Origin: an uncultured Alphaproteobacteria bacterium
GTDB taxonomy: Bacteria > Pseudomonadota > Alphaproteobacteria > RF32 > CAG-239
Assembly: GCA_944392295.1 (NCBI GenBank)
Contig: CALXWE010000004.1
Location: forward strand, 45,819-109,818
Direction of reading: 5' to 3'
DNA: 64,000 nucleotides
The notes under the pieces are model-generated. The model was not told the DNA's origin, made no database searches, and was given only the letters and a program-made list of their open reading frames with translations. Positions 1-64,000 of the stretch are shown one piece after another; position 1 is the stretch's first letter, and every line of letters begins with the position of its first letter. The position numbers were made by a program, and so were the translations under genes.

Positions 1-246
1 CGTCGGGCCGCCTTTGCCGTCAAGCCCCGTGCAGTTTAAAGCTCTGGCAATTAAGCGTGCGGTAGTGGTTTTGCCGACGCCTCGGATGCCGGTTAAAATA
101 TAGGCATGGTGCAAGCGGTTATTCTTTATGGCATTGGTTAAAGTTTGTACCAGCGCATCTTGACCCAGCAAATCTTCAAAAGTTTGCGGGCGGTATTTAC
201 GCGCCAAGACCACATACTGATTGTTGTTTGTTTCTTCTTCTGCCAT
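1..246 (-). CDS. dnaX: DNA polymerase III subunit gamma/tau, N-terminal 82 codons (gene runs off the window start)
   Basis: Manual minus-strand translation from the ATG at 246-244 gives [82 protein letters not shown]. The KYRP motif and Walker A GxxGxGKT are typical of DnaX. Not in the supplied ORF track because it is truncated. Confidence 0.85.
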
Positions 247-271
247 ATTATTCTCTGGATATTAACCTTAT

Positions 272-366
272 AAAAGGCGAAGGGACAAAAACCTCGGAGT
301 ATCCGTTACGGCTGCTTCCTTCCGAACCTGACCGGGTTGGCGGACTACCGACCTTTTGCCCTTCAT
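272..366 (-). ncRNA. ffs: Signal recognition particle RNA (small 4.5S type); ends approximate
   Basis: The minus strand of 310-333 reads GGUCAGGUUCGGAAGGAAGCAGCC. This nearly matches the conserved SRP RNA domain IV core as I recall it from E. coli 4.5S (GGUCAGGUCCGGAAGGAAGCAGCC). GAAGGG (364-359) can pair with CCCUUC (284-279) to close a long hairpin. It lies directly upstream of dnaX on the same strand, a common synteny. Confidence 0.75.
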
Positions 367-440
367 AAAAAAATCTACACTCTATATTGAAATAATTGCT
401 CAATTTTTCAAGTAAAAAATTGAACTATCAACATCACTTA

Positions 441-1853
441 TTACCATCCGATTATAAACGGTAAAGACGGCGTACTTTCATTGCGGCTTTTAAATAGGGC
501 GCTTTCAACAACCGCGGCATCTTTGCCATAAACCTTGGGCATGGGGTGTATATAGTTTGCCGTTTGATTTTTGCGGTTTGAAAATGAGCTTGGCGCTTTG
601 GCAACGATTTTAGGACCTTCGGCGGTTACTTTCATGACATCAAGTGCGTGCTGATTACTTCCGTCGGGTAAAATACGAAACGTACCGTTGATACCTATGT
701 AGCCTTCATCGTTGGTGATGGCAAAATTTAAATCATCGGTCTTTTTGCGCGATAAAGATGAAGCTAAGGCGATTCCGTCATAAGCAAAACTATACAACTG
801 ATTGGGCACTTCGCCGAAGTAATCTTGATATTTTTTATTAAAATATTCGTTATGAACGCGCGAAATTGCCGGATAAACACCGTTATACAAAGTTGTTTCT
901 TTTGATAAATCGGTGCTTTCCCAAACCGATGTGCCTAAAAACATAACCGTCGGATAGTTAACATCAAAATATCCGAAGGTGGCAACCGCCGCTTTTAATC
1001 GGTTGCCGGTTTCAGGAATTAAAATGGCATCAAAGTCTAAGTCGCCACTGGTATACGTCGTTTTTAATTTTTTTAATTCGTATTCAGCTTTTTTATCTCC
1101 GGCTTTGGCTTGAGCGGCAAGTAAATTTTTACGCTCGTTTACTTCTTGAGAACGAGTATCATAATCAGTCATCTGCTTTACAATATCCGCAAAATCCAGA
1201 GTATCTTGCGGGTAAAACCCGATTTTTACCAGCTCGGCATTGTTGTTTAAAACGCTCTGAAAGGTGGACGATGCCAAATTTAACCCCGATTGCGTATCGG
1301 GAACCAAAAGGGCAAAGCGTTTTCTGCCTTGTAAAACGGCGTAAGAAATAATCCGCTCCACTTGCTCGTTGCTTAATAAGCCTAAAGTATAAACTCCACT
1401 ACCTAAAACATCGGGCGAGGTGGAAAATGAAATAACCGGCACATCGTTTCTGGCGGCGATTGAGCTGATTGCCGAAACCTCACTTTTCATTAAAGGGCCG
1501 ATAATTAATTCAGAATCGTCTTTTATGGCTTCGCGGACCGCCATATCGGCTCCCGAGGGAGTACTTTGCGTATCGTAAAAATTAATTACCAGTTTGGCAT
1601 TATCCGCATCCTCAATGGCCATCATGGCGGCATTTTTTAAGCCTTGTCCGTAAACGGAAGCTTTGCCGCTTAAAGGCAGCAACATGGCTACCTTGAAATT
1701 ATCATTCTGTTCAAAAAATAAAGAATCGGCAGGTCTGCCAAAGCTTGTATCATAACTCCCGCCTTGCATGGAAACACGGTTTGGACCGCTTGACGAACAG
1801 CCGAATAAGATAATCATTAAAAAAAGAGCACTTATCTTTTTTAACACTTGCAT
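441..1853 (-). CDS. Lipoprotein with type-1 periplasmic-binding-protein fold, LpoA-like (penicillin-binding protein activator family candidate)
   Basis: Signal peptide with lipobox LFGC. Leu/Ile/Val-binding-like core (FKVAMLLPLSGKASVYGQGLKNAAMMAIED...). Divergently paired with rsmI, as lpoA(yraM)/rsmI(yraL) are in E. coli. Confidence 0.55.
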   Translation of the reverse strand: MQVLKKISALFLMIILFGCSSSGPNRVSMQGGSYDTSFGRPADSLFFEQNDNFKVAMLLPLSGKASVYGQGLKNAAMMAIEDADNAKLVINFYDTQSTPSGADMAVREAIKDDSELIIGPLMKSEVSAISSIAARNDVPVISFSTSPDVLGSGVYTLGLLSNEQVERIISYAVLQGRKRFALLVPDTQSGLNLASSTFQSVLNNNAELVKIGFYPQDTLDFADIVKQMTDYDTRSQEVNERKNLLAAQAKAGDKKAEYELKKLKTTYTSGDLDFDAILIPETGNRLKAAVATFGYFDVNYPTVMFLGTSVWESTDLSKETTLYNGVYPAISRVHNEYFNKKYQDYFGEVPNQLYSFAYDGIALASSLSRKKTDDLNFAITNDEGYIGINGTFRILPDGSNQHALDVMKVTAEGPKIVAKAPSSFSNRKNQTANYIHPMPKVYGKDAAVVESALFKSRNESTPSLPFIIGW

Positions 1854-1930
1854 TTTTCCTTAAAATATAAAACAATTCCGTTATGTTTTAAGTTGTAGAC
1901 TAAAAATGATGTATTGTAAAGAGTTATAAA

Positions 1931-2767
1931 ATGTCTGATTGCTCCTTATTTGTCGTAGCCACACCTATAGGTAATCTGCAGGATATTTCCGCAAGAGCCG
2001 TAAGTGTGTTAAATGCTGCCAAAATAATTGCTTGTGAAGATACACGCGTAACCAAAAAACTGTTTTCGCTGTTGGGTATTGCGCTTAATAAAGAATTTAT
2101 TTGTTATCAAAACTATAACGAAGAAGACAAGGCGCAGTTTATTGTCGATTTAATTAAAAACGGCAATGATGTGGCTTTGGTAAGCGATGCCGGTTCACCG
2201 CTTATTTCAGATCCGGGGTATAAGTTGGTAAGTTTGTGCCGCAAGCAAGGCGTGAAAGTGTGCCCCATACCAGGGGCTTCAGCCATTATTTGTGCATTGC
2301 AACTTTCGGGGCTGCCGACTAATCGGTTTATGTTTGCCGGATTTATTCCCAATAAAGATAAAGCCCGCTTTGACTTGTTTAATGAGTTAAAAGATATTGA
2401 TACAACCTTGGTCTTTTATGAAACGGCTCCGCGTTTGCTTAAAACTTTACAGGTTGCTGCTGAGGTTTTTAATTCCAGAGAAATTGCGGTGGTCCGTGAA
2501 ATAAGCAAGCTTTATGAAGAGGCGCAAAACGGCACGGCGGAAGAGTTGATAAATCACTTTACGCAAAATCCTCCCAAAGGGGAAATGGTGTTGGTTGTGG
2601 CTCCGCCTAAAGCTCAAGAAAACAAGTCCGCTATTGATGTTGAGCAAATGCTTTGTCAGGCACTTGAAAATATGAGCTTAAAATCGGCAGTGGCCGAAGT
2701 TGCCCTTAAAACCGGCATATCAAAAAAGGAAATTTATGATAAAGCTTTGGAACTTAAAAATAAATAA
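1931..2767 (+). CDS. rsmI: 16S rRNA (cytidine1402-2'-O)-methyltransferase
   Basis: N-terminus LFVVATPIGNLQDISARAVSVLNAAKIIACEDTRVTKKLF and the tetrapyrrole-methylase-like fold motifs are typical of RsmI. 278 aa. Confidence 0.9.
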   Translation: MSDCSLFVVATPIGNLQDISARAVSVLNAAKIIACEDTRVTKKLFSLLGIALNKEFICYQNYNEEDKAQFIVDLIKNGNDVALVSDAGSPLISDPGYKLVSLCRKQGVKVCPIPGASAIICALQLSGLPTNRFMFAGFIPNKDKARFDLFNELKDIDTTLVFYETAPRLLKTLQVAAEVFNSREIAVVREISKLYEEAQNGTAEELINHFTQNPPKGEMVLVVAPPKAQENKSAIDVEQMLCQALENMSLKSAVAEVALKTGISKKEIYDKALELKNK

Positions 2768-3125
2768 TCTCAAAAATCATGGTGGAAAGTTTGCCGAGCT
2801 TTTAGCACGATTTTATATGCGCTTTAAGGGCTATAAAATTGTGGCGACTAATGTAAAAGTCGGCAGAGGCACTACCGCCGGTGAAGTAGATTTTGTGGCG
2901 CTTAAGAGCGGAACTTTGGTGTTTGTTGAAGTTAAAAAACGTCAAAATTTAGATGTGGCAAGATATGCCATTTTACCTCAACAGCAAAAACGAATCGTAA
3001 CCGCAGCAAAAGTTTTTTTGCAAAATAATCGGCAATACCAAAACTATGATGTTCGTTTTGATGCGGTGCTCGTAAAATTACCGTTTACCATTGAGCATAT
3101 CCGAAATGCTTGGCAGGAAAAATAA
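2736..3125 (+). CDS. yraN: YraN family (UPF0102) endonuclease-like protein
   Basis: The GEVDFVALKSGTLVFVEVKKR motif is typical of UPF0102. I prefer the ATG at 2736, preceded by AAGGA at 2726-2730, over the track start at 2700. Overlaps the rsmI 3' end. Confidence 0.75.
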   Translation: MIKLWNLKINNLKNHGGKFAELLARFYMRFKGYKIVATNVKVGRGTTAGEVDFVALKSGTLVFVEVKKRQNLDVARYAILPQQQKRIVTAAKVFLQNNRQYQNYDVRFDAVLVKLPFTIEHIRNAWQEK

Positions 3126-3154
3126 AAAAGCCCGCTTTCCAGCGAGCTTTTTTG
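3124..3154. terminator. Bidirectional rho-independent terminator between convergent yraN and the PPIase gene
   Basis: A-run, stem AGCCCGCT (3129-3136) / AGCGAGCT (3141-3148) with one mismatch, loop TTCC, then a T-run. Confidence 0.6.
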
Positions 3155-3170
3155 TTGCAATCAGCCTCTT

Positions 3171-4025
3171 TTATTTAGCTTGTTGCTCGGCGGCAACCGG
3201 AATTTCTTTTCCTTGTAAATCATATTTTTGGATTTTGCCGTTTTTATATAAACCGTCAAAGGTTTGAGCAATGGCTTCTTGTGTTAACAAATTTTTGATT
3301 TGCGGTTCAACGTCTTTTAACGGTAAAGGCTGAGAATCGCGGAAATCTTCAACCAAAATCACATGGTAACCGAATTGAGTTTTAACCGGAGTTTTGGTGT
3401 ATTCGCCTTTAGGCAAAGCAAAAGCGGCCTTGGTAAATTCCGGAACCATAATGTCTTCGGCAAAATAACCGAGCTCAACAGTTGAATCTTTGGTGTATTT
3501 TTTAGCTACTTCATCAAAGTTGCTGCCGGCGTTTAATTCGGCGATGACTTTATTGGCAGTGGCTTCATCTTCAACCAAGATGTGTTTAGCGCGAGCTTCT
3601 TTTTTGCTTTTGAAATTTTTAACGTAATTGTTGTCGTAAAAGTTTTTGATTGAAGCATCATTTACCTTTTCGGCAACGATTTTTTCTAAGTAAACTTTAC
3701 GAGCCAAATCTTCCTGAGCTACTTTTAATTGCTCTTTATATTCGGGAGATTCTTGAACTTTGGCGGCACTGGCTGCCTGATACAAAAGTTTGCCGTTTAC
3801 AAAAACATCAACCGCTTTGGGGTAAAATTGCTCAAAAGGAACTTGAGCAGCAATTTGCGGATTAGCCTCATAACCTTTTTTAACATCTTCAATGCTTATT
3901 ACTTCACCGTTAACACGTGCAGCAACACCGGCATTTCTTTCGGCGTAAACCTTAAATGATGCAAAAGCGGCGGCTGCAATAACTACAACGGCTGCGGTTG
4001 TTGTCAAAATATATCTTTTGTTCAT
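3171..4025 (-). CDS. PpiC/parvulin-type peptidyl-prolyl cis-trans isomerase (SurA/PpiD-like), secreted
   Basis: Parvulin core AKHILVEDEATANKVIAELNAGSNFDEVAKKYTKD...FGYHVILVED. Start moved to MNKRYILTTTAAVVVIAAAAFA (ATG at 4025, SD GGAGG just upstream). The track's longer ORF overlaps the secA start. Confidence 0.8.
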   Translation of the reverse strand: MNKRYILTTTAAVVVIAAAAFASFKVYAERNAGVAARVNGEVISIEDVKKGYEANPQIAAQVPFEQFYPKAVDVFVNGKLLYQAASAAKVQESPEYKEQLKVAQEDLARKVYLEKIVAEKVNDASIKNFYDNNYVKNFKSKKEARAKHILVEDEATANKVIAELNAGSNFDEVAKKYTKDSTVELGYFAEDIMVPEFTKAAFALPKGEYTKTPVKTQFGYHVILVEDFRDSQPLPLKDVEPQIKNLLTQEAIAQTFDGLYKNGKIQKYDLQGKEIPVAAEQQAK

Positions 4026-4189
4026 ATTGACCTCCAAAATTTTTAAAATTACTGACTTTAGATATAAACTTTTTTTATTAATATTCCAAGTCTTTTTTAT
4101 AAGTCGTTCATAACTTAGTTTGTGAGTATTGACATTAGTTAAGATAAACACTAAATGTATCATATTGCGATAAATAATAAGGTAAGAAC

Positions 4190-6934
4190 ATGTTAAATAA
4201 AATAGCCCGTGCACTGTTTGGAAGTGCTAATGACAGATTTGTTAAAAGACAAATGAGAACAGTTGAAAAAATCAACTCTTTGGAGCCTGATTTTGTGAAA
4301 CTTTCCGATGATGAATTAAAAGCCAAAACCGATGAGTTTAGAGAGCGTATTAAAAACGGCGAGACTTTAGATGAGTTGTTGCCCGAAGCGTTTGCAACCG
4401 TAAGAGAAGCCGCCAAAAGGACCTTGGGTCAACGTCATTATGACGTCCAGATGGTTGGCGGTATTGTTTTACATAAAGGTATGATTGCCGAAATGAAAAC
4501 CGGTGAAGGTAAAACTTTGGTAGCAACTTTGGCAGCATACTTAAATGCCTTGGAAGGAAAAGGCGTTCATATTGTTACGGTTAACGATTATTTGGCTAAG
4601 CGCGATGCCGAGTGGATGGGACAGGTTTATCGGTTTTTAGGCTTGACCGTCGATTATATTGTGCATGGTAAAGATGATAATCAAAGAAGAGAAGCTTATA
4701 ACTCTGATATTATTTACGGTACTAATAATGAGTTGGGCTTTGATTATCTGCGCGATAATATGAAGTTTAATTTGGAAGACAGAGTACAGCGTGATTTTAA
4801 TTTTGCAATCGTTGACGAGGTGGACTCCATTTTAATTGATGAAGCCAGAACTCCGTTGATTATTTCGGGAGCTGCCGAAGATTCTTCAGAACGCTATATT
4901 ACGGTTAACTCCATTATTCCGCAGTTGACACAAGCCGATTATGAAAAGGATGAAAAGGCGCGTACCGTTACTTTAACCGAAGCCGGTATGACCCATGTTG
5001 AACAGTTGTTAAAACAGGCCGGCTTAATTACCGAGGGCGGTTTGTACGATGTAGGTAATGTACAGCTCGTGCACCATGTTAACCAAGCTTTGCGGGCACA
5101 CAAAATGTTTACTCGCGATGTGGATTATATTGTAAAAGACGGCAAGGTTGTAATTGTTGATGAATTTACAGGCCGTATTATGGAGGGTCGTCGGTACAGT
5201 GATGGTTTGCATCAGGCTTTGGAAGCCAAAGAACACGTTAATATCCAGTCTGAAAACCAGACCTTGGCATCTATTACTTTCCAAAACTATTTCCGCTTAT
5301 ATCCCAAACTTTCGGGTATGACCGGTACGGCTATGACCGAAGAAGCCGAGTTTGGTGATATTTACGGACTTTCTTGTGTGGAAATTCCGACCAATAAGCC
5401 GGTTATAAGAGTTGATGAACACGATGAAATTTATCGTACCGAAAAAGAAAAGTATGCGGCAATTATTAAAACTATTTTGGATTGTCATCGCCGCGGACAG
5501 CCGGTGCTTGTCGGTACGACCTCGGTTGAAAAGTCGGAAATTGTTGCCGATTTGTTATCGAAGGCTGCTCCGAATGTTCATTTTGAGGTGTTAAACGCCC
5601 GTCATCACGAGCGTGAAGCTGCCATTGTGGCTCAGGCCGGTGTGCCGGGAGCAATTACCATTGCTACCAATATGGCCGGACGCGGTACCGATATTCAGCT
5701 CGGCGGTAACTTAGATATGAAGTTAAAGTCGGTATTGACCGGTAATGAGACTCCCGAGCAGGTTGCCGAAATAAAAGAAAAACTTAAAAAAGAAATTGAG
5801 GCCGATAAACAAAAAGTTTTAGCAGCCGGAGGTCTTTATATTTTAGGTACTGAGCGTCATGAAAGCCGCCGTATTGATAACCAATTACGTGGTCGTTCAG
5901 GTCGTCAGGGAGACCCGGGAACTTCTAAATTTTTCCTCTCTTTGGAAGACGATTTAATGCGTATTTTCGGTTCAGACAGAATGTCGGCCGTGTTGCATAA
6001 ATTGGGCTTGCCCGAGGGTGAGGCTTTAGTTCATCCTTGGATTAGCAAGGCTTTGGAAAAAGCTCAGCAAAAGGTTGAGGAGCGTAACTTTGATATTCGT
6101 AAAAACTTGTTGAAATATGACAATGTTATGAATGAACAACGTAAAGTTATTTATGCGCAACGTAAAGAGCTGATGGAAACTGATGATGTCTCCGATGTAG
6201 TGGCTGATATGCGTCAGGAATATTTATCTTCGGTAATTGCCGAATATATTCCTTACGGCTCGGCTCCTGAAGACTGGAAAAAAGAAGAGTTAAAGCAAGA
6301 ACTTGCTAAAATTACGGGCTTTGTTTTGCCGATTAATAACTGGGCAAATGATCCCGAGATTGACAGCGAGACTATGACTCAGAAAATTTTGGATGAAGTT
6401 GAAAAGCGCTTAAACGATAAAAATGAGAATATTCCGGTTAATGTGGTTAAAATGGTTGAGAAGAGCATTTTGCTGCAAGTTTTGGATCAGCTCTGGAAAG
6501 ACCACATTGCAACGTTAGATTTAATGCGTCATACCATTGTTTTGAGAGCTTATGGTCAAAAAGATCCGCTTAATGAGTATAAGCGTGAAGCATTTAATAT
6601 GTTTTCGGATATGTTAGATGCTCTAAAAGAAAAGGTAACGATAGTAACCTGTCGTACACTTATTCAGAGCAATTCACACGAAGCCATGCAGCGCGCCGAG
6701 CAAAAACAGCAAAATGTTAAAATGCAAGCCGTACATGAACAGCCGCAAAATTTGGTAGGCGGACAGTCTGCTCCGGCCGAAGAAAACGAAGAAGAAAAGG
6801 CTGAACCATTCCGTCATGTAACAGGGCAGATTGATCCGAATAATCCGGCCACATGGGGCAAGGTCGCCCGCAATGATTTATGCCCGTGCGGCAGTGGTAA
6901 AAAGTACAAACACTGCCATGGCAAAATTGCTTAA
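4190..6934 (+). CDS. secA: Preprotein translocase ATPase SecA
   Basis: 914 aa. Canonical motifs [28 protein letters not shown] and [10 protein letters not shown], plus the C-terminal zinc motif [14 protein letters not shown]. Confidence 0.97.
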
Positions 6935-6937
6935 CAT

Positions 6938-6968
6938 AAAAAACCTCCGTGTTAACGGAGGTTTTTTA
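6938..6968 (+). terminator. Rho-independent terminator after secA
   Basis: AAAACCTCCGT (6940-6950) / ACGGAGGTTTT (6955-6965), loop GTTA, T-run. Confidence 0.85.
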
Positions 6969-7017
6969 TTGTTTAAGCGAACACATTGTTGTTGCATTTT
7001 AATAGTTGGTACTTTTT

Positions 7018-7659
7018 TTATTTTGTATTTTTAAAATAAAATTGGAAATAGACTTGCTTTTTATCAGTTAATTCGAACTGTTGTTCACATATGTTATTTA
7101 TTTCGGAAATACTCATATTGGCAAAATCATATTGAGCGTTTACCAGGTTTATGTTTTTTCCTCCACCGGGTTGATTTCTTAAATATATAAAAGTAAATCC
7201 TTTAGGATTTTCTCTGTAAATGGGTTGTAATGCAAGTAGAATATTACGGCAATAAGAAATACCGATATCAATGCTTGGGAAGGTTATTGGAGTTTCGTAT
7301 TGAGGTTTGCCGTATATGGCTAGTACCGTATCGTGATTTAATGGGTGATTGTAAATATATATTGTACTATAAGTACCAAAGGCATCTTTCAGATACTCGT
7401 TTTGAACAGACATACCGTCGGGAATAGCATTTAACTTTTGATATATCGGAATCAAAGAATCATTTGGTTCGGCTGATATTTGATATTGATAGGTATAAAT
7501 CATATTAATTAATGATGAAATTTGCTCAGCTTGCTTATTTAGTTTATATTTCATCATCGCCTTAGAGTAACCGGCGATGGCACCGACGGATAGCACTCCA
7601 ATTATCGCCAGAACGCCGAGCATTTCGACCATCGAGCGTCCAAGTTCATTAAATTTCAT
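7018..7659 (-). CDS. Type IV pilin-like protein (class III signal peptide), variable family paralog A, short leader
   Basis: MKFNELG|RSMVEMLGVLAIIGVLSVGAIAGYSKAMMKYKLNKQAEQ. Gly at -1, Glu at +5, then a hydrophobic helix. Divergent C-terminal domain. SD GGAGG before the ATG. Confidence 0.75.
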   Translation of the reverse strand: MKFNELGRSMVEMLGVLAIIGVLSVGAIAGYSKAMMKYKLNKQAEQISSLINMIYTYQYQISAEPNDSLIPIYQKLNAIPDGMSVQNEYLKDAFGTYSTIYIYNHPLNHDTVLAIYGKPQYETPITFPSIDIGISYCRNILLALQPIYRENPKGFTFIYLRNQPGGGKNINLVNAQYDFANMSISEINNICEQQFELTDKKQVYFQFYFKNTK

Positions 7660-7740
7660 CTAAAAACCTCCGATTTTGAGTTGTTAAAGGACTTTAAACG
7701 AAATCATAAACCGTTTTTTTTTTTTGCAACTTTAAAAGGA
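7660..7740 (-). promoter_or_regulatory. Conserved upstream cassette of the pilin-like family (copy 1): SD, putative -10 TATGAT, A12 tract, TTGCAA
   Basis: Coding-strand sequence TCCTTTTAAAGTTGCA(12xA)CGGTTTATGATTTCGTTTAAAGTCCTTTAACAACTCAAAATCGGAGGTTTTTAG-ATG. Nearly identical copies precede all six family genes. The homopolymer is at 7714-7725. Promoter hexamer assignment is tentative. Confidence 0.6.
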
Positions 7741-7777
7741 ATAAAGTTGATGTTTTATTTATAATATTGTTGTTAAA

Positions 7778-8407
7778 CTATTTCCAAGTAGCATAAAATA
7801 CGCATCCGCTTGATTCTTTTAAGCAACTATTACAGAGAGTATCAAAGTCTTCTAGAGTTAGACTTCTGATACATCTTTTGTTTTTAGATGTATCACAATA
7901 AGCGTCACCATGAAGAGTGTTTGATGAATATTCCGTATCTCCGTCTTCTGATTGACTTTGGATTTGTGAATAAGCGTTATACAATATTCCTGAATGTTCT
8001 TTGTATACATTAAGTAAGTTGCGGCATATTTCTAAACCGTTATTATCTGAACTAAATCGGTAGGCTAAACCGTAAACTGTTGGGTAGGCAAATACCCAAA
8101 TATCATTTTTAAAAATATCATTTAAATAGGTTGAGTTGCGGCGAGAGATTCCATCTGGGAGCATATTTAATTTATAAAGAGTTTCAGCAAAGTGCATGGC
8201 GGCGCCGTTGGTTGATGTATTAATTAACTTATGGCTTATTTCAAAAGCATTGATAAATAACATATTCATGCTTTCTGCTTGCTTATTTAGTTTATATTTC
8301 ATCATCGCCTTAGAGTAACCGGAGATGGCACCCACCGACAGTACGCCTATAATAGCCAAGACGCCGAGCATTTCGACCATCGAGCGTCCAAGTTCATTAA
8401 ATTTCAT
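7778..8407 (-). CDS. Type IV pilin-like protein, variable family paralog B, short leader
   Basis: Same leader and N-terminal helix as paralog A (MKFNELG|RSMVEMLGVLAIIGVLSVGAISGYSKAMMKYKLNKQAE). C-terminal Cys cluster CDTSKNKRC...CNSCLKESSGCVFY. Confidence 0.75.
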   Translation of the reverse strand: MKFNELGRSMVEMLGVLAIIGVLSVGAISGYSKAMMKYKLNKQAESMNMLFINAFEISHKLINTSTNGAAMHFAETLYKLNMLPDGISRRNSTYLNDIFKNDIWVFAYPTVYGLAYRFSSDNNGLEICRNLLNVYKEHSGILYNAYSQIQSQSEDGDTEYSSNTLHGDAYCDTSKNKRCIRSLTLEDFDTLCNSCLKESSGCVFYATWK

Positions 8408-8484
8408 CTAAAACCTCCGATTTTGAGTTGTTAACGGGCTTTAAACGAAATCATAAACCGTTTTTTTTTTTTGCAACTTTAAAG
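8408..8484 (-). promoter_or_regulatory. Conserved pilin-family upstream cassette (copy 2)
   Basis: Near-identical to 7660-7740. Homopolymer 8461-8472 (12 nt). Confidence 0.6.
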
Positions 8485-8494
8485 ATTCGGGCGA

Positions 8495-9250
8495 CTAATT
8501 TTTGTAGATAACGATTTCTTTATTGGAATTCATTTTGCCTAAAGCTTGGTCTAGCTCTTGGTTTGCCGGAAACATTCCGCTTTGATGAAAAATTTGCAAC
8601 TCGTTGACGTATTGACTGTAACGATTGCGATATTTGGGCAAATCGGGATTTATACCTCCTGTCTGCGGTGCCGTAATATCGGCAGTTTGAACACTATTAT
8701 TTTCCGGATTAATACCGCCCGTATTGTTAATATTGTCGGCAAAAGTCGGTACCGTAACGGGCTGTGGATTATCATCTTCAATAAAATCGGTGGTGATGAC
8801 GGCTTGATTGTTATTGTTTGCGTCTTGGCTCGTTGCCGTTTGTGTAATTTCAGATTTGGCAGGTGGTGTATTTTGAACAACATTGCCGGTTGCTTGATTA
8901 GCGTGGCTGCCGGTGTTAGAATCCGCGCCGGTCGCGGCTGCGGTATTTGTAGTTTCGGCTTTGGCGTATACCGGGATATATCTGCCGTCAACGGCTATGT
9001 AATGAGAAATTTTGGGCTTTTTTACTCTTATCGGGGCTTGTCTGGTATTTTGCCCGTTATTGCCGGTGTTATTGTTTCGGCTCCTTATTGCCGAAGGGAG
9101 CTTGGGCTGGGGAAGGGCTATAGGCGGAAGTTTTTCGTAACGGGGTTGTAGCTCGTTTTTCGGAATAAAAAAGGCTTCTTGCGCCGCAACAAACCTGCCG
9201 GCAGCTATTATACCGGTCGTTAAAAGTAAAAAAAATACCGTCTTTTTCAT
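8495..9250 (-). CDS. Secreted low-complexity (Asn/Thr/Gln/Pro-rich) protein, function unknown
   Basis: Signal peptide MKKTVFFLLLTTGIIAAGRFVAAQ. Internal repeat TGGINP(E/D). The antisense ORFs on the + strand are compositional artefacts. Confidence 0.55.
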   Translation of the reverse strand: MKKTVFFLLLTTGIIAAGRFVAAQEAFFIPKNELQPRYEKLPPIALPQPKLPSAIRSRNNNTGNNGQNTRQAPIRVKKPKISHYIAVDGRYIPVYAKAETTNTAAATGADSNTGSHANQATGNVVQNTPPAKSEITQTATSQDANNNNQAVITTDFIEDDNPQPVTVPTFADNINNTGGINPENNSVQTADITAPQTGGINPDLPKYRNRYSQYVNELQIFHQSGMFPANQELDQALGKMNSNKEIVIYKN

Positions 9251-9293
9251 AATGTTAACTCTAAATTGATAATTTTATAATAGCCTATTATAC

Positions 9294-9983
9294 ATGAAAA
9301 AGTTTTATTGTATATTAATTTTTGCATTTTGTGGGGTGTTTTGCAACGCAGCTCTCGCGGCGCCGACACCGGATGAAGTGTGCGCTAAAATTGTTCGTAA
9401 ACCAAAAGTCGAACTATCTGTTTCTTACGGCAAGCTGAAATATGATTTTTCTAAAAGCGGACGCAGTCTTACCAGAATGCATATTAAACATTACGGGGGA
9501 GGCGTTCCGGCCGGAAAATATGTTAACGGCTTGGCTACTAACGATTTAACTACCGAATTGACGTTTAAATTAACCAAAAACACCCTTAATAACGGTATGA
9601 CTTGCGTGTATCCTTCCGTGGTGGAACTGAAAGTTAAAATCGATAACCCGACTATTTATCTTGCTAAAGAAATGGAAAAAAATTCTTGCATGTACAATAT
9701 TGCCATGCGTCATGAACAAACTCATCAGCAAATAAATGTTGAAGCGTTTGATTATTATTTGCCGATGATTAAAAGTGCTTTGTTAAGAGCTGTGCAAAAT
9801 TTTCCGCTCATGAGCGGAAAAGCAGATGTAAGTTTGGTGCTTGCCAAGAAGCGTTTTACCGACGAATATATGAACGAGGTTAACCCCGTACTTAATGAGT
9901 TACAAAACGAAATAAAAACCGAACAAGCCAAACTTGACAGCCAATCGCATTACGACTATGAAGCCGCACTTTGCGGGAACTAA
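9294..9983 (+). CDS. Secreted putative Zn-metallopeptidase (HExxH; DUF922-like by recall)
   Basis: Signal peptide ending ALAAP. HEQTH motif in NIAMRHEQTHQQ. Conserved Cys before the motif, as I recall for DUF922. No search done. Confidence 0.45.
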   Translation: MKKFYCILIFAFCGVFCNAALAAPTPDEVCAKIVRKPKVELSVSYGKLKYDFSKSGRSLTRMHIKHYGGGVPAGKYVNGLATNDLTTELTFKLTKNTLNNGMTCVYPSVVELKVKIDNPTIYLAKEMEKNSCMYNIAMRHEQTHQQINVEAFDYYLPMIKSALLRAVQNFPLMSGKADVSLVLAKKRFTDEYMNEVNPVLNELQNEIKTEQAKLDSQSHYDYEAALCGN

Positions 9984-9995
9984 ACTTTTGCGTTT

Positions 9996-10673
9996 TTACT
10001 CTTTATTTTTTTTGCAATCAGTTAAAAATTCAACGCAAGCATCAATGCCTTTGTAGGCAGCATCAATATATTCTTTGTCTTTAGATGAGTTATTTTGATA
10101 GTAAATTCTGATAGTGGCCATGCCGGTTTCTTTGGCAAACTCTAGGTTTGAATAACTGTCATCTACAAAAATGCAATCGTGCGGATTATAGCCGATTTTA
10201 TCACAATATTGACGGTAAACATCGGCACTCTCATTCTTTTTATAAACTCCGAAATCTTCAACCGAATAAAAGCGGTCTTTGAACATATCGTATAAACCTA
10301 TCCGTTTTAATATTTTCTCGGAAGCGTAACGATTACTTGCCGTAAATACGTATTGCTCAAACGGAATTTTTGCCAATTTTTCAGCTAAACCTTCATATGG
10401 CTCAATCAAATGAACGGGCTTGCGATTAAAGTAATATTCAAATAAATCTTTGGGAGATATGCCGTAGTCGCGATAAAAAACTTCACCTCCGTCGCGGTAT
10501 ACTTTGTATGATTCTTTTACCAAAGCCTTACATTCGGGCACGCTCATCTTTACGCCTAAATCTTTTACCAATGCTTCAGCCATGGCTTCATCCAATTTAT
10601 CGCCAAACTCGGGGGTTACTCTGTACAGTGTGTTGTCTAAATCCCAAATAACAACTTTTTTATCGCAAAACAC
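9996..10673 (-). CDS. HAD-superfamily hydrolase (pyrimidine 5'-nucleotidase-like)
   Basis: Motif I VVIWDLDNTLY (DxDxT) and motif IV FVDDSYSNLEFAKETGM. Confidence 0.6.
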   Translation of the reverse strand: MFCDKKVVIWDLDNTLYRVTPEFGDKLDEAMAEALVKDLGVKMSVPECKALVKESYKVYRDGGEVFYRDYGISPKDLFEYYFNRKPVHLIEPYEGLAEKLAKIPFEQYVFTASNRYASEKILKRIGLYDMFKDRFYSVEDFGVYKKNESADVYRQYCDKIGYNPHDCIFVDDSYSNLEFAKETGMATIRIYYQNNSSKDKEYIDAAYKGIDACVEFLTDCKKNKE

Positions 10674-10855
10674 GTTCTTTATTCTCCATTACTCAAATCA
10701 ACTCAAACACCTTAGATTAACATTTTAGATTTCGCCGTCAAGATTTATTTGTGATGTGAATTGATATATTTGTGTAGAATTTTGTAAAAAAATATTTGCT
10801 ATTATCAAAAATAGTTCTAAACTTTACGATGTTTTAATTAGATGAGGACTTGAAA

Positions 10856-11878
10856 ATGTTTCAAATGTATAAGGCTGGATTGTTATCGGTAGGTACCGTG
10901 TTGCTGTGGGCGTTAATGAACGTTAGTTTGCGCTACTGTATTTTGGAACACGGTTGCGATCAGTTTGCTATTGCTTGTTCAAATGCCGTTTTTTGCGGAT
11001 TGGCTCTGATTGCTATCGGTAATTATAAAATTAATGTTTGGAAAATTTTGAAAAATTATCAAACTTGGCTGTTTGGTCTTATACAGGTCTTGCGAAATGT
11101 TTGTATGATTTCGGCCTTTGTTTATATATCTTCAACTCAGGCCAACCTACTTACTAATATCGAAATCGTTTTTTCGGTTTTATTTGCCTGGTTTTGGTTA
11201 AAACGCCGCCCTTCAGGCGTTGATTTCTTTTCAATGTTCTTTATCATTTTGGGCTGTTTTATATTGGTGGCAGGTATTCCCTATGATGTAATGGGTATCG
11301 CAACCATGTGGGTGTTGGCAGCTTCGGTATTGTCTGCTTTGCATGCCTTGTTGGCCGAAATTCATCCTGATAATCGCGGCGATTTAACAATGAAAGATCG
11401 TTTCAGCGTTACGGGGTGGATTATGTTTGTCAGTGGCTTGGCCTTTATTTTGTTCTTTGCGGCACTCTCGATAATTGCTAACTTCTTGCCGGACGATTTA
11501 ATTTCTCAAACCTTTATCTTGAAACATTTGCCCGAGCCTTCAACCTATTTTGCTTGGAATAACCTTATCGGCGGCTTTGTTACCGGCGTGTTCTTTTATG
11601 CTATATCTATGTATTTTTATCTTTATGCCGTTAGTATATCAACCAGCGAATATTTTATGATGTACCGCTCAACTCAGGCTGTGTTTACTTATATTGTTGA
11701 AATAGGCTTTAGCGCATTTACCGCTTTGCCCTTCTTAGAACTTAACTTAAATGATTGGTTTGCCGCCGTTACTATTATTTTGAGCTCGCTGTGTATGATT
11801 TTAATGCGTACTCCGCGTGGCGAAAAATTAAGACGCGTGGTCGCCGGAATGTTTAAAACCATGTATCGTGACTCATAA
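10856..11878 (+). CDS. Multi-pass inner-membrane protein (DMT/EamA-like transporter candidate)
   Basis: About 10 hydrophobic segments. I prefer the ATG at 10856 (SD GAGGA at 10844-10848) over the TTG at 10850. A hairpin follows at about 11907-11941. Confidence 0.4.
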   Translation: MFQMYKAGLLSVGTVLLWALMNVSLRYCILEHGCDQFAIACSNAVFCGLALIAIGNYKINVWKILKNYQTWLFGLIQVLRNVCMISAFVYISSTQANLLTNIEIVFSVLFAWFWLKRRPSGVDFFSMFFIILGCFILVAGIPYDVMGIATMWVLAASVLSALHALLAEIHPDNRGDLTMKDRFSVTGWIMFVSGLAFILFFAALSIIANFLPDDLISQTFILKHLPEPSTYFAWNNLIGGFVTGVFFYAISMYFYLYAVSISTSEYFMMYRSTQAVFTYIVEIGFSAFTALPFLELNLNDWFAAVTIILSSLCMILMRTPRGEKLRRVVAGMFKTMYRDS

Positions 11879-12079
11879 CTTAAACGGCTACGGCATTTTA
11901 TAATATAGGGCAGGCATCTGATTGAGAGCCTGCCTATTTTATGTTAATTTACTGACCGTTAATGCAAAGCTTAAACCTTAGGTCTGTGGTAAAGTTGATA
12001 AATCTTTTCAGAGCTTATCTTGAATTACGAATTTAAATGTTTATCTCCATATGCGGAAATCAATTTTAGGAGATTTACT

Positions 12080-12313
12080 ATGAAACATTTATCATTAATG
12101 AGTTTGATTTTGGCTTTGGTTGCTTTTGCTGCAGCTCCCTCGTATGCTCAGAGTATGTCGGATGATACTCAAGATACCGCAGATGTGGTAATTGAAGAAG
12201 ATGTTGTAACCGTAACTCCAGCAGATACTTCGGATTGTTCATCATCTCAATCTGCTGCAGATGACGGTGATGAAGAGGTTGTGGTTGAAGAAGATGAGGT
12301 TATGGCTGACTAA
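12080..12313 (+). CDS. Small secreted, highly acidic protein (77 aa)
   Basis: MKHLSLMSLILALVAFAAAPSYAQ signal, then a D/E-rich tail. SD TAGGAGA at 12067-12073. Strong terminator CCCCTAA...TTAGGGG plus T-run at about 12333-12368. Confidence 0.5.
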   Translation: MKHLSLMSLILALVAFAAAPSYAQSMSDDTQDTADVVIEEDVVTVTPADTSDCSSSQSAADDGDEEVVVEEDEVMAD

Positions 12314-12363
12314 TATCTAATCAATATATATCCCCTAATCTTAGTTAAGGTTAGGGGATTTTT

Positions 12364-13651
12364 TTATTTTGAAGTTTCTTCAAGAGCCTCGCGCGTGGCT
12401 TCTAAATAAGCATAACCATATTTTTGATCAGGCTCTAAATGCGCGCCTTCCGCCCATTCGTTCCAGGCATTGATAAACACAAATTGTTCGTTGTCTTTAT
12501 GGTTTTTGTGGGTCCAGCTGATAATGTCTTTCAGCCAAGTTTTGTAGTCTTGCGGTGTGTTTTCACAAATTTGGGCACCGTTATAACATTTGCGGGGAGT
12601 GTTGTCCCATGACGGAAAACAGCCCTTAAAAAATCTTAACCGAAGAGTCGTATAGGTAGCCTTTTTCTTTTACAAATTTTGCCATGTCATAGCATATGCC
12701 CTTAAATTTAGAATTAACGATTTTTTCCGATTTTTGATCAAGCATTTTGCTTAATCCGGCCGGAAAAAATTCTACCAGGGCATCAAAGCCATATTTGTTG
12801 ACGGTCTCGGCATATTCGCTTCGGGCTCCTTTGGCGGTGGTTATTAAATATATTCCTTCAAATCCCTCATTTCTGGCAATGCTTTGTATTTTATTTATGA
12901 AAGCCTTTAGGGTATCAAGAGGGTATTTTTGCGGCTGATACAAAATCAATAAGGGACGGTTATCAATTTTAATATAACGCGAATCTTTCATAAAGGGTAA
13001 AATATCTTGCATAAATTTTTCGGCATCACCATCAACAATTTCTTGCTTATAGAGTATTTCTTTTTCTTTACCGTTATCCCACAGCATTGACCAATCTTCG
13101 TTGGCCCAAAATAAGAAAAACGGCATATCCAAAGAGGTGTCGGCTAAAAATTTTTGAATGGGCTTTTCCATAATCTTGGTGCCGGAAAACCAGTAATAAT
13201 AAAAGCAAAAACCATATATACCGTATTGCTTGGCAAGCTCAATTTGGCGTTTCATAACATTAATGTTATCTAAATTATAATAGCCGACATCAATCGGAAT
13301 ATGAGGCTGCCAATGACCGACGTACTGCGGCACGGCTTTGGAGGTGTTTGACCATTCGCTAAAACCGCGGCCGAACCATTTAATGTTTTCTGCAAAATCA
13401 TGGTATTGCGGCAGGTAAAAGGCAATGGGTTTTACTTTATTTGAACCGTTATATAAATTGTTGCGGTCGCAGCCGATAAATAACGATTTATCAAGCTGAT
13501 GATTGAGCACATATTCTATATAAGCGTCTTTATCATTATCGTTTATGACTGCCGCTTGTATTTTTTCTTTATGACGGATTTTAATTTTTATGCCTAAAAA
13601 TTTAATAACGGTCAGCTTTTTTTCTTTATTGATACCAAACAGAGAAGACAT
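12364..13651 (-). pseudogene. WbsX-family (GH99-like / Glyco_tran_WbsX) gene interrupted by a frameshift in a homopolymer
   Basis: The track ORF 12626-13651 ends ...SSVKIF*. The next frame continues without a stop as (F)KGCFPSWDNTPRKCYNGAQICENTPQDYKTWLKDIISWTHKNHKDNEQFVFINAWNEWAEGAHLEPDQKYGYAYLEATREALEETSK*, with its stop at 12364-12366. That is the conserved C-terminal part of the family. The frames join if the run of six A (plus strand 12628-12633) is one base shorter. Confidence 0.7.
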
Positions 13652-13653
13652 TT

Positions 13654-14316
13654 TTATGCCTCCAGATATTTATCAATGATTTTTACGGCAAAGTCTATTT
13701 CTTCCTGAATGGTCATTTTTGAAGTATCAAGCAAAACGGCATCGGGTGCCGGTTTGAGCGGCGCAGTGCTGCGTTCGCTGTCGCGTTTATCGCGGGCGGT
13801 TAAATCTGCCAGAACCTGTTCAAAAGTGGTATCTATACCTTTGGCAGTAAATTCGGCAAAACGGCGTTTGGCTCTCACTTCAGGAGATGCTACCACAAAA
13901 AATTTAATATCGGCGTGCGGGCAGACTACTGTTCCCGTATCGCGACCGTCGTAGACAACGCCGTTGGCGGGAGTGCCGTCGGCAAATACCGGATTTAACG
14001 AAAAATCTTGTTGCATTTTAAGCAAGGCTCGTCTTACCTTGGGTAGTGCCGAAACTTTTGAAGCTGCCGTACCGCCTACCTGTGAACGGAAATCCGGGTG
14101 TTGGGATAATTGCATCATTTTGCTAAAAGTTAATTCTTTGGCAGCTTTTTCTGCCAAATTTTCATCTTCTGGATTTTGTCCGCTTAAAACCATCTCAAGA
14201 CCTACTGCGCGGTATAACATACCGGTGTCAAAATATGCCAAATGGTAGCGTTCGGCTAATGCCGATGATAAAGTGCCTTTGCCGGCGGCAGCCGGTCCGT
14301 CAATCGTAATTATCAT
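13654..14316 (-). CDS. cmk: Cytidylate kinase
   Basis: MIITIDGPAAAGKGTLSSALAERYHLAYFDTGMLYRAV is a canonical Cmk N-terminus. 220 aa. Confidence 0.92.
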   Translation of the reverse strand: MIITIDGPAAAGKGTLSSALAERYHLAYFDTGMLYRAVGLEMVLSGQNPEDENLAEKAAKELTFSKMMQLSQHPDFRSQVGGTAASKVSALPKVRRALLKMQQDFSLNPVFADGTPANGVVYDGRDTGTVVCPHADIKFFVVASPEVRAKRRFAEFTAKGIDTTFEQVLADLTARDKRDSERSTAPLKPAPDAVLLDTSKMTIQEEIDFAVKIIDKYLEA

Positions 14317-14406
14317 GATTTTTTCCGTTCCTGTTATAATGTTATTATTTCCTTAACATAATTTTTATACAATGTATAATCAAACTAACATTTTATACAA
14401 AGATAT

Positions 14407-15150
14407 TTGAGAGTAAACGTGAGTAAAAAAAATAGAATAAGACTTTATACCGATGTTAACTTAGAGCAGGGCGGCATTGTGGAGTGTAATGAAAATCAGA
14501 CTCATTACCTTAGTAACGTGTTGCGCTTGCAGGAAGGTGATGAAGTGTATTTGTTTAACGGTAAAGACGGTGAATTTAAAACTCATATTAACAAACTTTC
14601 AAAAAAGAGCATTGAGCTTGCGGTTGATGAGTGCTTTTTACCCTTTACGTCCAGCCCCGATTTATGGCTTTTGTTTGCTCCACTTAAAAAAGATAATACC
14701 GATTTGGTAACGGTAAAGGCTACCGAACTCGGGGTTTCCAGATTATGCCCGATTATCAGTGAATTTACCAATACGGTAAACGTACGCAGGCAAAGGCTTA
14801 ATTTGTTGGCGGTGGAAGCTGCCGAACAATCAAGAAGGCAAGATGTTCCGCAAATTGATGAGCCGATGGATTTATGTAAACGACTTGCCGAATGGCCGCA
14901 AAATCGAACGTTGTTTTATTTAGATGAAACAGGCGGCGGTAAAACTATTATACAGGCTTTGCAAAATATATCCGGACCGGCAGCTTTTTTGGTTGGACCG
15001 GAAGGTGGATTTTCGCAAAAAGAACTGGAATTTTTAAGAAATTGCTCTTATACTTGTCCCATAACGCTCGGGAAAAGAATTTTACGGGCCGAAACCGCAG
15101 CTGTGGCAGCTTTATCTTGTTGGCAGGCTTTGTGTGGTGATTGGCGTTAA
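14407..15150 (+). CDS. rsmE: 16S rRNA (uracil1498-N3)-methyltransferase
   Basis: RsmE motifs GPEGGFSQKELEF and LGKRILRAETAAVAAL. Start uncertain (TTG at 14407 or GTG at 14419). Confidence 0.85.
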   Translation: MRVNVSKKNRIRLYTDVNLEQGGIVECNENQTHYLSNVLRLQEGDEVYLFNGKDGEFKTHINKLSKKSIELAVDECFLPFTSSPDLWLLFAPLKKDNTDLVTVKATELGVSRLCPIISEFTNTVNVRRQRLNLLAVEAAEQSRRQDVPQIDEPMDLCKRLAEWPQNRTLFYLDETGGGKTIIQALQNISGPAAFLVGPEGGFSQKELEFLRNCSYTCPITLGKRILRAETAAVAALSCWQALCGDWR

Positions 15151-15163
15151 TTTTTATTCGATT

Positions 15164-15877
15164 ATGAGGAGAACGGATTTGAAAATACTTATTGCTGATG
15201 ATCACGAGTTGTTCTTAAGAGGATTGGAATTTATTTTGAAATCTGATTATCCTAATGCTCAGGTGTGTTTGAGCAAAAATTATACGGAAGTTTTTGAACA
15301 GCTTGAAAAAAATACCGATTTCGATTTGATTGTTACCGATTTAGCTATGCCCGGAGCTAACTGGCTTGAGGCTTTGAAAAAAATTCATGATATGGCCAAA
15401 GATACGCCCATCGTTATTATTTCAGCCGTTTTTGATAAGGAAATTGTACAGAAAACTCTTGAGGTTGGAGTTTCGGGGTACATACCGAAGTCTTCTTCCA
15501 ATGCTGTTATGTTAAGTGCTATTAATTTGGTTTTGGCAGGGGGAGTTTATATTCCTCACGAGCTGTTAAATAATGAAATAGATAATAAGGAAATTACCCA
15601 AGAATTTCAAAAGTTGAAAACCTTTAATGATAGTGAAAAAAATAATGAAACGGCTGCCAATAAAAAGAAACTTACTCCAAGGCAAATAGAGGTGGTTCGT
15701 GCCATAGCCAGAGGATTGTCTAATAAAATGATTGCTTATGAACTGGGTTTGACCGAAGGTACGGTTAAAGTTCATGTTACGGTCATTCTTAAAGTATTAG
15801 GCGTTACTAACCGAGTAGCTGCCGTTATGGAAGCCGTAAAGCAAGGTTATGTTTCAAAAAATGAAGTTAATTTGTAA
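15164..15877 (+). CDS. Response regulator, REC + LuxR/FixJ-type HTH
   Basis: KILIADDHELFLRGL...DLIVTDLAMPG (receiver domain). LTPRQIEVVRAIARGLSNKMIAYELGLTEGTVKVHV (LuxR HTH). The start is either the ATG at 15164 or the in-frame TTG at 15179 after AGGAGA. No kinase gene is adjacent. Confidence 0.85.
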   Translation: MRRTDLKILIADDHELFLRGLEFILKSDYPNAQVCLSKNYTEVFEQLEKNTDFDLIVTDLAMPGANWLEALKKIHDMAKDTPIVIISAVFDKEIVQKTLEVGVSGYIPKSSSNAVMLSAINLVLAGGVYIPHELLNNEIDNKEITQEFQKLKTFNDSEKNNETAANKKKLTPRQIEVVRAIARGLSNKMIAYELGLTEGTVKVHVTVILKVLGVTNRVAAVMEAVKQGYVSKNEVNL

Positions 15878-15903
15878 ATACCGTTAGATTATGAGGAAAA
15901 GGT

Positions 15904-16641
15904 ATGCCTGCTACAAAGTATAATATTGTTAAAAGCTCTAAGGCCGTTAAAACTCCGGCTTATGTTAAAGAGATATATGGTAAAATCTATGAAAATGAAA
16001 AATTGTGCCGCTTTTTAGATGATGATCGCATAGTTTCCGTTATGACATGGGGATTGCAAAATCGTTTGGTAGATGATGTGGTTAAAGAGATAAGTACTAA
16101 CAGTAAGGTGCTGCAAATAGGTTGCACTTTCGGTAAGCAAATCGGTGCGGTGGCCGAAAAAATCGGTGCTTACGGAAAGTATGTTATTGAAGATGTTTGT
16201 CCGCAACAAATAAATCGCTGCCGTAGTAAGGAAATTTATCAAAAAATAAGTTTCCAATCGCATGATGCGAGCCGGCCTCGCAGCGAAAAGTATGATACCG
16301 TTATTTGCTATATGTTATTGCATGAACTACCCCCTGTTACCAAAGCTAAAGTGATAAACAATGCCTTGGACAGTGTTGATGAAGGTGGAAAGGTTATATT
16401 TGTGGATTATCACAAACCAAGCAAATGGAATTTGTTGCGCTATATAATACAGCCTTTTAACCGTTTGTATCAACCGTTTGCCGAAAGTATGTGGAAATAC
16501 GGCATTGAAGACTATGCCAAAGATAAAGAGTGCTTTGTGTGGCGCAAAAAAACTTACGGTGGCAGAATGTATCAAAAATTGGTAGCAGTGCGGCAAATTC
16601 CGGCGTATGAAAAGCCTGTGGTAAAGCCCAGTTTTTATTAA
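15904..16641 (+). CDS. Class I SAM-dependent methyltransferase fold, RquA-like (rhodoquinone biosynthesis candidate)
   Basis: Atypical motif I VLQIGCTFGKQ. LLHELPP, VIFVDYHKPSKWNLL and LYQPFAESMW resemble my recollection of R. rubrum RquA (LLHE.P, VDYH.P..W, LEPFA..LW). Needs an HMM and phylogeny check. Confidence 0.5.
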   Translation: MPATKYNIVKSSKAVKTPAYVKEIYGKIYENEKLCRFLDDDRIVSVMTWGLQNRLVDDVVKEISTNSKVLQIGCTFGKQIGAVAEKIGAYGKYVIEDVCPQQINRCRSKEIYQKISFQSHDASRPRSEKYDTVICYMLLHELPPVTKAKVINNALDSVDEGGKVIFVDYHKPSKWNLLRYIIQPFNRLYQPFAESMWKYGIEDYAKDKECFVWRKKTYGGRMYQKLVAVRQIPAYEKPVVKPSFY

Positions 16642-16656
16642 CTCAAAATACAAAAT

Positions 16657-16689
16657 AAAAGCGGTACTTTTACAAAAGCACCGCTTTTA
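16657..16689. terminator. Bidirectional terminator between the RquA-like gene and the 1992-aa gene
   Basis: AAAAGCGGTACTTTT-ACA-AAAAGCACCGCTTTT, a 15-bp stem with one mismatch. Confidence 0.8.
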
Positions 16690-16691
16690 TT

Positions 16692-19600
16692 TTATTGGGT
16701 TATAGAATTGTTATTTTCAAGTTTCTTTTGGCGATACATACGTATCAACTTGGTTATGTAATTTTGTATCATTGAAACCATATATTTTTGATTATAGCTG
16801 TTGTGAATTTCATCATAATTATCTGTAGATGAAATGTTTTGCGTTTCTTTACCCTTTACAAAAAGTTTGATAAGAGCTTTTTTAAGTGCGGTCGGATTGG
16901 TGTTTTCTTGGGCTAAAAATACTTCTAAACCTTTTCCGGCAACACTGCGTGTTAGGGAATTGGGGTTACGGGACTTAAAGGTATCCGACATACCGCGAAT
17001 AACTTCCTTATCATTTTTACCGGAAAGCAATATCGCTCTTACAGCATTATATCCGGCTAAATCTTCGTTAGTCTTTGAGTTGTTAATGCTTTGTGCTATC
17101 TTAATAATGGCGGCAATTTTGGCGGCGTATTGCGATTTATAATTACCGCTTTTATATAACATCATATAGGTTGTTATCATATCGGGAGTTTCGCCTTCGC
17201 CCTTTTCGGCTACCGTAAAGTTAAAGGTATCGTATAAAAGACGTCCGAATTCATATCGGTCCTCAGGTGAAAATGGATGATTGTTTTCTTGTCTGTTAAT
17301 GGTATAGATAACCTCTTTCATGATGCCTTTTAAAATGGCCGTATCAACATTTTGACGTTTGATTAATTCTCCGATTGTCGGCATAAATTCCTTTGGTATA
17401 TCCGGACTTAAGGAATTTTTATCAAGTTCCTGAATGCGATCGGCCATTATTTTGAGTAATGGTATTTTAACTTCCGATGCTTGTTGAACTTTAATTATTT
17501 CTTTCTTGATTACGCTGCCTATTTTGGCGGGTAAATACTTAAAGGAATCGGCGTACATATTAAACAACATACTGCCTAAAAATTCTCTGTCCGAATACGA
17601 TAATAAATTTTGTTCTGAATAAAATAAACCGAGTTGTTTTATTCCTTCATCAACAAAACCGGTTATGATGCTTTCATCAATTGAGGTATTGCCGTCAGCT
17701 AAGGCGTTGTTTATACAATCTACCAAATCAATGATTTGAAAATCTTTATAAAAATCAATAACAGAGAGCAGTGTCTTTAGGCAATCTGATAAGTAGGATG
17801 AAGTCGTTTGTTTTAGCCGATAAGCATCTTCAATTTTGTTTCCGAGAGTAACGCTGAACTGACGGAATAAATTTCCTTCAAAATTACTGCTTACCATTTT
17901 CTCAAAAGTTTGGTATAAAAATTTTCCAAGCAATTTTTTATCTTGTGCCGAGGCATATACGGTGGCTCGTGCTCCACTATCAAAAATACAAATGGTATTA
18001 GTTTCCGGATTGAGGCGTATCTGTCGGCCAAATTCAGTATTGCTGACATTTCCCCCGCTTATTAATTTGCTTAATTTAAGACTGTTATAAATTTTATTTA
18101 CTACCTGTCTGTAACGTAAATTTTTAATTGTATCTAATGTGTTGCCGTAACTTCTTTCCATTTCTGCCCAAGTTTTACCGTAAGCTGTCCAATTGGCTAC
18201 TCTTAGCTTAATCTTATAACCATCAATTTCAAATTCACGGTGATTGTAGGTCTTTTGGGCCGCTTTTAGCTGCTCGTAGCCTACACTTAAATCGGTCTCA
18301 ATTATAACATCATGTCGGGTTTGAGTAATTATTTGTAGAAGACTATTGATGTTTTCGGATAACAGATTGTCGTGGAATAAGTCGTACAAAGTGTCTTCAA
18401 ATGCCTTAAATTCTTTTTCGGCAGAAGTTTTTGTAGCAGCATAAACGATTTTTACAACTTTGTCGCTTTCAAATGGTGATTTGTTTTTTTCAAGTGCACC
18501 TTTTTCTAAAGTTATAAAATACGGATTGGAGCTTAGGCTGCGTCCGAGCCAGATGTTTGAACTGTAATCAAGTTTGTTATCGTCATCTTGTGTATTATAA
18601 AAGTCAAGCCATTCAAACAATTCCCAACGAGCTGGGTGCTGCTCCTTAAACTTTATTTTTTGTAACTCTTTACGTATATATTTAGGCAGAGCTAAACAAA
18701 CTGTTGCCGATTGTGCTATACGTGTAGCAACCGGACCGGCATTTTCTAAAAAGATGCGGGTGCACTCTGCTAAATTTTTATTAGCATCGATGGTTGCCGG
18801 TGTCTCAAGGGCAGCGCTCATGGCTGCAGCCAGATATAATGTGCGCTCTGAATTTTTATGAGCTTTGATGTAGCTGTGTAAAATCTTACATACAATTTGT
18901 TTCTTAACATCATCAACAGCGGGTAACAAATGTTTACATATGCAGTTGAAAATGTGCTCCCAATCATTGGCCGAAATCCCTAAATTAGAAGCTTGGATAA
19001 CTTCACCTAAAATGACGGCACGGGCCTCTATTGGATATCCCCAAAATTCATGGTAAAGCATATCAAGAGTTTGCGGAGATATTCTTTCTTTACGAGAGCG
19101 TTGACTTTCTTGCAGTGCAGAATTTAAATGCTGGCTGTAGGCTTCACAATCCTTGTTACTACCGAATGTTAAAAGAAAGTCTATCAGATTATCGGCTTCC
19201 GTGCGGGATAAGGATATTAATGATTTAATTGTAGCAAATCCGGCAATTTGCAGCCTACATCCGTCATCTTCTTCGCTTATTTCCATAAAACTTGCAGGGT
19301 AGGGTTTTAACAGAAAAGCAAGTTTTTTTTGTGCTACAAATCTTTCTGCCAACAAGTGTGATAATTCAAGTCGGTCAGCCTGATTAACATTTTCATCAAT
19401 GTCTATGCCGAACATATTTTGTTCATAACTGTAGCCGTGCAGTTTTTGAGCATATACTTTTACTTTGTTGTAAAGGGATTCTGATTTGTCATCAATTTGT
19501 GAACCGCAGGAGCTAAATACCGATTGTACCCATAGCTGTTGATAACGCCTTCTTAAATCGGGGTCTAAAATACGGTGCTGCTTATTGATGAAAATATCGT

Positions 19601-22600
19601 AATAACTGTTTTTTAATTCAGGCTCGCGAATACTTTCTATCTCGGGAATAAAGTTTTCCAAAAATTGATGTTGTAAAACATAATCGTCGGCAAATCCGTT
19701 GACTTCAACCAATTTTTGATAGGCCTTAATTTTACCTATTAAATCGACATTGAATGCCGGGTTGTCTTGGATTAGCATATTTTTGAGTTGGTTGTCGCCA
19801 ATGTAGTCTAGTGTTTTGGCTATCTCAACCGAGGCAGCAAGAGCTTTTTGCGGGTTGTTTTCTTTTTTAATTTGTTTGATTATGTAGCTCAAACTTTCCG
19901 TATCATCAATAAGACCTTGCTCGCGAAGGCTGCGGTAGACCTTAACCATGCCCAAAATGTCGGCAGGATAATTTTCTCTTTTGATTAAAAACGGTTTGAG
20001 CTTGGCTCTTTGCAAATCCAGCAATTCATAAAGCGGATACTTTGATAATATCTCAAGCGGAAACAGATGCTTGTCATCGGTGATGATGTATAGCAGCATA
20101 CCGGTTCGGATATTGGCTGCCAAATCATCGGAAGATTGTAAAAGTTTTTCATCTTTAAAGTCGGCAAAATCAACCGGAAAATCTAGAGCCTTTCGAATGT
20201 GTTCGTAAAAGACCGGTTGATATTTTTGGAAATTAATATTCTCTAATGTTAAGTGTTTGTCTGCAGCCATTTCGTTAAGAGCAAAAACGGCAAGACGTTT
20301 TAATTCGGGAATGACAATGTTGTTTTTGCTTAACAGACCTAAATCGAGAAGTTTCTTAACGCCTACTTTTTCAAACAAGGTGTTGTAATATTTAATAAAT
20401 TGGGCTTCGCTGAAAAATTGTACGCTGCGTGGGGATTTAAGCGCATCTTTACAAAATTGCATAAATTCATATTCGATAGGTTGCAATGTGTTAAGCGACC
20501 AACCGTATTCTGCATGTTCAACGTCGTTGCAAACGTGGCTTAAGTAAGCTTCAAAAATTATGTTGTCGTTTTCAAGACTATACTTCGAATTAACAAATGC
20601 TAAAATCTCGGGACCGAGCAGTTTGTTAAATCGCAGCTCGTTAAATTTGCTGTAACCTTCGTAAATTTCCGAGGAAGTTTTGAGCATGTAAAAACTATCT
20701 TCTATAAAATTTTCAACAGGCTGTTTTTGCGGATAGGCAACGCTGGTATTATCTTTGAGTAAGGCATTGGCATAATCAAGGGATGATACTGCTTCTGACT
20801 TTGCTACATATTTGTATGGACCGGTGAGACCTTTAAGATGTAAGAGGTCTTTACTGCTTAAGTTTTTAATTTTTTGCGGATTTTGCGAAGCCGTACGAAT
20901 TATATCGTAGTACTGCTTAATCTCCTTGGCAAGCTGCCGATAAATGGTATCTTCCCTGGTTTGCAGTAAATCTTCAAGTTTGGCTTTATATTCTTTTGGT
21001 GAAAACGAATCGAGGATTTTGCCTTGATTGTCGCAAATATAAAACCAGCTCTTATCGGTAACATCAGCTGAAAATGGGGCTTCGCGGTAATTGCCGCGAT
21101 AGTGTATTATATAGCACCCTTTATATATTTCTTTGGCGGTTAATCCTAGGATTTTTTCATATACGGAAGATCGCAAAGCAATTAAGGGTATGGTCTTACC
21201 TTTATCAGAACCGTTTTGTTCCAGAGGTAATTTAGGAAATCTGTCCAGCTTAAATTTTTTAAACAGATAGCTATCGCTTTTAGGGTAAAATTTTAAATCT
21301 TGCGGTAAAAATGTAGTCGGGTTGTCGGAGCTGAAACAATCTCGGATATTGGAAAATTTTGACCATACACGACGCTGATATGCAGGGTCTTCTTGGTTGT
21401 GAAATACTTTTTCAAATTCTTCCAAAATGTTTCTTCCGGTAGGAAGTTTGCTGATATCAATATCTTCTATGCCGCTTAAAATACATCCGTTATAAATGCT
21501 TAAATAATCGCCGTCGGGAAGCTGGGTTTCTAAATCAAGCAATTTATCCCAGAACAAAACGTTGGGAAAAGTTCCCTCAGCAATGGCCCGCTTTTGATAC
21601 TCTTCAAGCAGATTGTTAAATCGGGAAACAGTTTCAAATGCATCATCAGGTACAATTTTTTGCGGAAAACTTTCTAAAATTGAAATACGATGCTCAAGAG
21701 ATTCCGGCAAAGGCGTATGAAAAATTTCTTGCCAACGTTTTTGACGCAACTCTTCGTGAGCCGGATTATAACTTTTAAATAATTCATAGTCGCTTTGAGA
21801 GACAATTTTACGTGCCATATTGCGTCTTAAGTCGGCGACATAACTTAAAATAACATCTTCAATTTGTACGGCTTGATTATGAGTTAATTCCTTTGAAGGC
21901 GGAATAAATTCTTTTAGAGCAGAAATTAATATATCTTGCTTTTCGATTAAACTAAAGGAATCGTACTTTTTACTTTCTAAAAGTTTACGCAGGCTTGATT
22001 TATAGTAACTTTTGTTTACCGAAGTTTTAAATTTAACCGGAATTTCGGTCGGCTCAAAAGCCGTAATGTCAATATCTTGTTTGTAATAGAAACTTTGTAA
22101 AGATTGAATCTTTAACTGTAAAGCATTAAGCATACTTTCATTATTAGGGTATTGTTTGAAAGCTTTTAAGATTTTTGCAGATAAAGAGTGATATTTTTGT
22201 GAGTTAAGAAAAATATGGGTTATTAAACTTTCGGCCTGGGCAATGTTATATTTGGCCTGAGCTAACATTTTAAGGGCGTTAAAGTCAGAAGAATCTCCTG
22301 CGCTGTAATCGGTGTTTTTGAAATAAGCAGGAATAAGTTTTAGCTCATAACTCATAATGAAGGCTAATTGGTCTTCATTTTGTACAATATTGATTAGACC
22401 TTTGGTTACGGTTAGGACAGGAATAAGGTTTTGCTTGCCGGCTTGATTTTTAATTTGCGGAACAACAAAGGAAATATTAGGTTCACTATCGTCGGTGATG
22501 CAGAAAAATACGGGATTTTGATCAAGATCAAATGAGGTGCCGAAAAGTCGGCGGGCTATACCCTCAAGATAAGAGCATCTTTCTTGTTCTTCTTGCAAAG

Positions 22601-22670
22601 TACCATCAATGATTTTAATCTGGTCATACAAATCAGAAGGTAAATTTCTTTTAATCTGTAAAACATCCAT
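16692..22670 (-). CDS. Giant orphan protein (1992 aa), mostly helical, with a degenerate ABC1/UbiB-like kinase-like module
   Basis: Uninterrupted 5.98-kb ORF with no signal peptide or TM segment evident. Residues ~1305-1600 (nt 17871-18758) loosely follow the ABC1 pattern (details in findings). Confidence 0.8.
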   Translation of the reverse strand: MDVLQIKRNLPSDLYDQIKIIDGTLQEEQERCSYLEGIARRLFGTSFDLDQNPVFFCITDDSEPNISFVVPQIKNQAGKQNLIPVLTVTKGLINIVQNEDQLAFIMSYELKLIPAYFKNTDYSAGDSSDFNALKMLAQAKYNIAQAESLITHIFLNSQKYHSLSAKILKAFKQYPNNESMLNALQLKIQSLQSFYYKQDIDITAFEPTEIPVKFKTSVNKSYYKSSLRKLLESKKYDSFSLIEKQDILISALKEFIPPSKELTHNQAVQIEDVILSYVADLRRNMARKIVSQSDYELFKSYNPAHEELRQKRWQEIFHTPLPESLEHRISILESFPQKIVPDDAFETVSRFNNLLEEYQKRAIAEGTFPNVLFWDKLLDLETQLPDGDYLSIYNGCILSGIEDIDISKLPTGRNILEEFEKVFHNQEDPAYQRRVWSKFSNIRDCFSSDNPTTFLPQDLKFYPKSDSYLFKKFKLDRFPKLPLEQNGSDKGKTIPLIALRSSVYEKILGLTAKEIYKGCYIIHYRGNYREAPFSADVTDKSWFYICDNQGKILDSFSPKEYKAKLEDLLQTREDTIYRQLAKEIKQYYDIIRTASQNPQKIKNLSSKDLLHLKGLTGPYKYVAKSEAVSSLDYANALLKDNTSVAYPQKQPVENFIEDSFYMLKTSSEIYEGYSKFNELRFNKLLGPEILAFVNSKYSLENDNIIFEAYLSHVCNDVEHAEYGWSLNTLQPIEYEFMQFCKDALKSPRSVQFFSEAQFIKYYNTLFEKVGVKKLLDLGLLSKNNIVIPELKRLAVFALNEMAADKHLTLENINFQKYQPVFYEHIRKALDFPVDFADFKDEKLLQSSDDLAANIRTGMLLYIITDDKHLFPLEILSKYPLYELLDLQRAKLKPFLIKRENYPADILGMVKVYRSLREQGLIDDTESLSYIIKQIKKENNPQKALAASVEIAKTLDYIGDNQLKNMLIQDNPAFNVDLIGKIKAYQKLVEVNGFADDYVLQHQFLENFIPEIESIREPELKNSYYDIFINKQHRILDPDLRRRYQQLWVQSVFSSCGSQIDDKSESLYNKVKVYAQKLHGYSYEQNMFGIDIDENVNQADRLELSHLLAERFVAQKKLAFLLKPYPASFMEISEEDDGCRLQIAGFATIKSLISLSRTEADNLIDFLLTFGSNKDCEAYSQHLNSALQESQRSRKERISPQTLDMLYHEFWGYPIEARAVILGEVIQASNLGISANDWEHIFNCICKHLLPAVDDVKKQIVCKILHSYIKAHKNSERTLYLAAAMSAALETPATIDANKNLAECTRIFLENAGPVATRIAQSATVCLALPKYIRKELQKIKFKEQHPARWELFEWLDFYNTQDDDNKLDYSSNIWLGRSLSSNPYFITLEKGALEKNKSPFESDKVVKIVYAATKTSAEKEFKAFEDTLYDLFHDNLLSENINSLLQIITQTRHDVIIETDLSVGYEQLKAAQKTYNHREFEIDGYKIKLRVANWTAYGKTWAEMERSYGNTLDTIKNLRYRQVVNKIYNSLKLSKLISGGNVSNTEFGRQIRLNPETNTICIFDSGARATVYASAQDKKLLGKFLYQTFEKMVSSNFEGNLFRQFSVTLGNKIEDAYRLKQTTSSYLSDCLKTLLSVIDFYKDFQIIDLVDCINNALADGNTSIDESIITGFVDEGIKQLGLFYSEQNLLSYSDREFLGSMLFNMYADSFKYLPAKIGSVIKKEIIKVQQASEVKIPLLKIMADRIQELDKNSLSPDIPKEFMPTIGELIKRQNVDTAILKGIMKEVIYTINRQENNHPFSPEDRYEFGRLLYDTFNFTVAEKGEGETPDMITTYMMLYKSGNYKSQYAAKIAAIIKIAQSINNSKTNEDLAGYNAVRAILLSGKNDKEVIRGMSDTFKSRNPNSLTRSVAGKGLEVFLAQENTNPTALKKALIKLFVKGKETQNISSTDNYDEIHNSYNQKYMVSMIQNYITKLIRMYRQKKLENNNSITQ

Positions 22671-22887
22671 ATCTCTATTCCTGAACCTATAATACGTTTA
22701 ATACTTATTGTTACATTCTAATACAAATTTGGTTTACAAATTATTACGATATTGTGAATTTTTTGCTTGAAGAATCGGAATTAGTAGTATAAATTTTAGC
22801 AGAATTGAAAGTTTTTTAATTTGGTTGCACATTTTTGTGTGCAGCTTGTGTTTAACTGAAATAGCTGCGAAAGGAGCTTAAATAACC

Positions 22888-25587
22888 ATGAGTAAATGGG
22901 TTTATACATTTGGAAACGGCAAAGCCGAAGGCGATGCCAGCATGCGTAATCTCCTCGGCGGTAAAGGTGCTAACCTTGCTGAAATGAACAAGGTTGGTTT
23001 GCCTGTTCCTCCGGGATTTACCGTAACAACTGAAGTTTGTACTTATTACTATGATAACAACAATACTTATCCGGCAGATTTGAAAGATCAGGTAAGAGAA
23101 GCCGTTGCCGGTGTTGAAAAAATTATGGGCAAAAAGTTTGCTGATGCCAATAATCCGTTGTTGTTCTCAGTTCGTTCCGGTGCAAGAGTTTCAATGCCTG
23201 GTATGATGGATACCGTTTTGAACTTGGGCTTAAACGATGAAACAGTTAAAGCTTTGGCTAAAGCTTCCGGCAGTGAAAGATTTGCTTACGACTCTTATCG
23301 CCGTTTCTTGCAAATGTTCTCCGACGTAGTTTTGGGTGCCGATTTGGATTTGTATGAAGAAGCTTTGGATAATATGAAAAAATCTAAAGGTTACAAGTCG
23401 GATACCGATTTAACTGCCGAAGATTTGAAAGAACTCGTTAAAGAATATAAAGAAATCGGTGCTAAATTAGGTAAAATCGTTCCGCAAGATCCTTGGGAAC
23501 AATTATGGGCAGGTATCGGTGCCGTATTTGGTTCTTGGATGTCGGCTCGTGCCATTACTTACCGTAAATTAAACAATATCCCCGGCGATTGGGGAACAGC
23601 CGTTAACGTTCAAACCATGGTATTTGGTAATGCCGGTGATGATTGTGCTACGGGTGTTTGCTTCTCTCGTGACCCTGCAACCGGTGAAAACGTATATTAC
23701 GGCGAATATTTAGTTAACGCTCAAGGTGAAGACGTTGTTGCCGGTATTCGTACTCCGCAACCGATGGGCAGTATCGGTGATGGCACTTCTTTGGAAGAAA
23801 AATGGCCTAACTTGTATAAAGAATTGGTTGATGCCAGAAATAATCTGGAAAATCACTACAAAGATATGCAGGATATGGAATTTACCATTGAACATGGTAA
23901 ACTTTGGATGTTGCAATGCCGTAACGGTAAAAGAACAGCTGCTGCTGCCGTTCGTATGGCCGTTGAAATGGTTGAAGAAGGTTTGCTCACCCCTGAGGAA
24001 GCTATTATGCGTGTAGGTGCTGACCAATTAGACCAATTGTTGCACCCGATGCTTGATCCTAAAGCTAAGAAAAATGTTATTGCTACCGGTTTGCCGGCTT
24101 CTCCTGGTGCTGCCGTTGGTCGTGCCGTATTTAACGCTGAAGATGCTGAAGCTTGGGCAGAAAAAGGTGAAAAAGTTATCTTGATCCGTAACGAAACCTC
24201 TCCGGAAGATATTGGCGGTATGCACGCTTCTCAAGGTGTTATTACTGCTCGCGGCGGTATGACTTCTCACGCAGCCGTTGTTGCTCGTGGTATGGGTACT
24301 CCTTGCGTTTCCGGTTCTAAAGATATTACAATCGATTATAAAACCAAAACTATGACCACTAAGTCTGGTGTTGTTGTTAAAGAAGGCGACTGGGTATCTT
24401 TGGATGGTGCTAAAGGTCAAATCATTGAAGGTCAAATTCCGACCGTTAAGGCTGATACCAATACCGGTAACTTCGGTAAATTGATGACTTGGGTTGATCA
24501 AATTCGTACTATGAAAGTTCGTGCTAACGCTGAAACTCCTAAAGATGCTCAACAAGCTCTTGATTTTGGTGCAGAAGGTATCGGTTTGGCTCGTACCGAA
24601 CATATGTTCTTCGATGCCGGTCGTATTGCTGATATGCGCGCTATGATTTTGGCTGATAACGAAGCTGGTCGTCGTGAGGCTTTGGCTCGTTTGCTGCCTT
24701 ATCAAAAACAAGACTTCAAAGACTTGTTCAAAATTATGAACGGTTTGCCGGTTACTATTCGTTTGTTGGATCCTCCGTTGCATGAATTCTTGCCTCATAC
24801 CGATCCGGAAATGAAGGAATTGGCCGATAAATTAGGTAAAACTTTGGAAGAAGTTAAAGTAAGAGCTAACGCTTTGCACGAATTGAACCCGATGTTGGGT
24901 CATCGTGGTTGCCGTTTGCCGATTACTTATCCTGAAATCGGTGAAATGCAAACTCGCGCTATCTTAGAAGCTGCTTTGGAATGCGAAGCTGAAGGAATTA
25001 AAGTTATTCCTGAAATCGAAGTTCCGTTAACAGGTTCTAAGAAAGAGTTGGATATTGTTAAAAACATTATCGATACAACTGCTGAAAAAGTATTTGCTGA
25101 AAAAGGTAAGAAGATTGATTACATCGTAGGTACCATGATTGAGTTGCCTCGTGCCGCTTTGATGGCTGAAGAAATTGCTGAATCTGCTGCATTCTTCGGT
25201 TTTGGTACAAACGACTTAACTCAAACCACTTTGGGTATGAGCCGTGATGATACCGGTGCCATTTTGGATGAATACCGCGCTAAAGGTGTTTATGTAGCTG
25301 ATCCGTTTGCTTCGATCGATGTTGACGGTGTTGGTAAATTGGTTCGTCGTGCCGCTGTTGAAGGCCGCGCTACCAATCCGGATTTACACTTAGGTGTTTG
25401 CGGTGAGCACGGTGGTGATCCTAAATCTATCGAATTCTTTGATGAAGTAGGTTTGGATTATGTTTCTTGCTCTCCGTTCCGTGTACCGGTTGCTCGTTTG
25501 GCTGCAGCTCAAGCTGCTGTTAAACACAAAGGCAAAAAGAAAGATGTCGATGGTGCATCTCACGGTTGCTGCAAAAAATGCGCTTAA
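22888..25587 (+). CDS. ppdK: Pyruvate, phosphate dikinase
   Basis: 899 aa. GGKGANLAEM, phosphohistidine loop GGMTSHAAVVARGMG, GLARTEHMF, and CGEHGGDP in the PEP-utilising C-terminal domain. Extra Lys/Cys-rich 21-aa tail. Confidence 0.97.
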   Translation: MSKWVYTFGNGKAEGDASMRNLLGGKGANLAEMNKVGLPVPPGFTVTTEVCTYYYDNNNTYPADLKDQVREAVAGVEKIMGKKFADANNPLLFSVRSGARVSMPGMMDTVLNLGLNDETVKALAKASGSERFAYDSYRRFLQMFSDVVLGADLDLYEEALDNMKKSKGYKSDTDLTAEDLKELVKEYKEIGAKLGKIVPQDPWEQLWAGIGAVFGSWMSARAITYRKLNNIPGDWGTAVNVQTMVFGNAGDDCATGVCFSRDPATGENVYYGEYLVNAQGEDVVAGIRTPQPMGSIGDGTSLEEKWPNLYKELVDARNNLENHYKDMQDMEFTIEHGKLWMLQCRNGKRTAAAAVRMAVEMVEEGLLTPEEAIMRVGADQLDQLLHPMLDPKAKKNVIATGLPASPGAAVGRAVFNAEDAEAWAEKGEKVILIRNETSPEDIGGMHASQGVITARGGMTSHAAVVARGMGTPCVSGSKDITIDYKTKTMTTKSGVVVKEGDWVSLDGAKGQIIEGQIPTVKADTNTGNFGKLMTWVDQIRTMKVRANAETPKDAQQALDFGAEGIGLARTEHMFFDAGRIADMRAMILADNEAGRREALARLLPYQKQDFKDLFKIMNGLPVTIRLLDPPLHEFLPHTDPEMKELADKLGKTLEEVKVRANALHELNPMLGHRGCRLPITYPEIGEMQTRAILEAALECEAEGIKVIPEIEVPLTGSKKELDIVKNIIDTTAEKVFAEKGKKIDYIVGTMIELPRAALMAEEIAESAAFFGFGTNDLTQTTLGMSRDDTGAILDEYRAKGVYVADPFASIDVDGVGKLVRRAAVEGRATNPDLHLGVCGEHGGDPKSIEFFDEVGLDYVSCSPFRVPVARLAAAQAAVKHKGKKKDVDGASHGCCKKCA

Positions 25588-25631
25588 TTTAGAAGTGTTT
25601 AGATAATACTTATAAATTGGAAGCAAATTGC

Positions 25632-25664
25632 AAAGAGCGTCTGATATTTATCAGGCGCTCTTTA
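25632..25664 (+). terminator. Rho-independent terminator after ppdK
   Basis: AGAGCGTCTGAT (25634-25645) / ATCAGGCGCTCT (25650-25661) with one G-U pair, then TTT. Confidence 0.75.
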
Positions 25665-25774
25665 ATGATTTAAATTTGATGAAACTTTTGGGTAATAATA
25701 CGGTGTTAAATTTCTGGAAATGATGACTTTAACGTTTATTTAAGTGCTTTTACCGATTAGGATTATGTGTTAAT

Positions 25775-26443
25775 TTACTTAAATACATAATATACAACAC
25801 ATATGTTACCCTTTAAGCATTGATTACATAAATTCCAGATAGTGCTAATATCTGCTGAATAAATACAATAGTCCTGGTTACTACACGTTTTACCATAGAG
25901 CCACTGCTGTTGATTTTCGTCGTTACTATCGGTACCGTTAAATCCGATTGCTTGTAATTCATAGGCAAAGCCTTTTGCTAAGTTAAAGCGATTAATACAA
26001 GAATCTATATCGCTGTTATAAAAACGGATGAATGTTTGCTTACTTGTATTGTCTCTGTATATAAGTATTTGATTATTGAAACTATCATAAATATAATCAG
26101 TATTATCTTTAATCATTTCTTGGGGGATTATGTTAAGCTTTTTATAATATGGAAGCATATATGTTACTTGTTCAGATGAATTTGTTTCGTATAATATGTT
26201 TTTGTATTCAATCATTCCGCTTAAAAGCTGGCTAAGTTGTTCGGTCTGTTTGTTAAGTTTATATTTCATCATTGCTTTAGAGTAACCGGCGATGGCGCCG
26301 ACGGACAAAACTCCGATAATTGCCAGCACGCCCAGCATTTCGACCATACTTCTTCCGGCGGAAAGTTTGTATAAGGGCTCATCTAAAGCCGTTTTATGGG
26401 AGCTTATTTTTACGAATTGGCATAAAAATTTATAAAATTTCAT
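25775..26443 (-). CDS. Type IV pilin-like protein, variable family paralog C, 30-aa leader
   Basis: MKFYKFLCQFVKISSHKTALDEPLYKLSAG|RSMVEMLGVLAIIGVLSVGAIAGYSKAMMKYKLNKQTEQ. C-terminal CSNQDYC...CNQCLKGNICVVYY. Confidence 0.75.
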   Translation of the reverse strand: MKFYKFLCQFVKISSHKTALDEPLYKLSAGRSMVEMLGVLAIIGVLSVGAIAGYSKAMMKYKLNKQTEQLSQLLSGMIEYKNILYETNSSEQVTYMLPYYKKLNIIPQEMIKDNTDYIYDSFNNQILIYRDNTSKQTFIRFYNSDIDSCINRFNLAKGFAYELQAIGFNGTDSNDENQQQWLYGKTCSNQDYCIYSADISTIWNLCNQCLKGNICVVYYVFK

Positions 26444-26520
26444 CTAAAACCTCCGAGTTTTGTTCAATAAAGGACTTTAAACGAAATCATAAACCGTTTT
26501 TTTTTTTTGCAATTTTAAAG
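26444..26520 (-). promoter_or_regulatory. Conserved pilin-family upstream cassette (copy 3)
   Basis: Same cassette. Homopolymer 26497-26508 (12 nt). Confidence 0.6.
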
Positions 26521-26653
26521 TTAATGCGTTTGATAAAATCAGCTGGTATGTTATGTTTATTTTTTGTTAAATCTTATTGGTTACACTTTGTTTTATTGAC
26601 TTTTGTCGCTCTTTATTTTATAATGTGACAAAAGAAGACAAAAAAGGTGCGCC

Positions 26654-28144
26654 ATGAAAAAGGCTGAGTTGGTAAATTTTTTAGAGGCGGAATATGCCGC
26701 TGCACATCGTTCTCCAAAAACTATAAAGCTGTTGGGGCATTCTTATGTTATCCCTTGCGTGTATTTGACCGAATATCAAGATCCAGAAAAATCTTTTATG
26801 AATGATTTTTTTGAGTTAATGCGTAAAGATTATCTGCATTATAAACGTTGTAATGAAGAACCTCAGTATGTTTGTTTGGCGCTCGGTGATAAAAGTATAA
26901 GACTGGTGGTGCCTTATGCCTTACGCTATAAAAATCATACCCCAAATGAAATTGCCGATAAAATCTTAAAAAGAGCCAGTGATAAATATTGGCGGGCGGT
27001 TAGATTATCATCGGAGATGGCCGAAATTTATCCTGACAGACCGTTCAAAACATTTATTAATTTGGCTAACTTAAAAGAAATGCGTAACGCCTTAAGATTG
27101 CACCGTCTCAAAGAAGCTCGCGATAGAACTGCCTATATTACGAAAAAGGTTGGCACGTTCTTGGCTAAAAATGCTCGTAAAGTTACGAATAATATTAAAC
27201 ATATGGATGTTGACCGCCTTAAGGCCAAAGCTAAAACCTGGGCGGTGGTAGCGGTGCTTGGAGCAACCATTAATGCCGCTGTTTATACTGCTTTCCAAAT
27301 TAAAGATAAATCAGAACAAAAAAAAGAAGTACAAGCTAAAGACCCTTTGGGGCATATCAGAATGTTTTCACGTTGTCATGATGCCATTAAGGTTAGTTTG
27401 GCTTTTGCCGAAAATTTTGCTCCTAAAGCTTTTAAAGACGGTGTAGGTGTACCGACTATCGGTTACGATTGTACTTATTATTTGGATGAAAACGGTAAGG
27501 GAAGCCGTGCAACGTCGCCGGTGAAAATAGGAGATAATATTACTAAAGAAGAAGCCAATGTTCAAAAAGAGCGCTACTTACAGTTTGAAATCTTAAATCA
27601 AATTCAAGAAAATGTTAAAGTCCCGTTAGATGAAGCAACAATGATTGCTACATGTAATTTTGCTTATGTGTTGGGCTCAACGAACTTTAGGAATTCAGAG
27701 TATCTAAAAGCCTTAAATGAGGGTAAAAAAGGTGAAGAGCTCGTTAAATATTTAACCGGATATCGTCAGCAAAAGGGCTTGCTACCAAGATTTTATTTTA
27801 TGGGTGCTTTGCTTAACGGTAAATTAAAAACTTCCGATTTTTTGAATTTAACGGCAGAAGGTTGTTATAATCTTAGTACCAAAGATGTGTGCGTCTATAA
27901 AGGAAATAGAATAAAACTTGATGGTGAAGGGTTTGCCGAGTTTGATTATGATAAGTTAGAGCAAAATCTTGTAAAATCTAACAGAGCACGACGCAGTAAA
28001 GCTTGCGGAAATAAAAAGTGTCCGCCGGTTAAAGATATTTTACCGCAATCGGTAATTGACGGTGTTTTACAAATGGAAAAATCATCAAATTATACGGGCT
28101 TATTGTCGGAAAGTTTGTTGAATCTAAATGCCAATTCGAGATAA
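26654..28144 (+). CDS. Membrane-anchored protein with C-terminal GH24 (phage-type) lysozyme-like domain
   Basis: TM segment WAVVAVLGATINAAVYTAFQI. Downstream, AENFAPKAFKDGVGVPTIGYDCT...GDNITKEEANVQKERYL...VPLDEATMIATCNFAYVLG...LLPRFYFMGALL aligns by eye with P22/lambda-type lysozymes (EGxxLKAYxDxxGxxTIGxGHT...). The putative Glu, Asp and Thr are retained. Confidence 0.55.
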   Translation: MKKAELVNFLEAEYAAAHRSPKTIKLLGHSYVIPCVYLTEYQDPEKSFMNDFFELMRKDYLHYKRCNEEPQYVCLALGDKSIRLVVPYALRYKNHTPNEIADKILKRASDKYWRAVRLSSEMAEIYPDRPFKTFINLANLKEMRNALRLHRLKEARDRTAYITKKVGTFLAKNARKVTNNIKHMDVDRLKAKAKTWAVVAVLGATINAAVYTAFQIKDKSEQKKEVQAKDPLGHIRMFSRCHDAIKVSLAFAENFAPKAFKDGVGVPTIGYDCTYYLDENGKGSRATSPVKIGDNITKEEANVQKERYLQFEILNQIQENVKVPLDEATMIATCNFAYVLGSTNFRNSEYLKALNEGKKGEELVKYLTGYRQQKGLLPRFYFMGALLNGKLKTSDFLNLTAEGCYNLSTKDVCVYKGNRIKLDGEGFAEFDYDKLEQNLVKSNRARRSKACGNKKCPPVKDILPQSVIDGVLQMEKSSNYTGLLSESLLNLNANSR

Positions 28145-28145
28145 T

Positions 28146-28178
28146 AAAAAAGCTCCTTAATTTTTAAGGAGCTTTTTT
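28146..28178. terminator. Bidirectional terminator between the GH24-like gene and ackA
   Basis: AGCTCCTTA (28151-28159) / TAAGGAGCT (28165-28173), flanked by A- and T-runs. Confidence 0.8.
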
Positions 28179-28200
28179 ATTGTTTAAAGTTGACTTGGAA

Positions 28201-29379
28201 CTAGAATACCAATCTCATTGTATCTTTGGCAATCATCAATTCTTCATCGGTCGGGATAACAAAAACTTTTACTTTAGAATCCGGGGTTGATATTTCCAAA
28301 GTTTGTCCGCGTTTATTGTTATTTTCTTCATTAAGCTTAATGCCTAAATAAGCTAAGCGCTCAACAACAAGTTTACGAACGATTGAACCGTTTTCACCTA
28401 CACCTGCGGTAAAGACAATGGCGTCAACGCCGCCCAACACGGCAATGTAACCGCCGATAAAACGCAATAAGGTGTGAACATAGACGTTCATAGCATCAAT
28501 AGCATCTTGCTCGCCGTTTAAATAACGTGCTTCAACATCACGATTATCGGAAAATCCGCAAATGCCGAACATGCCGCTTTGTTTGTTAAGCAAAGTATTT
28601 ACTTCGTCTACGGTCTTGTTTTGAGTTTTCATAATGTACAGCGGAATGTAGGGATCGATATCGCCGGAACGAGTACCCATAACAACACCGGCCAGCGGAG
28701 TAAAGCCCATGGAGGTATCAACGCATTTACCGTGCTCAATGGCGGCAATTGACGCTCCGTTGCCTAAATGGCAGGTAATGATTTTACCTTCTTTACCAAT
28801 AAGTTCGGCAGCTTTTTGTGATACATATTTATGCGAAGTGCCATGGAAACCGTAACGACGAATTTTGTGCTCGGTGTATTGTTCTTTAGGCAGAGCGTAT
28901 AAAAAGGCTTCTTTAGCCATGGTCTGATGAAAAGCCGTATCAAATACTACAACTTGCGGAATATTTGGCAAAATGCTCTTTACGGCTCTGATACCGGCAA
29001 CGCTTGCCGGATTGTGTAAAGGTGCGAGCTCGGAAAGTTCGGCAATTTCTTCAATAACCTCATCGGTTACTATAGCAGAGCCCTTAAATGTTTCGCCGCC
29101 ATGCACAATACGGTGTCCTACGGCGCTTAATTCATCCATGCTGTGCAAAGGACCGCTCAAGAGCATATTTAATACCTCGCGGATGGCTTCGGTATGGGTC
29201 GGTAATTCAACATCTTTAACTTGTTTATCATCACCTATTTTTAAGCTGACAAAAGAGCCGTGAATACCGATACGATCGGCAACACCTTTGGCCAAAACTT
29301 CGTAGTTGTCGCCGTCAACGTTAAACAGCTGATATTTTAATGATGAGGAACCGGAGTTTAATACTAAAATTTTTTTCAT
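28201..29379 (-). CDS. ackA: Acetate kinase
   Basis: MKKILVLNSGSSSLKYQLF, RIVHGG and FHGTSHKYV are canonical. 392 aa. Confidence 0.95.
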   Translation of the reverse strand: MKKILVLNSGSSSLKYQLFNVDGDNYEVLAKGVADRIGIHGSFVSLKIGDDKQVKDVELPTHTEAIREVLNMLLSGPLHSMDELSAVGHRIVHGGETFKGSAIVTDEVIEEIAELSELAPLHNPASVAGIRAVKSILPNIPQVVVFDTAFHQTMAKEAFLYALPKEQYTEHKIRRYGFHGTSHKYVSQKAAELIGKEGKIITCHLGNGASIAAIEHGKCVDTSMGFTPLAGVVMGTRSGDIDPYIPLYIMKTQNKTVDEVNTLLNKQSGMFGICGFSDNRDVEARYLNGEQDAIDAMNVYVHTLLRFIGGYIAVLGGVDAIVFTAGVGENGSIVRKLVVERLAYLGIKLNEENNNKRGQTLEISTPDSKVKVFVIPTDEELMIAKDTMRLVF

Positions 29380-29403
29380 GTCTGTTTCCTTAAAAATTGA
29401 ATA

Positions 29404-30408
29404 TTACTTGTGAGTAGCCTGTAAGCAGGTGATGGCAATTACGCCGGCGATATCTTCGGCAAAGGCTCCGCGAGATAAATCGTTAATCGGGGCATTTAAG
29501 CCTTGCAACATCGGACCGTAAGCTTCACATCCGCCCAATCTTTGCAACAATTTATATCCGATGTTTCCGGCTTCCAAGTTAGGGAAGATTAAAACTTTGG
29601 CCTTACCGGCAACGTGGCTGTCGGGAGCTTTTTTCTTGGCAACTACGGCATCAAGTGCTGCATCGGCTTGCATTTCACCATCAATTTCAATGCCGGAATC
29701 TTTATAAATATCGGCTTTTAATGCTTCTTGAGCCAGGGCTGTGGCATTGCGTACTTTATCAACGTTTTCGCTCTTGGCCGAGCCACGGGTTGAAAATGAT
29801 AACATGGCAACTTTGGGCTCAATTCCGAATTGAATGGCTGTTTCGGCGGCGGTTAAAGCAATATCAGAAAGTTCTTTTTCCGTCGGATTAATTACTACTC
29901 CGCAGTCGGAAAATAAATATGGGGTGTCGTTTGATATCATAATCAAAAATGATGAAACACAGCGGTCTTTCTTAGCTGATTTTATAATCTGTAAGGCCGG
30001 ACGAACCGTATCGGCCGTTGAGTGATTGGCTCCCGATACCATACCGTCGGCATCACCGGCTTTTACCATTAAGGTTCCAAAGTAGGTATAGTTTACGGCA
30101 GTCTGTGCAGCTTGCTCTAAAGTCATACCTTTTTCTTTACGAAGGTTATATAATAATTCGGTATATTCGGCAAGCTTGGGTGATTTTTCGGGTTCTACTA
30201 CTTCAATCCCTCTTAAGCTCCAACCGTTCTTATTAAAATAATCGTGAATTTGGTCTTCTTTTCCGAGTATTATGAGCTTAGCGGCGTTGGCATCGGCAAT
30301 GATGTGTGCTGCTTTTAAAACTCTTTCCTCTTCACCTTCGGGTAAGACTATTGTTTTTAAATTTTCTGAGGCTTTGGCTATTATGCCGTTGAGATATTTA
30401 CTGAGCAT
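29404..30408 (-). CDS. pta: Phosphate acetyltransferase
   Basis: 334-aa PTA_PTB-type protein (…GADGMVSGANHSTADTVRPALQIIK…, …FPNLEAGNIGYKLLQRLGG…). Immediately upstream of ackA. Confidence 0.92.
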   Translation of the reverse strand: MLSKYLNGIIAKASENLKTIVLPEGEEERVLKAAHIIADANAAKLIILGKEDQIHDYFNKNGWSLRGIEVVEPEKSPKLAEYTELLYNLRKEKGMTLEQAAQTAVNYTYFGTLMVKAGDADGMVSGANHSTADTVRPALQIIKSAKKDRCVSSFLIMISNDTPYLFSDCGVVINPTEKELSDIALTAAETAIQFGIEPKVAMLSFSTRGSAKSENVDKVRNATALAQEALKADIYKDSGIEIDGEMQADAALDAVVAKKKAPDSHVAGKAKVLIFPNLEAGNIGYKLLQRLGGCEAYGPMLQGLNAPINDLSRGAFAEDIAGVIAITCLQATHK

Positions 30409-30549
30409 TTTTTATTTCCTTGTTTTTATTAAGATTATTTATGCCTAAACATTAAGCACTATATTGATAAAAAGTCTATAAAAAGTTTTGATTTTTACCA
30501 GATTTTATAATACCATACCCTAAATTATGTATAATGAGGTGGTGTGCTT

Positions 30550-31587
30550 ATGAAATTGAAGTTTTTTGTAGCTGTTTTGCTTTGCTTGTTCCCAATGATT
30601 TCTTGGGCCGAGGTTAGCTTTGATGCCGAGGTTAAGGCCTTTGCCGAGGCCGATAATGCGGCGCTTGCCAAAGAACAGGCTTTAACCAAAGCTAACAGAG
30701 AAGCCTTCTTAAAAGTTGCCTCGCGGCTTACAACCAAGGCTAATGTTGATGAGCTTGATAAATTAACCGATGAACAGATTGCTCATTTTATTCGTTCGGC
30801 ATCTTTTGCGGATGAAGTTAACGGCGCCACCACTTATGAAGCCGATTTAACGGTTAATATTAACGGTAAGTTGTTAAAACAGTATATGCAGGAAAATAAT
30901 ATGCTGGAAATGGTTTCGGCTCCGGCGCAAATATTAATTGTTCCGCTGTTTGCCGATACTTTATATCCGGATAAGGTCTTGTGGGAAGACGGTAATGTTT
31001 GGATGTCGGCATGGCTTGATAAAGGACTTATTAAATCGGGGTCGTTTGATTTTAAGGTTATTCCCGATATAGCTCCCAATAAAAATCTGCTATCGACCTA
31101 TAAAGCCGCAAATATGACAAGAGATGTTTATGACAGGCTTGTTGAAATTAACGGCATTAAAGATGTTTTTGTGGTAAGTGCCGTAAGGGCCGGCAGAAAT
31201 AATTTGGTGCTGATTATTACTTCGGTTCCCGATAATGTTGAAAAACGTTTTATGGTTACTGATGAAAACGGGCAAACACTCGAAAAAGCAATTGCCGAAA
31301 CGGTTGGCTATATAACTCTTACCATGCAGGAAAAAAATATGAGTGAAAATACCCGTACAGGTTATATATCTGCTGTCTTTCGTTATCAGAAACTGAAAGA
31401 TTGGCTTAATATGGAAAAACGCCTAAAGTCGGTGCCACAGGTTAAAAATGTTAAAACCGAATCGGTAGGCAACGGACAGGTTAAACTTAATTTTGAATTT
31501 TCCGGCTCGGAAGCATCACTGCGTTCCTCTATGGAAAATTTGGGCATCTTCTTGCAATCAGATAACGGAAATTATATCTTAAGATAG
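30550..31587 (+). CDS. Secreted hypothetical protein
   Basis: MKLKFFVAVLLCLFPMISWA signal. SD GAGGTGG before the ATG at 30550 (the track starts at the GTG at 30544). No motif recognised. Confidence 0.5.
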   Translation: MKLKFFVAVLLCLFPMISWAEVSFDAEVKAFAEADNAALAKEQALTKANREAFLKVASRLTTKANVDELDKLTDEQIAHFIRSASFADEVNGATTYEADLTVNINGKLLKQYMQENNMLEMVSAPAQILIVPLFADTLYPDKVLWEDGNVWMSAWLDKGLIKSGSFDFKVIPDIAPNKNLLSTYKAANMTRDVYDRLVEINGIKDVFVVSAVRAGRNNLVLIITSVPDNVEKRFMVTDENGQTLEKAIAETVGYITLTMQEKNMSENTRTGYISAVFRYQKLKDWLNMEKRLKSVPQVKNVKTESVGNGQVKLNFEFSGSEASLRSSMENLGIFLQSDNGNYILR

Positions 31588-31601
31588 AAAAGGGTAATTT
31601 T

Positions 31602-32801
31602 ATGAAACAACAATCTCAAAAAAATAATGATATAAAAAAATTAGTAAGTGACTTAAAGGCAGAACAATCGCTTAAAGCTGAAGTTAAAGAAAAAAAGGAA
31701 CCGGCAAAAGAAACCGTTAAATCGCCGAAAATCCATGCCGTAAAGATTGCCGGAAACCATAACGCAATTACTTGGCTTACTATCTTTTTGTTGTTTTGTG
31801 TTGCCGTGTATACATTGCGTTCGGTTTTAATGCCGTTTGTTGCCGGTATTGTTTTGGGCTATTTGTTTGACCCGTTGGCGAGCCGCTTTGAAAAATGGGG
31901 AATGTCGAGAACTCTTGCTACCATTTTAGTTTTTGTGGTGGTGATTGTAATTGCCGTGCCGGCGATTTTATTCTTGTTCGGGATGATTAATGAGCAGTTG
32001 ACCGTTTTTGTTGATGCAACTCCGGGATATATCGCTTCTTTTATAAAACGTACGGAACCGATGCTTTTAAGTCTGCAGGAAAAATTTCCTGATTTGGAAA
32101 TTGCCAATATTAAAGCCGTTTTAAAAGATAATATGACCAGCGGACTGCAGCTGGGCGGTAAACTCTTAAAAGGGGTTATTAATAACGGTTTTGCCATTAT
32201 TAACCTTATATCTTTGCTCTTAATTACTCCTGTTGTGGCCTTTTATATGTTAAGAGATTGGGATACTTTTGTTAAAAAAGTAGATACTCTTTTACCGCGT
32301 AAATCAAAGGCTACCATTCGTGAACAATTTAAACAAATCGACAGAGCTTTATCCGGTTTTATCAGAGGTCAACTCAGTGTTTGCTTGATTTTGGGAACTT
32401 ATTATTCTCTCGGATTAAAGTTTATCGGTTTGGAACTTGGTGTGTTGGTAGGCTTTTTGGCAGGACTTATCTCATTTATCCCTTACGTCGGAAGTATTTC
32501 GGGGTTTGTTATAAGTATTGTTTTGGCCTTAGCTCAATTTAATGATTATACCAAAGTTTTGGAAGTTATTGCCGTGTTTGCCGTAGGTCAGTTTGTTGAA
32601 GGCAACTTCTTAACTCCGAAACTTGTTGGTGATAATGTGGGGCTGCACCCTGTATGGGTTATGTTTGCTTTACTGGCAGGTGGTGTCCTTTTAGGATTTT
32701 TAGGCTTGATGATTGCTGTGCCGGTTGCTGCCATTATCGGTGTATTAATGCGTTATGCCATTAATAACTACAAAAAAAGCAGCTTGTATCTTGAAGATTA
32801 A
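31602..32801 (+). CDS. AI-2E family transporter (PerM/YhhT, UPF0118)
   Basis: Multi-TM protein. The C-terminal pattern GNFLTPKLVGDNVGLHPVWVMFALLAGGVLLGFLGLMIAVPVAAII is typical of the family. Hairpin AAAGGAGGC/GCCTCCTTT at 32803-32825. Confidence 0.75.
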   Translation: MKQQSQKNNDIKKLVSDLKAEQSLKAEVKEKKEPAKETVKSPKIHAVKIAGNHNAITWLTIFLLFCVAVYTLRSVLMPFVAGIVLGYLFDPLASRFEKWGMSRTLATILVFVVVIVIAVPAILFLFGMINEQLTVFVDATPGYIASFIKRTEPMLLSLQEKFPDLEIANIKAVLKDNMTSGLQLGGKLLKGVINNGFAIINLISLLLITPVVAFYMLRDWDTFVKKVDTLLPRKSKATIREQFKQIDRALSGFIRGQLSVCLILGTYYSLGLKFIGLELGVLVGFLAGLISFIPYVGSISGFVISIVLALAQFNDYTKVLEVIAVFAVGQFVEGNFLTPKLVGDNVGLHPVWVMFALLAGGVLLGFLGLMIAVPVAAIIGVLMRYAINNYKKSSLYLED

Positions 32802-32863
32802 TAAAGGAGGCGTTAAGCCTCCTTTATTAATAGTAATTTATTTGGTTATCTGTCGTTTTTTTA

Positions 32864-33829
32864 TTAATATTCTCGACTTTTATTGTAACCCTTAAGGCGA
32901 GCAGCCTCACGGCATTTGTCGCGCGCGTTTAAAAACTTATCATACTGCTCTTTGGCCTTTTGAGCTTCTTGAGTGTTACCGACTTGCTGATATAGATAAT
33001 TTAACGAGTAATATATATTTTTCTTTTCATTAAATTTGCGACCGCGGCTGAAATCTTGATCATTAATAACGGTTAACAGCTCTTGGTATATGGCGATTTT
33101 ATCATCAGTTGTGTGCGGCTTGTTAAGTTCTTCTCTTAATTGCTCATAGCGAATCTGGTTAAACTCCTGCCGTTCGGCGCGTTGTTGGGCTAAATCTTGT
33201 TTATACTCAAAATACAATTCTTTAATTTGGCGGTTATAATCGTAAGCTTTAGTGTCGATGGTTTTCTTTTTTATTTCCAGTAATAAAGCATAGCGCTTTT
33301 GTGCCGGAATATTTTTCATAAAATACTGCACTTGGCGGGCAATAATATTTAATGGCTGATGGTCAAAACTACCGTCATTGTGCTTTATATCTTTTACCGA
33401 TTTTTTAACGATTTCAAAGCGGTTGTTCCATGAAGTAGGTAAACGTTGTTCATCAATATCGTAAAGATGCTCATAAATACCAATACGGGTTGTAGTATTT
33501 TGCTTAGAATCATTGGGAATAAATTGTAAAATTTTTTTAAACTTGTTATAGGTTATGAGCATAAGCTCATCATCTTCGCAGTCGGCATCAATTTTGTAAC
33601 GATTGTTTATAGCTTGTTCTACAAGAGCCACTTTCTTTTGATAGTTTTCGGGGATATGGGGCAAAAGTTCGGCAACGGCTTCTTGATGAGGCATTTTGGC
33701 AACGGTGTCTATATCTTTTCTTGCTAAACGGCACAATGGCTCTAAAGATTTTCGTGGTCCGTCAATATTAAAATCATCACATACGCGGTGGTACACATAT
33801 TGTTCAAAAAGAGTTTTATTTCCGTTCAT
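32864..33829 (-). CDS. Hypothetical helical protein (321 aa)
   Basis: Long ORF with coding-like composition and no recognised motif. The C-terminal part has TPR-like heptads. Confidence 0.45.
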   Translation of the reverse strand: MNGNKTLFEQYVYHRVCDDFNIDGPRKSLEPLCRLARKDIDTVAKMPHQEAVAELLPHIPENYQKKVALVEQAINNRYKIDADCEDDELMLITYNKFKKILQFIPNDSKQNTTTRIGIYEHLYDIDEQRLPTSWNNRFEIVKKSVKDIKHNDGSFDHQPLNIIARQVQYFMKNIPAQKRYALLLEIKKKTIDTKAYDYNRQIKELYFEYKQDLAQQRAERQEFNQIRYEQLREELNKPHTTDDKIAIYQELLTVINDQDFSRGRKFNEKKNIYYSLNYLYQQVGNTQEAQKAKEQYDKFLNARDKCREAARLKGYNKSREY

Positions 33830-33841
33830 GCAAAAAACTTC

Positions 33842-34279
33842 CTACAATTTTTTTACCATCTTGGCAAAAGTTAGTCCCTGTTCTTCAAATAAATCGCCTT
33901 CTTGGTGGTAACCGAGCTTTTCATAAAAATGTACCACGGAAAGCATTGCATGCATAACAATTTGTGAATATCCGGCTTCTTTGGCGCGTTTTTCGGCGTA
34001 AGCAACCAGAGCTTTACCAACACCTTCGCCTTGATGTACGGTATCTACGGCAACCTGCATCAATCTGATTTCTTTATCATTTACAGGAGCTAAAATTAAG
34101 CCGCCGACCAGTTTGTCATCAAGGCTTTCAATACAGCCGATATGTAAATAAGAAATTTCCTTATCGCGAAACGAATCAAGAAACTTTAGACCAAGCGGCT
34201 CAAGCAGAATTTTATAACGAAGTTCTACCAATTCATCATAACGGGAAGAGCCAAATTCAATATCTACTATTTTTTTCAT
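33842..34279 (-). CDS. GNAT family N-acetyltransferase
   Basis: Acetyl-CoA motif A: QVAVDTVHQGEGVGKALVAYAEKRAKEAGY. Confidence 0.8.
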   Translation of the reverse strand: MKKIVDIEFGSSRYDELVELRYKILLEPLGLKFLDSFRDKEISYLHIGCIESLDDKLVGGLILAPVNDKEIRLMQVAVDTVHQGEGVGKALVAYAEKRAKEAGYSQIVMHAMLSVVHFYEKLGYHQEGDLFEEQGLTFAKMVKKL

Positions 34280-34396
34280 GAGCCGTCTCCTTTAATACTA
34301 AACATTAGAACATATTTTACTGATTTTTTCAATATTATATTGCTTAAAGTAAAAAATTAATTTATCAATGGTGTAAAATGAATAAAGGATAGTAAC

Positions 34397-36199
34397 ATGA
34401 CGGATTTAAGCTTGATTAGAAATTTTGCGATTATTGCCCATATCGACCATGGTAAATCGACATTGGCCGACAGAATGATTGAATATTGCGGTGGTTTGAG
34501 CGAACGAGAAATGACCGATCAAGTGTTAGATTCGATGGATATCGAAAAAGAACGCGGCATTACCATCAAAGCCCAGACCGTAAGGCTTAATTATAAGGCT
34601 AAAGATGGTAAAACTTATCAGCTTAATTTAATGGATACTCCGGGACACGTAGATTTTTCATATGAGGTTTCGCGCTCGCTGGCTTCATGTGAAGGCTCGG
34701 TATTGGTGGTTGACGCTACCCAAGGGGTTGAGGCTCAAACTTTGGCTAACGTTTATTTGGCAATTGAAAATAATCATGAGATTGTGCCGGTGTTAAACAA
34801 AGTTGATTTACCCTCGGCCGATGTGGAAAGGGTTAAGCAGCAGATAGAGGATGTTATCGGGCTTGATGCTTCCGATGCGGTTGAGACATCGGGTAAAACC
34901 GGTTTTGGCGTACCGGATTTGTTGGAAGCTATAGTACATAGATTACCGGCGCCGAAAGGCGATGAAAATGCTCCGTTAAAGGCTCTTTTGATTGATAGCT
35001 GGTATGATTCATATCTTGGTGTTATTATTTTAGTACGAATTAAAGACGGCGTATTAAAGAAGAAAATGCCAATACGTATGATGTCGAATAATGCAGTATA
35101 TTCTGTTGATAAAGTAGGTATATTTACGCCCAAGATGCAAGATGTTGAAGCCTTATATCCGGGTGAAGTCGGCTTTATTACCGCAAGTATTAAGAGTGTT
35201 AGCGACTGTCGTGTAGGTGATACAATTACCGATAATAAAACCCCTTGTTTGGAAGCGCTGCCGGGGTTTAAACCTTCCATTCCGGTGGTGTTCTGCTCTA
35301 TTTTTCCGGTAGATTCAAGCCAGTATGATGCCTTAAAAGATGCTTTGGCTAAGTTAAAACTTAATGATGCCAGTATTAATTATCAGAACGAAAATTCAGC
35401 GGCCCTTGGTTTGGGTTTTAGATGCGGATTTTTGGGCTTGCTTCATATGGAAATTATTCAAGAGCGAATCGGTCGTGAGTTTGATTTAGATATTATTACC
35501 ACGGCGCCATCGGTTGCTTATAAACTTCATATGACAACAGGTGAAGAACTTATGCTCCACAATCCGGCCGATATGCCCGATTTAAGTACCGTACGCTCTA
35601 TTGAAGAACCTATGGTAAGAGCAACAATTTTAGTGCCGGATAATTATTTGGGTGCCGTGTTAAAATTATGTACGGAAAGACGCGGTGAACAAGAAGAATT
35701 AACTTATGTCGGCAGCCGTGCCATGGTGGTTTATAAAATTCCGCTTAATGAGATTGTTTTTGATTTTTATGATCGCTTAAAATCGATTACCAGCGGATAT
35801 GCCAGCTTTGATTATGAGCTGACCGGATATCAGGAAGCGGATTTGGTTAAGGTACAGATTTTAATTAATGAAGAGCCGGTTGACGCGTTGGCGTTTTTGT
35901 GTCATCGCAGTGAGGCAGAATCTCGTGGAAGACAGATTTGCGAACGCTTAAAAGACTTAATTCCGAGGCACTTATTTAAGATTCCGATACAAGCGGCTAT
36001 CGGCGGAAGAGTTGTAGCACGTGAAACCATTTCGGCACTGCGTAAAGATGTAACGGCAAAATGTTACGGCGGGGATGTAACCCGTAAACGTAAGTTATTG
36101 GATAAGCAAAAGAAAGGTAAACAGCGTATGCGTCAATTCGGTAAAGTTGAAGTACCGCAATCGGCGTTTATCGAAGCTTTGCGAATCGGCGACGATTAA
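34397..36199 (+). CDS. lepA: Translation elongation factor 4
   Basis: [28 protein letters not shown] and NKVDL, plus the LepA C-terminal domain (...[26 protein letters not shown]). 600 aa. Confidence 0.97.
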
Positions 36200-36277
36200 A
36201 AGGCGTGATATGGCTTTGTACAGAGTAGTGAAACTATAAAGTATGGTTAGTTTATTAATGCTTTTGTTATGACTTTT

Positions 36278-37069
36278 TTATTTTGTAAAATCAAACTGTA
36301 TCCACTGGTAAAAGTAAAGACTACCGTTATTTACAAACTCATTGTAACTTTTTTGGCAGGCTTCATAAAAATCGTGGGTTGTCATATTAGGTAGGCAAGG
36401 GGATGTAGATTTACAATTTTGCCGATAATAGTAATAATATGGTCGCTCAATCCAAACGGTTGTCAAAGATGAAGTTTCTGGTTGTATGGATTTTAACATC
36501 TGAAACGTATTAACACAAGCATCTACGGAGCTTTGTGCTTTGTTATAATGAATAATAAATGCAAGATTATTTCCATTTTTTCCTACATATAATTCTATGC
36601 TTATACCAAGAGAGGTTTTGACAACGTTTTTGCTTATATAAGATACACCATCAGGTAATGATTTTAATGTATTCAGTAACCCGGCGACATCTGTTCCCGA
36701 AGATGTTTTTTCGTAATATTTTTGTGAAATAGTCGATGTAACAGCGGTCAGCAGTTCCGAAATTTGTTGGGTGTGTTTATTTAATTTATATTTTGTCATC
36801 GCCTTAGAGTAGCCGGATATAGCGCCAACCGATAGAATGCCAATGATAGCAAGAACACCAAGCATTTCGACCATACTTCTTCCGGCGGAAAGTTTGTATA
36901 AGTGCTCATCTAAAGCCGTTTTACGGTACTGAAAAAAATTCATGTACTTTTTGTGTACACTAAAATTTTTTTCGCCCCTAGAAACGACTTTATCTAAACT
37001 CTTCTCCAAACTTTCGGGAAAAAAGGGGCTGATTTTTACGAATTGGCATAAAAATTGATAAAATTTCAT
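36278..37069 (-). CDS. Type IV pilin-like protein, variable family paralog D, 63-aa leader
   Basis: MKFYQFLCQFVKIS[33-aa insert]RKTALDEHLYKLSAG|RSMVEMLGVLAIIGILSVGAISGYSKAMTKYKLNKHTQQ. The same cassette precedes the MKF start. Confidence 0.7.
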   Translation of the reverse strand: MKFYQFLCQFVKISPFFPESLEKSLDKVVSRGEKNFSVHKKYMNFFQYRKTALDEHLYKLSAGRSMVEMLGVLAIIGILSVGAISGYSKAMTKYKLNKHTQQISELLTAVTSTISQKYYEKTSSGTDVAGLLNTLKSLPDGVSYISKNVVKTSLGISIELYVGKNGNNLAFIIHYNKAQSSVDACVNTFQMLKSIQPETSSLTTVWIERPYYYYYRQNCKSTSPCLPNMTTHDFYEACQKSYNEFVNNGSLYFYQWIQFDFTK

Positions 37070-37150
37070 CTAAAATCTCCGAGTTTTATTCACTAAAGGA
37101 CTTTAAACGAAATCATAAACCGTTTTTTTTTTTTGCAACTTTAAAAGGAA
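37070..37150 (-). promoter_or_regulatory. Conserved pilin-family upstream cassette (copy 4)
   Basis: Same cassette. Homopolymer 37123-37134 (12 nt). Confidence 0.6.
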
Positions 37151-37191
37151 GTTGTCGGAAATTATCTGAGAATAAAACTTAATTTGATTAC

Positions 37192-37227
37192 AAAAAAAAA
37201 CACTCTCATTACTGAGAGTGTTTTTTT
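37192..37227 (-). terminator. Rho-independent terminator after tuf (bidirectional form)
   Basis: A-run, CACTCTCA (37201-37208) / TGAGAGTG (37213-37220), loop TTAC, T-run. Confidence 0.85.
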
Positions 37228-37256
37228 ACTTAACAATTCCGATAAGTTTATAAATC

Positions 37257-38447
37257 TTACTTCAAGATTTTAGAAACTACACCGGCACCTACTGTGTGAC
37301 CGCCTTCACGAATAGCAAAACGTAAACCTTCGTTCATAGCAATCGGGTGAATCAATTTTGCTGTCATTGTGATGTTATCACCAGGCATTACCATCTCGGT
37401 TCCTTCAGGTAATTCAATCGAACCGGTTACGTCCGTTGTACGGAAGTAGAATTGAGGACGGTAGTTAGAGAAGAACGGAGTATGACGTCCACCTTCTTCT
37501 TTAGTCAAAATGTAGCATTCACAGGTAAATTCTGTGTGAGGTGTAATGGAGCCAGGAGCTGCCAATACTTGACCACGTTCTACTTCTTCTCTCTTGGTGC
37601 CACGCAACAATACACCAATGTTATCGCCGGCTTCACCTTCATCCAACAACTTACGGAACATTTCAATACCGGTACATGTTGTCTTTTGGGTCGGCTTAAT
37701 ACCTACGATTTCAATTTCATCGCCTACTTTGATTACACCGCGTTCTACACGTCCGGTTACCACTGTACCACGACCGGAAATTGAGAATACGTCTTCAATC
37801 GGCATCAAGAACGGTTTGTCCTTCGGACGATCAGGTTGCGGAATGTAGTTGTCTACGGCGTTCATCAATTCAATGATAGAATCGTGTCCAATCTTCGGAT
37901 CGCCGTTTTCCAATACTGCCAAGGCACTTCCTTTAATAATCGGAATTTCATCTCCAGGGAAACCGTAAGAGGTTAACAAATCTCTGATTTCCATCTCTAC
38001 CAATTCCAACAATTCAGGATCGTCTACTTGGTCTACTTTGTTCATGTATACAACAATCGCCGGTACACCTACTTGACGAGCAAGCAAAATGTGCTCACGA
38101 GTTTGCGGCATCGGTCCATCTGCTGCACTTACTACCAAAATTGCACCATCCATTTGGGCTGCACCGGTAATCATGTTCTTTACATAGTCTGCGTGGCCGG
38201 GGCAGTCTACGTGTGCGTAGTGACGCTTTGCTGTTTCATATTCTACGTGTGAGGTCGAAATGGTAATACCACGAGCCTTCTCTTCAGGTGCTTTATCAAT
38301 TTGATCATATGCAGTGAAGTTGGCTCCGCCTTGCTCTGCCAATACTTTGGTAATGGCGGCGGTTAATGTTGTTTTACCATGGTCTACGTGACCGATAGTT
38401 CCTATGTTGCAGTGCGGCTTGCTCCGCTCAAATTTCTCTTTTGCCAT
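37257..38447 (-). CDS. tuf: Elongation factor Tu
   Basis: [33 protein letters not shown]..., 396 aa. Start set at the ATG at 38447. The track ORF is artificially extended upstream through the two tRNA genes. Confidence 0.97.
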
Positions 38448-38501
38448 TGTTGCTCTACCTTTAAAAAAAAGATTAAATTGACTTCCGATATTTAAGGATT
38501 T

Positions 38502-38575
38502 TGGAGCGGGTGAGGGGAATCGAACCCCCGTAATAAGCTTGGAAGGCTTCTGCTCTACCATTGAGCTACACCCGC
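38502..38575 (-). tRNA. tRNA-Gly (anticodon TCC)
   Basis: The minus strand reads GCGGGTGTAGCTCAATGGTAGAGCAGAAGCCTTCCAAGCTTATTACGGGGGTTCGATTCCCCTCACCCGCTCCA. Cloverleaf with anticodon loop CT-TCC-AA and encoded CCA. Confidence 0.9.
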
Positions 38576-38605
38576 AAACTCTTAATATATCAGAAGCGAT
38601 TAAAC

Positions 38606-38691
38606 TGGTGGAGGGGGATGGATTCGAACCATCGTAGACGAAAGTCGACGGATTTACAGTCCGTTGCATTTGACCGCTCTGCCACCCCTCC
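38606..38691 (-). tRNA. tRNA-Tyr (anticodon GTA), long variable arm
   Basis: The minus strand reads GGAGGGGTGGCAGAGCGGTCAAATGCAACGGACTGTAAATCCGTCGACTTTCGTCTACGATGGTTCGAATCCATCCCCCTCCACCA. The tRNA-Tyr/Gly-tuf order is a common synteny. Confidence 0.9.
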
Positions 38692-38841
38692 GTTAATCAG
38701 ACGGGAAAAGAACTTTTCTTTTTTACCTTCTGAATTGCAAATAACCTTATTTTTCGGATAATGTCAACCCTTTTTTCACAATATCTTAATTAATTTTGCA
38801 TATTTTATTTGTTTATAAGAGGTTAGAACGGAGATTCGTCT

Positions 38842-39729
38842 ATGTATAAAGCACCTTTAACCGAAGATATTAACCCTAATACGCTAAATATTGACCTGAT
38901 GAGTTCGTATGAAATTGCCAAAGTAATGAATAACGAAGATAAAAAAGTTGCGGCGGCGGTTGAAACTCAGTTAAAACCGATTGCCGAAGCCATAGATTTA
39001 ATTGCTAAGGCATTTTTACGGGGCGGCAGGCTGGCTTATTTCGGGGCAGGTACCAGCGGAAGACTGGGAGTTTTGGACGCAAGCGAGTGTGTGCCGACTT
39101 TCGGCGTTGCTCCCGATATGGTACAAGGGTTTATCGCCGGCGGCGACAAAGCCTTAAGAAATTCAATCGAGGCCGCAGAAGACAGCAAAGAAAAAGCCCT
39201 CGAAGATGTGGAAAAATTTAATCCGAGTGCCGATGATGTGGTGGTCGGAATTTCGGCCAGCGGTAATCCTAAATACGTAATTACCGCGTTGCAGTTTGCC
39301 AAAGAAGCCGGATGTGCGACAGTGGCATTGGTTTGTAACCCTGAAGCCGAGGTAAAACGTTTTGCCGATGTTTTTATTTGTCCGATTGTCGGGCAGGAGG
39401 TTATTTCGGGGTCTTCGCGCTTAAAAGCCGGAACGGCGCAAAAAATGATTTTGAATATGCTCTCAACCGGGGCGATGATACGAATCGGCAAAACCTACAA
39501 AAATTATATGGTAGATATGCAGATGACTAACGAAAAATTGACCAGACGAGGCAAAAAAATCGTTGCGGAAATTACCGGTGTGGATATATCTCGTGCGGAA
39601 GAGCTTTTAAAACAATCCGATAATAAAATAAAAGAAGCTTGTGTAATGGCGGTTAAAAATTGTTCTTTGCCACAAGCTGAAAGTATGCTAAAAGAAGCCG
39701 GCGGTATTTTGAGAAAGGTTATCAAATGA
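38842..39729 (+). CDS. murQ: N-acetylmuramic acid 6-phosphate etherase
   Basis: SIS-domain motifs GGRLAYFGAGTSGRLGVLDASECVPTFG and ISASGNPKYV. 295 aa. Confidence 0.9.
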   Translation: MYKAPLTEDINPNTLNIDLMSSYEIAKVMNNEDKKVAAAVETQLKPIAEAIDLIAKAFLRGGRLAYFGAGTSGRLGVLDASECVPTFGVAPDMVQGFIAGGDKALRNSIEAAEDSKEKALEDVEKFNPSADDVVVGISASGNPKYVITALQFAKEAGCATVALVCNPEAEVKRFADVFICPIVGQEVISGSSRLKAGTAQKMILNMLSTGAMIRIGKTYKNYMVDMQMTNEKLTRRGKKIVAEITGVDISRAEELLKQSDNKIKEACVMAVKNCSLPQAESMLKEAGGILRKVIK

Positions 39730-40481
39730 AAAAATTTAATAAAAATTTTCCAGCAAAAACAGATGGCAAAGGTTTGATTTTATACGGCAGACACGCTGTA
39801 TTGTCGGCCTTAGAGAATCCGGCGCGAAAAATATTTAAATTAATGTGTACACCCGAAAACGCTAAAGAAATTTCGCAAAAATTTCCGAGTGTCCCGTTGG
39901 TAACGCTCGATAAAAAAGAAATTGATAAACTTTTGCCGGGTGATTGCGTACACCAGGGATTGGCTTTGTCTTGTCAGCCGTTGCCGGGGTTGAGTATTGA
40001 AGAATTGTGTGCCAAGGCCGAAAGAGTTGATAATGCACGGGTGCTTATTTTAGACCAAGTTACCGATCCGCAAAACATCGGGGCAATTATTCGCTCATGT
40101 GCGGCGTTTGGGGCTTTGGCTCTTATAGTGCAAGATAAAAACTCGCCGCTTGAAAGCGGAGCTATGGCTAAGGCTGCTGCCGGAACGATGGAATTTTTAC
40201 CGATAGTAAGAGTAACCAATTTGTCTCGGAGTATCGAAATTTTGAAAAAACACGGGTTTTGGGTTGTCGGTATGGACGGTTATGCTCAAACAACTATTGA
40301 TAAAATGGATAAAAGCGGCAAATTAGCAGTGATTATGGGAAGCGAAGGGGCAGGTATGCGTCGGCTTGTGGAGGAATCTTGCGACATAACGGTAAGATTG
40401 CCGATATCGGAAAAAGTCGAGAGCTTAAATGTTTCAACGGCGGCGGCCATTACTTTATACGAGCTGAGTTTGCAACGTTAA
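39726..40481 (+). CDS. rlmB: TrmH/SpoU-family RNA 2'-O-methyltransferase (RlmB-like)
   Basis: N-terminal substrate-binding region ILYGRHAVLSALENPARKI. SpoU motifs LILDQVTDPQNIGAIIRS, VIMGSEGAGMR and ESLNVSTAAAITLYE. Confidence 0.75.
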   Translation: MKKFNKNFPAKTDGKGLILYGRHAVLSALENPARKIFKLMCTPENAKEISQKFPSVPLVTLDKKEIDKLLPGDCVHQGLALSCQPLPGLSIEELCAKAERVDNARVLILDQVTDPQNIGAIIRSCAAFGALALIVQDKNSPLESGAMAKAAAGTMEFLPIVRVTNLSRSIEILKKHGFWVVGMDGYAQTTIDKMDKSGKLAVIMGSEGAGMRRLVEESCDITVRLPISEKVESLNVSTAAAITLYELSLQR

Positions 40482-40495
40482 TTTTTTTATCAAAA

Positions 40496-40530
40496 CAAAA
40501 AGAGCGGCTTTTTAAAGCGGCTCTTTTTTA
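40496..40530. terminator. Bidirectional terminator hairpin (copy 1 of a repeated hairpin)
   Basis: A-run, AGAGC-G-GCTT TTTA AAGC-G-GCTCT (40501-40524), T-run. The same stem, including the G/G mismatch, recurs at 43099-43122. Confidence 0.75.
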
Positions 40531-40547
40531 GTTTTAGTGTCGGTATT

Positions 40548-40781
40548 TTAGTGTTGATATCTATATACCGTTTCCAGTATGTCGCCAAAGGTTTGCCAAT
40601 GGTCGACTTCTAAATCGGGGATGCAGATTGTAAAGTTGATTTCCAAGTCGTATGACAACATGTCTTTACAAAAGTCATCAAACCCCACATCAGCTAAGAG
40701 CGTATGCTCATCCATTTCCGGCAAGTCAGGTATAATAAACTCCATAAGCTCCCGGACTTTTTGTGTTACATTTATTACCAT
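40548..40781 (-). CDS. ACP-fold-like small protein lacking the phosphopantetheine-attachment Ser (paralog 1)
   Basis: 77 aa. ...LLADVGFDDFCKDMLSYDLE... aligns with the ACP DLGxDSLD helix II region, with Asp at the Ser position. Confidence 0.5.
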   Translation of the reverse strand: MVINVTQKVRELMEFIIPDLPEMDEHTLLADVGFDDFCKDMLSYDLEINFTICIPDLEVDHWQTFGDILETVYRYQH

Positions 40782-40929
40782 AATTATAAATATTTATGAG
40801 TATGGTAAATTTTGTGAAAAATATAGTCAAGTACTATTTATATGTATAATCTGCTAACTTTATGAAAAAAGTGCTTGCTTTTATAAAAAAGGGGTTTTAT
40901 ATAAGACTTGTTTGATTGTTAAAGTCAGA

Positions 40930-41140
40930 CGGGACGTAGTTCAGCTTAGGTCAAGCGCTTGCATGGGGCTGGAGGCGAAAAACGTTCCGGTGGAACGTTT
41001 TTAACGACAGACGAAGTTTTGTTATTTTGTTTTCAAACGATAGTTTGAGTAAATAAAAGTTACAAAACAAGTGACCGCAGCGAGTTAGCGATTGACTTTT
41101 GGGAAAAGGCAGAGCTTACGAGCCAGACAAGAAGTCGGAG
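40930..41140 (+). pseudogene. Disrupted tRNA-Pro-derived copy: 5' half, 159-nt insert, 13-nt remnant of the 3' half
   Basis: 40930-40968 (CGGGACGTAGTTCAGCTTAGGTCAAGCGCTTGCATGGGG) matches the intact tRNA-Pro at 41184-41222 except in the D-loop. 41128-41140 (CAAGAAGTCGGAG) is identical to 41224-41236 of the intact gene. No T-arm or acceptor 3' strand follows. Confidence 0.6.
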
Positions 41141-41183
41141 ACTTCTTGCACGGAGCACAAGGGATTATTATATGTTTTATATA

Positions 41184-41260
41184 CGGGACGTAGTTCAGCC
41201 TGGTAGAGCGCTTGCATGGGGTGCAAGAAGTCGGAGGTTCAAATCCTCTCGTCCCGACCA
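41184..41260 (+). tRNA. tRNA-Pro (anticodon GGG)
   Basis: CGGGACGTAGTTCAGCCTGGTAGAGCGCTTGCATGGGGTGCAAGAAGTCGGAGGTTCAAATCCTCTCGTCCCGACCA. Full cloverleaf with anticodon loop AT-GGG-GT and encoded CCA. Confidence 0.9.
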
Positions 41261-41263
41261 AAT

Positions 41264-41293
41264 AAAAAAACCGCCTTTATGGCGGTTTTTTTA
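41264..41293 (+). terminator. Rho-independent terminator after tRNA-Pro
   Basis: AAAAAAACCGCC TTTAT GGCGGTTTTTTT. Confidence 0.8.
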
Positions 41294-41468
41294 TTCGGAG
41301 AGGATTATCCTCTTTGGCATCTAATTTCGCTTACGGCAATTCATTGCCTTAGCTCAATAAAATGTTCCAAAGAACCTGCAGACAAAAAACGCCGGAGCAG
41401 CGGCGTTTTTTACTTAAATAAAAAAGATACATCGACACATAATGCAAGGTATCTTTAGCTATGACCTA

Positions 41469-41735
41469 TTACTGCAGCAAAAGGACTATAAATTGTTTAT
41501 CCATTGATACCGTAGGCTCAAATATATAGCCTTTGCGCCCATCACGTAATATTCTCCACATTCCGGGAATGCTTGTGCTGATTTCAAGGACAACCTCTCC
41601 ATCAAGTTTCCACTGAGCAGTGGTGCTCTTTTTGTTATTGGTGGTGAAAGTTGATTTTGAAAAGCCAAAACGCTTTCCCCTGGCGTCTACCGTAAAAGTT
41701 TTACTTTCGGTTAATGCTTCTAGAACTATTTCCAT
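41469..41735 (-). CDS. Hypothetical small protein (88 aa)
   Basis: ORF MEIVLEALTESKTFTVDARGKRF... with no clear SD. Hairpin terminator AACGCCG-GAGCAG-CGGCGTT (about 41384-41412) lies downstream. Weak call. Confidence 0.35.
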   Translation of the reverse strand: MEIVLEALTESKTFTVDARGKRFGFSKSTFTTNNKKSTTAQWKLDGEVVLEISTSIPGMWRILRDGRKGYIFEPTVSMDKQFIVLLLQ

Positions 41736-41920
41736 AAACAAAAAAATTAAAGAGTTATGATAATTTATTATACCTATGTATTTATATCACATCTTTTATT
41801 ATGCGCAAGTTTTAAATGTACATTAGATATAGATTCTGTGTTTGTTTTTTATTGTTGATTTTCTTGACTTTGCAACGCAAAGTCAGTACCTTGCCGGATG
41901 TTATTAAAAGGAGAATCGTG

Positions 41921-43072
41921 ATGAAAAAATTGTGGCTGGCTTTGATGCTTATTATATGCTCTGCCAATTCGGCTTGGGCTATGCAAATCTTTGTTAAAAC
42001 TTTAACCGGTAAACATATTACTCTGGAAGTTGAACCTACCGATACAATTGGAGACATAAAACTTAAAATTCAAGATAAAGAGGGCATTGCCCCAAGTGAA
42101 CAAACCTTGGTCTTTGCCGGAAAAGAACTTGAAGATGCTAATACTTTACAAGATTACAGCATTTTCAAAGATTCAACTCTGCATTTAGTCTCAAACAATA
42201 AGGTTACCAATTTATCATTAAATGTTAATCCGGCTCATATTGTAAGGCAAAATGCCGATATGCTGCTTAATAACGTTGCAGCTCGTACAAGCGGCGGGAT
42301 TAGCTCCTATAAAAGTGCCGAACAAATAAATCTGCAGGATAATACTTCTCTTTGGGTCAGCACTCTTGCCGGACATTCACAATATTTAAATACCGATACT
42401 TATGGTCTTTCGTTGGCCTTTGAAAAGAAGCTGGCAGATTTTAAATATGGTTTAGGTTATGCTTATTTAAAAAATGATATTGATGATGCTTTAAACACCG
42501 ATGTACAAAATCATTCCGGCTTTGTATATGCCGAATATAAGCCTTCAGCTTGGTATACCAATGCCATAGTTATGTATTCTCATTCGCGGTTTGAAGAAAA
42601 TGATTTTAATAAATATAACGTTCAAGCTATATCTTCTCAGTTGATGAGCGGATATGATTTTTATTATGTTACGCCGGAAATGGGAATTAGATATATCCAT
42701 ATTTGGAATAACCGCTATACCAATGCTCAAAATATGCAAATGACTAAAAATAATGAAGATATTTTAACGGGGGTTATCGGTATAAAGCTGGCAAAAGAGA
42801 TAACCTTAAATGCCGATTATAGTTTTGTTCCGCAAGCCAAGGTCTCGGCATTATATGATTTTTCACGAGCCAGCGGCGTTGCCAATGCTTATGTAAACGG
42901 CAAATATGCTGTTGTTCATAGTGATGTAATGGCTAAGTATGCCACGGAAATTAATGTCGGGCTTAAACTGGTTAAACAAAATTCGTGGGAGACTTATTTA
43001 GGCTATTATGCACAGTTGCGGAATAATTATAATATTCATTCCGTAATTGTTAATTTTGCCTATGACTTTTAA
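41921..43072 (+). CDS. Autotransporter with a eukaryote-type ubiquitin passenger domain
   Basis: SD AAGGAG, then ATG at 41921. Signal peptide [20 protein letters not shown] (41921-41980). Ubiquitin-like module [70 protein letters not shown] (41981-42190). Helical linker, then a ~235-aa beta-strand-patterned domain ending VIVNFAYDF (autotransporter/OMP signature). The track ORF start at 41816 is rejected. Confidence 0.85.
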
Positions 43073-43091
43073 AAGTCTTTTGCTTTAAAAC

Positions 43092-43128
43092 AAAAAAAAG
43101 AGCGGCTTTTGTAAAGCGGCTCTTTTTT
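43092..43128. terminator. Bidirectional terminator hairpin (copy 2 of the repeated hairpin)
   Basis: A-run, AGAGC-G-GCTT TTGT AAGC-G-GCTCT (43099-43122), T-run. Lies between the convergent ubiquitin-autotransporter gene and ACP-like paralog 2. Confidence 0.8.
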
Positions 43129-43149
43129 CTATTTCTTTACAATGATGTT

Positions 43150-43401
43150 CTACTCGGCGTGGCTTTCCACACTCTCATAGAATTCATCGAGCATGTACCA
43201 GTCATCATCGACTTCGTCGGCCGGTACATCAATACCGAGCTGCTCTTTGAGCAGTCTGGCAAGCTCCTGGCATTCGAATGCTCCGAAACCCAAATCGGCA
43301 GCAAGACCGATTCTTGCAGGGTCAATGTCGTTGATGTTGGAAGGCAGGGTACGAACCTGGTTCATGACTGCCTGTACTTTGTCTCTTAATTCTGTATTCA
43401 T
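43150..43401 (-). CDS. ACP-fold-like small protein lacking the phosphopantetheine-attachment Ser (paralog 2)
   Basis: 83 aa. ...GLAADLGFGAFECQELARLLKEQLGIDVPADEV... aligns along E. coli ACP (…[32 protein letters not shown]…), with Ala at the Ser36 position. Confidence 0.55.
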   Translation of the reverse strand: MNTELRDKVQAVMNQVRTLPSNINDIDPARIGLAADLGFGAFECQELARLLKEQLGIDVPADEVDDDWYMLDEFYESVESHAE

Positions 43402-43486
43402 GGCTATACTTATTGGTTAATAATTCAAATTTGTAAATGTATCCTAACGGAGTTTTTGCCACAAGTCAAGATATTTTTGTCAAAAT

Positions 43487-44419
43487 TTAATCGCCGTGTT
43501 GGGATAACTCCTCATCAATGGCCTTGGCAAGCTCATCATCTATGGTAAAACCATCCTCATCTTCAGGTATAACGGTATAGTTTTGCGTATCTTCTAAAGA
43601 TTTTGCTTCAGGAGCATCGGGTTTTTGTTCGTTTGGTGTTACCGAATCGATGACTTCTTGTTTCGGGCTGTCAGATTGCTCGTTTTTTCCCGATACTGAC
43701 GAGTTTTGAGATGCCTCTTGGGCTGATAGCTTTTCCGACTCCGCATTTAAGGCTTTGGAAAGTTCTTCGGCAGGTATTACAACCGTTTCTTCCTCAGGGT
43801 CTTCATACGAGGTTTTTATATTGAGCAGGTTTTCAGGACCTCCGCTGTTTTCTTCTTTGTTTTCAGTTATCTTTTCTTCAGCTTTTTCTTCTTTATACAT
43901 AGTATCTTTAAATTCTATGGTGTTGTCGGCTTTTTCAAAGCTGTTTTCTTCAAGCTGTTGTTGTTCTTGTCTGATTTCTGCTAAACGCGGTAAGTTGTCG
44001 CGAGCAGCTAATGCCTCTTCGGATAATAACTGTTCGGGTTTGACCTCAGTATTGATGCACTTTAACAACCATACATCATATATCGGGTGTTCAACAGCGT
44101 TAATTGCCGGTGATGATGAAAACATCCAGCCTTTGAAAATGTTAAATTCTTCTTTATCAAAGCTTTTATCTGTTACATCTACAAAAGCAAAGTTTTCAGG
44201 TATTTCATCTTCCGAACGAGTTTTACAAGAGCGTACCACTACCGAAAATGATCCGAATTTTACTTCGCCTCCGACCGGAACTTCAATAACGCTTACGCGC
44301 CCGGTTATTTTATCCATGGCCTGCATTTGCGCCGTGTTCATATCTATCTCCGCGGCTCTAACCCCGGAAATGCTTAATAAAAAAGCGGCTGTCGAAAAAA
44401 GTGTTTGTTTAATTTTCAT
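43487..44419 (-). CDS. DUF2155-like secreted protein with a long acidic C-terminal extension
   Basis: Signal peptide. LDKITGRVSVIEVPVGGEVKFGSFSVVVRSC...FKGWMFSSSPAINAVEHPIYDVWLLKC matches my recollection of the DUF2155 pattern. About 170 extra E/D/S/K-rich residues. Overlaps mlaD by 11 nt. Confidence 0.6.
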   Translation of the reverse strand: MKIKQTLFSTAAFLLSISGVRAAEIDMNTAQMQAMDKITGRVSVIEVPVGGEVKFGSFSVVVRSCKTRSEDEIPENFAFVDVTDKSFDKEEFNIFKGWMFSSSPAINAVEHPIYDVWLLKCINTEVKPEQLLSEEALAARDNLPRLAEIRQEQQQLEENSFEKADNTIEFKDTMYKEEKAEEKITENKEENSGGPENLLNIKTSYEDPEEETVVIPAEELSKALNAESEKLSAQEASQNSSVSGKNEQSDSPKQEVIDSVTPNEQKPDAPEAKSLEDTQNYTVIPEDEDGFTIDDELAKAIDEELSQHGD

Positions 44420-44861
44420 TGTCGGTCACCATAAAGATAATTTCGCCTACCATATCTTCTAAAGTCTTAAAATCTTTGGCGTTGGCAAAAGTATCCCCTT
44501 CTTTTAAATATTCTTTGGATTTTCCGGGAACGATTTTTATAAATTTATCTCCTACAAGACCGTCCCCGACGATTGCTACCTCACTGTCTACGGGCAGCTT
44601 TATCTCTGGAGAAATGCTCAAAATAACATCTACCAAATAATCGGTGTTGTCGAGCTTTTGGTTTACTACAGTGCCGACTTTTATGCCGTTAATGCGAACA
44701 TCGGAGCCTATGTTTAACCCTCCGACTTTTAAAAATTTGGCATTTAACTCATAGCCCTTTACTACCTGTAAATCGGAAACACGGTATGCAAACAGCAGAA
44801 AAAATACGGCAACCACCAGTACTACCATACCCATAATTGTTTCTATCGGCTTTTTATTCAT
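44409..44861 (-). CDS. mlaD: MlaD-like MCE-domain protein (outer-membrane lipid asymmetry system)
   Basis: N-terminal TM segment plus MCE domain (GLNIGSDVRINGIKVGTVVNQKLD...VAIVGDGLVGDKFIKIVPG). Confidence 0.75.
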   Translation of the reverse strand: MNKKPIETIMGMVVLVVAVFFLLFAYRVSDLQVVKGYELNAKFLKVGGLNIGSDVRINGIKVGTVVNQKLDNTDYLVDVILSISPEIKLPVDSEVAIVGDGLVGDKFIKIVPGKSKEYLKEGDTFANAKDFKTLEDMVGEIIFMVTDNEN

Positions 44862-44865
44862 CTTA

Positions 44866-45396
44866 TTATTCTCCTTGTTGATTGCTTGTTGTATCGGCGC
44901 TATCTGTTGTATTATCCGCTTGCGGTGTTCTTTTGGCTTTTCCTAACGCTATAATCCTATCTAACAATTCTTCCAAAACCATGGCATCTTGCGTGTAGCT
45001 GAACTGCCCGCCGTCGGTGATGTATTCTTCCGATCCACCGGGCTCTATCTCTATGTATTTACTGCCCATTAAACCACTGCTGACTATTGATGCGCTACTG
45101 TCGTCGGGAATTAATATGCCGTCTTTTATCTCAAGGGTGAGCACGGCGTTGAAATGATCATCAAGCTCAGCCCCGGAAACGCGACCAACATCAACTCCGG
45201 CTAAGCGAACCTTGTCGCCGGTTAATAAACCGTCAGTGCGGCCGAATGTTGCTTTTATGTGATAAACGTTGGTATCTATATGTTTGTATTTATGTGTAGA
45301 AAAGGCCATAAAACAAAATATACCTACGAAAAACAATAACGCTATCAGCCCAAAATTGAACGCTTTATTTTCTTCTTTTGAAAAAGTGTCTTGCAC
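44866..45396 (-). CDS. Second MCE-domain (MlaD-like) protein
   Basis: TM segment plus MCE domain (GLLTGDKVRLAGVDVGRVSGAELDD...ASIVSSGLMGSKYIEIEPGG). Tandem with the previous gene. Confidence 0.7.
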   Translation of the reverse strand: MQDTFSKEENKAFNFGLIALLFFVGIFCFMAFSTHKYKHIDTNVYHIKATFGRTDGLLTGDKVRLAGVDVGRVSGAELDDHFNAVLTLEIKDGILIPDDSSASIVSSGLMGSKYIEIEPGGSEEYITDGGQFSYTQDAMVLEELLDRIIALGKAKRTPQADNTTDSADTTSNQQGE

Positions 45397-45547
45397 TTTA
45401 ACTTTCTCCTCTCATCGTTAACATCGTATAAACTAATGCAAATTTTGCACTTTGTCATCAGAATTTTGCATATTTGTGAAAATATCCGACTGTTAAAAAT
45501 CTTTTTGAAGATTATATCTAGGTAAGAAAGGTTTAACAGCGTGTAAA

Positions 45548-46627
45548 ATGAAAATGTTGGATGATATTGCTTTTGAAAATGCAAACTTGATAGAAAAATT
45601 ATCGGGCATAGGTTATTGGAAATTTGATGTTAAGAATCGTAAATTTTATTACTCTCAACAGATGTGTCAAATTTTGGGCGTGAAAAAGACGGCCTCTAAT
45701 CTTAAAAAATATTTACCCCTTAAGGATTATAAAAAATTAATTGCAAACTTTGGCAGACTGTTACGCTACGGTGAAAAAAATACGCAGGATGTTAAGTTTA
45801 TAAGATCGGATAAATCGGTAATCTATTGCCGGGTTAATGCTTGCTTAATAAAGGAAAAAAATATAATTTGCGGAACGCTGCAAGATATAACCGAGTTTGT
45901 TAATATTAAAGCTCAGCTCATAAAAGCCAGAAACGAAGCCGAAAATTTAAGTCGTGAAAAATCGTTTTTTTTGGCGCAGGCCAGCCACGATTTAAGACAG
46001 CCTCTTTATGCCTTAAAATTGTATCTTGATTTATTGCAGCCGAAAAACTTTACTAAACAACAGTGGAAGTTGTGGGAAAATATTAATAAAAGTTCCGATA
46101 GCTTAAAATATTTGCTGGAAAATGTTTTAGATTTATCAAAACTTGATTATGGCGGTACCAAAGTTTTTAAAACAAATTTTAATATCGGAATGCTCATAAG
46201 CGATTTAGGAAGAGAGTTTAAGCATACCGCCGAATGCCAAGATTTGACATTGGAATATGTAATTTGCAACTGTCTTGTTTGTTCTGATGCTTTTTTGGTG
46301 GAGCGTATTTTACGCAATTTACTAAGCAACGCATTTAAGTTTGCCGATAAAAAGGTAAGTATGTTTTGCCATGAGCATAAACAAAAACTGATAGTTGAGG
46401 TTAAAGACGACGGAATAGGCATTGCCCCGCAAGATAAAAAGTATATCTTTGATGCTTTTTATCAGGGGCAGAATGTGCGTGATAACAATATTGAGGGTAT
46501 GGGGCTGGGGCTGACTATAGTAAAGCGTATAGCTACGGTTTTACACATTAAAATCAGTGTTACATCAAAACCCAATAAGGGAACTTCATTTAAATTATTT
46601 TTGCCTAAGGCTGCAGTTAAACATTAG
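45548..46627 (+). CDS. Cytoplasmic sensor histidine kinase (PAS-like + HisKA + HATPase_c)
   Basis: H-box FLAQASHDLRQPLYAL. N-box LRNLLSNAFKF. G-boxes VKDDGIGI and GMGLGLTIVKRIA. No TM segment and no adjacent regulator. Confidence 0.85.
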   Translation: MKMLDDIAFENANLIEKLSGIGYWKFDVKNRKFYYSQQMCQILGVKKTASNLKKYLPLKDYKKLIANFGRLLRYGEKNTQDVKFIRSDKSVIYCRVNACLIKEKNIICGTLQDITEFVNIKAQLIKARNEAENLSREKSFFLAQASHDLRQPLYALKLYLDLLQPKNFTKQQWKLWENINKSSDSLKYLLENVLDLSKLDYGGTKVFKTNFNIGMLISDLGREFKHTAECQDLTLEYVICNCLVCSDAFLVERILRNLLSNAFKFADKKVSMFCHEHKQKLIVEVKDDGIGIAPQDKKYIFDAFYQGQNVRDNNIEGMGLGLTIVKRIATVLHIKISVTSKPNKGTSFKLFLPKAAVKH

Positions 46628-47064
46628 TCGTCGACTTCATCTTCCTCACCGCCGGTATTGGCAGCAAAAATAACTTCTTGTATTAATTTTAGATGGTCGT
46701 TATTAAACGAAAAAATGCATTTTTCTTTGTTGAAATCAGCTCCGCCGAAGGTGTTTTGTGAGGCGGTTTGGTATAACGAACAATAACGGTTACGGTAGGC
46801 AAGCCAGCTGTTATACATATCTTTCAAATTACCGGAGAGCAAACCATTACCGTTGTTCCATTTGTTGGTAATTTCATTTTTGGTTAAATTAAGGTATATT
46901 TGTTGTATTTGCCTTAATATACGGGTGTTTTCGGCCTTCAGGCAAAGGGCAACTTCGTTATCGGTTTGGGCTTTGGCATAACAGGCTTCATATTCGGGAG
47001 ATGCCGCTTTAACATTGGTGTAGATGCAGCACATAAGTATAACGGCGGATATTTTTTTTAACAT
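46624..47064 (-). CDS. Secreted LprI/DUF1311-like protein
   Basis: MLKKISAVILMCCIYTNVKA signal (ATG at 47064, SD GGAGA). Cys-paired helical pattern CYAKAQTDNEVALC...WLAYRNRYC as I recall for DUF1311. The track's upstream extension is rejected. Confidence 0.55.
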   Translation of the reverse strand: MLKKISAVILMCCIYTNVKAASPEYEACYAKAQTDNEVALCLKAENTRILRQIQQIYLNLTKNEITNKWNNGNGLLSGNLKDMYNSWLAYRNRYCSLYQTASQNTFGGADFNKEKCIFSFNNDHLKLIQEVIFAANTGGEEDEVDD

Positions 47065-47119
47065 AGTATTTCTCCCCATAATTAACCATAAATCTGCCGA
47101 TATTCTAGATATATCTTTA

Positions 47120-47878
47120 TTAATTGTCAATTGCGAAAAATGACTTGCCAAGACGTAAAATCTGCTCGGCAGCTTCGGTATACGAGCCGTCTTGGTTATG
47201 GGTATAAAACGGAGGTAAAATTATGCTCGGAGCTTTGGAATCTTTTTGTGCAATCAACATTACGCGCTTGGCATTTTGCTTTTGTTTAGAATAAATGGGA
47301 ATTACTTTTATGCCTCCGGCCTTGCCTTGCAAAGCTGTTATAAATTCGTTTATGGCTTCCGTACGGTGTATGAAATATAAGTATCCGAACGGCTTTAACA
47401 TCTTTAGGCAAAAGTTTATCCACTGCGTTAAAGTAAAATCGGTGTGATTATGTGCCGTTGCTTTGCTTTTATTGGGAGAGGGCATATCGTGATCGGAGTA
47501 TGGAGGGTTAGATATAACATGATTAAAAGAGCAGGGCTTAACCGGCAGATTCTTGGTTTTAATGTCGCAGTTGTAGTAGCTAAGATTATCAAAACCGTTG
47601 GCTTGGGCACTTAAATTGCTGAGTTCTGCCAGCTCAGGTTGAATTTCAAGCCCGATTATTTTGTTTTGGGGAAAGCGTTTGGCCAAGCAAAGGGAAATGC
47701 CGCCGGTGCCGGAGCCTACGTCTAAAATACTGTCTTCAGGTTTAATTTTATTAGGTAGCGATGACAAAAGTACGGCATCAGATGATGTGTGGTAACCGTC
47801 AACGGGTTGAAAGATTTTTATTTGTTGATTAAGAAGGTAATTGTTGCAGTATTCCATATTTATTTTCCGATAGGGCAT
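47120..47878 (-). CDS. N6-adenine-type methyltransferase, TrmN6/YfiC-like (tRNA m6A37 candidate)
   Basis: SAM motif ILDVGSGTGGISLCLA and catalytic VISNPPY. Overall order resembles E. coli YfiC. Confidence 0.6.
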   Translation of the reverse strand: MPYRKINMEYCNNYLLNQQIKIFQPVDGYHTSSDAVLLSSLPNKIKPEDSILDVGSGTGGISLCLAKRFPQNKIIGLEIQPELAELSNLSAQANGFDNLSYYNCDIKTKNLPVKPCSFNHVISNPPYSDHDMPSPNKSKATAHNHTDFTLTQWINFCLKMLKPFGYLYFIHRTEAINEFITALQGKAGGIKVIPIYSKQKQNAKRVMLIAQKDSKAPSIILPPFYTHNQDGSYTEAAEQILRLGKSFFAIDN

Positions 47879-47963
47879 AAATTTATTGATAATATGCCGA
47901 AAAACTTTATCTTTGTAAAGAATTTAAATTGAAAAGACCCTTAAAACTTTTATCTCAAACTAA

Positions 47964-47990
47964 CAAAAAAGCCCCGATAACTCGGGGCTT
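47964..47990 (-). terminator. Rho-independent terminator after the small ORF 48008-48190
   Basis: The minus strand reads AAGCCCCGA GTTA TCGGGGCTTTTTTGT. Confidence 0.75.
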
Positions 47991-48007
47991 AACTTGTATA
48001 AAGAAGC

Positions 48008-48190
48008 TTAGCTACGCTCGCTCTTGCTTTTTGTATCTTGATTGACAGGAGTGGTAATAACTTTTAACTCTTCTTTACGAGAATCTTCAGCATTCATAAC
48101 TGCAACGCGTTCGCGCATATAATTTATGTTTGCCCGAAAGGCTCGGTTGCTAAATTCCTTTGCTTTCTTAACTGATATAACATTTACCAT
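48008..48190 (-). CDS. Small basic hypothetical protein (60 aa)
   Basis: ATG at 48190 preceded by GGAGAA. Followed by a strong terminator. No motif recognised. Confidence 0.45.
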   Translation of the reverse strand: MVNVISVKKAKEFSNRAFRANINYMRERVAVMNAEDSRKEELKVITTPVNQDTKSKSERS

Positions 48191-48329
48191 GACTATTCTC
48201 CTTCTAGCCAATCATCCTATTATGCTTAATGTAGCATATTTTATAAAACCTGTCAAGAAAATGTGACAAAAATGTTACAAGCCTTTTTTGTCAGGTCAAA
48301 ATGCTTATTTAACAATAGGTTATATCACC

Positions 48330-50765
48330 TTAGCCATTAATGCAGCCATGGGTTTCTTGAGCATAGTGAACGTAACATTTGTAATATTCTTCCAAGTTTT
48401 TGGCTACCATGTAATTTACCGTACCCTTAGGATATTGTCCGTTTTTATCAGGAGTACCGGCTTTCTTACCGGTTAATATCTCAATGCCGTCATCTACGGT
48501 ATCAACCGCATAAATATGGAATAAACCGTTTTCTACCGCTTCGACGATTTCTTCTTTCAGCATTAAGTTGCCGATATTGGTGCGCGGAATAATTACACCT
48601 TGTGTACCGGTTAATCCGTCATATTTGCAAACCTCAAAAAATCCTTCGATTTTTTCGTTTACTCCGCCGATGGGTTGAATTTCACCAAATTGATTGATGG
48701 AACCGGTTACCGCAATGTTTTGTTTTATCGGTAATTCGGCAATGGCCGATAACAGACAGTAGTACTCGGTTGAAGATGCACTATCTCCGTCAACCCCGCC
48801 GTAAGATTGTTCAAATACTACCGAGGCAGATAGTGATAACGGTTTGCGTTTGGCAAAGCGATTGGAAAGTAAGGCTTGCAAGATTAATACACCTTTGGTG
48901 TGAATAGGTCCGCTCATCTCAATTTCGCGCTCAATATCTACAAACTCGCCGTTACCCATACGAACCTGTGCCGTAATACGAGCCGGTTTACCAAAAGAAT
49001 TGCGTGAGAAGTTATATACTACCAAGCCGTTAATCTGACCTATACGCTCACCTTTAACATCCATTAAAATGGTGCCTTTATCAATCTGTTCAAGCATGGC
49101 TTTGTTAATACGGTCGCTGCGGTAAATTTGTGCAGATATTGCTTGCATAATGTGATTCTTTCCAATTTGTTTGGAGTTAGATACACGGGCCCAGTAATCC
49201 GCCTCTCTTAATAAGTCTCCGATTGAGGAAATGTGTGCCGTCAATTTTTCCGAATCGTCAGCTAACCGCGAAGCATATTCAATTACTTTGGCGACGGCCT
49301 GCTTGTTTAATGATCTAAGATGCTTCTTTTTGGTTAATGAACCGATTAATTTGGCATACTCTATTTCATTTTCTTCGGTACGATCCATTACTACTCCGAA
49401 ATCGGCTTCAACCTTGAAATAATCCGAAAAATCAGGGTCGCGCTCGCTTAATAACTCATATAATTCTTCATCGCCGGTTAAAATTACTTTGACATCTAAT
49501 GGTATCGGCTGAGGATCAAGAGATATGGTCGTAAAGCTCGTTTCATCTCCCGGAGATTCTATCTTTACGGTTTTGGAAGCCAGGGCTCGTTTTAATGAAT
49601 CCCAAGCGTAAGGCTGCATTAAAAGTTTGCGGGCATCTATTAATAAAAATCCGCCGTTGGCCTGATGCAAAGCTCCGGCTTTAATTAATGTAAAGTCGGT
49701 TAACAAAGCACCGTATTGTTGAATGCGCTCAACTTTACCTACCAGATTTCCTTGTGTGGGGTGGTCAAGCAAAACTATCGGGGCTCCCGAGCCGGGAATG
49801 TTTTTTACTACCACATTAACTTTGAATTTGGCAAACTTGTCTTCTTCGCTTTTGTTCATGCGGCTTAATAACAGGCTTAAAGCATCGTCCTCGCCGGCAG
49901 ATACCTGATTTTCATTAGAGGGCATAAAATCATCAATGTTTTCCAAAATGTTCTTTTGAATCGATTTTAAAAAGTCGGTTGCCGGTTTGTATGGTTTGTA
50001 TTTGCGGCGCAATTCATCAACCGGTGTGCTGATAACATTTTTTGCCAATTTTTCGCGTAAGTGCTCAATCTCTTCACGTTGTCTTTCTTCCCATTGAGGT
50101 AAATCTTGTGCGGTATTTTCAATTTCAACCTGCATGGCATTTAAATCATCGGTAATCTTTTGTTTTTCTTCATCCGATAATTGTTCAAAAGCTTCCGGAC
50201 TTAATACTTCTCCGTCTTTTACGGGGGCAACTACCAGTCCTACCGGCATGTGTAATAAAGAAACACTCTTACCTTTGGCTTTTTTTTGCAAAATCTTTAC
50301 GTATTCTTCTTTTTTACTTTTGTATTTTTGACGAATAATTTCAACCGCGGCTTTGTATTCGTCACTTTCCATAATGGCTGGTAAAGATGTGCTAAGTTCG
50401 GTTATTAAGCTGTCAACGTCTTTGGCAAACTCTCCGGCGGTTCCGGCTTCAAAATTAATGGCAATCGGCTTGTGCGGTTCATCAAAATTATACACATATG
50501 CCCAATCGTTAGGAGTGGGGCGCAGCTTTGATTCTTTTTCCAAAATGCGCTTAACCAAACTCATCTTACCGGTGCCCTCGGGACCAAAGCAAAACAGGTT
50601 ATACCCTTTCGATTTAATGTTGATACCAAGTTCAACCGCGCTTATGGCTCTATCTTGACCGAGAGCGGATAGCCTTTCTTCCAAATCGGCTGTCGAGTTG
50701 AAATCAAATTTGGAGGTATCGCATTTTTTGTAAAGCTGTTCGGGAGTTAATTTTGTAATTGCCAT
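48330..50765 (-). CDS. Lon-family protease, LonC/COG1067-like (AAA-like domain with helical insertion + S16 protease domain)
   Basis: P-loop GPEGTGKM. GGFLLIDA at the Walker B position. Long charged helical insert (aa ~130-250). C-terminal Lon protease domain with GGVDGDSASSTEYYCLLSAIA (Ser) and GGVNEKIEG (Lys). Confidence 0.8.
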   Translation of the reverse strand: MAITKLTPEQLYKKCDTSKFDFNSTADLEERLSALGQDRAISAVELGINIKSKGYNLFCFGPEGTGKMSLVKRILEKESKLRPTPNDWAYVYNFDEPHKPIAINFEAGTAGEFAKDVDSLITELSTSLPAIMESDEYKAAVEIIRQKYKSKKEEYVKILQKKAKGKSVSLLHMPVGLVVAPVKDGEVLSPEAFEQLSDEEKQKITDDLNAMQVEIENTAQDLPQWEERQREEIEHLREKLAKNVISTPVDELRRKYKPYKPATDFLKSIQKNILENIDDFMPSNENQVSAGEDDALSLLLSRMNKSEEDKFAKFKVNVVVKNIPGSGAPIVLLDHPTQGNLVGKVERIQQYGALLTDFTLIKAGALHQANGGFLLIDARKLLMQPYAWDSLKRALASKTVKIESPGDETSFTTISLDPQPIPLDVKVILTGDEELYELLSERDPDFSDYFKVEADFGVVMDRTEENEIEYAKLIGSLTKKKHLRSLNKQAVAKVIEYASRLADDSEKLTAHISSIGDLLREADYWARVSNSKQIGKNHIMQAISAQIYRSDRINKAMLEQIDKGTILMDVKGERIGQINGLVVYNFSRNSFGKPARITAQVRMGNGEFVDIEREIEMSGPIHTKGVLILQALLSNRFAKRKPLSLSASVVFEQSYGGVDGDSASSTEYYCLLSAIAELPIKQNIAVTGSINQFGEIQPIGGVNEKIEGFFEVCKYDGLTGTQGVIIPRTNIGNLMLKEEIVEAVENGLFHIYAVDTVDDGIEILTGKKAGTPDKNGQYPKGTVNYMVAKNLEEYYKCYVHYAQETHGCING

Positions 50766-50846
50766 TTTTTTAAAATTCCTTTATTACTTTCGATTGTGTT
50801 TACTAGTACTTATAGTCAATAAAAGCTAATTTAGTGTAAATGTTTT

Positions 50847-52325
50847 ATGAAATATTTTAATTTTGAACTTTTGGTATTTGTTTGCGTGGCGGCTTCTTGC
50901 TTTTGGACTTGGCGTTGCTTTGTGCTTAAAAAACACTTCTTGCTGATGATGCTTGAAAAAATTGTTTTAAAAAAACAGGCCGAAAATGAAAATTTAACTT
51001 TTTTTTCAGGACGTATTTTGCAACAACTCTCTTCCGTGCTGGCTAGGCAGAAAAAAATAAAACGTCAGCAAATTTTGACCGAATTACAAAAAGGAGAATA
51101 TCAACCTTTCTTGCAAATTTTATCTGATGATGTTGATAAAATAGGGTGTTTGGCCCATTTTGACATAAAAAAAGCTTTAGAATCGGCTGAGCGAAAAATT
51201 AAAGAAAATCCACAAAACGTTAATTTGCTGATTTTACTTGGATTTTTGTATGTTAATAATTTTGATTACGATAAAGCTCAAATAGTTGTTGATGATTTAC
51301 AAACTAAAAAACTTAATAAATGGCAAAAAGCTTATTTTTTGATGATGCGTGCCAAGTTGGAGTTTTATTTGGGAGATATGCACGAGGCTTGTGCCGATGT
51401 TTTGAATGCGCTACGCTTTTTTAAAAAACAAAGACTTGGTTTTGAAGAGGCCGGAGCCTATGGCTTGCTTGGTGAAATATACAGAGCCTGCGCCGTGTAT
51501 GATTTATCGCAAATGATGTTCGAGGTAGCTCAAAATTTATTTGATAAAATGAATCTTTCTGCCGAAAAGGCTAAGATATCGGCCCTGCTGGGTATGTTGT
51601 TGGCAGGGCAAAAAAGATTTAAAGAGGCGGCTGCTCACCTAAAGGAAAGCCGTAATATATTTAAAAAACTTAAATTTCACAAAGCTGAGGCTGAAGTTGT
51701 AAATCAGCAAGCCTTAAATTATTTGCTGACCGGAAAAAATGCTTTGGCTATGCGCTATGCACAAAAAGCCCTTGATATGCACATCAAATGTGAAAATATA
51801 GGAGGAGTTGCACAAAGTTTTGATTTAATGGCAATGTGCGCCTCGGAAAAGAAAAGTTTTAAGCAAGCTTTGCAGTTGGCAGAATCGGCAGCAGAAAATT
51901 ATCTGCAAGTTCGCAATTATTCCGCTTATGCCGAGAGCTTGTTTTTAAAAGCTACGCTGTTTTTTAAAAGTAATAATACCAAATCGGCCGAAAAAATATG
52001 CCGAGAATTGTTAAAGTTGTGTTCCGAACATAAAACGTGTTTTCATATTGCAAATATATATGCCATGTTAGGCAATATCTGTTTGCAGAAAAATAATTTA
52101 CATAAAGCCAAATCTTGGTTTCAACAATCATTGGCAAGAGAACAATCAGATGAACGCTATGCCGGTGCCGCTCTTGATTATTTTAATTTAGCACTTGTGG
52201 AACGTAAATTGTGTAATATGTCGGAGATGAAAAACAATATGGAAAAGGCTCTTGAAGCAGCAAAACAGAGCAATGACGAAAACTTGTGTGCAATTATCAG
52301 CAAACAAATTGCAAAAATAAGTTAA
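50847..52325 (+). CDS. Membrane-anchored TPR-repeat protein
   Basis: N-terminal hydrophobic segment LLVFVCVAASCFWTW, then many 34-residue A/Y/L-patterned repeats. Confidence 0.6.
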   Translation: MKYFNFELLVFVCVAASCFWTWRCFVLKKHFLLMMLEKIVLKKQAENENLTFFSGRILQQLSSVLARQKKIKRQQILTELQKGEYQPFLQILSDDVDKIGCLAHFDIKKALESAERKIKENPQNVNLLILLGFLYVNNFDYDKAQIVVDDLQTKKLNKWQKAYFLMMRAKLEFYLGDMHEACADVLNALRFFKKQRLGFEEAGAYGLLGEIYRACAVYDLSQMMFEVAQNLFDKMNLSAEKAKISALLGMLLAGQKRFKEAAAHLKESRNIFKKLKFHKAEAEVVNQQALNYLLTGKNALAMRYAQKALDMHIKCENIGGVAQSFDLMAMCASEKKSFKQALQLAESAAENYLQVRNYSAYAESLFLKATLFFKSNNTKSAEKICRELLKLCSEHKTCFHIANIYAMLGNICLQKNNLHKAKSWFQQSLAREQSDERYAGAALDYFNLALVERKLCNMSEMKNNMEKALEAAKQSNDENLCAIISKQIAKIS

Positions 52326-52412
52326 AATATTTATATTCGGTAATATATTTTTAATTTATTTGGAGTACAACGAAAAAAGTTATTCGTAGAAAATGACAGG
52401 AAAGGACTAAGT

Positions 52413-53831
52413 TTGATACTGTTGCAAGATATAGCATTGTTCTTACTGACTAACCGTCTAAGCATTGCCGTTACTCAAAATTTAAGCGGTATGGCAGGTT
52501 TTTTTCAACGCCATTTTTCGGGTACCGATAATTTAAGAGTTGTTTCCATTATCTTGTTGTTGTTAGCTTTTATCTTATTCTTATTCCTGATTGTTATCTT
52601 ATATATAAAATCTTTGCTGTCCTTTATTAAAAATGATGTTGCTCCCGGAGTTAAGGCGACGGGTTTTGGTGCATCTGCCGGCGGAAGAGAAAATGAGCAA
52701 GAAGAACAAATTATCGTAAAACAAAACGATACTTCACAGCAGCAAAAATTGGCCTACCAACAACAATTAAATAAAATGGAAGCAGAGCGTAAAGCTAGGG
52801 AACAGGCAGAAAAAGAACTTGCCGAACGCAGCAAAAAAGAAGCTAAAGAAAAAGCAATGCAAAATTCGGGAATGTCAGGTGTGCAGAGTTCAATGCCGTT
52901 TGCTTCGCAATCGGGCGGTAGGGGCAAGGCTTCGGCCAGCGAGTTTGATTGGCGTAAAGGCAGACAAGGTGAGCTAGACGAGATGGCTGCCGGTATTAGA
53001 CCGTTTAAGTATACACCTTCACATAAGCCTCTTGATGAAACGGTCGGTCTGATTGTTAATATGTTGGGTCGTGATATAGATGAAGGTAAAATAGCTCAGG
53101 TAGTAAAAGCTAAATGCGGCGATTTGGCCGGTGAAGATGATGTTATTCAAGTTATAGATTCTATTAAAAACTTTATATCTTTAAGTAATAACGGTAAATT
53201 TGATAATCTGCCAGATGCTCAAGATTTACCGGGTGCCGATGAAGCTTTGTATAATTTGACCAAAGGTGATCCTTCATATTGCTTGGCTTTGATGGAATCA
53301 TTGATGAATACCAATATTGATAAATGTCATCAGCTTAAAAATTCACCCAAAAGAGATATCGCATTTTTGGAAACCTCTAATTACGCATGTACGTTCGGAA
53401 CTTTGGCAAGTCTGCAAGATGTGCAACTGGCAACGGGCGCCTTTGAGTTGGCTATTGAACTTTCTCCCAAAAATGTTAACGCGTGGGGCAGAGCCGGTGA
53501 TATGTATGTTAAGGCCGATTCTGACAGCAAGGCTATTTGGGCTTACCAAAATGTTTTAAATATGGGCGATGAAGATATTTATCCGCATCAGGTAGCTAAT
53601 GCCAATAAGCATTTATCGCAATATTATTACGACCAAGGCGATACCAAAAAGGCAGCTAATCTTTATAATAAGAGTAACGACTACTATGCAACAATCGGTA
53701 TTAATCAAGATTTAACTGGCCGCGAAGAAGAAATCATTAATATTATAGAATCAAAACAAGAAGAAGATATGCCTGCAACCATCAGTAAGTTGCTAAATAT
53801 GAATATGAACCGCCGCAGCGGATATATGTAA
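52413..53831 (+). CDS. Membrane-anchored coiled-coil / TPR-like protein, function unknown
   Basis: TM segment VVSIILLLLAFILFLFLIVILYI. Q/E/K-rich coiled coil. C-terminal TPR-like repeats. Start uncertain (TTG at 52413 or ATG at 52491). Confidence 0.55.
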   Translation: MILLQDIALFLLTNRLSIAVTQNLSGMAGFFQRHFSGTDNLRVVSIILLLLAFILFLFLIVILYIKSLLSFIKNDVAPGVKATGFGASAGGRENEQEEQIIVKQNDTSQQQKLAYQQQLNKMEAERKAREQAEKELAERSKKEAKEKAMQNSGMSGVQSSMPFASQSGGRGKASASEFDWRKGRQGELDEMAAGIRPFKYTPSHKPLDETVGLIVNMLGRDIDEGKIAQVVKAKCGDLAGEDDVIQVIDSIKNFISLSNNGKFDNLPDAQDLPGADEALYNLTKGDPSYCLALMESLMNTNIDKCHQLKNSPKRDIAFLETSNYACTFGTLASLQDVQLATGAFELAIELSPKNVNAWGRAGDMYVKADSDSKAIWAYQNVLNMGDEDIYPHQVANANKHLSQYYYDQGDTKKAANLYNKSNDYYATIGINQDLTGREEEIINIIESKQEEDMPATISKLLNMNMNRRSGYM

Positions 53832-53856
53832 CCATTGTTTGTTTTGGGGTAATTAA

Positions 53857-54558
53857 ATGCTAAAACAGGCAGTTTTGTTTGATGAATTAGAAAAGTTACC
53901 CCCGCTTAAAGAAAATTGGGTAAGATTAGTGCATCGCCTAATAATAGGCGATGGTAAGGGCATTGATGATATTAAGCAAAATGGTTTAATCTTTAACAGA
54001 CAAGCCGCTGAAGTTTCGGTTTTGCAAAGGGGTGGAAATTACCAAAATTTAAGCTCCATGGTTTCGGTTTATAATGAAAATTTATTCTGGAAAAGTATGG
54101 AAAAGGACGATTTTGCCAATTTTGATAATGCCCGTTATGCCGATGCTAAATTGATTTTTGATGTACCTTTGGAAGAGTTTGCGTTTTTACAGGCTTACGG
54201 TAAATATGTAAAAGGCAAGGTTGATGCCAAATATTTGGTGGGGTGCGTTAAAAATGTTAATGCAAGCAATCCGACTTTAACGTTAAGCGAAAAAGAAGTA
54301 AGAAGAGCAAAAGAAAAATCGGTAAGCAGGCCTAATAAGAAGGTAGCGGAAAATAATGTAAAGTTATTGATAAACAGTTTACTAAATAAAGTAAAAATGG
54401 GCGATAAAGAGTACCTAAAAGAAGTAATAAACCAAAAGATAGCGGATGTAAAATCAGAAGTTGTTGAAGCTTTTAGGGAAAGGGAAGAAGCTCTTAGAGT
54501 TAATTTAAGCAGTAAAGTTAGTAATTCCGTTTTTAACGACCGCAATTTATCAAGATAA
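53857..54558 (+). CDS. Hypothetical protein (233 aa) with Lys-rich C-terminal helix
   Basis: ORF tightly following the previous gene. No motif recognised. Hairpin AGCCCCA GGTA TGGGGCT at 54566-54583. Confidence 0.5.
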   Translation: MLKQAVLFDELEKLPPLKENWVRLVHRLIIGDGKGIDDIKQNGLIFNRQAAEVSVLQRGGNYQNLSSMVSVYNENLFWKSMEKDDFANFDNARYADAKLIFDVPLEEFAFLQAYGKYVKGKVDAKYLVGCVKNVNASNPTLTLSEKEVRRAKEKSVSRPNKKVAENNVKLLINSLLNKVKMGDKEYLKEVINQKIADVKSEVVEAFREREEALRVNLSSKVSNSVFNDRNLSR

Positions 54559-54600
54559 ACAAAAAAGCCCCAGGTATGGGGCTTTCAGGAGCTATATTTA

Positions 54601-54677
<77 letters not shown>

Positions 54678-54800
54678 GAACGCTATCCTAACTATCATAG
54701 CATTTTTACTTTGGCAAGTGCTTTTTTTTCTTTGTTTATTTTTTTATAAAAAGTTAAGACTTTTTTGTTACTATCTAACCCTCAATGAAAGGGGTTTGCT

Positions 54801-55682
54801 TTGTCTGATACTCACTGCGATTTTTCCGTTAATTATAAAAATGTAACCGTATTTAATGAACAGGGAACCGATGACCCTAAATATCCGTTGCTTGTTTGTG
54901 TCCCTCATGCCGGTACTTATCTTCCTGATGAATTCTTAAAAGCTTCGCTCTTAGATAAGAAGCAGCTGCTTTCTAATGCCGATTTATTTGTCGATGAATT
55001 GGCTATGCCTCTGGTTAATATTGGTATTCCAGTGATTTCAATGCAAATTGCCCGCTCGTTTATTGATGTTAATCGTGATAAAATTGAACTTGATGCCAAA
55101 ATGTTTTACGACTATCCGGCCGATAAAATTGCCGTAGAAAATAATCGCTGCCGTTTTGGCTTGGGACTTATTCATAGAATCGATGCTGAAAATAACCCTA
55201 TTTATGGGGGGCTTATTTCTTATAGTGAAGTGCAACAGCGTATTAAAAATGTCTACGATGTTTATCATAAACGCTTGCAATACCTTATTAATAAATGTCT
55301 TAAAAAGTTTGGTATCTGCTTGCTACTTGATTATCATTCCATGCCTTCCAAAATTTGCAGCATTATTCCCGATAGCCCCAAAATAGATTTTTGTTTGGGT
55401 GATTTATTTTCTCAAAGCTGTCCTACGCAATATACTGCCTGTCTGCAGGAAAATTTGAAAAATAAGGGCTATATGGCAACCGTGAATGTACCATATTCCG
55501 GCGCCTTTACAACCTTTAATTATTGCCAGCCGCGGCGTAAAATCTATACGTTGCAATTAGAGGTTAACAGGGGCATTTATGCTGATGAAAAATCTTTTGA
55601 AAAAAATAATAATTTTCAAAAGGTTAGTCTGGATGTTGCCGAGTCTGTTCATGAGCTGGCAAAAAAAATGCTGGATTTTTAA
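54801..55682 (+). CDS. N-formylglutamate amidohydrolase family protein
   Basis: LLVCVPHAGTYLPDEF, SFIDVNRD and LLLDYHSMPS motifs, as I recall for the FGase family. TTG start after AAAGGGG. Confidence 0.65.
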   Translation: MSDTHCDFSVNYKNVTVFNEQGTDDPKYPLLVCVPHAGTYLPDEFLKASLLDKKQLLSNADLFVDELAMPLVNIGIPVISMQIARSFIDVNRDKIELDAKMFYDYPADKIAVENNRCRFGLGLIHRIDAENNPIYGGLISYSEVQQRIKNVYDVYHKRLQYLINKCLKKFGICLLLDYHSMPSKICSIIPDSPKIDFCLGDLFSQSCPTQYTACLQENLKNKGYMATVNVPYSGAFTTFNYCQPRRKIYTLQLEVNRGIYADEKSFEKNNNFQKVSLDVAESVHELAKKMLDF

Positions 55683-55873
55683 AAAAATATATGTTATCTA
55701 ACTACGAAATTTAATTTTCTGTTAATCTTTTGTTAGCGGAAAATTAAGCTTTTGTTTAACGCCTTTTTTAAGACTGCCGCTTTTGCTTTTATGCTTGCGG
55801 TTTGTAAGGTGGAAATCGGATAACGAGGGAAATCTTTTGCTTAAAATCGGCAAATATAGGATATTTTTTAATC

Positions 55874-56485
55874 GTGCTAAGAAAAATACTTTTTTTATTG
55901 GTTATTTCTTTAGTCATTGTTCACCCGCTTAAAGCTCAGAAAGAATACGAAGTAAATGCATCAAGACCCTTGCAGGCTGATGCTTCGGAGGTTTGTTCAC
56001 TGGCTGCGGCGCGTATGGAAGAAAAATACGCTATTAAAGATCATTTGTTGCAAACTATCTCAAGTGTTGAGACTGGTTTGTGGAATTATGAAAAAGAGCA
56101 GTTCGTTTCTTGGCCGTGGACTATTAATGTTAACGGACGTGGTTATCGTTTTGATACTAAGGAAGAGGCTATTGCTAAAGTTGAAGAACTGCAGGCTAAA
56201 GGAATAAAAAGCATAGATGTAGGGTGTATGCAAATAAGCCTTAAATATCATAAAAATGCGTTTGCTAACCTTGATGATGCTTTTGACCCTGATAAAAACG
56301 TCGAATACAGCGCTAAGTTTTTAACTAAACTTTATAAAAATCGCGGTAGTTGGCAGAAAGCTGCTATGGCTTATCATTCCAAAGTTCCTTCTCGCGGTTT
56401 GCGTTATAAAAATAAATTAGTATCTCGTTTTGAGCAAATAAATGTGGCTTTGGCCGATAATGCTCAGGATGTTTCCTTATTCTAA
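55874..56485 (+). CDS. Secreted lytic transglycosylase (SLT domain)
   Basis: Signal peptide. ISSVETG (catalytic Glu), WPWTINVNG, DVGCMQISLKYH and AMAYHS. GTG start. Confidence 0.7.
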   Translation: MLRKILFLLVISLVIVHPLKAQKEYEVNASRPLQADASEVCSLAAARMEEKYAIKDHLLQTISSVETGLWNYEKEQFVSWPWTINVNGRGYRFDTKEEAIAKVEELQAKGIKSIDVGCMQISLKYHKNAFANLDDAFDPDKNVEYSAKFLTKLYKNRGSWQKAAMAYHSKVPSRGLRYKNKLVSRFEQINVALADNAQDVSLF

Positions 56486-56500
56486 AGGATTTTTTAAGTC

Positions 56501-57226
56501 ATGGATAAATTTGTTAAACAGTATAATATTCGCACTTATGAATGCGATAAAAATTCTAACTTACGCATTTTGACTTTGATGAATATTTTACAGGATATGG
56601 CAGATTCCCATGCTACCGATTTACATTTGGGGTTAGAGTTCTGCTTAAGCCAGGGGTTGGCTTGGGTAGGCTCTAATTACCATATTAAAATAAACCGCTT
56701 GCCGACTTTACATGAAACCATTAAGGTTACTACTTGGCCTGCGGCTGAGAAAAAAATCGGGGCTATCCGTGATTTTGTTGTTGAAGATGAAGAGGGCAAT
56801 CAGATTATTGTTGCCTCAAGTCAGTGGATTTTAATTGATTTTAATAAGAAAAAGCCGGTTTCTTTGCGTGAGCATTTGCCTTTTTATCAAATTATTGATG
56901 AACGGGTATTGGAAACCGATTTTGTAAGATTGCCCGAACTTGAAAGAGTTGATTGCTCAAGGCAGTTTAAAGTGCGTTTTGATGATATAGATATCAATAA
57001 ACACGTTAACAATGCGGTTTATCCTCTGTGGGCAACAGAGGCTGTGGATTATGATTTTAGAGATGCTCATATTCCTGCGGAAATTGAAATTGCTTTCAAA
57101 AAAGAATGTCATTTGCAAGAAACCGTTGAGGTTAAAACGCAAATGACGGATATGACATCAATAACTTCAATTACTTCCTTAACCGATGGTCGTGAACTTG
57201 CTAAACTACGTATTCACTGGAAATAA
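56501..57226 (+). CDS. Acyl-ACP thioesterase (FatA/B-like, PF01643-type)
   Basis: Double hotdog pattern: YNIRTYECDKNSNLRILTLMNILQDMADSHA...WPAAEKKIGAIRDFVV...SQWILIDFNKKKP...VRFDDIDINKHVNN. Confidence 0.75.
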   Translation: MDKFVKQYNIRTYECDKNSNLRILTLMNILQDMADSHATDLHLGLEFCLSQGLAWVGSNYHIKINRLPTLHETIKVTTWPAAEKKIGAIRDFVVEDEEGNQIIVASSQWILIDFNKKKPVSLREHLPFYQIIDERVLETDFVRLPELERVDCSRQFKVRFDDIDINKHVNNAVYPLWATEAVDYDFRDAHIPAEIEIAFKKECHLQETVEVKTQMTDMTSITSITSLTDGRELAKLRIHWK

Positions 57227-57246
57227 GTTTAACCCGATAAATTGTT

Positions 57247-57276
57247 AAAAAAGCCTGCTTAATGCAGGCTTTTTTG
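57247..57276. terminator. Bidirectional terminator
   Basis: AAAAAAGCCTGC TTAAT GCAGGCTTTTTT. Confidence 0.85.
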
Positions 57277-57291
57277 TGCATTATAACGCTT

Positions 57292-57750
57292 TTAATTTTC
57301 CAGATAATTGTTGATTTGCTCGGTTAGGTAGTTGGTAAAATCTTGTCCGGTCGAGAGCATATTCTGCGGGTTGGGAATCTTGGCATAGCCTTGGGTTTGT
57401 CCGTTTTCATTTTTTACCAAAACAATGGCGATTTGTTCGGTTAACTTATAAGCCGTTGCGTAATCATATTCATTATCTTGTTGATAATTTAAGACGTAAA
57501 AATCGTACACGCCGTTATAATATTGATTAAAAATTTGTTGAGTAAGCTCCATAGTTTGCGGACATTGATAACAATCATTATCGTTATTGTAAAATAAATA
57601 AATGACGGAGCGATTGTTTTGCGGATTTTCGGCAGCAAAATACTCTTCTATCGGCTGGTTTAGCGGATAGTTACCTTCAAAGGTGAGTTGGGCGTGAGCA
57701 ACATTCAAGCCGGTAATCAAAATTACGGCGCTTAAAATCAGGCTTTTCAT
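57292..57750 (-). CDS. Secreted thioredoxin-like protein with CxxC
   Basis: Signal peptide MKSLILSAVILITGLNVAHA. CYQC motif preceded by a beta strand (VIYLFYNNDNDCYQC). Confidence 0.45.
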   Translation of the reverse strand: MKSLILSAVILITGLNVAHAQLTFEGNYPLNQPIEEYFAAENPQNNRSVIYLFYNNDNDCYQCPQTMELTQQIFNQYYNGVYDFYVLNYQQDNEYDYATAYKLTEQIAIVLVKNENGQTQGYAKIPNPQNMLSTGQDFTNYLTEQINNYLEN

Positions 57751-57774
57751 ATTAACCTCGTGTGTTTTATCGGT

Positions 57775-59469
57775 TTACAGAGGTGCGCAAGCCTTTTTTA
57801 GCCATTTAAGCTCTGCTTTGTTCATATACGGAGCAAGAGCATTATAAACGCTTGAATGATAATTATTAAGCCAGCTTACCTCACTATCGTTTAACAGATA
57901 TTTATTGATGAGGTGTTTATCAATAGGGATAAGCGTTAAATATTGAAATTTTAAAAAGCCGTCATATTCGGAGTTGGTGGTATATACCAAGTTTTCAATG
58001 CGAATTCCGTAAGCATTTTCTTTATAATATCCGGGTTCAATTGAGGTTATATAGTTGGCTTTTACGGGCATATGGCTGCGTAAACTTAATCCGAACGGCG
58101 CTTCATGGACATCGGAAAAATGCCCGACACTGTGTCCGGTGCCGTGTTTGTAGTCTTTACCTTGTTGCCATAATGGTTGGCGGCATACGGCATCTAAAAC
58201 ATTTGCCGGCGTATTTTGCGGAAATATGGCAGAAGCTAAAGCAATATGCGCCTTTAATACTTGAGTGAAACTTTCTTTAATTTCATCACTTGGGTTGCCT
58301 AAGGCAATGGTACGCGTAACATCGGTGGTTCCGTCATAATACTGGGCGCCGCTGTCCAGTAACAATACCGAATTGTTTTCTAATTTTTTATTGCTGTTCT
58401 CGTTGGGTTGGTAGTGGACAATGGCGGCATTGCTTGCCGTGGCGGCAATAGTGGCAAAACTGTCGGAAAAAAACAATTCTTGCTCTTGGCGCAGGCTTTT
58501 TAATTTGGCGACGACATCAAGCTCGCTTATCTCTTGATAATTATCATCCAGCCAGCATAAAAACTTGCTTACGGCAACACCGTCGCGCAGATGAGAGTTT
58601 TTATAACCTTCAAGTTCAACGGGATTTTTGGTTAGTTTGTGTTCAACAATCGGGTTGTTGATTTTGTTTTCAATTTTTACACCTTCGGGCAATAAGGAAA
58701 GCACTATTTGCGGGGTTTGTTTTTCATCAATAAAAATAGTTTTACCCTTATATTTGCTTAAAAGGTTTGAAAGTTCGGCAAATGGCTTAAAACCATACTT
58801 TTCCAAATTGTCGGCAATTAAGGTTAATTTACCGCTGCGCTCTAATAAGCCCCAGGCTCTTACAATCGGAGTATCGGGTAAATCGTAAGAGCGCAAGTTG
58901 CTAAGCCATGATACCAAATCGGAGGCACAAATTAACATGGCGTCAACAAAGGGTGGAAAATCGGCAATAACTTCGGCGCATTTTTCTTTAGAGCTTTTAC
59001 CACAGAATTTTATATCGTGCTGAAAAACTTTAACGGTTGAAGAGGCCGGCTCATTATCTAATGTATCTAAATCCGTGTTTTCGCTAAAGGTTATATCGGG
59101 AGCGTGCTTTTTTAAAAACTTAACGGTGGCAACAGATAAACATTCGGGATTATAGGCTAACTGTTTAATATTGTTTTGAGTACATATTTCCAGTATTTCA
59201 GCAAAGCTTCCCGAATAATCGACAACGGTTATGATGTTGCTGTCGGTTTCATTGCGAGCCTGAATGGAGTATCTGCCGTCAACAAACAACCAGGCATGAT
59301 TTTGGCTTATAAGCAAATTGCCGGCTGAGCCGCTAAATCCGGTTAAGTCTAAGATTTTGTTTTCTTGAGGTAAAATATCTTCACCGACAAAGTATGGCTT
59401 GTTACGGGTTATCAGCAGGGCTTGTAGATTTTGTTTACTTAAAAGTTTTTGAATATCGGTTATGCTCAT
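57775..59469 (-). CDS. Xaa-Pro aminopeptidase (M24B, aminopeptidase P family, long form)
   Basis: Metal ligand motifs LLDSGAQYYDGTTDVTRT, HGTGHSVGHFSDVHE and EPGYY. 564 aa. Confidence 0.85.
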   Translation of the reverse strand: MSITDIQKLLSKQNLQALLITRNKPYFVGEDILPQENKILDLTGFSGSAGNLLISQNHAWLFVDGRYSIQARNETDSNIITVVDYSGSFAEILEICTQNNIKQLAYNPECLSVATVKFLKKHAPDITFSENTDLDTLDNEPASSTVKVFQHDIKFCGKSSKEKCAEVIADFPPFVDAMLICASDLVSWLSNLRSYDLPDTPIVRAWGLLERSGKLTLIADNLEKYGFKPFAELSNLLSKYKGKTIFIDEKQTPQIVLSLLPEGVKIENKINNPIVEHKLTKNPVELEGYKNSHLRDGVAVSKFLCWLDDNYQEISELDVVAKLKSLRQEQELFFSDSFATIAATASNAAIVHYQPNENSNKKLENNSVLLLDSGAQYYDGTTDVTRTIALGNPSDEIKESFTQVLKAHIALASAIFPQNTPANVLDAVCRQPLWQQGKDYKHGTGHSVGHFSDVHEAPFGLSLRSHMPVKANYITSIEPGYYKENAYGIRIENLVYTTNSEYDGFLKFQYLTLIPIDKHLINKYLLNDSEVSWLNNYHSSVYNALAPYMNKAELKWLKKACAPL

Positions 59470-60347
59470 AATACTTTCTCCATTAATGCGGCGCGCCAGT
59501 TGTCAATTTTATACAGCTTTATTAATTTTAAGCCGAGTTTTTCATGAGCAGATAATACCCAATCGGTTTGGTCGTCAATAAAGCCGGATAATATGCAGCA
59601 GCCGCCGTTTTTCAAGCTTTTTGCCAAGTCGGGAGCCATTTCAATTAAGGGGCGTGCCAAAATATTTGCCATTATAAGATCGTAAGGGGCGTTGTTTTTA
59701 ATAAGGTCAGCCTTATAACCGTCGCTTTGCGTAACATCAATGTATTGCTCTAAATGATTGTCAAAGGCATTTTGAGCGGTTACATTTACGGCTTCATGGT
59801 CAATGTCGCCGGCAATTATTATAGGTTTTTGTTCAGCCCAAAGTTTGGCGCAAGCCAAAGATAATATGCCGGAACCCGTGCCGATATCTAAAATTTTATG
59901 ATGAGCTTTACCTAACTTGTTAACATCGCTTATTGCCTCTAAACAACAACGAGTGGTTTGGTGTGATGAACCGAAGGCAGTGGCTGCATAAATTTTTAAG
60001 GGTAGCTTATCGGTTTTTGGGGAGTGTTCTTCATGAATCCCGTAAATACAAAAATCGGCAACCTCAAAGGGGGCAAACTTAATAACGTTTTCGGTAAGCC
60101 AATTCTTATTTTCAAGCTTTTCTACACTAAACGGCGGAAGAGTAATGTTTTGAATTTGGGCCGCTTGTAATAAATCGTTCTCATTAAAATCGGTATTGGC
60201 ATAGCCGACATATTCTTCTTTGCCATCATCGGTATAGTTGCAGGCGGTTACACCGAAATATTCATCTAAAAAATCGGCCAATTCTTGAGGAGTTGTTTCT
60301 TGGGGGGTAAATTTTACCAATATGCAACTTGAAAAATTATTACTCAT
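59466..60347 (-). CDS. prmA: Ribosomal protein L11 methyltransferase
   Basis: FGSSHQTTRCCLEAI, ILDIGTGSGILSLACAKL and MANILARPL are typical PrmA motifs. Confidence 0.85.
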   Translation of the reverse strand: MSNNFSSCILVKFTPQETTPQELADFLDEYFGVTACNYTDDGKEEYVGYANTDFNENDLLQAAQIQNITLPPFSVEKLENKNWLTENVIKFAPFEVADFCIYGIHEEHSPKTDKLPLKIYAATAFGSSHQTTRCCLEAISDVNKLGKAHHKILDIGTGSGILSLACAKLWAEQKPIIIAGDIDHEAVNVTAQNAFDNHLEQYIDVTQSDGYKADLIKNNAPYDLIMANILARPLIEMAPDLAKSLKNGGCCILSGFIDDQTDWVLSAHEKLGLKLIKLYKIDNWRAALMEKVL

Positions 60348-60437
60348 CTTTTCTCCGTTTGTTATCTTTTTATTTACTAAATTTAGTTTATATTACACTC
60401 AGATATATGTTTAAACATTTAAAAAGAGATTATTCCT

Positions 60438-61199
60438 ATGAAAAAACTTGCAGCTATATTATCAGTTTCTATGCTCGCGGCTTGTGTTTATGCCGGAGAA
60501 GTAGATATCTTTAAAGGTCGTAATAAAATTTTTCAGGTTTGGCAGACCAATGAGATTTTTTTCTATGATACTCAATCGGGAGATGAGACTTTAACCGAGA
60601 GCAAGACCATTACCGAAGATGAAATTGACCGTAATCAGGTGCTTATTACTAAGGTTAATGATACGATGTTATTCAGCCGCACACAGCGAATCGATTTTTA
60701 CGGTTCAAGTAAGCTGACTGTTAATAAAGATGCCGTGATGAGCTCAAGCTATACTCCGGCTTATATTTATAAAAACAGCAATTTTGAAGCTTTGGGAGAG
60801 ACCAACATTGACGGTGCGGTTTATATGCTGGTAAAGCAAGGCAAGAGTAAAGATATTTTGCTTGTTGATGAAAAAGGTGAGGTATATCCACGTTTAGGAC
60901 GTATTGTTGATGATAGACTTGCTATTCTGGATATTGAATTTTTTGTAGAGCCGGATGATGTTAAGTTTACGCCGGTAGTAAGTACTCGTTCTGAAACATC
61001 AGACGTTATTTCCGGTTATGAACTGCGTTATAGCGGTGTTTCAAATAATTATATGAACTTTACGTACTCAACATTAGGTGATAACGGTCAGTCGGAAGAA
61101 TTTAGTTTTCCGCTCGGACAGGGCACCATCGAAATTAAAAATTTCCGCATTAATGTAATTGATGCCGGATACGATAAAATTGAGTACATAATTTTATAA
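60438..61199 (+). CDS. Putative lipoprotein, function unknown
   Basis: MKKLAAILSVSMLAAC lipobox. Terminator-like hairpin at about 61218-61250. Confidence 0.5.
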   Translation: MKKLAAILSVSMLAACVYAGEVDIFKGRNKIFQVWQTNEIFFYDTQSGDETLTESKTITEDEIDRNQVLITKVNDTMLFSRTQRIDFYGSSKLTVNKDAVMSSSYTPAYIYKNSNFEALGETNIDGAVYMLVKQGKSKDILLVDEKGEVYPRLGRIVDDRLAILDIEFFVEPDDVKFTPVVSTRSETSDVISGYELRYSGVSNNYMNFTYSTLGDNGQSEEFSFPLGQGTIEIKNFRINVIDAGYDKIEYIIL

Positions 61200-61272
61200 G
61201 ATGTTTGAGCTTTAATCAAAATCCCTCGGTTTTATGACCGGGGGATTTTTGTTATAACAAATGTTTTACCTA

Positions 61273-61983
61273 TTACTTTATAGGTAAAAAGATGTAAAAA
61301 TCACAACTGACTTCCGCTTCACAGCTATTACATAAAGTATCGATATCGGTTAAAGAAGCATTACGAAGACAGTTATTGGGATTAGTACATATAGAGTCTC
61401 CGTATAAAGCCGTGGTACCGTAACCATCTTCGTTTTTTTGCCGCATTTGAATAGAGTTTATGTTAGCGGCATTTTCTTTGGCGGCGGTAACTATATTGCG
61501 GCAGATTTGTGCCGAATAGGGGCTTATTTTGTTATTTACCCTATTCATGTTTATATAAATATTATATTCAACATGTTTGAATACAGCTTCAAAGTAATAT
61601 GAGGTGGAAATACGGTTATTAAATATATCGTAGATACGGTTGGTAGCTTCATCGTAATGCATACCCTCAGGTATCAGATTAAGTTGTTTGAAAATGATTG
61701 TGCCTATGGCCTGTTGTTGGAAGGAGCGATTTAATTGCGGACCCAATTGAATAGCATTATTAATCAGCGTGTTCATTGATTCTGCGTGTTTATTAAGTTT
61801 ATATTTGAACATGGCTTTGGAGTAGCCGGCAATAGCACCGACAGAAAGTACACCAATAATGGCTAAAACTCCCAACATTTCAACCATACTTCTTCCGGCG
61901 GAAAGTTTGTATAAGGGCTCATCTAAAGCCGTTTTACGGGAATTAAGTTTTACAAAATGGCATAAAAATTGATAAAATTTCAT
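61273..61983 (-). CDS. Type IV pilin-like protein, variable family paralog E, 30-aa leader
   Basis: MKFYQFLCHFVKLNSRKTALDEPLYKLSAG|RSMVEMLGVLAIIGVLSVGAIAGYSKAMFKYKLNKHAE. C-terminal CTNPNNC...CNSCEAEVSCDFY. Confidence 0.75.
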   Translation of the reverse strand: MKFYQFLCHFVKLNSRKTALDEPLYKLSAGRSMVEMLGVLAIIGVLSVGAIAGYSKAMFKYKLNKHAESMNTLINNAIQLGPQLNRSFQQQAIGTIIFKQLNLIPEGMHYDEATNRIYDIFNNRISTSYYFEAVFKHVEYNIYINMNRVNNKISPYSAQICRNIVTAAKENAANINSIQMRQKNEDGYGTTALYGDSICTNPNNCLRNASLTDIDTLCNSCEAEVSCDFYIFLPIK

Positions 61984-62072
61984 CTAAAATCTCCGAGTTT
62001 TATTCACTAAAGGACTTTAAACGAAATCATAAACCGTTTTTTTTTTTTGCAACTTTAAAAGGAGCTGTGCCC
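61984..62072 (-). promoter_or_regulatory. Conserved pilin-family upstream cassette (copy 5)
   Basis: Same cassette. Homopolymer 62037-62048 (12 nt). The extra shared tail AAAAGGAGCTGTGCCC is seen only in copies 5 and 6. Confidence 0.6.
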
Positions 62073-62109
62073 ACACCTAAGTGTTGTACTACTTTCGGCA
62101 AAGTTATTT

Positions 62110-62787
62110 CTATAAACGCCAGTTGATGTCAATGTTACAGGTTACTTTATCCATGCAGCTTTTGCACATACTGTATATTTCATCAAGAGTAATATCCGTA
62201 ATGCATTTTTGCGATGAATTGCAAGTCTTGCCGTAAAAATAAAACTCATATTGATGATCGTTGTTTCCGGATGAAGAACCGATGAATAAGTGTGAAAAAT
62301 CTTGTGAATGAGCCTTAGCAACATTTAACAGATTTTGGCAGGTTGTGAAGTTATCGGAAGTAGGTTCAAGATAATATACAATATGAGTGAGTAAAAAAGT
62401 CGGACCGCCGTTGTTACTGATTAATACTTTATTTCCCATAGCGTCATATAAAAACCCGTTTTCGACTTTCATACCATCTGGAATTAGGTTCATTTTTTGA
62501 AACAATGTTATCAAATTAGTCCACTGGTTATATTTTAATTGCGGAGTGTAGGTGGTCATAACATTAAATAGCCAGGAGATTTGCTCGGCTTGTTTGTTAA
62601 GCTTATATTTAGTCATCGCCTTAGAGTAGCCGGAAATGGCACCGACAGATAATACGCCTATGATTGCAAGAACGCCGAGCATTTCGACCATACTTCTTCC
62701 GGCGGAAAGTTTGTATAAGGGCTTATCTAAAGCTGTTTTACGGGGTCTTATTTTTACGAATTGGCATAAAAATTGGTAAAATTTCAT
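62110..62787 (-). CDS. Type IV pilin-like protein, variable family paralog F, 30-aa leader
   Basis: MKFYQFLCQFVKIRPRKTALDKPLYKLSAG|RSMVEMLGVLAIIGVLSVGAISGYSKAMTKYKLNKQAEQ. C-terminal CNSSQKC...CKSCMDKVTC. Confidence 0.75.
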   Translation of the reverse strand: MKFYQFLCQFVKIRPRKTALDKPLYKLSAGRSMVEMLGVLAIIGVLSVGAISGYSKAMTKYKLNKQAEQISWLFNVMTTYTPQLKYNQWTNLITLFQKMNLIPDGMKVENGFLYDAMGNKVLISNNGGPTFLLTHIVYYLEPTSDNFTTCQNLLNVAKAHSQDFSHLFIGSSSGNNDHQYEFYFYGKTCNSSQKCITDITLDEIYSMCKSCMDKVTCNIDINWRL

Positions 62788-62876
62788 CTAAAATCTCCAA
62801 AGTTTGATTCACTAAAGGACTTTAAACGAAATCATAAACCGTTTTTTTTTTTGCAACTTTAAAAGGAGCTGTGCCC
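62788..62876 (-). promoter_or_regulatory. Conserved pilin-family upstream cassette (copy 6), shorter homopolymer
   Basis: Same cassette. Homopolymer 62842-62852 is 11 nt, against 12 in the other five copies. Confidence 0.6.
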
Positions 62877-62959
62877 AAAAGTTGTGGGATTTATTGTAAA
62901 ATAATTCTGGTATTGTATCATAACTTGCCGTACTATCTTTCAAACTAAGGAGATGTATA

Positions 62960-63589
62960 ATGCCGGATTGGTCAGAAGAAAATAAATTTCAGGGTTTAAT
63001 CGCCGGAGTTGATGAAGCCGGACGCGGTCCGTGGGTCGGTCCGGTTGTTGCCGGTACCGTGGTATTTTTTAATCATGAAATTCATCCTTTTTTGTTAAAA
63101 AATCTTAATGATTCTAAAAAACTTACACCAAAAAAACGTGAGGAATTGTTTGAGGTTTTACAACAAGAAGCTAAACTTAATCATTTGGCTTGGGCGGTAG
63201 GTGAGGCTTCGGCTCAAGAAATTGATGAAATAAATATTTTGCAGGCAACGTTTATGGCTATGCAAAGAGCGGTTCAAGCACTTAATTGTAAGCCGGATAT
63301 GGCTCTTATTGACGGTAACCGCAATCCGCGAAATTTTCCTTGTCCGTCACAAACCCTTGTTAAAGGTGATGCTAAATCTTTTTCCGTTGCCGCGGCTTCC
63401 GTTGTTGCTAAAGTTTATCGTGATAATTTAATGAAAAAACTGGCAATCCAATATCCGGGATACGGTTTTGAAAAAAATGCCGGATACGGAACTAAAGAAC
63501 ATATCGCGGCTTTGCAAACATTGGGCGTTACTCCAGAACATAGAAAATCGTATAAGCCGGTTGCTGAAATCTTGGCTAAGAACCTCTAG
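62960..63589 (+). CDS. rnhB: Ribonuclease HII
   Basis: GVDEAGRGPWVGPVVAG, DSKKLTPKKRE and KGDAKSFSVAAASVVAKVYRD are canonical. 209 aa. Confidence 0.93.
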   Translation: MPDWSEENKFQGLIAGVDEAGRGPWVGPVVAGTVVFFNHEIHPFLLKNLNDSKKLTPKKREELFEVLQQEAKLNHLAWAVGEASAQEIDEINILQATFMAMQRAVQALNCKPDMALIDGNRNPRNFPCPSQTLVKGDAKSFSVAAASVVAKVYRDNLMKKLAIQYPGYGFEKNAGYGTKEHIAALQTLGVTPEHRKSYKPVAEILAKNL

Positions 63590-64000
63590 ATTTTTGTAAT
63601 TTGCCGATAAAGTTTTTTAAATCGTTTATTTTTAATTTTAATTCGGTCGACGGGTTGCTTTTTTGTGCTTTGTCAAGCTGTAGGGCGGCGGCATTTAAAT
63701 TTCCCAAACCGATGTTATATTGCGCCGAAGCATATAAAGCATGAGCCTCTTGATTATTTTCGTGGTAGGCTTTGGCAAGTAATAACCAAGCGGTGGAATT
63801 GTATTTTTTTATAACGATTTTATTTAAACTGCCGATAATTTCCGGCAACAACTCTCGATGTTCGGGCATTTCCAAAGCAGCTTGCGCCCAGCCTAATGAT
63901 ATTTCGGGAGAATCTCGTAATTGTTTTGCTTTTGAATATGCTTCAAAAGCCAGTTTAATTTTACCGCTTTCAAATAAAAACTGTCCTTTAAGTTCGTAAA
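63576..64000 (-). CDS. TPR-repeat protein, C-terminal part (ORF open to the window end)
   Basis: The track ORF starts at a TTG at 63875, but the frame stays open upstream to 64000 (…YELKGQFLFESGKIKLAFEAYSKAKQLRDSPEISLGWAQAALEMPEH…). TPR-like A/Y/L pattern. Confidence 0.6.
   Translation of the reverse strand, partial: YELKGQFLFESGKIKLAFEAYSKAKQLRDSPEISLGWAQAALEMPEHRELLPEIIGSLNKIVIKKYNSTAWLLLAKAYHENNQEAHALYASAQYNIGLGNLNAAALQLDKAQKSNPSTELKLKINDLKNFIGKLQKSRGS

Follow-up and report, generated by a model that had tools for sequence, protein, structure and literature searches.

Background

Several described systems resemble parts of a small locus in the 64-kb stretch of alphaproteobacterial DNA analysed here (the window), in which two minus-strand genes for proteins like the acyl carrier protein (ACP), ACP1 and ACP2, are each followed by a nearly identical hairpin (h1 and h2, Table 1). 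The closest counterpart of the proteins is the serine-less mitochondrial ACP (mACP) of Plasmodium (PMC8547962), with which they share the four-helix ACP fold. The phosphopantetheine serine is missing in both, so that any role would be independent of acyl carriage. The likeness to mACP and to the phosphopantetheine-binding ACPs extends, at the profile level, to the region of the D-x-G-x-D-S-L motif and an acidic helix II. The proteins of this locus differ from them in being bacterial and below the Pfam and NCBIfam thresholds, in the free variation of the residue at the serine position, and in forming a family that is hypervariable between close species; moreover, no LYR or Isd11-type partner is known for them.

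The hairpins resemble bidirectional intrinsic terminators in having a G+C-rich stem between an A-tract and a T-tract, 19-26 nt from the stop codons on both sides. In the sbrB/lexA pair of Staphylococcus aureus a mispair in the stem of the sbrB terminator causes antisense read-through into the convergent gene (PMC8745188). A stem mispair is also present in h1 and h2, but whereas that of sbrB is a polymorphism among strains, the one described here is kept across species and in both paralogous copies. As short imperfect palindromes in intergenic DNA the hairpins also recall REP elements with their RAYTs and the end hairpins of IS200/IS605 elements. Unlike these, they are not dispersed over the related loci compared, are tied to one gene family and have no associated Y1 transposase; the lone Y1 transposase encoded at the locus, in the related lineage L152, uses different hairpins.

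The DNA between the two hairpins invites two further comparisons. With tRNA-linked islands and defence hot spots it shares variable cargo directly 3' of a tRNA gene, including Tiamat TmtA and type II CRISPR-Cas, and, in a sister species, a tRNA 3' end repeated in direct orientation. It differs from them in that every version of the locus seen lacks an integrase, that the tRNA gene lies inside an older inserted block, and that the ACP-plus-hairpin repeats are not attachment sites. The comparison with the ubiquitin BfUbb of Bacteroides fragilis (PMC5705921, PMC6194340) concerns only one cargo gene, the ubiquitin autotransporter (Ub-AT). Both encode a close bacterial homolog of ubiquitin behind a signal peptide, but in the alphaproteobacterial protein the ubiquitin is predicted to be the passenger of an autotransporter barrel.

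Table 1. Features of the locus, with positions in the window.
Feature	Position	Strand	Evidence and remarks
rlmB-like SpoU methyltransferase gene	39726..40481	+	PF00588 (E 2.8e-40) and PF08032; conserved right-hand edge of the locus, convergent with ACP1
Hairpin h1	40494..40530 (stem 40501-40524)	.	AGAGCGGCTT-TTTA-AAGCGGCTCT; predicted bidirectional intrinsic terminator in the rlmB/ACP1 gap; G.G mismatch on the + strand, C.C on the - strand
ACP1	40548..40781	-	77-aa ACP-fold protein, Asp at the Ser36 position (GFDDF); hypervariable ACP1-type family
ACP1 promoter-like site	40802..40830	-	TTGACT-17-TACCAT
Degenerate copy of tRNA-Pro 5' half (positions 1-38)	40929..40968	+	opens the 254-nt unit
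Leader of the 254-nt unit	40969..41183	+	terminator-like hairpin (40978-41002), 13-nt direct copy from tRNA-Pro, 12-nt stretch complementary to tRNA-Pro
tRNA-Pro(GGG), intact	41184..41260	+	lies within the inserted block
att-like core	41244..41332	+	3'-terminal 17 nt of tRNA-Pro, the tRNA terminator and another hairpin
Strain-variable cargo slot	41333..41861	.	only the 90-aa orphan ORF in the window
Orphan ORF	41469-41741	-	90 aa from TTG, 88 aa from ATG
Ub-AT	41918..43072	+	ubiquitin PF00240 (E 2e-24), barrel TIGR01414 (E 1.7e-14); fixed part of the inserted block
Hairpin h2	43088..43134 (stem 43099-43123)	.	AGAGCGGCTT-TTGTA-AAGCGGCTCT; copy of h1, predicted bidirectional terminator in the Ub-AT/ACP2 gap
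ACP2	43150..43401	-	83-aa ACP-fold protein, Ala at the Ser position (GFGAF)
ACP2 promoter-like site	43441..43469	-	TTGACT-17-TAGGAT
DUF2155 gene	43487..44419	-	PF09923 (E 2e-30); conserved left-hand edge, end of the mlaD-mlaD-DUF2155 row

Two serine-less ACP-fold proteins

Neither protein matched a Pfam entry at E <= 0.1, and among the NCBIfam ACP models ACP1 scored 18 bits against cut-offs of at least 70, with no match to ACP2. At the profile level the proteins match solved ACPs at E 4e-6 to 4e-5 (E 4e-6 for the ACP1-type family). The AlphaFold models (pLDDT 89.6 for ACP2 and 93.8 for ACP1) retrieve almost only ACPs and related carrier proteins or domains in the top 50 Foldseek matches to the PDB for each model (TM 0.50-0.85), with best TM values to ACP or PCP structures of up to 0.79 and 0.85 in the two cases. 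Both are accordingly predicted, on their models, to adopt the four-helix-bundle ACP fold. BLASTP detects only a weak similarity between them (35% identity over 46 aa, E 5e-4), whereas hhalign aligns their family profiles with a probability of 96.9% and E 1.5e-10, for ACP2 a far better match than its best solved ACP (E 2.6e-3). In the profile alignment Asp and Ala, respectively, take the place of the serine of the DSL motif. An earlier note on this DNA, made from the letters and a list of ORFs, had described two weakly similar ACP-fold genes on the minus strand without the phosphopantetheine serine, and all of these points are borne out. There is free variation at this position across the ACP-like proteins (D, E, R, Q, N, V, F, A and, in one case, S), with D, E, R, Q, N, S, V or F in the ACP1-type family. 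Judging by these residues, neither protein can be expected to carry phosphopantetheine; most likely they act as apo-ACP-type binding partners, an adaptor role that may be argued by analogy from the Plasmodium mACP (PMC8547962).

The ACP1-type gene is hypervariable. Its products are 34-56% identical in every pair of lineages, independently of the distance between the accompanying rlmB genes, and form at least eight clusters at 50% identity among 1.84 billion representatives. At the nucleotide level the ACP1 ORF shows 55-60% identity, compared with 80-88% in its flanks and 100% in the hairpin. In the window strain the promoter and the first six codons of ACP1 are mosaic, and a close donor allele was not found, the best match being at 58%. 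By inspection, a TTGACT-N17-TAnnAT layout also appears to precede ACP2 and the ACP1-type genes of relatives. The ACP2 family makes up a single 50%-identity cluster among the same representatives, which hold no ACP2-type gene outside the window's species group, and the values of dN 0.14 and dS 1.72 against the sister species point to purifying selection on ACP2.

A conserved putative terminator with a mismatch in its stem

The near-identical mismatch hairpins reported in the earlier note were both located, although the loop of h2 has 5 nt and not 4. They are the sole two matches in the window, with 0 expected and two copies in 0 of 100 shuffled sequences, and beyond about 37 nt at the hairpin the two regions share no DNA similarity. 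Each hairpin is preceded by an A-tract and followed by a T-tract, so that T-runs follow on both strands, and each folds, whichever strand is taken, into a stem with a single 1x1 internal loop (dG -17 to -23 kcal/mol, z -4.7 to -7.4; for h1, dG -17.9 and -17.0 with z about -5); none of 200 shuffles folds as well. The distances to the stop codons are 19 nt (rlmB) and 23 nt (ACP1) for h1, and 26 nt on each side (Ub-AT and ACP2) for h2. Owing to the mismatch in the stem, neither site was picked up by a simple terminator scan. As the stem and U-tracts are present on both strands, we infer that the hairpin is an old bidirectional intrinsic terminator of a convergent gene pair.

Related loci totalling 275,600 bp contain 27 copies of the hairpin, each of them immediately 3' of an ACP-like gene. 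h2 is found in all loci of the sister species and of species C, and in each of the other lineages it is rlmB, and not Ub-AT, that the hairpin adjoins. A species with an ACP1-type protein of 50% identity has an identical hairpin, and the sequence has been conserved although the synonymous sites of ACP1 are saturated. The 22-nt hairpin is unchanged in L145, as are the arms in L136; the outer stem and the mismatch are retained in L137, and in L146 there is a compensatory change of G-C to A-U beside the mismatch. In an alignment of seven sequences, 95% of the cells pair, three pairs have been altered in both partners and the C.C column does not vary. This pattern indicates strong purifying selection on the hairpin, and the 1x1 mismatch, conserved as it is, probably serves to adjust termination or read-through, a role argued from the S. 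aureus sbrB terminator (PMC8745188). The match between h1 and h2 thus appears to reflect an unusually well-conserved terminator rather than a mobile repeat, and weakly similar proteins lie beside identical hairpins because the ACP1-type gene is hypervariable.

The same note had also considered that the hairpin might be a small repeated extragenic element. As a dispersed sequence of REP or MITE type it would have reached each of the two genes on its own. REPs and IS200/IS605 ends are indeed often imperfect palindromes in which a mismatch is conserved, and one lineage has an IS200/IS605-type Y1 transposase gene in this same intergenic gap; yet the hairpins flanking that IS200-like element in L152 are unrelated, there are just two copies in the window, and the 27 of 27 copies behind ACP-like genes in the related loci make a dispersed element scarcely credible. 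Among the matches listed, the reference genome of the sister species has at least one, compared with at least seven loci in Caldithrix, which has a real repeat family.

A bolder extension of these results, which we offer as speculation of low probability, is that the serine-less ACP-fold gene constitutes a hypervariable cassette framed by a promoter and a mismatch-bearing terminator that are both conserved. Its alleles would be exchanged or diversified between close species, like those of immunity, anti-defence and other conflict-related small proteins. With its invariant mismatch the terminator would be leaky by design and would couple the cassette to its convergent neighbor by antisense read-through, and ACP2 would be an allele that was captured, fixed and rendered stably functional beside the mla and DUF2155 genes.

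Gene order in related lineages and the origin of the two copies

The rlmB gene is convergent to an ACP1-type gene in 8 of the 8 lineages of the family examined, with the IS200-like element interposed between the two in L152. Three more distant lineages (L137-140, L147-148 and L152-153), in each of which the layout is seen in 2-4 independent assemblies, have the uninterrupted order MlaD-MlaD-DUF2155-[one ACP-like gene]-hairpin-rlmB, with DUF2155 adjoining the single ACP1-type gene in L137, L147 and L152. Relatives without the insert, a check suggested in the earlier note, are therefore at hand: in these three lineages Ub-AT and a second ACP-like gene are absent from the locus, and tRNA-Pro was not found at the corresponding site. 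In the window's species group about 2.6 kb of additional DNA, comprising ACP2, a hairpin copy, Ub-AT and tRNA-Pro, lies between the same edges, with Ub-AT and ACP2 fixed in all members that were seen. The polarity of the insertion was judged with rlmB identity as a proxy for phylogeny, the identity to the window being 84-89% in all insert-bearing loci versus 72-80% in the uninterrupted ones. No integrase, transposase or target-site duplication was found at the edges of the inserted block. The proposal that the accessory genes had been delivered at tRNA-Pro does not hold, since tRNA-Pro is itself within this block.

Two further insert-bearing species, L145 and L146, carry an ACP1-type gene with its hairpin, and a tRNA-Pro sequence just upstream in each. 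The sister species (L014, L016) has the layout DUF2155-ACP2-h2-UbAT-...-tRNA-Pro-rlmB, with no ACP1, no h1 and no remnant of either, which is best read as loss because L145 and L146 carry both. Taken by itself, this absence without a remnant fits a history without duplication equally well.

We consider the following account somewhat more probable than not. In these uncultured alphaproteobacteria the ancestral locus would have had mlaD-mlaD-DUF2155 and rlmB on the opposite strand, with one small unit consisting of a promoter, a serine-less ACP-fold gene and the bidirectional terminator hairpin. This unit would have become two in the ancestor shared by the species group of the window, whose rlmB genes are at least 84% identical, with local duplication as the favoured origin of the second copy and a block of about 2.3 kb carrying Ub-AT and tRNA-Pro(GGG) between the copies. 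On the rlmB side, ACP1 would have gone on evolving in the fast, hypervariable manner of the family; on the DUF2155 side, ACP2 would have diverged and been conserved afterwards, and the hairpin would have been kept by selection. Later, one sister species would have lost ACP1 and h1, the 3' flank of tRNA-Pro would have become a hot spot for the exchange of cargo, defence genes included, and a 254-nt unit with the tRNA 5' half would have expanded and contracted 5' of the tRNA. Of the earlier suggestion of a duplication or insertion, the insertion with an ACP-like unit on both sides is supported by the gene order. The near-identity of the hairpins marks no recent duplication, as the same hairpin is found where the ACP-like proteins are about 50% identical and synonymous sites are saturated. 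With 22 bits, the ACP1 of the window is no nearer to ACP2 than other ACP1-type proteins are (21-35 bits), and a local duplication is therefore not demonstrable from the sequence.

It is conceivable, if unlikely, that no duplication took place. The Ub-AT/tRNA-Pro block would then have been inserted between the hairpin and rlmB, ACP2 would be the in-situ ortholog, and ACP1 with h1 would have been re-acquired from a member of the clade by cassette-like lateral transfer. ACP2 does hold the ancestral place beside DUF2155, the sister species with its traceless lack of ACP1 and h1 shows exactly the predicted layout, and the ACP1 ORF looks like a cassette in its low identity relative to flanks and hairpin, its independence of rlmB distance and its mosaic promoter and first six codons. 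However, the window species, L145 and L146 all carry the ACP1-type gene and hairpin at the same place, so that an early gain would require loss in the sister species anyway, and a late one repeated gain; no close donor allele is available beyond the match at 58%; and there would be no explanation for a resident gene that, without duplication, fell to 26-36% identity and was afterwards conserved at 82-98%.

The reverse polarity, with an ancestral two-copy arrangement and uninterrupted loci produced by deletion between the direct repeats, is very improbable. Recombination between the repeated units upstream of the ORFs could yield the order DUF2155-ACP1type-hairpin-rlmB, but the same deletion would be needed separately in the three outgroup lineages with rlmB identities of 72-80%. 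These also lack tRNA-Pro at the site, ACP2 is absent outside the group, and both distant Ub-AT homologs looked up are located elsewhere.

The ubiquitin-passenger autotransporter

Ub-AT matches human ubiquitin at E 1.6e-29, and its residues 116-384 reach 53.7 bits with the barrel model TIGR01414, for which the cut-off is 16. With a signal peptide recognised by inspection of the translation, the protein has the signal peptide, ubiquitin passenger and C-terminal beta-barrel that would define a type Va autotransporter. Homologs of 52-57% identity share the ubiquitin-plus-barrel architecture, one of them bearing PF03797, and the two that were looked up (L149 and L150, both 57%) are at unrelated loci without the hairpin. 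The G+C content of Ub-AT is 0.33-0.37 versus 0.40-0.45 for rlmB and the mla genes.

These properties bear on the possibility that ACP2 and h2 came with the insert, in a circular DNA from a related bacterium that carried an ACP-like unit, Ub-AT and tRNA-Pro, Campbell-type homologous recombination leaving the unit as a direct repeat on both sides. Direct repeats of a full transcription unit around foreign-looking cargo are the classic outcome of a single crossover, the location of both Ub-AT homologs at other loci of other lineages and the low G+C of Ub-AT are in keeping with it, and ACP2 is equidistant from all ACP1-type proteins. Nevertheless, we regard this route as improbable, given that no ACP2-type gene is found outside the group among the 1.84 billion representatives, that no plausible donor arrangement is known, the hairpin elsewhere abutting rlmB and not Ub-AT, and that other native stretches of the window are as AT-rich as Ub-AT.

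Turnover around tRNA-Pro

The content that the earlier note had placed between the repeats, namely tRNA-Pro, a copy of its 5' half, the orphan ORF and Ub-AT, was all located, but the ORF of 88 aa extends to 90 aa if read from TTG. The 254-nt unit with the tRNA 5' half is present in 0, 1 or 2 copies between strains in the alignment; its leader has no match to an Rfam family and is 90-93% identical to that of the sister species, versus about 80% for the flanking genes. On the other side of the tRNA gene, the sister species has the att-like core twice, in direct orientation (L016, 1751-1825 and 1929-2003). Copies of the 17-nt tRNA-Pro 3' end occur in the sister-species loci L010, L013 and L016, with no second copy in the window. 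Homology breaks off at 41332/41416 and resumes at 41862, and the called genes include no integrase or recombinase, whichever version of the locus is considered. The part still turning over is, as these alignments indicate, only the 3' flank of tRNA-Pro (41333/41417-41861) together with the 254-nt unit 5' of the tRNA, which is narrower than the module originally flagged. As in genomic islands, strain-variable cargo thus lies beside a tRNA gene, with four contents seen: besides the orphan ORF of the window, the slot holds Tiamat TmtA in L004 (E 3e-266) and Cas9-Cas1-Cas2 in L009 and L011, and is nearly empty, with the tRNA 3' end duplicated, in L016.

Anatomy and conservation of the paired hairpins

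The ubiquitin-passenger autotransporter gene (Ub-AT) and tRNA-Pro(GGG) form a block enclosed by two minus-strand genes for ACP-fold proteins, ACP1 on the rlmB side and ACP2 on the DUF2155 side, each with its own hairpin (h1 and h2, respectively). That these hairpins match had been reported in the earlier note, and they proved both real and specific, being the sole two matches within 64 kb, where none is expected by chance. On both strands they fold into a stem with one 1x1 internal loop, with free energies of -17 to -23 kcal/mol (equally good folds in none of 200 shuffles), and each stands between an A-tract and a T-tract. Going by this anatomy, h1 and h2 are probably intrinsic terminators that act in both directions. 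At the DNA level the two regions resemble each other over only about 37 nt around the hairpin; alignment of their coding parts does not rise above background. A possible AT-rich extension on the rlmB/Ub-AT side (17 of 29 bases matching by our own count) was judged not convincing.

Features of the locus and of related loci (L-numbers); window positions unless another locus is named
Feature	Position	Strand	Remarks
263-aa ORF	36278-37069		by the EF-Tu gene
rlmB	39726-40481	+	
h1	40501-40524		AGAGCGGCTT-TTTA-AAGCGGCTCT; between convergent rlmB and ACP1
ACP1	40548-40781	-	
Hypervariable ORF stretch	40548-40880; L145 1-450; L146 1-420		promoter region and hairpin on either side conserved
19-nt motif	40806-40824; 43471-43489		ATATTTTT[C/G][A/T]CAAAATTTA
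254-nt unit	40929-41183; L004 9258-10000; L003 9765-10000		5' side of tRNA
Leader, 13-nt direct copy of tRNA-Pro sequence	41128-41140		
Leader, 12-nt perfect complement	41140-41151		
Cargo slot	41333-41861		breakpoints 41332 or 41416 (tRNA side) and 41862 (just upstream of Ub-AT promoter)
Slot content, window			90-aa orphan ORF
Slot content, L004	L004 4594-9147		Tiamat TmtA, 1517 aa (PADLOC E 3e-266)
Slot content, L009 and L011 (sister species)	L009 12626-17366		Cas9-Cas1-Cas2, type II CRISPR-Cas9
Slot content, L151			two other genes
Slot content, L016			almost empty; 78-nt direct repeat with last 17 nt of tRNA-Pro
Ub-AT	41918-43072	+	
h2	43099-43123		AGAGCGGCTT-TTGTA-AAGCGGCTCT; between convergent Ub-AT and ACP2
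ACP2	43150-43401	-	
Y1 transposase gene, L152	L152 8240-8920		GCA_964410325.1, CAYPFN010000006.1
Contig end beyond ACP2 hairpin, L100	L100 9-224		CALXTJ010000029.1, BRZ_KS__bin114

The hairpin of the related locus L145 is identical to that of the window; at L136 the arms are identical and the loop is longer, at L137 the mismatch is the same and the outer stem is retained, and at L146 there is one compensatory exchange of G-C to A-U right beside the mismatch. In an alignment of the seven distinct hairpin sequences 95% of the cells pair, three pairs change on both sides, and the C.C (G.G) mismatch position is invariant. By this comparison the hairpin is conserved and far older than the putative duplication of the ACP unit. 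The hairpin might also be read as a pair of AGCCGCT sites recognized by a DNA-binding protein, but the "repeats" of L146 differ (AGCCACT versus AGTCGCT) in exactly those ways that preserve base pairing, and this reading was rejected.

The other proposal of the earlier note, a small repeated extragenic element, is disfavored, given that related loci totaling 275.6 kb have 27 hairpin copies, all of them behind ACP-like genes. A collection-wide contig scan, in which the pattern allowed either G or C (S) at the mismatch, matched at least 119 stretches. The matches listed included generic perfect terminators from many phyla and four stretches with the G/G form, one of them from a relative (L100, the single match in the sister species' reference bin). 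The same scan picked up many copies of AGAGCSGCTT...AAGCSGCTCT hairpins in the unrelated Caldithrix sp. CAYHEC01 (L018, L051, L054, L105, L119, L133 and L134), where they appear to be a real repeat family; none of the copies among the matches listed has the G/G mismatch form. In the gap that separates rlmB from the ACP-like gene, L152 carries an IS200/IS605-type Y1 transposase gene with flanking hairpins of its own, of the ACCGGCTAGGCCGGT type. A link to IS200/IS605 or RAYT elements was rejected, as these hairpins are unrelated and the ACP terminator of L152 is a different sequence.

Beyond the anatomy, conservation and synteny of the locus, which are observed directly, h1 and h2 would terminate both convergent transcripts, and the conserved mispair may determine how much transcription reads through into the opposite gene. 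The latter suggestion is made by likeness to Staphylococcus aureus, in which the mispaired terminator that separates sbrB from lexA was shown to give such read-through (PMC8745188).

Synteny and history of the locus

ACP1-type genes could be placed in eight lineages, and in all eight they are convergent to rlmB. Three of these lineages show a contiguous, uninterrupted arrangement of MlaD-MlaD-DUF2155, a single ACP1-type gene and then convergent rlmB, without Ub-AT, tRNA-Pro or a second ACP-like gene there: L137-140 (rlmB 80% identical to that of the window), L147-148 (72-73%) and L152-153, with the IS200-like element of L152 lying between the ACP1-type gene and rlmB. Insert-bearing loci, with rlmB 84-89% identical to the window throughout, comprise the window species (L001-L008), the sister species (L009-L016 and L100), "species C" (L145 and L151, from one sample) and L146, in which tRNA-Pro sequence lies directly upstream of the ACP1-type gene. 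This synteny comparison, called for in the earlier note, favors an insertion that took place in the common ancestor of the close species group. The interpretation in the earlier note is supported in part: the insertion stands, with tRNA-Pro lying inside the block, and a recent duplication or repeat as the source of the hairpin identity does not. L100 comes from the reference bin of the sister species; there the ACP2 hairpin is followed not by Ub-AT but by a 71-aa C-terminal fragment at the contig end, which on visual inspection looks like an IS110-type transposase.

ACP2 is conserved within its group (82-98% identity; dN 0.14 versus dS 1.72), shares 26-36% identity with ACP1-type proteins, and is equally far from the ACP1 of the window and from the other members of that type. 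This fits a history in which the whole unit of promoter, ORF and terminator would have been duplicated around the Ub-AT/tRNA-Pro block and then evolved asymmetrically. In the sister species ACP1 and h1 are wholly absent, and the promoter region of tRNA-Pro directly follows the stop codon of rlmB. Alternatively, the block might have been inserted between the hairpin and rlmB, with ACP1 re-acquired later as a cassette. As the ACP1-type gene and hairpin are present in three other insert-bearing species, we read their absence in the sister species as secondary loss. In a further alternative, Campbell-type integration would have brought in ACP2 together with the block. The block edges carry no mobile-element gene, and the G+C content of Ub-AT is below that of rlmB and the mla genes, yet no lower than that of other parts of the window. 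Under the preferred duplication of the unit, the locus combines features of known kinds, namely a duplicated gene unit on either side of an insertion, a tRNA-linked cargo slot and a family of ACP-fold proteins without the serine.

A fast-evolving, serine-less ACP-fold family

ACP1 and ACP2 fall below every Pfam and NCBIfam threshold, and searches of Pfam, NCBIfam and PADLOC yielded no usable match for either protein or for the 90-aa ORF. Their family profiles nonetheless match dozens of solved ACPs (E 4.4e-6 for the ACP1-type, 2.6e-3 for ACP2, and 4.4e-5 for a joint profile with mitochondrial ACPs on top), which bears out the ACP relationship proposed earlier. AlphaFold models of ACP2 and ACP1 (pLDDT 89.6 and 93.8) match almost exclusively structures of ACPs and other carrier proteins, TM reaching 0.79 and 0.85, respectively. 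Profile comparison shows the two families to be related (hhalign probability 96.9%, E 1.5e-10, 26% identity), the ACP2 profile matching the ACP1-type more strongly than canonical ACPs. Homologs of ACP2 were found only at 80-98% identity, and form one 50%-identity cluster among 1.84 billion representatives. ACP1-type proteins (P0006, P0009-P0014 and P0018) are 65-89 aa long and end in ..RYQH.

In the profile alignment the DSL serine position is occupied by Ala in ACP2 and Asp in ACP1; the residue varies freely within the ACP1-type family, and the L152-lineage protein P0013 still has serine (GFDSF). Phosphopantetheinylation of ACP1 and ACP2 would be impossible, and both might act as apo-ACP binding partners, as does the Plasmodium mACP (PMC8547962). 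The serine-less family would thus be a bacterial counterpart of the apo-ACP idea from apicomplexan mitochondria. The sole contextual hint to candidate partners, a weak one, is the position of the ACP gene behind mlaD-mlaD-DUF2155, with no terminator in between. These proteins define a clade-restricted and unannotated ACP-fold family, predicted to be incapable of carrying phosphopantetheine and evolving at an unusual rate.

Pairwise identity of ACP1-type proteins is 34-56% in all lineage pairs, alike for rlmB identities from 68% to 87%. Nucleotide identity is 55-60% within the ORF versus 80-88% in the flanking promoter region and rlmB, and synonymous sites of ACP1 are saturated. The terminator here changes at a far lower rate than the gene it would terminate, and this adjacency of slow terminator and fast gene accounts for the matching hairpins beside dissimilar proteins. 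Near-identical short hairpins next to weakly similar genes need not, therefore, be the mark of a mobile repeat or of recent duplication. What was least expected at the locus is how variable the ACP1-type genes are and how deeply a terminator with a mismatch is conserved. The promoter and first six codons of ACP1 in the window strain are unlike those of all eight other same-species contigs and partly like those of species C, which suggests mosaic recombination. A 19-nt near-palindromic, AT-rich motif occurs in the ACP1 and ACP2 promoter regions, in opposite orientations relative to the genes; the other strains lack it in their ACP1 promoter, and it may be a chance occurrence.

The ubiquitin autotransporter and the tRNA-Pro cargo slot

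The Ub-AT passenger matches human ubiquitin over residues 1-71 (E 1.6e-29), without the LRLRGG tail, and its predicted N-terminus after signal-peptide cleavage is MQIFVKT; judged by sequence, it is a true ubiquitin. The combination of ubiquitin and barrel is retained in homologs of 52-57% identity, and the two of these that were looked up (L149 and L150, both 57%) lie at other loci without an h1/h2-type hairpin. A literature search for ubiquitin autotransporters in alphaproteobacteria returned nothing specific. The locus places a eukaryote-like ubiquitin autotransporter within a datable insertion.

Between tRNA-Pro and Ub-AT lies a slot with constant breakpoints, in which anti-phage systems differ between strains and species. 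The tRNA-Pro flank is thus a place where defense systems (Tiamat, CRISPR-Cas9) come and go. The "disrupted tRNA-Pro copy" of the earlier note corresponds to a 254-nt unit consisting of the first 38 nt of tRNA-Pro and a 216-nt leader, present in no copy (L003, L005), one (window, L001) or two (L004). The tRNA-plus-leader block is 90-93% identical to that of the sister species, and neighboring genes are about 80% identical. An Rfam search of 40780-41920 at a permissive threshold found the tRNA alone, other matches being far below gathering scores. Elsewhere in the window, the 263-aa ORF by the EF-Tu gene has, by eye, a segment like a prepilin-type N-terminal motif (GRSMVEMLGVLAIIGILSVGAISGY).

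Follow-up and report, generated by a model that had tools for sequence, protein, structure and literature searches.

In the window, as we call the whole 64-kb stretch of DNA analyzed here, an intact tRNA-Pro(GGG) gene is located at 41184-41260 of the plus strand (ARAGORN; Rfam RF00005, 59.1 bits). Its intrinsic terminator follows at 41262-41298 as an inverted repeat with an A-run, a CCGCC/GGCGG stem and a T-run. Directly adjoining the gene on its 5' side, and on the same strand as all features described below, lies a unit of about 250 nt (40930-41183). It consists of tRNA-Pro positions 1-37, a module (132-160 nt) inserted at 37/38, tRNA positions 39-52 and an inverted copy of positions 48-37. 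A search for further copies of the unit within the 64-kb window found none.

A truncated tRNA-Pro copy and its flanking elements

The unit begins with a pseudo 5' half of tRNA-Pro(GGG) at 40930-40968, which corresponds to positions 1-37 and carries an altered D-loop and a C13-A22 mismatch. The sequence-only reading of this DNA had aligned the two copies by eye, noted that the D-loop alone differs, and allowed that the match might prove coincidental. Formal alignment with the first 38 nt of the tRNA gave 36 matches, 2 mismatches and 1 gap, with every difference confined to the D-loop. The local score was 56, against an average of 14.9 for 500 shuffles, none of which scored above 26, and this bears out the copy. 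The base preceding the insert is G37, and the insert is positioned at 37/38.

Downstream of the insert, a repeat search recovered the previously noted exact 13-nt match, CAAGAAGTCGGAG, at 41128-41140 and 41224-41236. By itself this repeat is non-significant in the window (BLAST E = 0.54), and it is kept in other lineages. The insert that had been described, a departure of 159 nt followed by resumption of the tRNA sequence, is real, but its 3' boundary needs adjustment: the pseudo-anticodon-stem strand CTTGC (40958-40962) has a possible pairing partner in GCCAG at 41122-41126, which means that the tRNA-like match restarts slightly earlier than had been stated. The tRNA-like sequence 3' of the insert ends at position 52. 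Both hairpins reported earlier are present, one of 11 bp at 40978-41002 and one of 9 bp at 41128-41148. The 3' arm of the second is longer than noted and reaches 41151. This hairpin, here termed P5 (41128-41151), comprises a sense copy of tRNA positions 40-48 (41128-41136), a loop, and an antisense arm at 41140-41151 directed against tRNA 37-48, which forms a perfect 12-nt complement of the intact tRNA at 41221-41232.

The check by ARAGORN that had been proposed, together with Rfam, returned for 40700-41450 a single tRNA-Pro(GGG) at 41184-41260 and no second tRNA. A tmRNA (including a permuted two-piece form) or a second tRNA was rejected on these grounds. We also rejected a leader peptide starting at an ATG in the anticodon loop, which has no Shine-Dalgarno sequence and whose open reading frame is unconserved in length and sequence.

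Two promoter-like elements can be read from the sequence, and we regard both as predicted. The distal one (promoter P1, 40875-40903) has a -35 box TTGCTT at 40875-40880, a 17-nt spacer and a -10 box TATATA at 40898-40903. The same layout, CTTGCA/T, 17 nt, TATATA(G), occurs about 12-26 nt 5' of the pseudo-half in other lineages, and directly 5' of the tRNA in the many tRNA-Pro loci that do not carry the unit. This element is below the threshold of a consensus scan, so that its activity can only be inferred. The putative proximal element (promoter P2, 41146-41174) has a -35 box TTGCAC at 41146-41151, which coincides with the end of the P5 antisense arm, and a -10 box TATATG at 41169-41174. It includes the AT-rich conserved sequence ATTATTAT at 41164-41171. 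Its geometry, CTTGC, 19 nt, TATAT, equals that of the distal element, and CTTGC and A-TAT are invariant in the alignment; the spacing to a -10-like hexamer suits most lineages, not all. Each -35 box shares 3 of 6 positions with the E. coli consensus, and neither was listed by the promoter and terminator consensus scan. The scan missed even the obvious terminator of the tRNA and was therefore not relied on.

A covarying four-way junction

On the tRNA strand, all 18 copies that were folded singly adopted the same architecture, a four-way junction made up of a closing stem P1, P2a/T1, P3, a linker and P4, with P5 after the junction. Stem P1 pairs the pseudo-anticodon-stem strand CTTGC with the 3' strand at 41122-41126, which reads GCCAG in the window, with one C-U mismatch, and GCAAG, GCGAG or GUAAG elsewhere. 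For most copies, the minimum-free-energy fold has this stem at the base of the junction, and in most copies located upstream of a tRNA the whole insert is closed by CUUGC:GCAAG. P2a and T1 (40969-41010) follow immediately after G37, with CTG at 40969-40971 paired to CAG at 41008-41010 and T1 (40978-41002) enclosed. P3 (41016-41068) is a long hairpin with GA-rich internal loops, in which GTTTTGT (41016-41022) pairs with ACAAAAC (41062-41068). The linker, TGACCGCAGC in the window (41072-41081; consensus UGACCGAAGC), consists of columns that are invariant in a 16-sequence alignment, and it was found in all three genomic arrangements described below. P4 (41084-41119) has a tandem G-A motif at its base; its stem sequence differs in almost every lineage, and the hairpin is always formed.

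Stem P1 shows 98.8% pairing across the alignment, and the changes in its 3' strand are wobble-compatible only. In P3, two-sided changes were observed in 9 of 12 pairs by RNAalifold and pair counts on a sequence-only alignment, and the folds of single sequences concur; a sub-alignment of P3 yielded no RNAalifold structure owing to a ±1 misregister, so that the full alignment and explicit pair counts were used. For P1, P3 and P5 combined, a MAFFT alignment built from sequence only was 94.2% paired as against 84.3% in shuffles, with a covariation score of 0.297 versus 0.120 (reached in 0 of 500 shuffles), and slid controls paired at 34-50%. P2a/T1 had 97.9% canonical cells versus 66% in shuffles and two-sided changes in 12 of 15 pairs, in an alignment that is biased toward pairing because it was built from each sequence's own fold. 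The P2a variants among lineages are CUG:CAG, CUU:AAG, CUC:GAG, CGC:GCG, CCG:CGG and CAU:AUG. Helices are thus kept by compensatory substitutions, and the fold of the module is under selection, which makes a neutral scar or a pseudogene unlikely. In addition, each of the 18 copies gave a more stable fold for the plus strand than for the minus strand (-51.2 versus -40.5 kcal/mol), which argues for an RNA made from the tRNA strand.

T1 resembles an intrinsic terminator. It is composed of an A-run, a 6-bp GC core and a T-run, so that a transcript of this strand would carry a GC-containing hairpin and then a U-run; termination at T1 is a prediction from this composition. The A and T runs are invariant and the stem is variable between lineages. 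No antiterminator fold competing with T1 was found, and because the T1 stems vary while the upstream pseudo-half is constant, a covarying antiterminator is impossible. Regulated attenuation is therefore unsupported.

Rfam searches for known families, including group I introns, riboswitches, ribozymes and known small RNAs, gave no match for the window at E <= 10 or for 12 other variants at E <= 1, and no curated covariance model assigns the module to the T-box or any other known riboswitch or ribozyme class. The search for a group I intron (RF00028) over this region, suggested by the sequence-only reading, was accordingly negative.

Distribution, exchange and phage junctions

A metagenome scan with the tRNA 5' half recovered 102 loci, ascertained by an exact tRNA 5'-half pattern. 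In about one-third of these, a second 5' half precedes the tRNA at about -254 to -233, with a homologue of the window's insert behind it; about 30 of the 102 fit a leader profile at E <= 1e-47. The unit adjoins tRNA-Pro in at least 19 diverged metagenomic lineages, and its 19 distinct modules have pairwise identities of 56-98% (median 67%), the number of independent lineages being uncertain. All comparison sequences are metagenomic assemblies, in which repeats can cause misjoins. The carriers form a clade of uncultured gut and rumen Alphaproteobacteria, and proteins encoded around the feature in the window affiliate with the uncultured gut lineage of 'Azospirillum sp. 51_20', CAG:495 and Ca. 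Scatocola. Orthologous pseudo-halves are present in at least 15 other lineages, several with a common derived D-loop, which indicates that the pseudo-halves are old. The region is clearly not the unconserved random sequence that comparison with relatives might have revealed.

Orthologous flanks occur both with and without the unit (L131/L141 versus L175, L163 versus L130, and others), and variants without the 5' part (L100, L188, L182, L116) resemble decay. Contigs of the same species as the window are 99.5-100% identical over the feature, with one polymorphism, at 41143. The closest other species (80% SpoU identity) has 63 nt between the 76-aa gene and the DUF2155 gene, so that positions ~40782-43486 of the window constitute a species-specific segment of about 2.7 kb. 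It contains the feature, the tRNA, two small open reading frames and one encoding a ubiquitin domain, and a search for att-like repeats bordering it found none. The closest relatives lack the tRNA as well as the unit, and the locus of the window thus has no counterpart.

The tRNA-derived parts of the unit bear marks of exchange with the neighboring intact gene. In L163 and L173, the pseudo-half has the variant acceptor sequence CGGAGTG of its own tRNA; a tRNA-type D-loop is present in the pseudo-half of L135, L163 and L173, and a pseudo-type D-loop in the intact tRNA of L141. Identical sequence precedes the pseudo-half and the tRNA in L135, L176 and L185, and tandem units occur in L177, L103, L135, L176 and L226. 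Three variant classes (AAGTC/GACTT, AAGCC/GGCTT, ATGTC/GACAT) show the P5 antisense arm tracking the variable-loop sequence of the tRNA that it accompanies, sometimes where the sense arm does not match it. This tracking fits either selection for complementarity or repeated conversion.

The module was found in three arrangements: 5' of tRNA-Pro(GGG), as in the window, 3' of tRNA-Pro(GGG), and 3' of tRNA-Pro(UGG). Its right border is always at tRNA position 39/40, and its left border is variable. In the second arrangement (L153, L183), the intact tRNA is followed by a small hairpin derived from tRNA 39-53, the module, a pseudo 3' part and a repeated terminator; the hairpin of L153 is an inverted duplication of antisense 50-39 and sense 42-53. 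In the third (L222, identified by a BLAST match in a phage collection, and L226 and L231, identified by a 15-mer scan of viral contigs), tRNA-Pro(UGG) is followed by its terminator, a 20-nt perfect palindrome of the 5' side of the anticodon arm, the module, tRNA 40-76 and a terminator. The module of this type contains the window-specific variants CTGGAGG, GACCGCAGCGAGTTAGCGA and GAGCCAGA, and is 75% identical overall to that of the window; L088 and L096 are similar at 76%.

Phage genes adjoin some of these loci. The pseudo 3' half of L231 is followed by a DUF2924 gene and a gene for a 568-aa large serine recombinase, and the same or a related phage is located 3' of tRNA-Pro(GGG) in L179, L117 and L180 and of tRNA-Pro(UGG) in L271. 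Homology between the phages of L179 and L231 begins at tRNA position ~41, which indicates that the phage brings the 3' half of the tRNA with it and that its crossover lies in the anticodon arm. The earlier proposal that the break in the anticodon loop marks an integrase-type site is borne out to this extent, in that phages of related loci integrate at the corresponding position. The map-radC-tRNA-Pro(UGG) host locus was found in three states: phage joined to the intact tRNA (L271), phage joined to the right edge of the module (L231, L226/L270), and the module without phage, followed by sugar-nucleotide genes (L222). At these junctions, the module may be either an arm of the phage or a resident secondary attachment site.

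Interpretation and comparison with known systems

The position of the unit, its arrangements and arrays, and the phage junctions together indicate that recombination at the anticodon arm of tRNA-Pro made the unit and still moves it. We favor, with a probability of roughly 0.5, the reading that the module is a selected non-coding RNA residing in a truncated tRNA-Pro paralogue, made and reshuffled by recombination at the anticodon-loop site, and probably serving as a leader with a leaky terminator. The unit would have originated by recombination within tRNA-Pro at the site used by the large-serine-recombinase phages of the clade, and continuing exchange with the neighboring intact tRNA would hold its tRNA-derived parts identical. 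More tentatively, the distal promoter of the paralogue would transcribe the pseudo-half, T1 would halt most transcripts, read-through would produce the complete structured leader, and RNase P would cut this leader off the tRNA, the tRNA itself being driven mainly by the proximal promoter with its -35 box in the P5 antisense arm. That the unit is a leaky-terminator leader of tRNA-Pro(GGG), or a non-coding RNA derived from such a leader, is suggested by its layout, and we hold this part with modest confidence. The strongest point against it is that, in the downstream arrangements, the module lies behind the strong terminator of the tRNA with no visible promoter, so that a leader function is not general. 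Of the three options in the sequence-only reading, namely an integration or excision scar, decay of a paralogue with an intron, and a small RNA gene derived from a tRNA, each is partly right. As to the second, a truncated tRNA-Pro paralogue interrupted at 37/38 is indeed present, but the insert is conserved and structured and has no group I match.

Possible, though on balance doubtful, is that the unit is a DNA relic or a miniature non-autonomous element of the phages that use the tRNA-Pro anticodon arm, with the module as a putative surviving arm beside attP. The head-to-head tRNA-derived palindromes would then be half-sites of the serine recombinase, and the hairpins would act as terminators at the phage ends or belong to an element-borne RNA of use to the element and not to the tRNA. 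The right edge of the module at 39/40 is where the phage homology starts, and the phage is joined exactly at this edge in L231 and L226. Moreover, att-region sequence is duplicated in inverted form at the end of every partial tRNA copy (P5 in the window, the L153 hairpin, the L222 palindrome), and the variable loop in the sense piece of L153, ATGTC, is the one found in the L117-type phage and differs from that of the L153 tRNA. Presence and absence at orthologous sites, tandem arrays and the location of the unit inside the 2.7-kb segment missing from the closest relatives are also what such an element would produce. Set against this, no recombinase gene was found in the 64-kb window or near any locus of the upstream type, and L222 has a module without any phage. 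Two 15-mer scans of viral contigs gave chance-level matches except for two contigs that also bear host genes, scans of viral contigs for tRNA-Pro 3' halves recovered att sites of other phages with the module absent, and no plasmid matched the module. Finally, a neutral scar would not be expected to show compensatory changes in four helices or an asymmetry between the strands.

A bolder idea, which we consider unlikely, is that these loci represent a new class of bacterial tRNA-embedded mobile RNA element, intron-like at tRNA-Pro 37/38 and able to hop between isoacceptors. It might be active by itself, in self-processing or in binding a ligand, or it might belong to the att site that serine-integrase phages recognize. 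No intact interrupted gene supports this idea. An even smaller chance is given to the related proposal that the module is a tRNA intron, degenerate or of a class so far undescribed, which would have entered tRNA-Pro at 37/38 and have persisted in dead, truncated paralogues alone. In its favor, the insert sits precisely at 37/38 with the anticodon stem closing it, the genes of two isoacceptors (GGG and UGG) are affected, and the three arrangements combined would rebuild a complete interrupted tRNA (1-37, module, 39/40-76). Yet both exons occur together in no copy, 13 variants match no intron or ribozyme family (E <= 1-10), the preceding base is G37 and not the U of group I 5' splice sites, and a terminator-like hairpin right after the 5' exon would block expression of the host tRNA.

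We disfavor, as very improbable, a neutral partial tandem duplication of the tRNA that is kept alike by gene conversion and whose hairpins are chance structures or simple terminators. Gene conversion and unequal crossing-over clearly occur at these loci, and truncated and decayed variants are known among them, but the non-tRNA module is beyond the reach of tRNA conversion and nevertheless keeps four helices at 33% median divergence, with a near-invariant linker. Last, an invertible switch, in which the perfect 12-bp inverted repeats at 41140-41151 and 41221-41232 flank the proximal promoter and the tRNA 5' half so that a flip would turn the tRNA off, was rejected: the repeat stays matched to the tRNA variant across lineages and serine recombinases are active at the site, but P5 and its tRNA-derived sense arm account equally for the match, an invertase is absent nearby, and a 5' half in each orientation within 800 nt was seen at none of ~35 loci.

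Should the fold be functional, the module represents an undescribed structured RNA family in a widespread uncultured gut lineage (RF32-like Alphaproteobacteria), built on a tRNA scaffold at the classic intron position. It would bear on how tRNA genes spawn new RNA genes, on the expression of the frameshift-prone tRNA-Pro(GGG), and on the evolution of phage attachment sites in tRNA anticodon arms. Attachment at a tRNA anticodon arm is unusual for large serine recombinases; the loci described here document the use of this arm, and of a look-alike junction on the module side, as attachment sites, which is relevant to tool development. On the practical side, the unit is a repeat that breaks assemblies and a possible source of misleading tRNA annotation.

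Among known systems, attachment-site scars in tRNA genes are one of the closest. Integrase sites in tRNA genes have reportedly been classified, in work attributed to Williams, with the anticodon loop as one sublocation. As in such scars, a partial tRNA copy lies next to the intact tRNA and is bounded within the anticodon loop or stem (at 37-40, the same as the phage junction), related loci have phages with a tRNA 3' half at the same point, and the unit is present or absent in relatives, with empty sites found at orthologous flanks other than the window's own locus. Unlike in such scars, it is the 5' half, and not the 3' part, that is duplicated in the window, whose copies have neither integrase nor element genes between them or next to them (adjacent element genes were found only in L231, L226, L179, L117, L180 and L271), related loci use a large serine recombinase and not a tyrosine integrase, and the intervening sequence is a conserved, covarying RNA fold.

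The bacterial group I introns of Azoarcus tRNA-Ile and Agrobacterium tRNA-Arg are likewise structured inserts of 130-250 nt in the anticodon loop that the anticodon stem closes. The last exon base before a group I 5' splice site is U. The unit differs in having G before the insert, no match to the Intron_gpI core (RF00028) in 13 variants, a 3' exon truncated at position 52, so that both exons are never together, and an intrinsic-terminator-like hairpin at the 5' end of the insert. We therefore rejected a group I intron. The position 37/38 is shared with archaeal and eukaryotic tRNA introns, and a separate 5' half followed by non-tRNA sequence recalls the split tRNAs of Nanoarchaeum. In the present case, by contrast, an intact uninterrupted tRNA lies 43 nt downstream, and the host is a bacterium, for which we know of no splicing endonuclease.

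A regulatory RNA derived from the spacer of a tRNA operon is known in 3'ETS-leuZ of E. coli. The unit resembles it, and attenuator leaders, as a structured RNA co-linear with a tRNA, from which release by RNase P would be expected, and with a terminator-like hairpin in the leader. It differs in that no target, sponge function or alternative antiterminator fold was found, in that the leader is built from a tRNA copy, and in that the module also occurs 3' of the tRNA. With the orphan structured-RNA motifs described by comparative genomics (Weinberg et al. 2010, PMC2864571; 2017, PMC5737381), the module shares a covarying multi-helix junction, conserved linkers and a narrow taxonomic range; unlike these motifs, it sits within sequence derived from a tRNA and is linked to a hot spot of recombination. 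A description of the element was not found in Rfam 15 or in the literature searched, and the unit is best filed as a combination of known kinds, a tRNA att-site duplication together with an orphan structured RNA.

Pseudo-tRNA variants and the -35-like box of tRNA-Pro promoters

The tRNA-Pro promoters of the clade carry a -35-like box, CTTGCA(T/C), which is found at many loci in both the distal (P1) and the proximal (P2) promoter regions. This box is identical to the 5' strand of the tRNA-Pro anticodon stem together with the start of the loop, and its reverse complement corresponds to tRNA positions 37-43. The identity may be a coincidence, or it may be the reason that the antisense arm, the 3' strand of hairpin P5, can double as a promoter element.

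A different pseudo-tRNA leader is located at about -190 upstream of tRNA-Pro at seven metagenomic loci (L112, L098, L162, L121, L167, L168, and L172). Here, tRNA positions 1-21 are followed by a different insert with its own A-run, hairpin, and T-run, and then by a complete pseudo-anticodon arm (CTTGC ATGGGAT GCAAG), all upstream of the intact tRNA. At four loci (L176, L161, L145, and L137), the D-loop of the copied tRNA-Pro 5' half contains an additional inserted hairpin of the CCGG-ACG-CCGG type.

The species-specific segment and the ubiquitin-domain ORF

A 2.7-kb segment of the window (approximately 40782-43486) is missing from the closest related species, in which the genes flanking it are only 63 nt apart. 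A search for direct repeats flanking this segment found none. Each border carries one small acidic ORF (40548-40781 and 43150-43401), and the two are weak paralogues with 35% identity over 46 amino acids.

An ORF of 418 amino acids (41816-43072, plus strand) encodes a hydrophobic N terminus, a ubiquitin domain resembling those of eukaryotes (residues 58-126; Pfam PF00240, E = 2.6e-24), and about 290 further residues ending in NFAYDF. This last part, which was covered by no match in the Pfam search, looks like an outer-membrane beta-barrel. The protein was also called on further contigs of the same species.

Other RNA genes and the tuf region

On the minus strand, the window contains a cluster of tRNA-Tyr, tRNA-Gly, and EF-Tu genes (38502-38691 and 37257-38450) and a bacterial small SRP RNA (273-367; Rfam RF00169, 60.2 bits). 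The contigs of many relatives stop some 1.3 kb upstream of SpoU, which would fit breaks in the assembly at a second copy of tuf.

Serine-recombinase prophages at tRNA-Pro

A family of prophages, each about 27-29 kb long and with genes for a DUF2924 protein and for a large serine recombinase (L231, 10185-12310; also L179, L117, L180, L271, and L267-L270), integrates into tRNA-Pro(GGG) and tRNA-Pro(UGG) within the anticodon arm and carries a host-matched tRNA 3' half. At L274, a second serine recombinase, 33% identical, adjoins tRNA-Pro(GGG).
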